The notes beneath the pieces are model-generated. The model saw only the letters and a list, made by a program, of their open reading frames with translations, made no database searches and was not told the DNA's origin. A DNA stretch of 29,929 bases from Promethearchaeota archaeon Loki_b31 (GTDB lineage Archaea; Asgardarchaeota; Lokiarchaeia; Sigyniarchaeales; SOKP01), in the NCBI GenBank assembly GCA_005222975.1, contig NJBI01000043.1, positions 1 through 29,929 of the forward strand, read 5' to 3'. The position numbers and the translations under genes are program-made. Positions 1 through 29,929 of the stretch are shown here, piece after piece; position 1 is the stretch's first letter, and the number at the start of each line of letters is the position of its first letter.

Positions 1-219
1 TAGTTATTAAATAATATAAAAAATAAATTCCTTTTATTGATTTTTGTTCCGTCCTTTTATATCAGAAAATATATTTTACTAATAAAACCATAATATTTAC
101 TGCATGTCGCAACTATCGTTTAAAAATCCGACCATATATTCAGGTCTTCGGCAGGAGTCTCTTGACACTTTCTTAATTAAATTAATGTTATCAGAATTAA
201 TATAAATTGGAAGAATAAA

Positions 220-420
220 ATGGAAGATAAAAAAGAAAAGCGGGAAAAATTAAAAAATAGAAGATTTTTAGCTATCTTTGTTTTGGTTTTATCCGCAACG
301 ATCTTACTGATTTTATGGGCGTTATTCTTTGTGTTGTCCTTCGTAAAGATTCTAGCAAAGATAAGTCCGTTCAAAAGAAAAATTAAAGAAGGGGTAAAAG
401 GCAATGAGTCATATTTATAA
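220..420 (+). CDS. Small single-pass membrane protein
   Basis: 66 aa with a basic N-terminus, one long hydrophobic stretch (FLAIFVLVLSATILLILWALFFVLSFV) and a basic C-terminus. Overlaps the next ORF start. Confidence 0.55.
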   Translation: MEDKKEKREKLKNRRFLAIFVLVLSATILLILWALFFVLSFVKILAKISPFKRKIKEGVKGNESYL

Positions 421-823
421 AATTTTAAATTTTAATAGCCATAATATTAAAATTGACGAGGAAATCTACGACCAAATAAAATGGTTTAACGAAAATGGGT
501 ATGTAACGGGAGAATCGTGTCAAGGGGGAAGGATTCGTCGAGACGAGATAGAACCATTATATATCGTATTTACACGCTTAAATAAAAACCAAAAACGCAC
601 ATTATCGAAGATATGTAAAAAATTGAAAATAAAATTCCAACCTGCATATTTATATATAGTTAGTTATCCTCACGGAAGGAGAAGCCCTTTTGGAATGGAG
701 ATTTCAATAAAGGGCGAAGGAAATCGAGTAGAGTTATTAGACAAAGTAATTGCCCAGTTGGAGCAGTTCCATTTGAAAAATAATTCTAAAAAGTTTAAAG
801 CGATAAATAAAGGTTTTTCATAA
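404..823 (+). CDS. Hypothetical protein with a TYW3-like N-terminal motif
   Basis: IDEEIYDQIKWFNENGYVTGESCQGGRI resembles the TYW3 N-terminal pattern D..I..l...iN....Y.TtsSCsGRI. The protein is much shorter than TYW3. Confidence 0.6.
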   Translation: MSHIYKILNFNSHNIKIDEEIYDQIKWFNENGYVTGESCQGGRIRRDEIEPLYIVFTRLNKNQKRTLSKICKKLKIKFQPAYLYIVSYPHGRRSPFGMEISIKGEGNRVELLDKVIAQLEQFHLKNNSKKFKAINKGFS

Positions 824-971
824 GAAATATTCAAGATAAAAATGTAAGGGTGAGAAGATTATCGAGAAATCAATAGAATTAGAAAATAACAATAACCCAA
901 ATGGAATAGTACAAAATTTTTTTCAAGAGAAAAACCATAAACGATATGAGCTTCATTTTAGCGAAGATACA

Positions 972-1400
972 ATGGCAAAAGTTAGAGCATTTTGCGAATC
1001 CTTTCTCATCAAATTAAATAAATTTATTGTAAACACAGTTGGTCATTTTTTATTTGATATTGAAGACGATATAGGATCTAAAGCTTTTGATCTGATAGGA
1101 GGGTACTACAAAGTATCGAGATTGGTTGGCGTCCAATCAAGTAATAATACTCGTGAAACGAACGAGAAATTCAACGAAATTAAAGCCGAATTTCCTCTTT
1201 TAATATCAGAGGCAATTGATTACTTATGTGACGAAATTCCATTAACACCTGAAGAGTTTATTGTAGATACTATAAACGGGGAAATAGATTTTTTATTAGA
1301 CAATGTTAAAGAAGGCTATTATAACTTTCTTGGTAAATATAAAGACTTTTCTAAAATAACTGAATCAATCGATCAAATCTATAAAAAAAACTTACTATAG
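972..1400 (+). CDS. Hypothetical acidic protein; the true start may be ATT at 858
   Basis: 142 aa ORF. The frame is open from 840, with GGTGA at 849-853 four bases before the ATT. Confidence 0.65.
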   Translation: MAKVRAFCESFLIKLNKFIVNTVGHFLFDIEDDIGSKAFDLIGGYYKVSRLVGVQSSNNTRETNEKFNEIKAEFPLLISEAIDYLCDEIPLTPEEFIVDTINGEIDFLLDNVKEGYYNFLGKYKDFSKITESIDQIYKKNLL

Positions 1401-1424
1401 AAAAATGTAAAAGGGTATGAAGCT

Positions 1425-1565
1425 ATGGACGAAAGAAAAGATTCCAAATACCTCAAATATCATGCGAAAGTAGTATTCAAAAGAATTAGATCTGATGCGG
1501 AATCGCAAGTATTAATTCAAAGCATTAGCGATTTTTTTGCCGAGAATTTCAAATTTAAGCGATAA
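1425..1565 (+). CDS. Small hypothetical protein (46 aa, not in the ORF track)
   Basis: MDERKDSKYLKYHAKVVFKRIRSDAESQVLIQSISDFFAENFKFKR*. Fills the gap between two co-oriented ORFs. Confidence 0.5.
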   Translation: MDERKDSKYLKYHAKVVFKRIRSDAESQVLIQSISDFFAENFKFKR

Positions 1566-1594
1566 AAAAGAGGAAGAATGTGAGGTATTCAGAA

Positions 1595-2044
1595 ATGAAT
1601 GGATCTAAAGAGGAAAAGAAAAATAGCAAAACAAATGGAATTAAAAAACAAGAAAAGTTGATAGATGTACCAGAGCTATGTCAATTTTGTAAATATAAAA
1701 CTAAAGTAAAAAATCCCGATAGCGATAGGAATTTTGATTATTGTGGGTTTTTAGGAGGAGTTTTTAAGCCAACTATACTATGTTTCACCCCGAAAGATAA
1801 TAAAGAGTATACTCAACTTAAAAAAGTTGTTGTAGTTTTTACGCATAAATTAGAAAAACTCAATTTTGATATAGAAGAATCGTTTTACGAAGATGTTAGA
1901 AATATCGTTGATTATATATGCAAAATTACACGGTTGATCAAAGATCTTCAAGAGCAGTTTAATCAATCGATTTATGATTTCACGCACTTTTTAGACAAAA
2001 ACAAGTTAAACCGCGATGAAAAATATTTATACCCGGTAAAATAA
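1595..2044 (+). CDS. Hypothetical protein with a Cys cluster (possible Zn binding)
   Basis: CQFCKY...YCGF...LCF. ATG at 1595 is preferred over GTG 1580 because GAGGT lies at 1582-1586. Confidence 0.65.
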   Translation: MNGSKEEKKNSKTNGIKKQEKLIDVPELCQFCKYKTKVKNPDSDRNFDYCGFLGGVFKPTILCFTPKDNKEYTQLKKVVVVFTHKLEKLNFDIEESFYEDVRNIVDYICKITRLIKDLQEQFNQSIYDFTHFLDKNKLNRDEKYLYPVK

Positions 2045-2179
2045 ATGCATAGAGAGGGGTTTTTGAAATGACAAAATTAGAAAACAAAAATAAATTAACA
2101 AATTCATTTTTTAGAAGTTCATTAATTATAAAATTTGTAAACTAATATTTATATATAATAAAACCAGAATCAATTATCC

Positions 2180-2503
2180 TCAAATTGGTGCCTTGTAGTC
2201 GAAATCCCCCAAGAGATCATTCACGGCGTCTGCAGTCCCTTTTCTAAACGCACAATAAAAATGAAAACAAATGTAATGCGCATTATCTTTTGACCATAAA
2301 AGAAAGTGATCAGGAGAAGAAGGGTTTTCAATTATTTTTTCACACAGCACACATTTTAACAGATTTCTTTTGAAATAATCCTCGGCGGGGCGGTAATTTG
2401 ACAAGTCTTGAACTAAAATCCGAATGTCCGAATTAAATAAGTCGAATATATCCAGATGGTCAATCTCTTGGATTTTCTCGCCTTTAATTAATAATTGTTT
2501 CAT
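2180..2503 (-). CDS. Small Zn-finger protein (CxxC...HxxC)
   Basis: CVLC...CFHFYC treble-clef-like ligand set. Divergent from the Rep gene. Confidence 0.65.
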   Translation of the reverse strand: MKQLLIKGEKIQEIDHLDIFDLFNSDIRILVQDLSNYRPAEDYFKRNLLKCVLCEKIIENPSSPDHFLLWSKDNAHYICFHFYCAFRKGTADAVNDLLGDFDYKAPI

Positions 2504-2724
2504 AATTTTTGTCTACTATTATTTTTGAAGGTATCGTATTTAAGTTTATTGAAACCGAAATATGGGGTTTTAAATGCTCTAATTGAACATTTATAAAGTT
2601 TCATACCATCTTGCTTAAATCTTACTTGTAATACGGTCTAAAGAAAAGTATAAAAAATCCATTAATTTTAAGTCATTTTGTATTCGCAAAGTGAGATTAC
2701 AACACGATTTATCGGTAAAAAATA

Positions 2725-2739
2725 AGATTTGTCAAATCT
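2725..2739. promoter_or_regulatory. Perfect dyad AGATTTG-T-CAAATCT, candidate operator or origin element
   Basis: 7 bp inverted repeat with a 1 nt spacer in the approximately 590 bp intergenic region upstream of Rep. Confidence 0.3.
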
Positions 2740-3096
2740 GGGATTACATACCTTCCACTTTCATTTCGTGAGGAGAAGAAATCTTCACAATTTTATGGAG
2801 TATTTTTGTACTAATGAAAAAGATTGCTATTTTTAGGGTTTAGAAGCGTAAACGAAATAAAAATCAATTTATCGGGGTATTTTTCATTTATTATTTGTTT
2901 ATCGAAATTTGATAAAGTTTTTCGAGATTAAAATTTGCCATCAATTTAGTAATACAATATTATCTTTAATGCAGTATGGTAATCCATTGAACTGTAATAC
3001 AAAATCTCCTTTTAAACGTTGTAGATGTTTATATAGAAAAATTCAGAGTAATAATAAAAGAATAAATTTGAAAAAATCCTTGAAACAAGAAATAAG

Positions 3097-4278
3097 ATGT
3101 TACTATTAGAAACTAACATAAATTCAAGCAAAATAATTCAAAAGATTAAAAATGAACAAAATATAAAATTTGAGCAGTTGGAAAATTGGATAGTTGCAGG
3201 AAGTGGGAATTATGAGAAAACGCAAAATGACGGAAGATATAGAAGCAGTTGTAACACTTACAGGGATAGTATTACCTGCGAAAGTCATAAAATAAAGGGT
3301 TTAAAAATAAGATTTAACCATTGTAATAAACTTGATTGTACGAGCTGTTTTATACATGCGTCATCTGCAAGGGCTAGAAAGATAAATAATAAGATTCTTA
3401 AACTTCAAAGAGTAGCAAGAAACAGAGGAATTAAGATAGGAAACGTTATACACCTTGTTTTAAGCCCTAAACCAGAGTTCTTTCTTTCACAGCTAAAGGA
3501 TTACGAAAGCGTAAAAAAACTTAGAAGAAAAATATTTAGAATGCTTAAAAATGCTGGTATATTTGCAGGAGTAATGTTTACCCAATTGCATTCTATAAAA
3601 TGTAAGAAATGTGGAAAACCAGATGAAACTTGTGCTTGTAAAGATAAGCAGTTAATTAGGGCGTTAAATATTCACTTTCACGTATTAGGATACGGGTATT
3701 TAATAAATAGCGAAGAGTTTAGGAAAAAAAATAAGGGATGGATGTACGTTAATTTTGGTCGTAGAAAAGACGCTTATAGCACGATATTCTACATTCTAAC
3801 CCGGGTATCAATATGGAGAAAAAATGATGGAAAATTAAATCCCGCTTATCAAATATTCGGATGGTTAAAATCAAATAAATTCGTACCGATAAAACAACGA
3901 GTTGTGTACGAAAGAGATAAATGTCCCATCTGCAAAAAAGCTAGAAAAAAAATCTTAGATGGAGTTAAATATATTAAAAATCAAGAATCGGATAAGGTTG
4001 CGTTTTCTTCAATAGATAGAATAAACGAATTGAAAGCAGAATCAAAAAATAAGCTAATAAAGGATACAATCGATCAGAAAACAAAGAAAAGAGTATTTAT
4101 TGAGGTATCAGAAAAAGACTTAGTGTTAGGAAAAGAAATATTCTACAAAAGAATCGAAGTAGAATACGAATTTAAGAACGTAGATGAATTAAGGAGAATA
4201 ACTACGATAAATAAAATGAGATATAGAAAAGATAAAAGAGAAAACGAAAATTTTAAAGAGGGAAACGGTTATGGATAA
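3097..4278 (+). CDS. HUH-superfamily rolling-circle replication initiator or IS91-like transposase with Zn-finger motifs
   Basis: N-terminal C..H...HCNKLDCTSC, motif I HLVLSP, motif II IHFHVLGYG (HUH), candidate motif III FYILTR (Tyr), plus CKKC..CAC and CPIC. Confidence 0.75.
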   Translation: MLLLETNINSSKIIQKIKNEQNIKFEQLENWIVAGSGNYEKTQNDGRYRSSCNTYRDSITCESHKIKGLKIRFNHCNKLDCTSCFIHASSARARKINNKILKLQRVARNRGIKIGNVIHLVLSPKPEFFLSQLKDYESVKKLRRKIFRMLKNAGIFAGVMFTQLHSIKCKKCGKPDETCACKDKQLIRALNIHFHVLGYGYLINSEEFRKKNKGWMYVNFGRRKDAYSTIFYILTRVSIWRKNDGKLNPAYQIFGWLKSNKFVPIKQRVVYERDKCPICKKARKKILDGVKYIKNQESDKVAFSSIDRINELKAESKNKLIKDTIDQKTKKRVFIEVSEKDLVLGKEIFYKRIEVEYEFKNVDELRRITTINKMRYRKDKRENENFKEGNGYG

Positions 4279-4487
4279 AATGTAAGACATATTAAAATAA
4301 TAATCGGCTAACTATCGTATAATATTAAAATTGAATTCGAGTATTCAAAAATAAATACATATTAAGGCGTTATAAGTGTAGAATACGACAATATAAAAAC
4401 ACTAATTTAAATACATATATAAAAATCTATATTCATACAATAAAATATAATTTATTCTTCAAATTTCAGTTAAGATACTTATATAAG

Positions 4488-5339
4488 ATGACATTTTACG
4501 AACTTTCAGTTATTACTAACACGGGATTTCCTTATTACAATTTAAAACTAAAGAGTGCTCCTAGTGGTGTGAATTTATATTTAAGATTTTTTGATTTTTC
4601 CCATAGTAATTCTGGTCCAAATATTACCTTAGATCCTGTTAGCCTATTTGAGCTCAATGCTGGATTAGTTTCAGCTTTATACGAATTTGCCCGAAGCATT
4701 GACAAAAAAATTGAAAAACTTGAATTTAAACCAAGTAAAAAAGGAGCTTTAAACAAAACAAATTATAAAGGCGATGTTTTAATCACCACTCAAACAGAAC
4801 CATACTTACTTCATAAATCTGTTAGGGAAAAGATAAAATTAATTTATAATTCCGTGATATCTCCTAAAATCCCCCTTGATTCGGCTTTAGAAATATTACA
4901 AAACGAAGAAGATAAAATATTAGACATTTTAACAGATTCAGAAGCAAGAAATCGCATAAAAAAACATAAAAAAGAGATCAATCAATTAGCAAATGATTTT
5001 TTAACTGAGATGAATAGCTATGGACTTCATGGTATTTGTATTACTTGTTTTGATCTTTCACCTATTACTGTTTTCGGAAAGAAATATTCTTTGAATGATG
5101 TAGAAGCAATTTTGAGAAAAATTGGTGTAATCCCTCAGATTTCGCCTTTAGAATGGATATATCGACAGTCTTATATTTCAGACGAACAAATATGGGTGTA
5201 TGTAATAAAATCAGGAGTAGGTCCAACTATCCATGGCCTATTTGAACCTTATTTTTATCTATTATTTGCCGATCCTCAGTCTTATTTAGGGGAATTTCCC
5301 GGAAAGCTAGCTGCTAAATTTAATCAAGTTTTAGGATAG
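4488..5339 (+). CDS. Asgard-type longin/roadblock-like domain protein
   Basis: N-terminal YELSVITNTGFPYY and helix NAGLVSALYEFARSIDKKIEKLEF fit a longin-like pattern. The C-terminal half, GLHGICITCFDLSPI, resembles a roadblock/profilin-like start. Confidence 0.55.
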   Translation: MTFYELSVITNTGFPYYNLKLKSAPSGVNLYLRFFDFSHSNSGPNITLDPVSLFELNAGLVSALYEFARSIDKKIEKLEFKPSKKGALNKTNYKGDVLITTQTEPYLLHKSVREKIKLIYNSVISPKIPLDSALEILQNEEDKILDILTDSEARNRIKKHKKEINQLANDFLTEMNSYGLHGICITCFDLSPITVFGKKYSLNDVEAILRKIGVIPQISPLEWIYRQSYISDEQIWVYVIKSGVGPTIHGLFEPYFYLLFADPQSYLGEFPGKLAAKFNQVLG

Positions 5340-5367
5340 ATTTAATTAGAAAATAAAAACAAATAAT

Positions 5368-6138
5368 TTATTTAATGGATGTTTCTGCTGCTTTTATTAC
5401 TTCATATAGTGAATCTGCCTGTAGTGAAGCTCCTCCAACTAATCCTCCATCAATATTATCTTTTTTGAATATATCCTCTGCGTTTTTTGGTTTTATAGAG
5501 CCCCCATATTGGATTCTAACTATATCTGCTGTTTTTTTATCATAGTTTTTAGTTAAAAGTTCGCGAATAAAAACATGAATCTCTTCAGCTTGCTCTGGAG
5601 TAGCTGTTTTTCCCGTACCAATCGCCCATATTGGTTCATACGCTATAACAACTTTACTTATTTCTTCGTTAGTTAAGTCTTTAAAAGTATTGTTAAATTG
5701 ATTTTCAATTATTTCTTTTGTTCTTCCAGTTTCTCTTTCTTCAAGATGTTCTCCAATACAAACAATCGTATTTAAACCCAAAGATAAAGCTTTTTTCAAT
5801 TTTTTGTTCACTAATTCGTTTGTTTCTTTAAAAATATCCCTTCTTTCGCTATGACCAAGAATTACAAATTTACACCCGAGTTCTTTTAAGAAGAATGGAG
5901 AAATCTCGCCTGTAAAAGCTCCTTTTTCTTCAAAATACATGTTCTGCGCTCCAACCATTATATTTGTGTTTTGGACACACTCAATCGTAGAACTTAAGGC
6001 TGTATAGGGTGGAACAATCACAATGTCGACAGAATTAATTTTTTTCACTAATGGAATCAATTTTTTCAGCATTTCTATAGCTTCTGAAGGGGTTCCCTTA
6101 TTCATTTTCCAATTCCCACCAATAATTGGTTTCCTCAC
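5368..6138 (-). CDS. tpiA: Triosephosphate isomerase (bacterial/eukaryotic type)
   Basis: GGNWKMN, ILGHSERR, IAYEPIWAIGTG, YGGS and GGLVGGASL. GTG start. Confidence 0.98.
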   Translation of the reverse strand: MRKPIIGGNWKMNKGTPSEAIEMLKKLIPLVKKINSVDIVIVPPYTALSSTIECVQNTNIMVGAQNMYFEEKGAFTGEISPFFLKELGCKFVILGHSERRDIFKETNELVNKKLKKALSLGLNTIVCIGEHLEERETGRTKEIIENQFNNTFKDLTNEEISKVVIAYEPIWAIGTGKTATPEQAEEIHVFIRELLTKNYDKKTADIVRIQYGGSIKPKNAEDIFKKDNIDGGLVGGASLQADSLYEVIKAAETSIK

Positions 6139-6236
6139 TTTTAATTCCCTCTTTCCTTCTTTTAAAAATATGTAGATTAAACTCGATAATGATTTTAATT
6201 TAAGTTATATTTATGTAAAAAGAGTAATAAAAAAGA

Positions 6237-6740
6237 TTATTCTTCTTTTTTTATTTTGTCTGATAACTTTGTAGCTTCTAATAGCTTTTTTACTTCATTG
6301 ACATCTGGAGACATAACTTTTGGTAATCCGAGTTGATCTCTTCTTCTTTCTATAGCAGGCTGCATGGGAATTGCTTTACCATTTTCTAAAATGGTGGATG
6401 CTTGAATAGTGTAATAATCTGGAGCTTCACCTCTTTCAACACTCATATTTTTTAAAATAGTAAAAATTTCTGTAAGTTCTACTTTTTGAGGACACACCTC
6501 ATCGCAAGTATCACAAACTGTGCATCCCCATATACTAAACGCATTTTCTCTCCCAAAAATTTTTTCTTTTAACCCAAGAAGCGCATCCAAAATTAGTCTC
6601 CTAGGGTTATAGCGTCCATTTGTTACTTGTGCCACAGGGCAAGCTCCACTACATGTAGCACACTGATAACAATAAGCTAATGTACTACCGATGTCAGATT
6701 GGATAATTTGGTTTCGAAACTCAAAATCTATGGTTGCCAT
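6237..6740 (-). CDS. hdrC: Heterodisulfide reductase subunit C-like 2x[4Fe-4S] protein
   Basis: CYQCATCSGACP and WGCTVCDTCDEVCP with a C-terminal RRDQLGLP. Start moved to ATG 6740 (MATIDF). Confidence 0.88.
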   Translation of the reverse strand: MATIDFEFRNQIIQSDIGSTLAYCYQCATCSGACPVAQVTNGRYNPRRLILDALLGLKEKIFGRENAFSIWGCTVCDTCDEVCPQKVELTEIFTILKNMSVERGEAPDYYTIQASTILENGKAIPMQPAIERRRDQLGLPKVMSPDVNEVKKLLEATKLSDKIKKEE

Positions 6741-6863
6741 AAATATCAACTTAGTTTTTATAAAACTTATATTAATATTAAATAGCATTAAATTTTAAAC
6801 TAATTCTTTTTAATTTTAAAAAAATGGATAAATAATTTAATATTAAAAGAGAGATATCTAATT

Positions 6864-7229
6864 TTAATTTTGACTTAATTTAGATATCGTTTCTTTAATA
6901 ATAGCTTCTCCATAGTTTCCAACCATTTTACCATTAATCATAACTTCCCTTCCTTGTACTTCAACTACGCCCTCCACTAATTTCCCGTTCTTGAAAAATA
7001 ATAAGGTTGGAATAGCGGTTACTCCAAATTTTTCGCCTAAAGGTCTATTTTGTTCTAAATCTACTTGCAGTAGCTTAAATAAACCCTCTCTCTCTAGTTT
7101 TTCTAAGGTTGGACTTAAAAATTTACATGGTCCACACCAATTTGTATAAATATCACAAATAACGATTCCATTATCGTAGTTATTTGGAAGCTCAATACCA
7201 TATTCTTTTAAATCTTCGATACTCGTCAT
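6864..7229 (-). CDS. trxA: Thioredoxin
   Basis: WCGPC active site and AIPTLLFFKNG. Confidence 0.92.
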   Translation of the reverse strand: MTSIEDLKEYGIELPNNYDNGIVICDIYTNWCGPCKFLSPTLEKLEREGLFKLLQVDLEQNRPLGEKFGVTAIPTLLFFKNGKLVEGVVEVQGREVMINGKMVGNYGEAIIKETISKLSQN

Positions 7230-7445
7230 TTTATTTCAGTTTCTGGTCCTTACTTAATGATCTTTTGAATAATATGATTTATATTAGTCAAAACTAATAT
7301 TTAATTACTTTTATTAGTTTCATTTATAAAACTTTAAGCTACTTAGGGAGAAAGTAGTGGATTTTTTTTCAGAACTAAAAAAAAATACGAAAATTAAACC
7401 CAATCGTATTTTAAAATATTAATAACCTAATAAAAGATGAATTTA

Positions 7446-8045
7446 CTAAATTAATGATTTCTTTTTGTCTAAAGTATTTAGTTGAGCAATTAACCAGCAA
7501 AGTTCCTCGTATGTAGATGAAGATTTAAAAATTTCTTGCGCCTTTTTCTGTATTTCGTCCTTTGAAGTTTTCTTTGAGCCTTTTAAAAGCTCTAATTGTA
7601 ATTGAGCTAAAGTTTCGCATAAATCTTTATATGATTTTTTTTTTTTTGTAAGGTCGTTTGCTGCGATCGTTATTTCTGCCTCGAGATCTGGATTTAATCC
7701 TGCTTCAATGAGCTCCATAGTCTCTTCAATTTGAATTTTTAATTCAGCTCTTCTTTCTATGGCTTTTATTTGCTTTACTCCTTTGCTTAAAAAATCTTTA
7801 ATAACGATAAAAGCACCATATTCTTTGTTTTGATCTATTATTTGAATGTTAACTGTTTTTTCCTTTTTTTCATTTAACAAGTTTGCCTTGTTTATTGTTA
7901 TATCCTTTCTCTTTTTAGATATGTTCGAACCAAACCATACATATATTGTTTTAAAATCGTCAATTAAATACACATTATCTTCTTTAAAATCGGCTTTACT
8001 TATTCTTTTTAATCCTCCCCTTACACCGACACTATACAATATCAT
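7446..8045 (-). CDS. Single-domain gelsolin with a C-terminal helical 'X' domain (1DGelX-like)
   Basis: DNVYLIDDFKTIYVWFGSN gelsolin core. The C-terminal region has a duplicated helix motif: SYKDLCETLAQLQL and TYEELCWLIAQL. Confidence 0.82.
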   Translation of the reverse strand: MILYSVGVRGGLKRISKADFKEDNVYLIDDFKTIYVWFGSNISKKRKDITINKANLLNEKKEKTVNIQIIDQNKEYGAFIVIKDFLSKGVKQIKAIERRAELKIQIEETMELIEAGLNPDLEAEITIAANDLTKKKKSYKDLCETLAQLQLELLKGSKKTSKDEIQKKAQEIFKSSSTYEELCWLIAQLNTLDKKKSLI

Positions 8046-8125
8046 TTCAAATCTCAGTTTATATTGTTATTACAGAGAAAATAAAATTATCTTCTGATTT
8101 AAATTTAAATGTAAAAATAAATTGC

Positions 8126-8773
8126 TTAGATTTTCAAAGATTTCTTTGTTAATATTTCTACCTTTATCTTGGAATCCTTTTTTGCCATAAGTTCCCTAAA
8201 TGGGTTTAAATCCTTTTCCCAATTATGCATTGGAACTACTATTTCAGGTTGGATATCTAATGCCGCATCAGTAGCTTCTTCAAAATCCATAGTATATGTC
8301 CCTCCACATGGTAATAAAGCGACCGTTATTTTTCTGCTAGCTAATTCTTTCATCTCAGGGATTCTTTCCGTATCACCCGCATGATAAACACTTTTACCTG
8401 CCGATTCTATTATCGTTCCAACCCAATTATTGCTTTTTGGATGAGTACCTTTTTTTATAGTATATGCCGGAAAAAGCTCGATTGTAAAATCTTTGTATGC
8501 GAATTCTTCCCCAATTTCTAGAGCTTGCCCATCAAATTTTAATAAACTGTCAGCTATACTAACAGGACCTAATAAAATTGTATCATCTTTCCATATCTTC
8601 TTAATATCTGACCTTGAAAAATGATCACCGTGGCTGTGGGAAGAAACTATAATATCAGCATTTTCTTCACCATTTTTAATATTGTATGGATCTAAATATA
8701 TTATCCTTCCACTAAACATCTTTATTTTAAAACTAGCATGTCCTAACCAAAAAATTTCCATTTGAGCATCCAT
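8126..8773 (-). CDS. Metallo-beta-lactamase-fold hydrolase
   Basis: WLGHASF, SHSHGDH, YHAGDT and PMH. Confidence 0.93.
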   Translation of the reverse strand: MDAQMEIFWLGHASFKIKMFSGRIIYLDPYNIKNGEENADIIVSSHSHGDHFSRSDIKKIWKDDTILLGPVSIADSLLKFDGQALEIGEEFAYKDFTIELFPAYTIKKGTHPKSNNWVGTIIESAGKSVYHAGDTERIPEMKELASRKITVALLPCGGTYTMDFEEATDAALDIQPEIVVPMHNWEKDLNPFRELMAKKDSKIKVEILTKKSLKI

Positions 8774-8954
8774 TAATATTACCTCTAAATATTTTTAAAT
8801 TTAATCTAAGTTGTTAGATAAAATAAATGATTTAATAGATTATAACTCTTCCTTGAAAAACATACTAATCATCTTTTAAATGAATTGAAAATATTAATAT
8901 GGATGCATATTTTTCAATAATTATTCAAATTTATATACCCAAATTGAAAGAAAG

Positions 8955-9455
8955 ATGAATTTAACGAGAGAAGATTTAATTCAGTCAGATGCTACAATGA
9001 ATCAAATGCGAAACATGGTATATTATTTAGAACGCTTCATGAAAATCAATGATGTTTCTGAAATAAGAGAAAAACTTAGAAGAATGGGTCGAAATATTGC
9101 CCATACTTATATGAATTATTGGAAACCAATTGATTTTGTAAATTTAACTAACATGAGAGATGTTATTTCAACGATTTACAAAAAGATTTTAAACAGCACT
9201 GTTTCAGTAGAACTTGATGAGATTGAGAAGGTAATTAGGGTTAAGGATAATGATTGCTCTTTGTGCAAATATCCATTTAACGATATCGAAGTTGCGGGAT
9301 GTGAAATAATTGCAGCAATGATTTCAGAATTTATCTCTCTAATTAATAATGAAAAATCGTTAATAATATTACAACCAATTGATATTCACGAATCTCGAAC
9401 GTTTGGAAATAAATCTTGTCTTCATAGTTTTAAATACACTGAAGGAGGCACTTAA
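8955..9455 (+). CDS. V4R / TRAPP Bet3-like domain protein
   Basis: LRRMGRNIA helix (Bet3-like), CSLC, GCEIIAAMISEF and ESRTFGNKSC. Confidence 0.65.
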   Translation: MNLTREDLIQSDATMNQMRNMVYYLERFMKINDVSEIREKLRRMGRNIAHTYMNYWKPIDFVNLTNMRDVISTIYKKILNSTVSVELDEIEKVIRVKDNDCSLCKYPFNDIEVAGCEIIAAMISEFISLINNEKSLIILQPIDIHESRTFGNKSCLHSFKYTEGGT

Positions 9456-9457
9456 TT

Positions 9458-10933
9458 ATGGGAGCAGTTCAATGGCTATTAAAAAAGGTTACTAAGGTAT
9501 TTGGTAGGAACACTAATTCTTTATTTTACGTTCTTCTTTACCGTGAAATACTAAAAGAGATAAATGAAATTACGAAAAATGAAGAAGATAGCGTGATTAT
9601 TCTTCGAGAAATCGGAAAACAAGCAGCAACAGAATCCTGTGAACGTCATACTGCAGTTTTTAAGTGGATGCCTGGTAGTCCAAAAAAAATAGTTGAATAT
9701 TTTGAACTCTTGTGGGTAGTTGTTTTTGGGAAGGAATTAGAGGAGGGGGACTTAACATACCAAGAAATTCCAAAAGAAGGCTCAAAATATAATGATTATA
9801 TAATTAAAATAAAAAGCTGTCCACTTTGTGCGGGATATGGGTTAGATAATGAAGATACTTTTAATTTTCAAAAGGTAAAAAGTAAAGATAGCGAAGGATT
9901 TGCTTGCGGTTTAACGGGAATGTTAGAGAGCGTTGCTAATTTCATACTTAAAATTAAAAGAAACGATTATCGAATTAACATAGTAGAACAGAAATGTATT
10001 GCAAAAGGAGAAGAATCCCTTCAATTTACATGTAAAATATATGACACTATTGAATGGAAAAATCTAATGAGTACTCGAATTCAAGATAAAATTAAATCTG
10101 GCGTCAATTTTGAAGAGAGTTTGGAAGACGAAGTCGTTCAAGAAACTAAATTAGACATCATAGATAAACTTCAGGAAGTACTATCTTTGGATAAAATTGA
10201 GGAATTACTCGATGAACCATTAGAAGGTATTAAAGAAAAAGTTGCTGAGATAATAGAAGATAAATTAAACATGGAGCCCGAACATTTCTTCAATTACTTT
10301 AAAGATTACGAGGACGATATGATAAGAATTATAGGATTTCTCTCAGTTCACCTCCTTAACGAATATGGGGGAATAATTGAAAAAATTCTCGAAAATGACA
10401 CTTTTGCTAAAATTTCGGGATATCTTTTTAAACAGCTTAGAGAATTTACGCTATTATTCGTACCCATTGATGTAATAAACGATTATCACCAATTATTAGT
10501 AAATTTTCTTGACGGTTTAGCTCCAGCTGAAATGGTTGACAACGTAAAACAATTTTCGGGGAAGGACGATATTAATTTTCTTTTTGAAGGTGCCCAAATG
10601 GCACTTGAAAATTTAGGTATTGACTTTTCAGAACTAAAAGATAATGTTTGGGAAGAATTAAGAAAAGAAAGAGAAGATGGTTTAATTTCCTCAGATCAGT
10701 CAATGATGGAAAAAACCGAAGAAAATATCCCAAAACTTATTAAATTTATGCAAGAAATCTTAATGCTATTCAGCGATATTTTAACTCTCCCTATAAGAGT
10801 ATTAATTTCTGAAGGCCATTATGGTCTGAAAACAGCTATAAATTCGGTTGTATCTGAAGAAGAAGGGCTGTTTGGTAGTATAAAAGACAGAATTGATACG
10901 ATTTTTGATTATGTTCAAGAAATAAGGCAATAA
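9458..10933 (+). CDS. V4R-domain protein with a long acidic helical C-terminal region
   Basis: LREIGKQAA, SCPLC, ACGLTGMLES and EQKCIAKGEESLQF. GGAGG at 9444-9448, 2 nt gap after the upstream gene. Confidence 0.75.
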   Translation: MGAVQWLLKKVTKVFGRNTNSLFYVLLYREILKEINEITKNEEDSVIILREIGKQAATESCERHTAVFKWMPGSPKKIVEYFELLWVVVFGKELEEGDLTYQEIPKEGSKYNDYIIKIKSCPLCAGYGLDNEDTFNFQKVKSKDSEGFACGLTGMLESVANFILKIKRNDYRINIVEQKCIAKGEESLQFTCKIYDTIEWKNLMSTRIQDKIKSGVNFEESLEDEVVQETKLDIIDKLQEVLSLDKIEELLDEPLEGIKEKVAEIIEDKLNMEPEHFFNYFKDYEDDMIRIIGFLSVHLLNEYGGIIEKILENDTFAKISGYLFKQLREFTLLFVPIDVINDYHQLLVNFLDGLAPAEMVDNVKQFSGKDDINFLFEGAQMALENLGIDFSELKDNVWEELRKEREDGLISSDQSMMEKTEENIPKLIKFMQEILMLFSDILTLPIRVLISEGHYGLKTAINSVVSEEEGLFGSIKDRIDTIFDYVQEIRQ

Positions 10934-10966
10934 TTAAAGAAAATTAAAAAAAAAAAAAATTAAATT

Positions 10967-11680
10967 TTAGGATTTTAATCCTAAATACATCCACAAAGCA
11001 AAAGTCATCATTACTCCTCGAACGAATCCGATCGCTATACCAGGGGGAACTATTGAATCTAATGCTCCACAAACCACAAATATAGTAAAACCTAATCCTA
11101 AGTAAATGAATTTTTTTCTCAAATCTCCAGTTGCTTGTTTGGCTTTTATAAAAAAACCAATACCAAGTAAAATTAATGCAGCAAGAAGAAACAACGCAAT
11201 CATTAAAAATGTAGGATGCGTTCTGATAAAACTCGCATCTATCAAATCCTCACCGGGCAAAAATCCTGGATCAGTGAAAACATTCCATGTAAAAGAAGCG
11301 TCTGTTTGAAACCATAAAAAGTACTCAAAAACTATTCCTAATACTATAAATATTCCAACAATCACCCATTTTCTCTTTGGAAACATTAACGATCCGCCAA
11401 GATACATTGCTACTACTAACACAGGAGCAACCCAGAGATAACTCAGAAGGGAATATAATTGAGTTGGTTCAATATTTGTATGATAGAAAAAAACTAAGAT
11501 AAAATCTATAAAAGGTCCCAACCACAAGAAACCAACAAAAAACATTGTCAAACCAGCCCAACCTAATAATTTCGCTCCTAACTTTCTCGCTCGATAAAAT
11601 GATAATAAACCAAAGATAGTTGAGGATAGGATTATTCCCGATGCTGTAATACCATCAAGCAATCCAAAAACAGATACCAT
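10967..11680 (-). CDS. Polytopic membrane protein (about 7 TM)
   Basis: 237 aa with about seven hydrophobic segments and no soluble domain. Confidence 0.8.
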   Translation of the reverse strand: MVSVFGLLDGITASGIILSSTIFGLLSFYRARKLGAKLLGWAGLTMFFVGFLWLGPFIDFILVFFYHTNIEPTQLYSLLSYLWVAPVLVVAMYLGGSLMFPKRKWVIVGIFIVLGIVFEYFLWFQTDASFTWNVFTDPGFLPGEDLIDASFIRTHPTFLMIALFLLAALILLGIGFFIKAKQATGDLRKKFIYLGLGFTIFVVCGALDSIVPPGIAIGFVRGVMMTFALWMYLGLKS

Positions 11681-11934
11681 TTTAATATCACATTTTTTTT
11701 TAATTAATATTTAAATTGTATATATTATATTGTGGCTTTTGTATTTATAACTATAATTATTTCTTGATTGAATTCAACCTTTTTTTCTTATTAAAAAGAT
11801 TAATTACTATTTCATTCAAAATAATCCTTTATTTTATAAAAATCGATAATTTATATAGCAAATTGATATAAATTAATATTAAAATTTAATTCTATAAATT
11901 CAACAAAAACTATCTAAATTTTAGAGTTTTTATT

Positions 11935-14529
11935 ATGAGAAATCTAACAAAAAAAGCAGTAACAAAACTGTCAGTTTTTATTCCGCTTACTATCATATTA
12001 ATGACTATCTTTTCGTTGCCCTTAATGGGGATACCCCCATTAGGGGATCTCCTATTTCCTGGAAACGGAGTATGGAAAGTTCCAGGAGAGCTTCCAGCGG
12101 CAGAACGGTTAAATATTCAGGGTTTAAGAGGGGAAGTAACAGTTATACGGGATGAATGGGGCATACCTCATATTTATGCTTCTTATGAGGAAGATCTCTT
12201 TTTTGCTCAAGGTTATTGTCATGCTCAGGATAGACTCTTCCAAATGGATATGACACGTCGCCAAGTACGAGGAAAGTTGTCAGAAGTACTAGGAGAGGAT
12301 TTATTAACTGTAGATAAATTCATGCTTGCTATTGGAATGGAAGATTGGGCAATTAAAACCGACGAATTGTTTAGGAAAATGCATAATAATGGAACGCTTG
12401 AATTCTTTAGTTCATTTGAAAGGTATGTAGATGGAATTAATTACTACATTGGGTCGCACAAAGATGTTAAACCATTAGAATATCATTTATTGGGCTTCGA
12501 ACCTACTGAATGGAGTACTATTGATACTTTATGTTTAGTTCAAGAAATGGCTAGGCAAATGTCTTGGAATTATCATGATTTGGATAGATACACCACTCTA
12601 CTTGCCTTGAATAATATTAATCTTACTTATTATAACGAATTATATGGACTTACTTTACCGTACCAAATTCCTATTGTCCCTGACTACGGAGAATTCCCAG
12701 AAAGTCCAATGAAAGCTGGGTTTGAATTAAATCCTAGTTTTGCTTTAAAAACCGAAATTCAGAACTTCCTAGATAATGTCCAAAAAATAGATTCGGAGAA
12801 AACCTTGATGGAAAACCAAAAAGATCAAATAATTGGTTCAAACAATTGGGTTGTAAATGGTACTTTAAGCAATACCGGCGCACCAATCCTATGCAACGAT
12901 ATGCACCTTGGTTGGATGATGCCCGGAGTATGGTATGAGCAGCATTTAAAAGCTGAAGATACTGGATTTCATGTATATGGATTTATAATACCCGGAATGC
13001 CTGGTGTTGCCGTAGGTCATAACGAAAGAGTCGGTTGGGGGTTTACCAACACAGGATATGATGTTTTAGATTGGTACTATTATAACACAGACGGACCAAA
13101 TCAATACATTTACAACGGGACTTCAACACCATATACTGAAAAAAGTTATAGCATTAATGTTAAAGGTCAAGAATCTGTAGAGTTCACTGTTAGACATACT
13201 GTTCACGGACCTGTGTTAAGTGATTTACGTGATTTTGGAATGCCTCAATCTTTAGGAGATATAGTATTAGCACCAAAATGGACTGCTAACGGTTATTTCT
13301 TCAATATACTTGCAGGTAATGGTTTCGATCGAGCGGAAAATAGAGAAGATTTCGATGAAGCTTCAAAATACTGGACACTCCTCGCGCAAAATATCGTTTA
13401 TGCCGATGTCGATGGAAATATTGCGATTAGACCAACAGGAAAAGTTCCAATTCGAGACGATTCTAAAATTCCATTGGGACATCTCGGTAACGGAACTCTT
13501 CCATATAACGGCTCCAATGGGGAAGGAGAATGGATTGGGTATATACCTTTCGAGGATTTGCCTAATTCTCTAAATCCAGATCAGAAATATTTTGTTTCCG
13601 CCAATCAAATCGTTGCAGGACCAGAGTATAATAGCTATTTCTTACAGAATGAATACGCAGATGGATATAGAGCTAGAAGGATCAATGAACTTCTTATAAA
13701 TACTCCTGATGGATCTATTAGCGTTGAAATCATGAAAACCATCCAAACTGATGTGAATTCAACAGCTGCGAGAGCCTTCATTCCAGAGTTAATTGAAGTA
13801 ATATACGCTTCTTATGGTCCTATACCTCCTACGAAAATCAATAATGTTCTCACAAAATTAGAAAGTTGGCAATTTGTAATGGATAAAGAAAAAGCTGCAC
13901 CAACTATTTACCGAAAGTGGAGAGACTATTTCCAAGATTTTACTTTTAATGATGAAAAGGAAACGTATAATTTTACTGCACAGACAAGAATAGTGGTATT
14001 GGAATATTTAATGAAAGAAAACAAATCTTCCCATTGGTTTGATAATGTTTCTACACCATTGAAAATCGAGACTAGAAACGAAACAATGATGCTAGCATTA
14101 GACGCCACAATCGACTGGTTAGAAAGTTTTTATGGCTCTGACGACCCATCAACTTGGCGGTGGGGCGATCTACATCAACTTTATTTTTCCTCTCTTACGG
14201 GGTTAGATCCATTAAGTAAAGGACCTTATGAAGCTGATGGAGAAGGGTACACAATCAATCCGGCTAGAGTAAATATTGACAATGGTGTTGGAATCGCGAG
14301 AGGTGGAGCATCTGAACGCTTAATTATAGACTTTAGCAACCTAAATAACTCTTTAAGCGTTATTCCATCGGGGCAACGAGGGCTTTCAAACTCAAAACAT
14401 TATTCAGATCAACTAGAACAACTGTTCTTGCAAGGAAAATACCACTATCAATATTTTACGAATACATTATATAACTTTCCTACTAGTTCAATTGAATCTC
14501 AATTATTTTTCTTTCCAACAGGAGGTTAA
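11935..14529 (+). CDS. Penicillin acylase family Ntn-hydrolase (S45), N-terminally anchored or secreted
   Basis: RDEWGIPHIYA, AQGYCHAQDRLFQMD, GSNNWVV (N-terminal nucleophile Ser), NDMHL and PSGQRG. Hydrophobic N-terminus. Confidence 0.95.
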   Translation: MRNLTKKAVTKLSVFIPLTIILMTIFSLPLMGIPPLGDLLFPGNGVWKVPGELPAAERLNIQGLRGEVTVIRDEWGIPHIYASYEEDLFFAQGYCHAQDRLFQMDMTRRQVRGKLSEVLGEDLLTVDKFMLAIGMEDWAIKTDELFRKMHNNGTLEFFSSFERYVDGINYYIGSHKDVKPLEYHLLGFEPTEWSTIDTLCLVQEMARQMSWNYHDLDRYTTLLALNNINLTYYNELYGLTLPYQIPIVPDYGEFPESPMKAGFELNPSFALKTEIQNFLDNVQKIDSEKTLMENQKDQIIGSNNWVVNGTLSNTGAPILCNDMHLGWMMPGVWYEQHLKAEDTGFHVYGFIIPGMPGVAVGHNERVGWGFTNTGYDVLDWYYYNTDGPNQYIYNGTSTPYTEKSYSINVKGQESVEFTVRHTVHGPVLSDLRDFGMPQSLGDIVLAPKWTANGYFFNILAGNGFDRAENREDFDEASKYWTLLAQNIVYADVDGNIAIRPTGKVPIRDDSKIPLGHLGNGTLPYNGSNGEGEWIGYIPFEDLPNSLNPDQKYFVSANQIVAGPEYNSYFLQNEYADGYRARRINELLINTPDGSISVEIMKTIQTDVNSTAARAFIPELIEVIYASYGPIPPTKINNVLTKLESWQFVMDKEKAAPTIYRKWRDYFQDFTFNDEKETYNFTAQTRIVVLEYLMKENKSSHWFDNVSTPLKIETRNETMMLALDATIDWLESFYGSDDPSTWRWGDLHQLYFSSLTGLDPLSKGPYEADGEGYTINPARVNIDNGVGIARGGASERLIIDFSNLNNSLSVIPSGQRGLSNSKHYSDQLEQLFLQGKYHYQYFTNTLYNFPTSSIESQLFFFPTGG

Positions 14530-14533
14530 AAAA

Positions 14534-14944
14534 ATGGAAATAGAAAGGAGAACTTTTTTCATAAGTGTAGTCGTTGTTTTATGTCTAACTATGCTATTAA
14601 CACTAGTTCCAGTTTGGCAGTTAGTCATAATTCCTGGTATTATTGCGGGAATGCTTAATAAATCGTTAAAATATGGTGTTCTAAGCGGTTTTATTGGAGT
14701 TACACTTTCGTGGGGGATTTATGTTTTAGTTGGAGTGATTACAAGAAATGTGTACATTTTACTTGACCAGTTTGGAGCGTTAATTTTTGGAGAAGGATTT
14801 GGTTGGCTAATTTTAATACTCATAATCCTTTTAGCCACTATTTTTGGCGCTTTGGGTGGCGGAATTGGCAACGGTTTCATGACTCTAATTAACGCTTACC
14901 TCGAGAAGCATCCTTATCGAGATTCAAAAACAAAACCAGAATAG
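14534..14944 (+). CDS. Small Gly-rich membrane protein (DUF5518-like)
   Basis: About four TM segments and FGALGGGIG. ATG at 14534 follows GGAGG at 14521-14525. Confidence 0.75.
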   Translation: MEIERRTFFISVVVVLCLTMLLTLVPVWQLVIIPGIIAGMLNKSLKYGVLSGFIGVTLSWGIYVLVGVITRNVYILLDQFGALIFGEGFGWLILILIILLATIFGALGGGIGNGFMTLINAYLEKHPYRDSKTKPE

Positions 14945-15087
14945 TAACATAAAGAAAATTAAACAAAATTTCTTTTTTTTCACTCATTTTGATGTTTAAT
15001 CTATCAATTTTTCAATTATTAAAATCTAGAGAAAAAGGTCGATGCAAACCGGGATTTGAAAAAAAGAATATTAATTTAACGCGTTTC

Positions 15088-15459
15088 CTAATCTAATAAA
15101 GCTGCAATTCTATTGGAAACGCTCTGGATATTTAGAAAAACCATTCCTAGGCTAGCATTAGCGCTACAAAGAGTGCATAAAATAGCATTTTCACCAGCTC
15201 TAGAGAGAATTATGATACCATTTAACCCTTCAATAAGTATTCTTTTTAATTCACCTCTCTCAAGCTCCTCAACCGCGCGCTCTGAAACGCTCTGTATAGC
15301 GGCAGACATGGCAGAAACAATCCCATCGTTTACATCCCTACTCAAAACGGAACAAATTGGAAGCCCTTGAACGCTAACTATTGCGGAGCCTTCGATATCA
15401 CTATTTACAGCCGATAATTTTCTTAATAAATCCGTGAGTTCACTGATATTCTCAGACAA
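15088..15459 (-). CDS. Roadblock/LC7 domain protein
   Basis: IEGSAIVSVQGLPI, VSAMSAAI, ELERGELKRILIEG and LGMVF. TTG start 9 nt after GGAGG. Confidence 0.93.
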   Translation of the reverse strand: MSENISELTDLLRKLSAVNSDIEGSAIVSVQGLPICSVLSRDVNDGIVSAMSAAIQSVSERAVEELERGELKRILIEGLNGIIILSRAGENAILCTLCSANASLGMVFLNIQSVSNRIAALLD

Positions 15460-15682
15460 CCATGATTGCCTCCTTTCTTTTAAACGAAGGTTTCATTAAC
15501 TAAATAATATTCTCACTCAATTACATATCAACATAGTGAGTGATAAATTATTAAGTTGTATGATATTAAAATTAACTTTATTCAATTATTAATGTTTACT
15601 TTATTTTTTTTATTTATTTTATAAAATTTGATATTGCTTATTTAAAAAATATTTTTATCAATTTTTACATTTACATATTTTA

Positions 15683-16654
15683 ATGACTGAGAATAATAAT
15701 TTGAAAAATCAATCTGAAAAAAAAAACAATAAAGAAAACGAAGAAGAAGAGAAAAAACAAAAAATCGAATCTCTTACTAAAGCTGGAAAGATTGCTCGAG
15801 AAGTAAAGAAGTACATTAAACCGCAAATACAAGTTGGAACAAAAGTGTTAAATTTAATTGAAAACACCGAGAAGAAAATCGTTGAATTAGGCGGAGGGTG
15901 GGCATTTCCCGTTAATGTTAGTATAAACAACATTGCAGCTCACTATACATCTCCGATAAAGGATGATGAACTTACGATTAAAGAAGGAGATATTGTTAAA
16001 ATCGATTTAGGCGTTCATATCGACGGATACATAGTGGACACAGCTTTTACAGTAAGTTTTAACTACGAGAAATCTCTTGAAAACATAATTCAAGCAACCG
16101 AAGTCGCTCTGGAAGCCGCAAAAATGATGGTTAAACCTAAAATCAACACGAAAGAATTGGGTAAAAAAATCGAAGGTATCGTAAAAGGGTTTAAATTTAA
16201 TCCGATAAAAGAACTTGGTGGACATCAAATTGAAAGATGGACTGTTCATGGAAAAAAAAGATTGCCAGAGTTAGGTACTCAAGGTGGTGATATAATGGAA
16301 GAAGGTGAAGTCTTTGCTATAGAAATATTTGCTTCGACGGGGGAAGGCACAGTTCATAATACCAAATATTCCTATATTTACGAATTGAACCCATATGCAG
16401 GAAGAGTACCTCTACGTAGAAAAACATCTAAACAAATTTTAGGGCACATAAATAAGAACTACAAAACGCTTCCTTTTGCAGAAAGATGGTTAGCAAAAGA
16501 TTTTAGAATGGGAGTAATGTTTGGTCTCCAAGAACTAGTTCAACAAGGAAAAATACAAGTTCATTATGTATTAGCGGAGCAAAAAGGGAAATTTATCGCT
16601 CAAAGTGAACAAACGCTTTTAATAACTGAAGATGGATTTAAACAACTAACTTAA
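15683..16654 (+). CDS. map: Methionine aminopeptidase type II
   Basis: AAHYT, KIDLGVHIDGYIVDTAFT, GGH and FAIEIF, plus the type II helical insertion. Confidence 0.96.
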   Translation: MTENNNLKNQSEKKNNKENEEEEKKQKIESLTKAGKIAREVKKYIKPQIQVGTKVLNLIENTEKKIVELGGGWAFPVNVSINNIAAHYTSPIKDDELTIKEGDIVKIDLGVHIDGYIVDTAFTVSFNYEKSLENIIQATEVALEAAKMMVKPKINTKELGKKIEGIVKGFKFNPIKELGGHQIERWTVHGKKRLPELGTQGGDIMEEGEVFAIEIFASTGEGTVHNTKYSYIYELNPYAGRVPLRRKTSKQILGHINKNYKTLPFAERWLAKDFRMGVMFGLQELVQQGKIQVHYVLAEQKGKFIAQSEQTLLITEDGFKQLT

Positions 16655-16691
16655 AAAGTTGTAACTTCAATAAAACAACGCTTGATTTTAG

Positions 16692-17801
16692 ATGAAAAAG
16701 CTAAAAATTTGTTTAGTATCATTAACAGTTTCTCCTGATAGCGCCGATGGAGAGGCAAAAGTTATCAGAGCAATTTTTGAATATCTAAAAAAGCAAGGAC
16801 ACAACGTAAAATTAATTACTGGTAAATGGAACAAAGATTTAGACAACCCGGATATAGTTCAGTTTGATTTAATTAGAAAAAGATTTTTTTGGGCTCCAAA
16901 TTTTTGTTACAAGGTAATTAAATTCTTAAGGAATAATAATTTCGACATCGTACATGCTAACAGTGCCAAAGCAGCTTTACCCATTATTTTATCTAACCAA
17001 AAAAGATTCATTTGCACGGTCCACGATTTTACTCCTTTCGAAACAAAACTTACAAGAATTCCTTTAGAAAAGTTTTTGATAAAATATGTTTCAAAAAAAG
17101 CATCTTTAATAACTACTGTTTCTAATTATGTTAAGCAAGAATTTCAATATTTTATTCCAAAAATTGATAAGAATAAAATTGTCACCATTTACAATGGCAT
17201 TGAGGAAAAGTACAATCCTTACCCTATCGAAGCTCAAAGATTAAAGGAAAAATTAAACATTAAAGGCCCCGTTTTATTGTATATCGGAAGAATTGCTCCT
17301 TATAAAGGAGTAAGTAACATAATTGAAGCTTATAGACTGGTTAAAAACGAAATTCCAAACCTTAATTTAGTTATTGGAGGTAAACCAGATTATTTGATGG
17401 AAAAAGCGTACAATAATTGGAAAATTGAAAACAAAGACATTTATTTTATGGGATATCTTCCAGAAGAAGAAGTCCCTTTTTATTACTCTATGGGAGATAT
17501 TTTTATAACTTTTTCTTCATCTTCCGAAGGATTTGGATTAACCTCGCTAGAAGCTATCTCATGTGGAACGCCTGTAATATGTTCCTCAATTTCAGTATAT
17601 CGAGAGATTCTAAAGAACCATGCTTTGTTCGTTCCTCCTAAAGATTCGAAAAAATTAGCTGAAAAAATAAAAATTCTCCTCAATGATAATGAATTAAGAA
17701 ATGAAATTGTAAAAGGCGCTCAAGGTTTTATAAAAAAATACAGTTGGGACGCGGTTGGTAAAAGATTAGAAGAAGAATATGAAAAATTTTTAACTAATTA
17801 G
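16692..17801 (+). CDS. Glycosyltransferase family 4
   Basis: DIVHAN, YIGRIAPYKG and EGFGLTSLEAISCGTPVI. Confidence 0.95.
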   Translation: MKKLKICLVSLTVSPDSADGEAKVIRAIFEYLKKQGHNVKLITGKWNKDLDNPDIVQFDLIRKRFFWAPNFCYKVIKFLRNNNFDIVHANSAKAALPIILSNQKRFICTVHDFTPFETKLTRIPLEKFLIKYVSKKASLITTVSNYVKQEFQYFIPKIDKNKIVTIYNGIEEKYNPYPIEAQRLKEKLNIKGPVLLYIGRIAPYKGVSNIIEAYRLVKNEIPNLNLVIGGKPDYLMEKAYNNWKIENKDIYFMGYLPEEEVPFYYSMGDIFITFSSSSEGFGLTSLEAISCGTPVICSSISVYREILKNHALFVPPKDSKKLAEKIKILLNDNELRNEIVKGAQGFIKKYSWDAVGKRLEEEYEKFLTN

Positions 17802-18907
17802 ATCTCTTTTATTAAATTCTCCTTTACAATTTTAAAGCAAATTTCGTTTGGGTTTTCAAATTGCATAATTTTTTTTTTAAATGAATCGTTAAATCTGTCG
17901 TGATGAGGTTTTTCAGAAAGAATTTCTATAGACTTCCCTATAATTTTTTCAGATTCTTTTATATGTTTTAAAGGGAAACCATTATTTATTAGAAAATGTT
18001 CTTGAGGGGCGGTATCTCCGGGAAAAAATTCAATGCTTGGCACATTTAATAAACTCGATTCACGAACGATCGTACCTCCACCACTGATTACTAACGCACT
18101 GAAATAACACAAATCGACCATATTCGGCATAAACCGTGTAATAATTACATTGGAATTATCAATATATTTTTTCAACTTTTTTTTCAGGTATAGTTCTTGT
18201 TTTTCTGTTCTTACAATTAAAAAATATTTAAGATTTGGAAATTGATTAAATATTGTAGGAAAGAATTGACTAATTAAAGTTTCTTCTGGTTTTAGTTTTC
18301 CTATGAAATAACTAGCAAACGAAGGTTCACTTCTAATAATTACGAATTTTCCCTTTTCTAAGTCGTTTTTTTCAAGTATGTTGGGATTAGGATCGTATTC
18401 TGAAAGCCAAGCTATCTCATCGATACCATTATATCTGATTAATCGCTCAGGATTGGCGTGGAGATGGATATACCATTCTTCTGGAACACACATCGGAGTA
18501 ATTATATGATCTAAATATGGAAATATTTGTTTACACACCGGAACATTTCGAGGCTCATCGTTATAACCTATTGAGGGAATGTTCAAACCGTAAGATATTC
18601 TAGTGCCTTCCACAGAAGAAAAAGTTACAAAATAATCTGGAGTAAATTTTATAACATATGGGTAAAGTTTAGACAAGCGATCGATGTAAGTTTTTAATTT
18701 ATCTTCCAATTTTTCACCTCCGTGCTTCCCAACTTTCTGATACTTAACATGTAGGTCGTCCAAAATTTGAAAAGTAGAATCGTAATCTCGAGCAGTAATT
18801 AAAAGTTCTGCACCTTCCTTCTGAAATTTTTTTAGAAGACGATTAAACATAATTCCCGTTTTTGGTTCTTCTATATCAATCCAAATTTTTTTGTTTAATA
18901 AACTCAT
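17798..18907 (-). CDS. DUF354 family GT-B-fold protein
   Basis: KIWIDI, ITARDY, VGKHGG, YNGIDE and GGGTIVRESSLLNVPSI. Confidence 0.85.
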   Translation of the reverse strand: MSLLNKKIWIDIEEPKTGIMFNRLLKKFQKEGAELLITARDYDSTFQILDDLHVKYQKVGKHGGEKLEDKLKTYIDRLSKLYPYVIKFTPDYFVTFSSVEGTRISYGLNIPSIGYNDEPRNVPVCKQIFPYLDHIITPMCVPEEWYIHLHANPERLIRYNGIDEIAWLSEYDPNPNILEKNDLEKGKFVIIRSEPSFASYFIGKLKPEETLISQFFPTIFNQFPNLKYFLIVRTEKQELYLKKKLKKYIDNSNVIITRFMPNMVDLCYFSALVISGGGTIVRESSLLNVPSIEFFPGDTAPQEHFLINNGFPLKHIKESEKIIGKSIEILSEKPHHDRFNDSFKKKIMQFENPNEICFKIVKENLIKEI

Positions 18908-18969
18908 CTTAAGATCAATTTTCTTAATGATAAATTGAATATTTTCATTAAATTGGAATTGTCAATTTA

Positions 18970-19725
18970 TTATTTCCAATCTTTTGGAATTTTTTTTAAT
19001 AACTTTGCTGGGTTTCCTACAACAATGTCGTTTTCTTCAGTATTTTTTGTAACTACAGATCCTGCTCCAACGATCGTTCCCCTTTTTAAAGTAATTCCCG
19101 GCATAATTACTGAGTTTGCCCCCAAAGAAACGTCATCTTCAATTTTAGGTCCGTCTAAATCAAATTCTTTACGCATCATATATTTATCATTTGTTAATTT
19201 GGTATAAGGACCCATAAAAACGTTGTTTCCAATTTTAGAGTATAAAGGAATGTAAACTCCCGTTTGAATACTTACGTTGTTTCCTATAACTACATTTCCA
19301 TCGATAATCGTGTTAGTACCTATTAAAGTGCTGTTTCCTATGGATGTTTTTTCTCTAATCATAACATTATGTCCCGTCTGACAATTCTCCCCGATGATCA
19401 CTTCAGAATATATTATAGAGCCTGCTCTGATGGTGCATTCATTTCCTATTGTAATTAATGGACTCTCAAAATCTGTAATCTCTTTCTTATCTTTTATAAT
19501 AGCTGTTAAATCCGCTCTCTGCGGATGTCCAATAATACAATTTTCGCCTATATAAGTCTCTGAGCGAATCAAAGCATTTCCATAAATTTTAACACCCTTG
19601 GAAATATAAACGTCACTTTCTATTTTAACTCCTTTTCCAATTGCTGTAAAATCATCAATAAATGCCGTCTCGTGGATAAATGCCTTTTTGTGGATAAAAA
19701 ACAAATTTTTTCTTTCAAGATTCAC
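18970..19725 (-). CDS. Hexapeptide-repeat sugar N-acetyltransferase (WbpD-like)
   Basis: Repeated [IV]Gxxxx units, GHNVMIRE, FMGP..TND, VGAGSVVTK and GNPA. GTG start. Confidence 0.9.
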   Translation of the reverse strand: MNLERKNLFFIHKKAFIHETAFIDDFTAIGKGVKIESDVYISKGVKIYGNALIRSETYIGENCIIGHPQRADLTAIIKDKKEITDFESPLITIGNECTIRAGSIIYSEVIIGENCQTGHNVMIREKTSIGNSTLIGTNTIIDGNVVIGNNVSIQTGVYIPLYSKIGNNVFMGPYTKLTNDKYMMRKEFDLDGPKIEDDVSLGANSVIMPGITLKRGTIVGAGSVVTKNTEENDIVVGNPAKLLKKIPKDWK

Positions 19726-19788
19726 TTTTCCAGCTTCACTTTAAATTAGTATTTAGTTGAATTATTTCTTAAAATAATATTAATTTAA

Positions 19789-20082
19789 TCATTTTCCACA
19801 TTTACAAGGGGAAGAGTTGCATTTTTTGCATTCATTTGGATATTTACTAAATAATGCTTTTTCCATATCAATTTCTAATAAATTTGCAATGGAAACAGTC
19901 CATGCGATAATATCAGCTAATTCCTCTGAAACCTTTTCTTTATCTATATTTTGGGAATTTAATAACGTAGCTATCTCCCCAATTTCTTCTATCAACCAGA
20001 TAAATGTACTTTTAAGCCCTCTATTTAAGTCCTTTTGATAATAGAGCTTCTTTATTAAATCCTGGAAATCTGAAATATTCAT
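19789..20082 (-). CDS. MazG-like nucleotide pyrophosphohydrolase
   Basis: WLIEEIGE, EELADIIAW and C-terminal KYPNECKKCNSSPCKC. Confidence 0.92.
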   Translation of the reverse strand: MNISDFQDLIKKLYYQKDLNRGLKSTFIWLIEEIGEIATLLNSQNIDKEKVSEELADIIAWTVSIANLLEIDMEKALFSKYPNECKKCNSSPCKCGK

Positions 20083-20134
20083 AATTTAAAAAAAATAATT
20101 TTCTATAAAAGATTTTAATTTTTTTTATTCAAAA

Positions 20135-20341
20135 TTAAAATAACCATTCAAAAATACCTAACCAAGCAAACATTACCATTGTAATTAAAGTAACGGCAAA
20201 AATTACAGTAGTTATAGGGCTTATTTTAATTCCTATTGAACTATCTTCAAAAAACCTCATTAAACCCGCTCCACCTAAAGGCATTGGAGCAGTTCCACTT
20301 CTTCTCTTCTTACGCCTTGATTGACTTTGTCGAGATGACAT
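20135..20341 (-). CDS. sec61B: Preprotein translocase subunit Sec61beta
   Basis: GAGLMRFFED..GIKISP followed by a single C-terminal TM. Confidence 0.93.
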   Translation of the reverse strand: MSSRQSQSRRKKRRSGTAPMPLGGAGLMRFFEDSSIGIKISPITTVIFAVTLITMVMFAWLGIFEWLF

Positions 20342-20495
20342 TACTTAAACATCGCAAAAATAATAATTAATTAAATAAAATTAAAACATTAAAAATAATA
20401 AGGTTTATCTTGAATAAAAAAAAAAAATATGATAAATTTTTATTAATTGTATTAATTATTGTTAGTTAATTTGAGTAAGTAATGGTTAATTTATA

Positions 20496-22361
20496 ATGAG
20501 AAAAAAAAAAATAATTTTATTACTAATTAGTTTTCTTTTGTTTATTGTTGTATTTTCATACTTTCAAAATGATCCTTCATTTAATTATCAAAATCAAACT
20601 GAAAATGAAACCCCTCAATTATCAGGGGGTTTAGAAGGAGCAGAAAACATATTAATAGTGGAGATTATAAGAAATACTACTATTAGTTCATATGGTTTAG
20701 TAAATATAGATGATAGAATTACAATATTAAATCAAAATGACAATCCTATTAATTCAATCTTAATTGGAATCCCGTTAAATGATTCAAATAATTTAATTTA
20801 TTTTAGCGCTACTGGTCAAACAAAAAACACTTTATTAATCGAAAGATCACACGAGGTTATGCATAGTTATGAAATGATAACCATATATTTTGATTCGCCT
20901 CTTTTACCATCGCAAGAAATTATAATAAATATTTTGCAAACATACCAAAATTTGGTAACCTATAAATTTACAATTATTGATGAAAGTATTACTCAACTAA
21001 TCAATTTCACAGGACCGTTATTTCCAATACTACCTTATATGAGCGAAGGAAACATAAAATCAAATTATCGATTGCCAGAGGGGACAACATTGAATTTTCA
21101 TAAAGAGATTGAAGGAATGGGCATGCCTGATGAAGATGATATAAATGTGTTATATGATTTAGAGCAAAGTTCTACGCTAAACTTCTTAGATCCTTTTTTA
21201 GCAAATTTAGATGAAAATAATGAAACTACAATCACGTTTGAAGACAAACTATCGACAAAGTTAGAAATTGAAGAAATAAACCGAGAAATTTATATATCTC
21301 CTTGGGGTGTGGTTAAAATCAAGGAAGAAGTCAAAATTGTAAACTTAGGAATTATAGCAATTCCATCGTTTTCAATAAACCTTCCCGTAGATATTAAAAA
21401 TATACACATTTATGATGACCTTGGTGAATTGTTGGGAGTAACAATAACCGATTCCATCGAAGGGCCCTCAAGAAAGGTGTTAACTATAGCTTTATATCAA
21501 AATCGAGTTTCATTGGAGCCTTCTTCTAAATTTAACTTTTTCATAGAATACAATTTACCTTATGAAACATTAGTTTCATACAATTGGCTTCAACAGTCTA
21601 TTCTAATTGATATTTTTACAACAAGCTATGACTTTTTAATACACCAACAAACTACAAGTGTTATTATTGAGGGATGTAGTAATATAGATTACATGTCGTC
21701 TTTACCTGAAGCAATGTTTAAAACTGCTGGTACCAGAGTTTTGGTTTATAATTCTGAAAATGTGAGCCCTCTAGAAAGAAAAACAATACTTTTTACATTT
21801 ACTGTAGATATCTTTGATTTAATTCTACGACCAGTCATTTTCATGCTAATTATTGCATTTTTATCATCTGTATTTGTTCTAATTATTAAAACTCAAGAAA
21901 GAGAAGAACAATTATCCGTGTTTAAAAAGGAATTCATACCCACTAATGAAATTAGAGAATTTTGTTCTTTGTATGAAGAAAGAAATGCGTTAATATTAGA
22001 AATTAGAAAAGCAGAAAATGAAGCAAAACGTAAAAAGTTAGCTAAGAAAACGTATCAGAATTTATTAGCCAAAAATACAACAAAAATCGACCAAATTAAA
22101 GACGAAATCACGCCATTTAAAAAAGTATTAATGGAGACAAACGAAACCTTTAACAATATTGTAAAAAAACTGGATGTTTTAGATGCTGAGAGATTTAGTG
22201 TAAATGATAGTTTAACCCTTCTGGAGACTCGATATAAAAGAGGAAGATTACCTTCTAAAGCCGCATATCAGAAATTATCAGACGATTTCTTTAACAGAAG
22301 AAAGAAACTAGATAGAACAATAGATAAATACATTCAACAATTAAGAAGCTACTTATTATAA
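20496..22361 (+). CDS. Ribophorin I (OST1/RPN1)-like oligosaccharyltransferase subunit
   Basis: Signal anchor, two beta-rich repeats (RNTTISSYGLV; REIYISPWGVV, compare RPN1 IEVSHWG), one TM and a C-terminal helical/coiled-coil tail. Confidence 0.8.
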   Translation: MRKKKIILLLISFLLFIVVFSYFQNDPSFNYQNQTENETPQLSGGLEGAENILIVEIIRNTTISSYGLVNIDDRITILNQNDNPINSILIGIPLNDSNNLIYFSATGQTKNTLLIERSHEVMHSYEMITIYFDSPLLPSQEIIINILQTYQNLVTYKFTIIDESITQLINFTGPLFPILPYMSEGNIKSNYRLPEGTTLNFHKEIEGMGMPDEDDINVLYDLEQSSTLNFLDPFLANLDENNETTITFEDKLSTKLEIEEINREIYISPWGVVKIKEEVKIVNLGIIAIPSFSINLPVDIKNIHIYDDLGELLGVTITDSIEGPSRKVLTIALYQNRVSLEPSSKFNFFIEYNLPYETLVSYNWLQQSILIDIFTTSYDFLIHQQTTSVIIEGCSNIDYMSSLPEAMFKTAGTRVLVYNSENVSPLERKTILFTFTVDIFDLILRPVIFMLIIAFLSSVFVLIIKTQEREEQLSVFKKEFIPTNEIREFCSLYEERNALILEIRKAENEAKRKKLAKKTYQNLLAKNTTKIDQIKDEITPFKKVLMETNETFNNIVKKLDVLDAERFSVNDSLTLLETRYKRGRLPSKAAYQKLSDDFFNRRKKLDRTIDKYIQQLRSYLL

Positions 22362-22384
22362 ATAACATTTAATTTGGTGACTCA

Positions 22385-23008
22385 ATGAAACCGTGGTTGC
22401 TTGACATTTTAGCTTGTCCAATTGACAAGCATTTTCCCTTAGATTTGTATATCTTTTCATATGAAACTAATGAAGAAGAATTTAAGAAAATCTTAAATTT
22501 CTTTGAGAAAAGAGACATTGATCTTATTAAGAAGGAAAAAATTATCGAGATTCACGAGGAAAAGGGAAAAATTTATATTCGAGACGATATAGTTATTGAA
22601 AAGAGCTTGCTTGACACATATATCAATTTAATAATTTCGAGCATTAAGGAAGTCAACTATATACACGATAAATCGTCATTAAAATTAAGCAAACAATGTT
22701 TTAACATTATCAAACACAATATAAAAGATAAAATAACCAATTTTTCTAATAACTTAGAATTTGAACAAATCGAAAATATTCTACCAGAATTATATTTTTT
22801 AAATAAAATTAAAATTGAAACTGAAGTTGAAACGGGATTACTGTTCTGTTCAGAATGTATGCGATGGTACCCAATAATCGAAACAATACCTCAAATGCTG
22901 CCTGATGAATATAGAGACGAAAAAGCAGAGATTAAATTTCTAAAAACCAATAAAGATTTATTAGATAATGCATTTTTTAAACAAAATTTAAAACCTTTCA
23001 ATGTATAA
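22385..23008 (+). CDS. trm112: Trm112-family methyltransferase activator with a long insertion
   Basis: MKPWLLDILACPIDK ... GLLFCSECMRWYPIIETIPQMLPDE. GGTGA at 22376-22380. Confidence 0.85.
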   Translation: MKPWLLDILACPIDKHFPLDLYIFSYETNEEEFKKILNFFEKRDIDLIKKEKIIEIHEEKGKIYIRDDIVIEKSLLDTYINLIISSIKEVNYIHDKSSLKLSKQCFNIIKHNIKDKITNFSNNLEFEQIENILPELYFLNKIKIETEVETGLLFCSECMRWYPIIETIPQMLPDEYRDEKAEIKFLKTNKDLLDNAFFKQNLKPFNV

Positions 23009-23022
23009 GTAATAAAATACAT

Positions 23023-23124
23023 AGCCCGGTGGTGTAGTGGACAAGCATCTGGGGCCTTGAACCCCGTGACCACGGTTCGAAAACTATCGAGTAAGTTCGA
23101 ATGTCGAAATTCCGTGCCGGGCTA
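23023..23124 (+). tRNA. tRNA-Gln(UUG) with a 29-nt non-canonical intron (23082-23110) at position 59/60
   Basis: Acceptor AGCCCGG/CCGGGCT plus A73, D-arm GTGT/GCAT, anticodon stem TGGGG/CCCCG with TTG at 23057-23059, T-stem CACGG/CCGTG. BHB removal restores TTCGAAT and gives a 73 nt tRNA. Confidence 0.9.
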
Positions 23125-23141
23125 TTATTTATTTACTTTTT
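23125..23141 (+). terminator. T-rich archaeal terminator after the tRNA
   Basis: TTATTTATTTACTTTTT directly after the discriminator base. Confidence 0.4.
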
Positions 23142-23225
23142 GTCGAAAAAATAAAAAATTTTATTAGATCAAAATTAACTTTTGTCAGTACAAATAAACT
23201 ACTTAAAAAAATTCATTGATCAATA

Positions 23226-24590
23226 ATGATTCGGATAACTGATTTAAACTGGGGTGTCTTGGAAGCTATATATTTAATAATAGTCTTTGCTGTAGGATTT
23301 ACAATTACAATGGCAATTATCCCCTATCTTATAAAAATAATGAAAAGGAGGGGTCACATCGGAATCGATATACATAAAAACTTAAAAACAGAAGTTGCGG
23401 AATCTGGTGGAATTAGCATTGTCATAGGAAGTTCATTTACATCAATGTTTCTAATTATCTTCTTTCCAAGTTTCTTTAACGAAATCCTGATATTTGTTTT
23501 AACTGTGGTTTTATCAGGGTTAATTGGTTACATTGACGACAGAATTAAATTAAGATCGAGATATAAACTAATATTAACAATCTTTACAGGAACCTTGATT
23601 TTTCTGGCAAATTATTTTGGTTTTATTAAAATTGAATCCCCTACAATCCCTTTCCTAGGGCAATTAAGATTAACGATTATTTATCCTATACTGGCGCCTA
23701 TAATAGTTACAGTATTTGCAAACACAGTGAATATGTTAGAAGGATATAATGGTGAAGGGTCTGGTACATCCATTATTGCACTATGTTCCTTGTTTGTTTG
23801 TTCAATAATATGGAACTCCGCAGAAGGAGTTTTATTTACCGTTATCGCTTTAGCAATTCTAGTTCCATTTTACTTATATAATAAATTTCCTGCAAAAATC
23901 TTTCCTGGAGATGTTGGAACGCTAAGCATTGGCGCTTTATTTGCGGGTATTGCTTTGTTTGGCTCTCTTGAAGCAGCAGTTTTTTGTGCGCTTTTAATAC
24001 ATATTTTTAATAGCTTTTATGTTCTATATTCAGTAAAAGGATTTTTTGAGAGTAGTGAAATTCTAGAAAATAAGAGCGATGTTATATTATTAGAAAACGA
24101 TTTTATAAAAGCATCCGATGAAAAAGACGCCGCTTTAACTTTACCAAGATTAATCTTAGCGAAGGGACCTTTAAACGAACCAAAATTAGTTAAAAATTTT
24201 TATATTATTTCAATTATCTGTGGATTTTTTTCCATAATAACAACGCTATTAATGGTTTGGACAATTGGAAATCTGGATTTAATTACAATAGCAATTGTAA
24301 TCGTTATTTTTGGACTTTTATCTGCAATCTTATTATATAAGTTTCCTAGAATAAGAGGTATTGTGATTCTTATGGTAATTTTAATAATCGTTGGTTTTAT
24401 TTATCTCCTATGTATTGAATTGTTTATTATGCCAATAGATTTCGACGATATCAATATTTTAGGCTTTTTAATTCTGCCAACTAATATAATAATTTCATTA
24501 ATTTTAGTAATACCAGGACTATTGCTATGGTACTATATTACAGTTAAATATTTTTGGTTTGAAATTAATAAAATGAAAAACGCGCTTTAA
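23226..24590 (+). CDS. aglH: UDP-GlcNAc:dolichyl-phosphate GlcNAc-1-P transferase (AglH/DPAGT1/Alg7-like)
   Basis: GIDIHK, VAESGG, IGYIDD, ANTVNMLEGYNG and PAKIFPGDVGTL. Extra C-terminal TMs. Confidence 0.88.
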   Translation: MIRITDLNWGVLEAIYLIIVFAVGFTITMAIIPYLIKIMKRRGHIGIDIHKNLKTEVAESGGISIVIGSSFTSMFLIIFFPSFFNEILIFVLTVVLSGLIGYIDDRIKLRSRYKLILTIFTGTLIFLANYFGFIKIESPTIPFLGQLRLTIIYPILAPIIVTVFANTVNMLEGYNGEGSGTSIIALCSLFVCSIIWNSAEGVLFTVIALAILVPFYLYNKFPAKIFPGDVGTLSIGALFAGIALFGSLEAAVFCALLIHIFNSFYVLYSVKGFFESSEILENKSDVILLENDFIKASDEKDAALTLPRLILAKGPLNEPKLVKNFYIISIICGFFSIITTLLMVWTIGNLDLITIAIVIVIFGLLSAILLYKFPRIRGIVILMVILIIVGFIYLLCIELFIMPIDFDDINILGFLILPTNIIISLILVIPGLLLWYYITVKYFWFEINKMKNAL

Positions 24591-24611
24591 AATTAAAAAA
24601 AGGGTTTTCTA

Positions 24612-27158
24612 TTGAAAAAAAAATTAAGATACTCGTTATTTATCCTTTACATCTTTATTTCAATTGGACTATTTTTTTTATTTCACTTCATATTATTTCA
24701 ACCAAACTTATATGACACCTTCAGTGATTGGAGTTTTTGGGTAGTTTTCTTATTATTTTTAATTACAATAGAAGAGTTCTATAGATTTTCTAAAAATGGT
24801 AAAAGGAGCGAAATGAGCGATTTTGTAGCGCTTTTATTTTTCTTTTTTCTAATTTTCTTCCTTTCGAAAGACTTTTTGACTTCGATAATGGGTGCTTTTT
24901 CGATCTATTTATGGTTTGGAATATTTGAATTGAAAGATTACCCCGTTTTAAATAAGATTTTAATAATTTCTTTGGCAACTTATAACATTATTTTCATATC
25001 AGGAATAATTTCAAATGTAATAGGAGACCCAATTGTTATTAACACGGCTTTTGCGTTTTCTTTTTGGATCATTCTTGGATTAGGTTTTATATTATTTGGT
25101 AGAAAATATATTATCGTTTGGAGGTTTATGTCGCCCGAGTATTTAACTTTATTTCTGTATGTTATTGCGTGGTTAGCTATTGTCTTTATTAATCAATATA
25201 CGCCTCTTAATTTCGTTTCACAGAAAGCTTTCCTTTTTAACCAATTTTCCATTTGGGAACTCTTCATGAATGTTTATGTTATATTAATAACAATAAATTG
25301 GGTTATTTACTTCCTTTCTGGACCTATTTTAGATTTTATGCTTGGTATAAAACCATTTGAGGATAAAAGGTTATTGGGTTTAATCAATGAAGTAAAAACA
25401 AACATTGGGATAAAAGGAAGGGTAAAAGTTGGTTTTGGAAAATATCCGATCCTAAATGCAATGGCATACGGTTCAATTTTTGATAAAAGAATCGCCCTTA
25501 TTGCGGAGGATTACGAACAAGTGCCAGAAGATGAGGTTAAAGGAATTATCGCTCACGAGTTAGCCCATACTAAGGGAAAACATACTTTAATATTAACTTT
25601 TATAACAACAGGAGATTTAATCTTTAGGATGTTATTTGGCGTGCCTGCTACATATTACGATTATACATTTGGGAACCCTACACTCCCATTTATTTCGTTT
25701 ATTCTCTTAAACTTATTAGTATATCTCATATTGTTTATGTTTGTCAGAATCTTGGAAGGAAAAGCGGATCTAAAAACTAAAAAAATCGGCTACGCAAAAG
25801 AACTCGTAAAAGCGCTTTATAACTTAGAAAGTTTTTACGCCACAGGCCGGGAATTTGGCTTAAATACGATGCTTTTGTGCGACGAAAAAATTACAAAAAA
25901 TAATGAAATTTTAAATTATTTAGACACGGCTGATTACATCAATAGATCAATAATTAAACCAAAAAGACTCTCGCTCGTTAGCAATATAATAAACTCCCAT
26001 CCTCCCACTTATCATAGAATTGCAGCTATATTAGACGATAAGTTAAAACCAACAAAAGAAACGCTTTTACCGATCATTTGTTTAAAAAAATCAAAACAAA
26101 AATACTACGCAAAATTATTTGAAGACGCGAGAAAAAAATTTAAAGTCATCGCCAACGAGAAGTTTAAAGAATACTTTCATATTGGAGATATTTCTGCTTT
26201 TATGAGAAATCTAAATAGAATAGAATTATACAAGCTGGAACTCGAAAAGGATTACATGTTTAAGAATAAAGTTACAGATGAAATCGTTATAGGTAAATTA
26301 ACGGATGTTAAATTTAAAGACGACATTTGCGATACCGACGAATACATCGTCAATGACATCAAAAATGGTAACGAAATTCTTTTAAATTCTTCATTGTACA
26401 CAAAATCTCGGGTTGATCTAGAAGCTCAATATTTTTTAAGAAAGGAGGGGATTTTAAAACTAGTAGATATTGAATTGAACGCAGATAAAAAGAATGGCAA
26501 ATATATTTTTTTAGATAAGGAAGGTCGCAAGATTTTCAAAAACCTAAAAAAGAAATTACCCAATTCAATAGGCTTAATTAAAGAATTTAGCAATAATGAT
26601 ATTTTTTTTTTAATAAAAGGAGAAATTAGAATAGTCAAATGCTTAAATGTAAACATCTCGGATAATTTCAAAGAGTCTGAATTATCCTTTAGTGAGATAC
26701 CTCAAAGTGATGGCAACAAAACAATTCAATACAAATTAAAGGATTTGATCGTTAAACCAAAAAATATCTATATACAAATAAGAAGAAATGAAATGTTCCG
26801 AAAATCTGAATTAAATGTAATTAATTGGTTGATAGAAAAACAACTTAGAACTTTCGTTTATCTTAAAAAACCAGTGAATAACCTTGAAATTGGTTATATC
26901 CAAGATGTTAAAATAAATATTGAAGATTCAAAAAAAAAATCAAATAAAGGAAAGAATGAAAAAAGTAATTATATTTCCATGAAAAATATTTTCGGTGAAG
27001 ATATTAAGATTCCATATAATTCATTGGAAGTATTGTTGTTCGAATATAATACTGCCATTATTCAAAAAAAATCAGAGACGAGCATATTTAGTAAATTAGG
27101 ATATTTAATAGTGAGAAAATTTAAACCAGAAAAAATTTTTTACCTTAATAAAATTTAA
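24612..27158 (+). CDS. Large polytopic M48 (HtpX/Ste24) zinc metalloprotease with a C-terminal soluble extension
   Basis: LNAMAYG, IIAHELAH, LEGKADL and NSHPPTYHRI. About eight N-terminal TMs and a hydrophilic tail of about 370 aa. Confidence 0.88.
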   Translation: MKKKLRYSLFILYIFISIGLFFLFHFILFQPNLYDTFSDWSFWVVFLLFLITIEEFYRFSKNGKRSEMSDFVALLFFFFLIFFLSKDFLTSIMGAFSIYLWFGIFELKDYPVLNKILIISLATYNIIFISGIISNVIGDPIVINTAFAFSFWIILGLGFILFGRKYIIVWRFMSPEYLTLFLYVIAWLAIVFINQYTPLNFVSQKAFLFNQFSIWELFMNVYVILITINWVIYFLSGPILDFMLGIKPFEDKRLLGLINEVKTNIGIKGRVKVGFGKYPILNAMAYGSIFDKRIALIAEDYEQVPEDEVKGIIAHELAHTKGKHTLILTFITTGDLIFRMLFGVPATYYDYTFGNPTLPFISFILLNLLVYLILFMFVRILEGKADLKTKKIGYAKELVKALYNLESFYATGREFGLNTMLLCDEKITKNNEILNYLDTADYINRSIIKPKRLSLVSNIINSHPPTYHRIAAILDDKLKPTKETLLPIICLKKSKQKYYAKLFEDARKKFKVIANEKFKEYFHIGDISAFMRNLNRIELYKLELEKDYMFKNKVTDEIVIGKLTDVKFKDDICDTDEYIVNDIKNGNEILLNSSLYTKSRVDLEAQYFLRKEGILKLVDIELNADKKNGKYIFLDKEGRKIFKNLKKKLPNSIGLIKEFSNNDIFFLIKGEIRIVKCLNVNISDNFKESELSFSEIPQSDGNKTIQYKLKDLIVKPKNIYIQIRRNEMFRKSELNVINWLIEKQLRTFVYLKKPVNNLEIGYIQDVKINIEDSKKKSNKGKNEKSNYISMKNIFGEDIKIPYNSLEVLLFEYNTAIIQKKSETSIFSKLGYLIVRKFKPEKIFYLNKI

Positions 27159-27185
27159 TTGAAATGTTTAGTTTAACATTTTATA

Positions 27186-28115
27186 ATGACAAGTAAAATT
27201 AGAAGTATTGTAAACCTTTTACGCGTAAGACAGTACTATAAAAATGTTTTAATATTCGTTGGTGTGTTTTTTAGTAAAAGAATATTTGAAGTTGAGCTTT
27301 ATTTTCCTCTCATCTTAGGTTTTATTTTACTATGTTGCGCTTCTTCTTTCAATTACATTATAAACGACATACTAGATGTCGAACGCGATAAAAAACATCC
27401 CGAAAAAATGAAAAAAAAACCGCTTGCTTCTGGAGATTTGCCAGTGTATTTTGCTGTATTATTATTATTAATCATATCAGCATTTACGATCTTCTCCCTC
27501 GTATTTTTAATACAAAATAACAGTTTCATTTTTATGATAATTCTTATCATCTTAACAGGACAACTTTACAACCATTTTTTTAAAAATTACGCTTTTATTG
27601 ACATTTCAATCTTATCTACAGGTTACTTATGGAGAGCGTTATCTGGGGTCGTTATAATAACCGAATACATTTCTGCTTGGCTGTTTTTAGCAATATTCGA
27701 AATCGCGATGTTTTTAAGCATAGCTAAAAGAAGGGGCGATCTAATGCTTCTTGGAAAAGACAAAGCGGTTGAACATAAAAAAGTTTATAATCAGTATTCT
27801 CAAAAAATATTAGAACAATTTCATGTCATGATTGCCGGCTCTTTATTTATGACTTATTCTCTTTATCTAATTTTTAAATTTAACCTTTTCGAACCTACTA
27901 TAAATATACAAGAATATATAGTGATTTTTACAATCCCCATTTCACTATATTTAATAATGCGATTTATGTATTTAACTTCTGCTAAACCGGAAATAGCAAG
28001 GAAAACCGAAAAGGCTTTTTTAGATAAAGGTATCCTTATTTCAGGGGCCGTTCTTTTTTTAATCCTTTTTTCCTCTTTTTATTATGATATTATAATAGGG
28101 ATATTTGGTAATTGA
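27186..28115 (+). CDS. UbiA-family prenyltransferase (decaprenyl-phosphate phosphoribosyltransferase-like)
   Basis: LLRVRQYYKN, YIINDILDVERDKKHPEK..KPLASG and AKRRGDL. Confidence 0.9.
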   Translation: MTSKIRSIVNLLRVRQYYKNVLIFVGVFFSKRIFEVELYFPLILGFILLCCASSFNYIINDILDVERDKKHPEKMKKKPLASGDLPVYFAVLLLLIISAFTIFSLVFLIQNNSFIFMIILIILTGQLYNHFFKNYAFIDISILSTGYLWRALSGVVIITEYISAWLFLAIFEIAMFLSIAKRRGDLMLLGKDKAVEHKKVYNQYSQKILEQFHVMIAGSLFMTYSLYLIFKFNLFEPTINIQEYIVIFTIPISLYLIMRFMYLTSAKPEIARKTEKAFLDKGILISGAVLFLILFSSFYYDIIIGIFGN

Positions 28116-28194
28116 GGTAATAATAAGCAATTAATAATTTAATAGATTTATTATATCTTTAGGAGCTTTTATTTTAGCTCATTTCCTTTAGTAA

Positions 28195-29363
28195 TCATTG
28201 CATTTGAATATCTAATTTCATAATAGTTGTATGACAAATATCTAAACACCCTTTTAGGATTTCCTCTGAACATCTATCAGGAGAATCTTGTGATGAATGA
28301 ATATATTTACAATCCTTACTTGAATGAAAACAAGCTACTTGAAATGTACTTTTTCTGCTCAATTTTCTAAAAACTCTTTGATCACTTCTTGGTTCAAATG
28401 ATTTTTTATATTTAATTAATGGAATGTTTAATTGGTTTGCTGATTCTCCAATAATATCATTTAAATTATTATTCATTTTTTTTTTTTTAAACCAATTTCA
28501 TCAATAAGCCCAATATAAGTCCCCACCATATCGATATTAATACCATATGATCTATTCAAATCATTATTTTTTTTAAGCTTTTTTGAATGAGTTTTATAAA
28601 AACTTTTCGAACCTTTAGTGCCCCATTCTTCGGCTCCAGTCCAAATAAAGATAACATCTATGTTTTCGAGGGGTGTTTTTTTTACTTTTTTAACTAATTC
28701 AATCAAAATGGATACACCACTCGCATTATCTATAGAACCATATACTTTTTTAACATCAATAAGCAGAATAATAATAAATAGTATTATAATAAATTGAATA
28801 ATTGAAGAAATAACTGTTAAATTGATTATAAGTAGAGAATAAGTTTGATAAATAAAGTCGATAATTAATAAGGAAGAAATTAAAATCATAATTCCTAAAT
28901 AGGGTAAGATAATTGCTTTAAAAAGGAAAAAAAAGAAATTTTGAAGTTTATATGGTAATATTGAAGCAAAAGAATCATAATGAGCGGAAAATATAATTGT
29001 CGGTTGAGGGTGGTTTTTTTTTTTTGCTGAAATTATGGTATAAAGATTTTTGGATTCCTCTTTTTTAATCAAGGAGAATCTACGAGTAACTTCAAATAGA
29101 TTTCTAATTATATAATATGAAATTAGTATTAAAAATAATCTAAATAATAATAAATAACAAATTAAAAGAGTGTATAATATTCTCATTATTACTCTTCTAT
29201 ATCCAGTAAAGCTAAAATGTTCAATTTTAGAATCAATATTCTCTTTTTCCAATTCACTCTTGATGTAATTTATAGCTCGTGTTTCTCCTGTTGTTGAGGC
29301 TAAACGGTTAAAAGCTAAGGATTTAACATGCTCAAGAATTTTTTGATTATTCGTTGAACTCAA
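28195..29363 (-). pseudogene. Membrane M28 peptidase split by a frameshift at a 13-nt homopolymer (28476-28488); possibly an intact gene with a sequencing error
   Basis: The upstream ORF has SAHYDS, DNASGV, TGAEEWG and NIDMVG. The downstream ORF has RSDQRVF and IHSSQDSPD, the normal M28 C-terminus. Confidence 0.82.
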
Positions 29364-29547
29364 TTATTGTTCTACTTCCTTTTAATTATTAATTTTTAGT
29401 ATTTATTTTATTATCCTATCATGAATTATAAATTGAATGGATGTCAATTATTAAATATTATTACCATTAAGTTGTCTATAAAAATATTCTTTAACTATTA
29501 TGCGATTATTAGAATATATTAAGAAATATTGGTAAAAACTAAAAATT

Positions 29548-29772
29548 TTAACCTATTCTTACGCCTTGAATTAACCCCGATAAACCCTTACGCATGGTAT
29601 TTCTTTTAGAACTAATGTCTCTATACACGATTTAAATTTCCAATTTCTCTTTTTGAGCTTGCTCTTTCAGAACTTCAATTTGGTGAACTTAGTCGCCTTT
29701 TTTATTTTGCTTGTGAGAGGATACTCTTCCATAAATCGCATAGAATTTGAATTTATCAATGATCTCAATCAT
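29548..29772 (-). pseudogene. Decayed IS607-family serine recombinase (TnpA) fragment
   Basis: One frame reads MIEIIDKFKFYAIYGRVSSHKQNKKGD*VHQIEVLKEQAQKEKLEI*IVYRDISSKRNTMRKGLSGLIQGVRIG*, matching YARVSS..Q..DL..Q...D..SG.N..RKGL. Internal stops at 29689-29691 and 29632-29634. Confidence 0.8.
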
Positions 29773-29929
29773 ATTAATAATATTTAAATAAAGTAAAAAA
29801 AACTTTAATGTCAAACCCCACTCACTCGACAAAATAGATTAGGGTCTCTCTAGTTGAGTCAGATTATCTTTAAATTGGGTAAAGTTTCCCGTATCTTTTT
29901 CTCTAATTCTCCACGTGCGCCTTATTGTT

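Follow-up and report, generated by a model that had tools for sequence, protein, structure and literature searches.

In the window, i.e., the whole stretch of 29,929 nucleotides under analysis, positions 105-4399 are quite probably an integrated element that is mobile through the action of its Rep protein at a pair of motif copies and that belongs to an Asgard-specific family of which we found no description. The family is defined by a zinc-finger HUH endonuclease (Rep) and a direct pair of the 11-nt motif ACTWTCGTATA, one copy lying just inside the left end and the other downstream of rep, close to the right end. Descriptions of mobile elements from Asgard archaea are few, and an HUH-based one is missing from the Asgard mobilome literature checked. 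Through the family, genes may pass between the archaea most closely related to eukaryotes, among them defence-type and eukaryote-like signature genes, and the motif is a candidate cis site that is directly testable with purified Rep. Should Rep together with the motif prove sufficient for replication or integration, a genetic tool for cultivated Asgard strains could be developed from them.

Insertion boundaries and host site

A foreign insertion of 4,295 bp occupies window positions 105-4399 (±2 bp, forward strand), between the leucyl-tRNA synthetase (LeuRS) gene and a gene at 4488-5339; both junctions carry the dinucleotide CA, which leaves their position uncertain by 2 bp. In 17 of the 19 informative genomes of the same genus, the distance from LeuRS to the 4488 gene is ~140-180 bp, i.e., the site is empty, and the empty-site DNA of relatives aligns with window positions 1-104 and 4400-4517. 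Three such loci (L018, L019, and L020) join window position 104 directly to 4400. The initial annotation had proposed a mobile-element insertion upstream of the 4488 gene, with an abrupt switch to other genes; close relatives do lack the block, and the switch coincides with a true insertion boundary.

On the left, positions 1-14 (forward strand) hold the last codons of the LeuRS gene with its stop codon (12-14), followed by host intergenic DNA (15-104), which aligns up to 104 with the empty site of G017 (L019) at 98% identity. Positions 1-127 are the reverse complement of G000:C1:1624-1750, downstream of a 928-aa LeuRS ORF, and in locus L094 LeuRS is contiguous with the element. Because the window starts with the LeuRS gene end, nothing of the element lies to its left, and the window contains the whole element, with no truncation by the contig end. 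The earlier extent of 220-4278 and its description as part of an element are thus superseded. On the right, a 78-nt terminal segment from the motif to the host junction (4322-4399, forward strand) is missing in the empty sites and common to the window, L052, L090, and L096. Host DNA resumes at 4400-5339 (forward strand) with a promoter region and a 283-aa core gene, matching the empty sites from 4400 onwards. This gene was previously labelled housekeeping, which did not hold: it is present in 37 of 41 genomes of the genus but has no named function.

Across strains, the right end at this site is constant and the left cargo differs, with four cargo variants sharing one right junction. Positions 105-127 are common to three of the variants (the window, own-genome contig C1, and L096), and divergence starts after them. 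The window's empty site has no good motif copy, just ACTG/ACTA at the junction.

The Rep protein and the cargo genes

Judging by homology, invariant residues, and a structural model, the 393-aa ORF at 3097-4278 (forward strand) is a zinc-finger HUH endonuclease of the SNJ1-RepA/IS91-like type, homologous to RepA, the rolling-circle initiator of the haloarchaeal virus SNJ1. The rolling-circle nature suggested earlier is thus supported by homology to an annotated initiator. According to hhalign, Rep matches SNJ1 RepA at 98.6% probability (E 8e-16, 227 columns covering the zinc finger, motif I, HUH, and Tyr) and pC194 RepA at 93% (E 3e-7), the latter restricted to the zinc finger/Cys cluster and motif I. 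The invariant residues are H193-x-H195, Y232, and Cys 61, 76, 81, 276, and 279; H193 and H195, unchanged in 57 diverse homologs, align with the HUH of SNJ1 RepA, and Y232 aligns with its Tyr. Y226 is not invariant, leaving Y232 as the only conserved Tyr, and the C-terminal tail N-G-Y-G is conserved. Site-specific single-strand nicking with a covalent 5'-phosphotyrosine link is the activity predicted for Rep.

In the AF2 model (pLDDT 86.7), H193 and H195 lie on strand 186-200 and Y232 on the following helix 227-234, as in the HUH superfamily, where the His pair binds metal from a central beta strand and the catalytic Tyr follows on a helix about 30-45 residues later. Residues 95-260 are structurally closest to HUH nucleases, led by SIRV1 ORF119 (Z 5.3) and including MVM NS1, RepB of pMV158, a Helitron, and a geminivirus Rep. 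When the model was compared for the RRM-like nuclease fold, HUH nucleases made up 7 of the 10 best VIA matches, with low Z values (4.0-5.3), and Foldseek reported no match at E<=0.001. As for sequence families, Rep matches no Pfam family, including DUF7845 at E<=1, and neither the NCBIfam IS91 model nor Pfam Y2_Tnp. Among 57 Rep relatives, one weakly touches the IS91 models and none matches Pfam Rep_1. The close homologs (n=26) all come from Asgard MAGs or metagenomes, and a library of 1.8 billion proteins holds 383 representatives at E<=1e-3. The rep dN/dS is 0.14-0.17, and full-length Rep shows purifying selection of the same strength as the adjacent host gene does.

The other listed features, namely six short ORFs and a long intergenic region, were all confirmed in the sequence along with the HUH gene. 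Five ORFs lie on the forward strand: ORF1 (220-420, 66 aa, one hydrophobic span, 90%-identity cluster of 4), ORF2 (404-823, 139 aa), ORF3 (972-1400, 142 aa), ORF4 (1425-1565, 46 aa), and ORF5 (1580-2044, 154 aa, with a Cys cluster). The Cys/His-rich ORF6 (2180-2503, 107 aa) is on the reverse strand, divergent from rep. None of the six has a significant match in Pfam, PHROGs, or PADLOC, and their 90%-identity clusters have just 1-4 members each. ORF6, previously taken for an orphan, has 16 homologs, of which one, in G008, sits beside a 669-aa gene without rep; an 81% identical homolog occurs in L052 and L090-L093. Its dN/dS equals 0.23, and it is the sole cargo gene retained in the short variant, which comprises ORF6, rep, and the right-end motif in ~2.3 kb and makes the family a compact, sequence-defined element. 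ORF6 is possibly a small zinc-binding regulator.

The 593-bp intergenic region between ORF6 and rep (2504-3096) matches no Rfam family. Its block at ~2700-2940 is conserved along with rep in L038, L039, L045, and L052, is 74% identical to G000:C97:2280-2511, and probably holds promoters or regulatory sites. Elsewhere in the family the cargo includes defence-like genes (HerA-like ATPase, methylases, McrBC, and PLD nuclease) as well as a Ras-family GTPase.

The 11-nt motif and the element ends

The new motif ACTWTCGTATA occurs downstream of rep and on its strand in 14 of 26 non-redundant loci (~0.1 expected). In total, these loci (259 kb) contain 15 strict copies, 14 downstream and 1 upstream of rep on the rep strand and 0 on the opposite strand; the window's own genome has a background of 5 copies per 7 Mb. 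Conservation of the motif extends to Reps just 39% identical. It is not enriched in SNJ1, and no hairpin was found beside it.

The window has a right-end repeat at 4302-4330 (forward strand), whose motif ACTATCGTATA (4311-4321) begins 33 nt past the rep stop codon; homology to L045/L038, with Rep 80% identical, ends at 4301. This copy is a candidate Rep recognition or nick site. A similar left-end repeat at 105-127 (forward strand) carries the copy ACTATCGTTTA (112-122), 7 nt inside the junction. Direct left-end copies are found in four independent insertions (the window, G017:C65, G015:C11, and G021:C14), the sizes of which are 4.3, 15.5, 11, and 28.6 kb, respectively. With the left junctions mapped against empty or alternative sites, the motif lies 7, 13, 27, and 97 nt inside them, and its distance to the right junction varies from 6 to ~170 nt, so that simple cutting and joining within the motif does not account for the ends.

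Right ends adjoin motif-like DNA beginning with ACT or ATT in three cases, and not clearly so in G021 or G015. In a DUF6786 gene, the same motif-like site is abutted by two different elements (the L046 type and the L054/L057 type); since an intact DUF6786 "target" also occurs nearby, the DUF6786 fragments in L054 may be carried cargo, not target.

The mobility proposed earlier is supported by Rep relatives that occupy different genomic sites with different cargo, including Rep modules 92.7% identical at the nucleotide level at different loci in the sister species G017 and G021. The distribution of rep is patchy (4 of 24 other genomes of the genus and 0 of 16 from the order's other families), which favours an element over the conserved synteny that the initial annotation had named as refuting it. 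The window's own genome has one rep copy, and relatives have at most 1-2 matches, these being parts of one gene. A Pfam search of the window element, the G015 element (11 kb), and the ORFs flanking rep in the G017 element (15.5 kb) detected no integrase or recombinase, and positions 1-8000 of the window contain no tRNA gene. No circular or episomal contig with terminal overlap was found among ~60 loci, nor any match in IMG/VR, phage, or plasmid collections. An integrase-dependent element was rejected on the lack of recombinase families (window, G015, and G017 elements) and of a tRNA gene in 1-8000.

Mechanism, rival explanations and related systems

The most likely mechanism would begin with a nick made by Rep at the motif, after which the element would be excised or transposed by a rolling circle. 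Rep would nick one strand at the motif, and replication starting at one copy and ending at the other would release a single-stranded circle with rep and the cargo, here the six small ORFs, which would be exchangeable. The circle could then replicate as a plasmid or be joined by Rep into a new site, where the right end would be placed beside motif-like sequence beginning with ACT or ATT and the left end less precisely, much as in IS91/ISCR one-ended transposition. A bolder proposal, to which we give somewhat less than an even chance, is a new class of archaeal rolling-circle transposons, in which a single-Tyr SNJ1-RepA/IS91-like enzyme would act on the 11-nt motif as replicase, excisionase, and integrase, moving cassettes of 2 to ~29 kb between Asgard chromosomes without a conventional recombinase.

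The initial annotation had left three options, namely a small plasmid, a provirus, or a rolling-circle transposon. The provirus is unsupported, as no capsid, packaging, or other virion genes were found (ORF1-6 have no significant Pfam or PHROG match) and IMG/VR and phage records contain no relatives; the plasmid and the transposon both stand. An integrated plasmid is nevertheless unlikely as a full account. In it, Rep and the motif would serve plasmid replication alone, as a double-strand origin, integration would have been carried out by the host's recombination or repair systems or by a recombinase that escaped recognition, and the other motif copy would be a by-product. This agrees with the proximity of Rep to the replication initiators SNJ1 RepA and pC194 RepA, the single copy per genome, the junctions at no fixed offset from the motif, and the replacement N-terminus that the G015 element carries for the Sua5 gene it interrupts, as in attP-bearing integrative elements. 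However, a single crossover of a one-origin circle would leave one motif copy, yet a direct pair is present in four independent insertions, no integrase was found in the elements scanned, no tRNA gene lies near the window element, and the collections searched contain no free circular relative.

Two other readings are less probable still. An old insertion, now immobile and vertically inherited, with Rep domesticated or decaying and the left variation caused by ordinary hot-spot recombination, would account for one site and one right junction in four cargo variants, the 5'-truncated Rep in L096/L097, the Rep fragments in L008 and G008, and the lack of circular forms. It is improbable given the selection on full-length Rep, which equals that on the host neighbour, the motif kept across such divergent Reps, and the closely related Rep modules at different loci in sister species. 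As for an assembly or binning artefact, in which foreign DNA would be wrongly fused to a host contig, the window start does coincide with a contig end, more than one strain is mixed in the MAG (C1 and C2 are common for 127 bp and then diverge), and the C1 LeuRS is just 96% identical to that of L094. In independent assemblies, however, a single contig runs from LeuRS through the element to the downstream gene (L094, at 99.9% identity, L095, L090-L093, and L096/L097), and at least 7 such assemblies, from NCBI, ENA, JGI, and Logan, extend across the element from LeuRS into the downstream genes, which refutes the artefact and settles the earlier chimera concern in favour of a true insertion.

Some observations also count against Rep-driven movement at the motif pair: no circular form, variable motif-junction distances, and no good motif copy at the window's own empty site, as well as a single copy unlike typical insertion sequences, low Z (<=5.3), one Tyr, no hairpin, and the ambiguous DUF6786 target.

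Among known systems, aloposons and other Asgard elements are likewise integrated and use tRNA sites, giant proteins, tyrosine recombinases, or virion genes (PMC8813620, PMC11529989, bioRxiv 10.64898/2026.02.13.705702). None of these three papers describes an HUH element in Asgard archaea: HUH or rolling-circle replication is not mentioned in PMC8813620 and PMC11529989, and the single mention in the bioRxiv paper states that its virus has no such homolog. Rep-Arvir (DUF7845) of betapleolipoviruses likewise initiates rolling-circle replication in archaea, and its gene is followed by a cis element (PMC13107129), but it has a Rep_trans-like fold, not HUH; identity with it was rejected in the absence of a DUF7845 match. 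The pC194/pUB110-type plasmids (Rep_1) share the HUH core of type P-H-F-H-V-L. Rep differs in that it has no Rep_1 match, its alignment to pC194 RepA stops before HUH and Tyr, and no episomal form was found; the Rep_1 type was ruled out on the missing Pfam domain and the N-terminal-only alignment.

IS91 and ISCR, whose rolling-circle mechanism is summarised for IS91 in PMC6213432, resemble the family in several respects: the HUH enzyme is preceded by a zinc-binding domain, its gene reads toward one end that, at the window's site, is constant while the other side is variable with captured cargo, and target duplication and inverted ends are absent; the constant end may also adjoin a short preferred target sequence. 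In contrast, Rep has one conserved Tyr, whereas IS91 transposases are described with two, the window element is single copy per genome, and elements of its family reach 28.6 kb. Instead of distinct ori and ter ends and a GTTC/CTTG target, the family has the 11-nt direct motif near both ends. Membership of the IS91 family was rejected (no Y2_Tnp or NCBIfam IS91 match, one Tyr, and single copy).

SNJ1 RepA, which has relatives among other archaeal plasmid and virus initiators, shares with Rep an N-terminal Cys cluster, motif I (H-x-x-x-S-P-P), HUH, and a single Tyr on the following helix, at ~18% identity (481 aa vs 393 aa). Rep has in addition a CxxC...CxC ribbon between motif I and HUH and the N-G-Y-G tail, and its family, unlike SNJ1, is chromosomal in Asgard hosts, without virion genes, and bounded by the 11-nt motif. 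SNJ1 RepA is reported as related to IS91 transposases. The thaumarchaeal integrated element NitAQ6f-E2 also encodes a protein of the SNJ1-RepA type (PMC6563490, citing Wang et al. 2018, J Gen Virol 99:416). With the family described here, a further intermediate is added between the initiators of rolling-circle plasmids or viruses and the transposases of the IS91 type.

Limits and content of the insertion

The element at window 105-4399 is an insertion with defined limits that carries an SNJ1-RepA-type HUH enzyme, a strand-specific motif paired at its ends and variable cargo, and elements of its family occur at several target sites. The window is an entire contig (G000:C2) of an assembly that derives from a k=127 graph, in which numerous contig ends share exactly 127 bp with others. 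Window 1-127 is the reverse complement of positions 1624-1750 of C1, another contig of the same MAG, just downstream of a gene for a 928-aa leucyl-tRNA synthetase (LeuRS); thus, window 1-14 represents the final LeuRS codons. On the other side lies a host ORF of 283 aa (4488-5339), with a triosephosphate isomerase gene farther downstream. Of 41 genomes of the genus, 37 contain the 283-aa gene, and in 17 of 20 loci fetched from those 37 genomes it is adjacent to LeuRS at a distance of ~140-180 bp. The remaining 3 loci include 2 with an unrelated insert of 1.5-1.7 kb (in relatives G015 and G054, without Rep and without the motif) and 1 at a contig end. Empty sites upstream of the gene at 4488, proposed as a check in the initial annotation, do exist: in the closest relatives, at 95-96% protein identity, their DNA aligns with window 1-104 and 4400-4517, which sets the insert at 105-4399 (4,295 bp); each junction has the dinucleotide CA. 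The view that the element is cut by the contig end is rejected, as the left junction is found at 104/105, and C1, past its k=127 overlap with the window, continues into LeuRS.

A chimeric join, which the initial annotation had named as a possible objection, is ruled out by independent contigs. Locus L094, part of a different MAG at NCBI, matches the window at 99.9% identity across 6 kb and extends unbroken from LeuRS through the element to the downstream genes; variant forms in further loci (L095, L090-L093, and L096/L097) likewise span LeuRS, the element, and the downstream genes.

According to table-11 ORF calling, which reproduces the ORF list made from the sequence alone, the element holds five small ORFs on the plus strand (220-420, 404-823, 972-1400, 1425-1565, and 1580-2044), ORF6 on the minus strand (2180-2503), a gap of 593 bp, and rep (3097-4278, 393 aa). 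Neither Rep nor ORF1-6 have matches in Pfam, PHROGs, NCBIfam, or PADLOC (for ORF1-6, no significant match in Pfam, PHROGs, and PADLOC), and an Rfam search gives nothing above threshold. The GC content of the block is ~0.29 throughout and does not distinguish it from its surroundings. As for the rest of the window, positions 12000-15000 have a GC content of ~0.37 versus ~0.30 elsewhere; this is not an rRNA gene, since Rfam has no match anywhere in the window. A 199-aa ORF (7446-8045) has orthologs in L090 and L091 with a weak gelsolin-domain match, which is expected in an Asgard genome.

Regarding other marks of integration, the tRNA/att route is ruled out, window 1-8000 having no tRNA gene; no recognisable integrase and no tRNA site were found for the element, and it has no long terminal repeats. 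An inverted pair of 23 nt (197-219/4451-4473) spans host DNA and was set aside as chance. The blastn search of the element against its own MAG returns matches in contigs C1 and C97 only, none of them resembling a CRISPR spacer.

The 11-nt motif and the mapped insertions

The motif ACTWTCGTATA lies downstream of rep, on the rep strand, at nearly every locus with enough sequence, from 16 nt to 4.6 kb past the rep stop codon. The strict 11-mer has 15 occurrences across 26 non-redundant loci (259 kb): 14 of these are on the rep strand downstream of the gene, the 15th is upstream on the same strand, and the opposite strand has none. The window's own genome has a background of 5 copies per 7 Mb with both strands counted, which corresponds to ~0.1 copies expected. 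In the window, the right copy occupies 4311-4321, and homology to L038/L045 (Rep 80% identical) stops at 4301, just ahead of the repeat bearing it. The left end of the element (105-127, 23 nt) resembles 4302-4330 and holds the left copy, ACTATCGTTTA, at 112-122, 7 nt inside the junction. The 9-mer direct repeat by itself is not significant (34 copies in the genome), and its weight came only from comparative data. A terminally redundant concatemer is rejected, since the sequences past the two motif copies differ.

Three relatives carry larger elements. The 15.5-kb element on G017:C65 divides a DUF6786 gene of which G005, G021, and G015 have an intact copy; its motif copies are 13 nt inside the left junction and 65 nt ahead of the right one, which falls exactly at a motif-like site in the host gene. 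The 11.06-kb element on G015:C11, for which G014 and G011 offer clean empty sites, has one motif copy 27 nt in from the left end and another ~170 nt ahead of the right end. It breaks a Sua5/YrdC gene near its 5' end (L043:12918-13586) and provides in exchange an N-terminus that is diverged and in frame, in the way that integrative elements bearing attP give an interrupted gene a replacement end. The 28.6-kb island on G021:C14 (2749-31347) has one motif copy 97 nt in from the left end and one 8 nt short of the right end; it was measured against a different segment of 1.46 kb (G000:C44:36861-38321 of the window's MAG), not a clean empty site, which makes this locus a variable hot spot. All three have a common left-end module, consisting of the motif followed by short iterated sequences.

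Elements of a second type in L054 and L057 abut the same DUF6786 site. Locus L054 contains an intact DUF6786 gene (1277-2338) and two fragments (8792-8878 and 10966-11430) that both begin at residue 201-202, the motif-like site where Rep elements abut the gene, so the fragment may travel with the element. The DUF6786 gene has a patchy distribution, being found in 26 of 41 genomes of the genus.

Four forms with a common right junction occur at the site of the window element itself. The window form contains ORF1-6 and rep. The short form, found in four metagenomes (L090-L093, where L092 is the same contig as L052), has only an ORF6 homolog and rep; its left junction differs, its motif is degenerate, and the left end is lost altogether. 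The third form (L096 and L097) combines a rep that is truncated at the 5' end with a PLD-family nuclease and two small ORFs. The form on C1 of the same MAG matches the element over its first 23 nt and continues into a 369-aa ORF without a Pfam or PADLOC family. According to this comparison, 105-127 and the right part are constant in the three longer forms and the interior cargo is swapped. The PLD-family nuclease (L096:5121-5594) matches the PADLOC DrmC models (E 1e-8). On C1 (G000:C1:1-1750, L001), three copies of a TCGTATTAC-like repeat lie past the part equal to window 1-127. The MAG mixes strains: the LeuRS of C1 has just 96% identity to the L094 LeuRS, against 99.9% between the window and L094.

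Part of the ORF6-rep spacer (2706-2937) is 74% identical to G000:C97:2280-2511 (L002), upstream of a 669-aa repeat protein and beside a ribosomal-protein operon. In relative G008 (contig C11, L098), the ortholog of the 669-aa gene has a divergently oriented ORF6 homolog as its neighbour, and HNH, HD, and AAA genes are near. ORF6 and the spacer look like a module moving between islands.

Rep and its proposed mode of transfer

Rep has 26 close homologs, 4 of which are proteins from MAGs of Promethearchaeota, Lokiarchaeota, or Odinarchaeota and the others from MAG or metagenome contigs; an exhaustive search gives 383 cluster representatives at E<=1e-3. None of 57 diverse family members has a Pfam match in the catalytic region. 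The invariant residues are C61, C76, C81, H193, H195, G200, Y232, G255, C276, and C279. The AlphaFold model built from this alignment is confident (pLDDT 86.7, pTM 0.85) and has H193/H195 lying on a strand and Y232 on the helix that follows. Foldseek alone yields nothing clear (against PDB, only ferredoxin-like ribosomal proteins), and a sequence search of PDB finds nothing. In an exhaustive structural comparison of residues ~95-260, HUH nucleases rank top, all at low Z: SIRV1 ORF119 (5.3), MVM NS1, RepB of pMV158, vientovirus Rep, Helitron transposase, and geminivirus Rep. The decisive result is the match of the family profile to SNJ1 RepA, an annotated rolling-circle initiator (98.6% probability, E 8e-16, 227 columns), which spans the Cys cluster, motif I, HUH, and Tyr; pC194 RepA follows with 93% over the Cys cluster and motif I. 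Judged by profile homology, Rep belongs with the SNJ1 RepA-like initiators. A combined language-model and structure look-up points to Rep_1, Zn_Tnp_IS91, Y2_Tnp, and REP_ORF2-G2P, as leads only. Purifying selection acts on Rep (dN/dS 0.14-0.17) as it does on the neighbouring host gene (0.16).

As for known families, SNJ1 RepA is homologous to IS91 transposases according to Wang et al. 2018, as cited in PMC6563490 and PMC6213432. Rep itself differs from IS91 by the Pfam and NCBIfam models and by the two-Tyr and copy-number tests, and from Rep_1 by having no Pfam match; the control genomes contained no IS91 transposase for direct comparison. Rep is not a Rep-Arvir protein; Rep-Arvir and aloposons were considered and excluded.

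In the proposed mechanism, Rep would nick at the motif ACTATCGTATA, starting at one copy and ending at the other, which would release a circle with cargo and rep; Rep would then join the circle beside motif-like DNA. Such an IS91/ISCR-like process is favoured by the constant right end of the element, as opposed to its variable left part, and by the absence of target duplication. A serious rival is an integrated plasmid that came in by other means, which leaves the paired motifs unexplained. Returning to the IS91/ISCR-like process, its simplest version has to contend with a motif-to-junction distance that is not fixed, a window target holding only ACTG at the motif's expected place, a single conserved Tyr in Rep, hairpin-free motifs (z-scores near 0), and no circular contig among the loci.

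Elements described from Asgard archaea include aloposons, tyrosine-recombinase proviruses, and others (PMC8813620, PMC11529989, bioRxiv 10.64898/2026.02.13.705702), and no HUH element is described in this literature. From thaumarchaea, one integrated element whose Rep is of the SNJ1 type, NitAQ6f-E2, is on record (PMC6563490). Thus, the Asgard clade, the 11-nt motif, and the motif-bounded, integrase-free islands seem new.

Distribution and cargo of relatives

Tblastn of Rep against phage and plasmid records, as well as IMG/VR scans, revealed no relative. Of 24 further genomes in the genus, 4 were found to carry Rep, against 0 of 16 belonging to the order's other families. On the other contigs it is the sole gene in common with the window, and its neighbours differ; they are often defence-like (HerA-like DUF87, SMC/AAA_15, AbiJ, HEPN, McrBC, methylases, and Hypoth_Ymh). 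The Rep modules of G017 and G021 are 92.7% identical in nucleotides and lie at different loci. In evolutionary terms, rep is mobile.

The G015:C11 element includes a Ras-family small GTPase gene (L043:5994-6527; Pfam Ras, E 3e-42), so that a eukaryote-like signature gene is carried by a mobile element, and also a NosD/beta-helix protein. In L008, the first 56 rep codons are present a second time as an isolated copy (6128-6295), 3.7 kb upstream of the complete rep gene and close to a gene for a reverse transcriptase (Pfam RVT_1).
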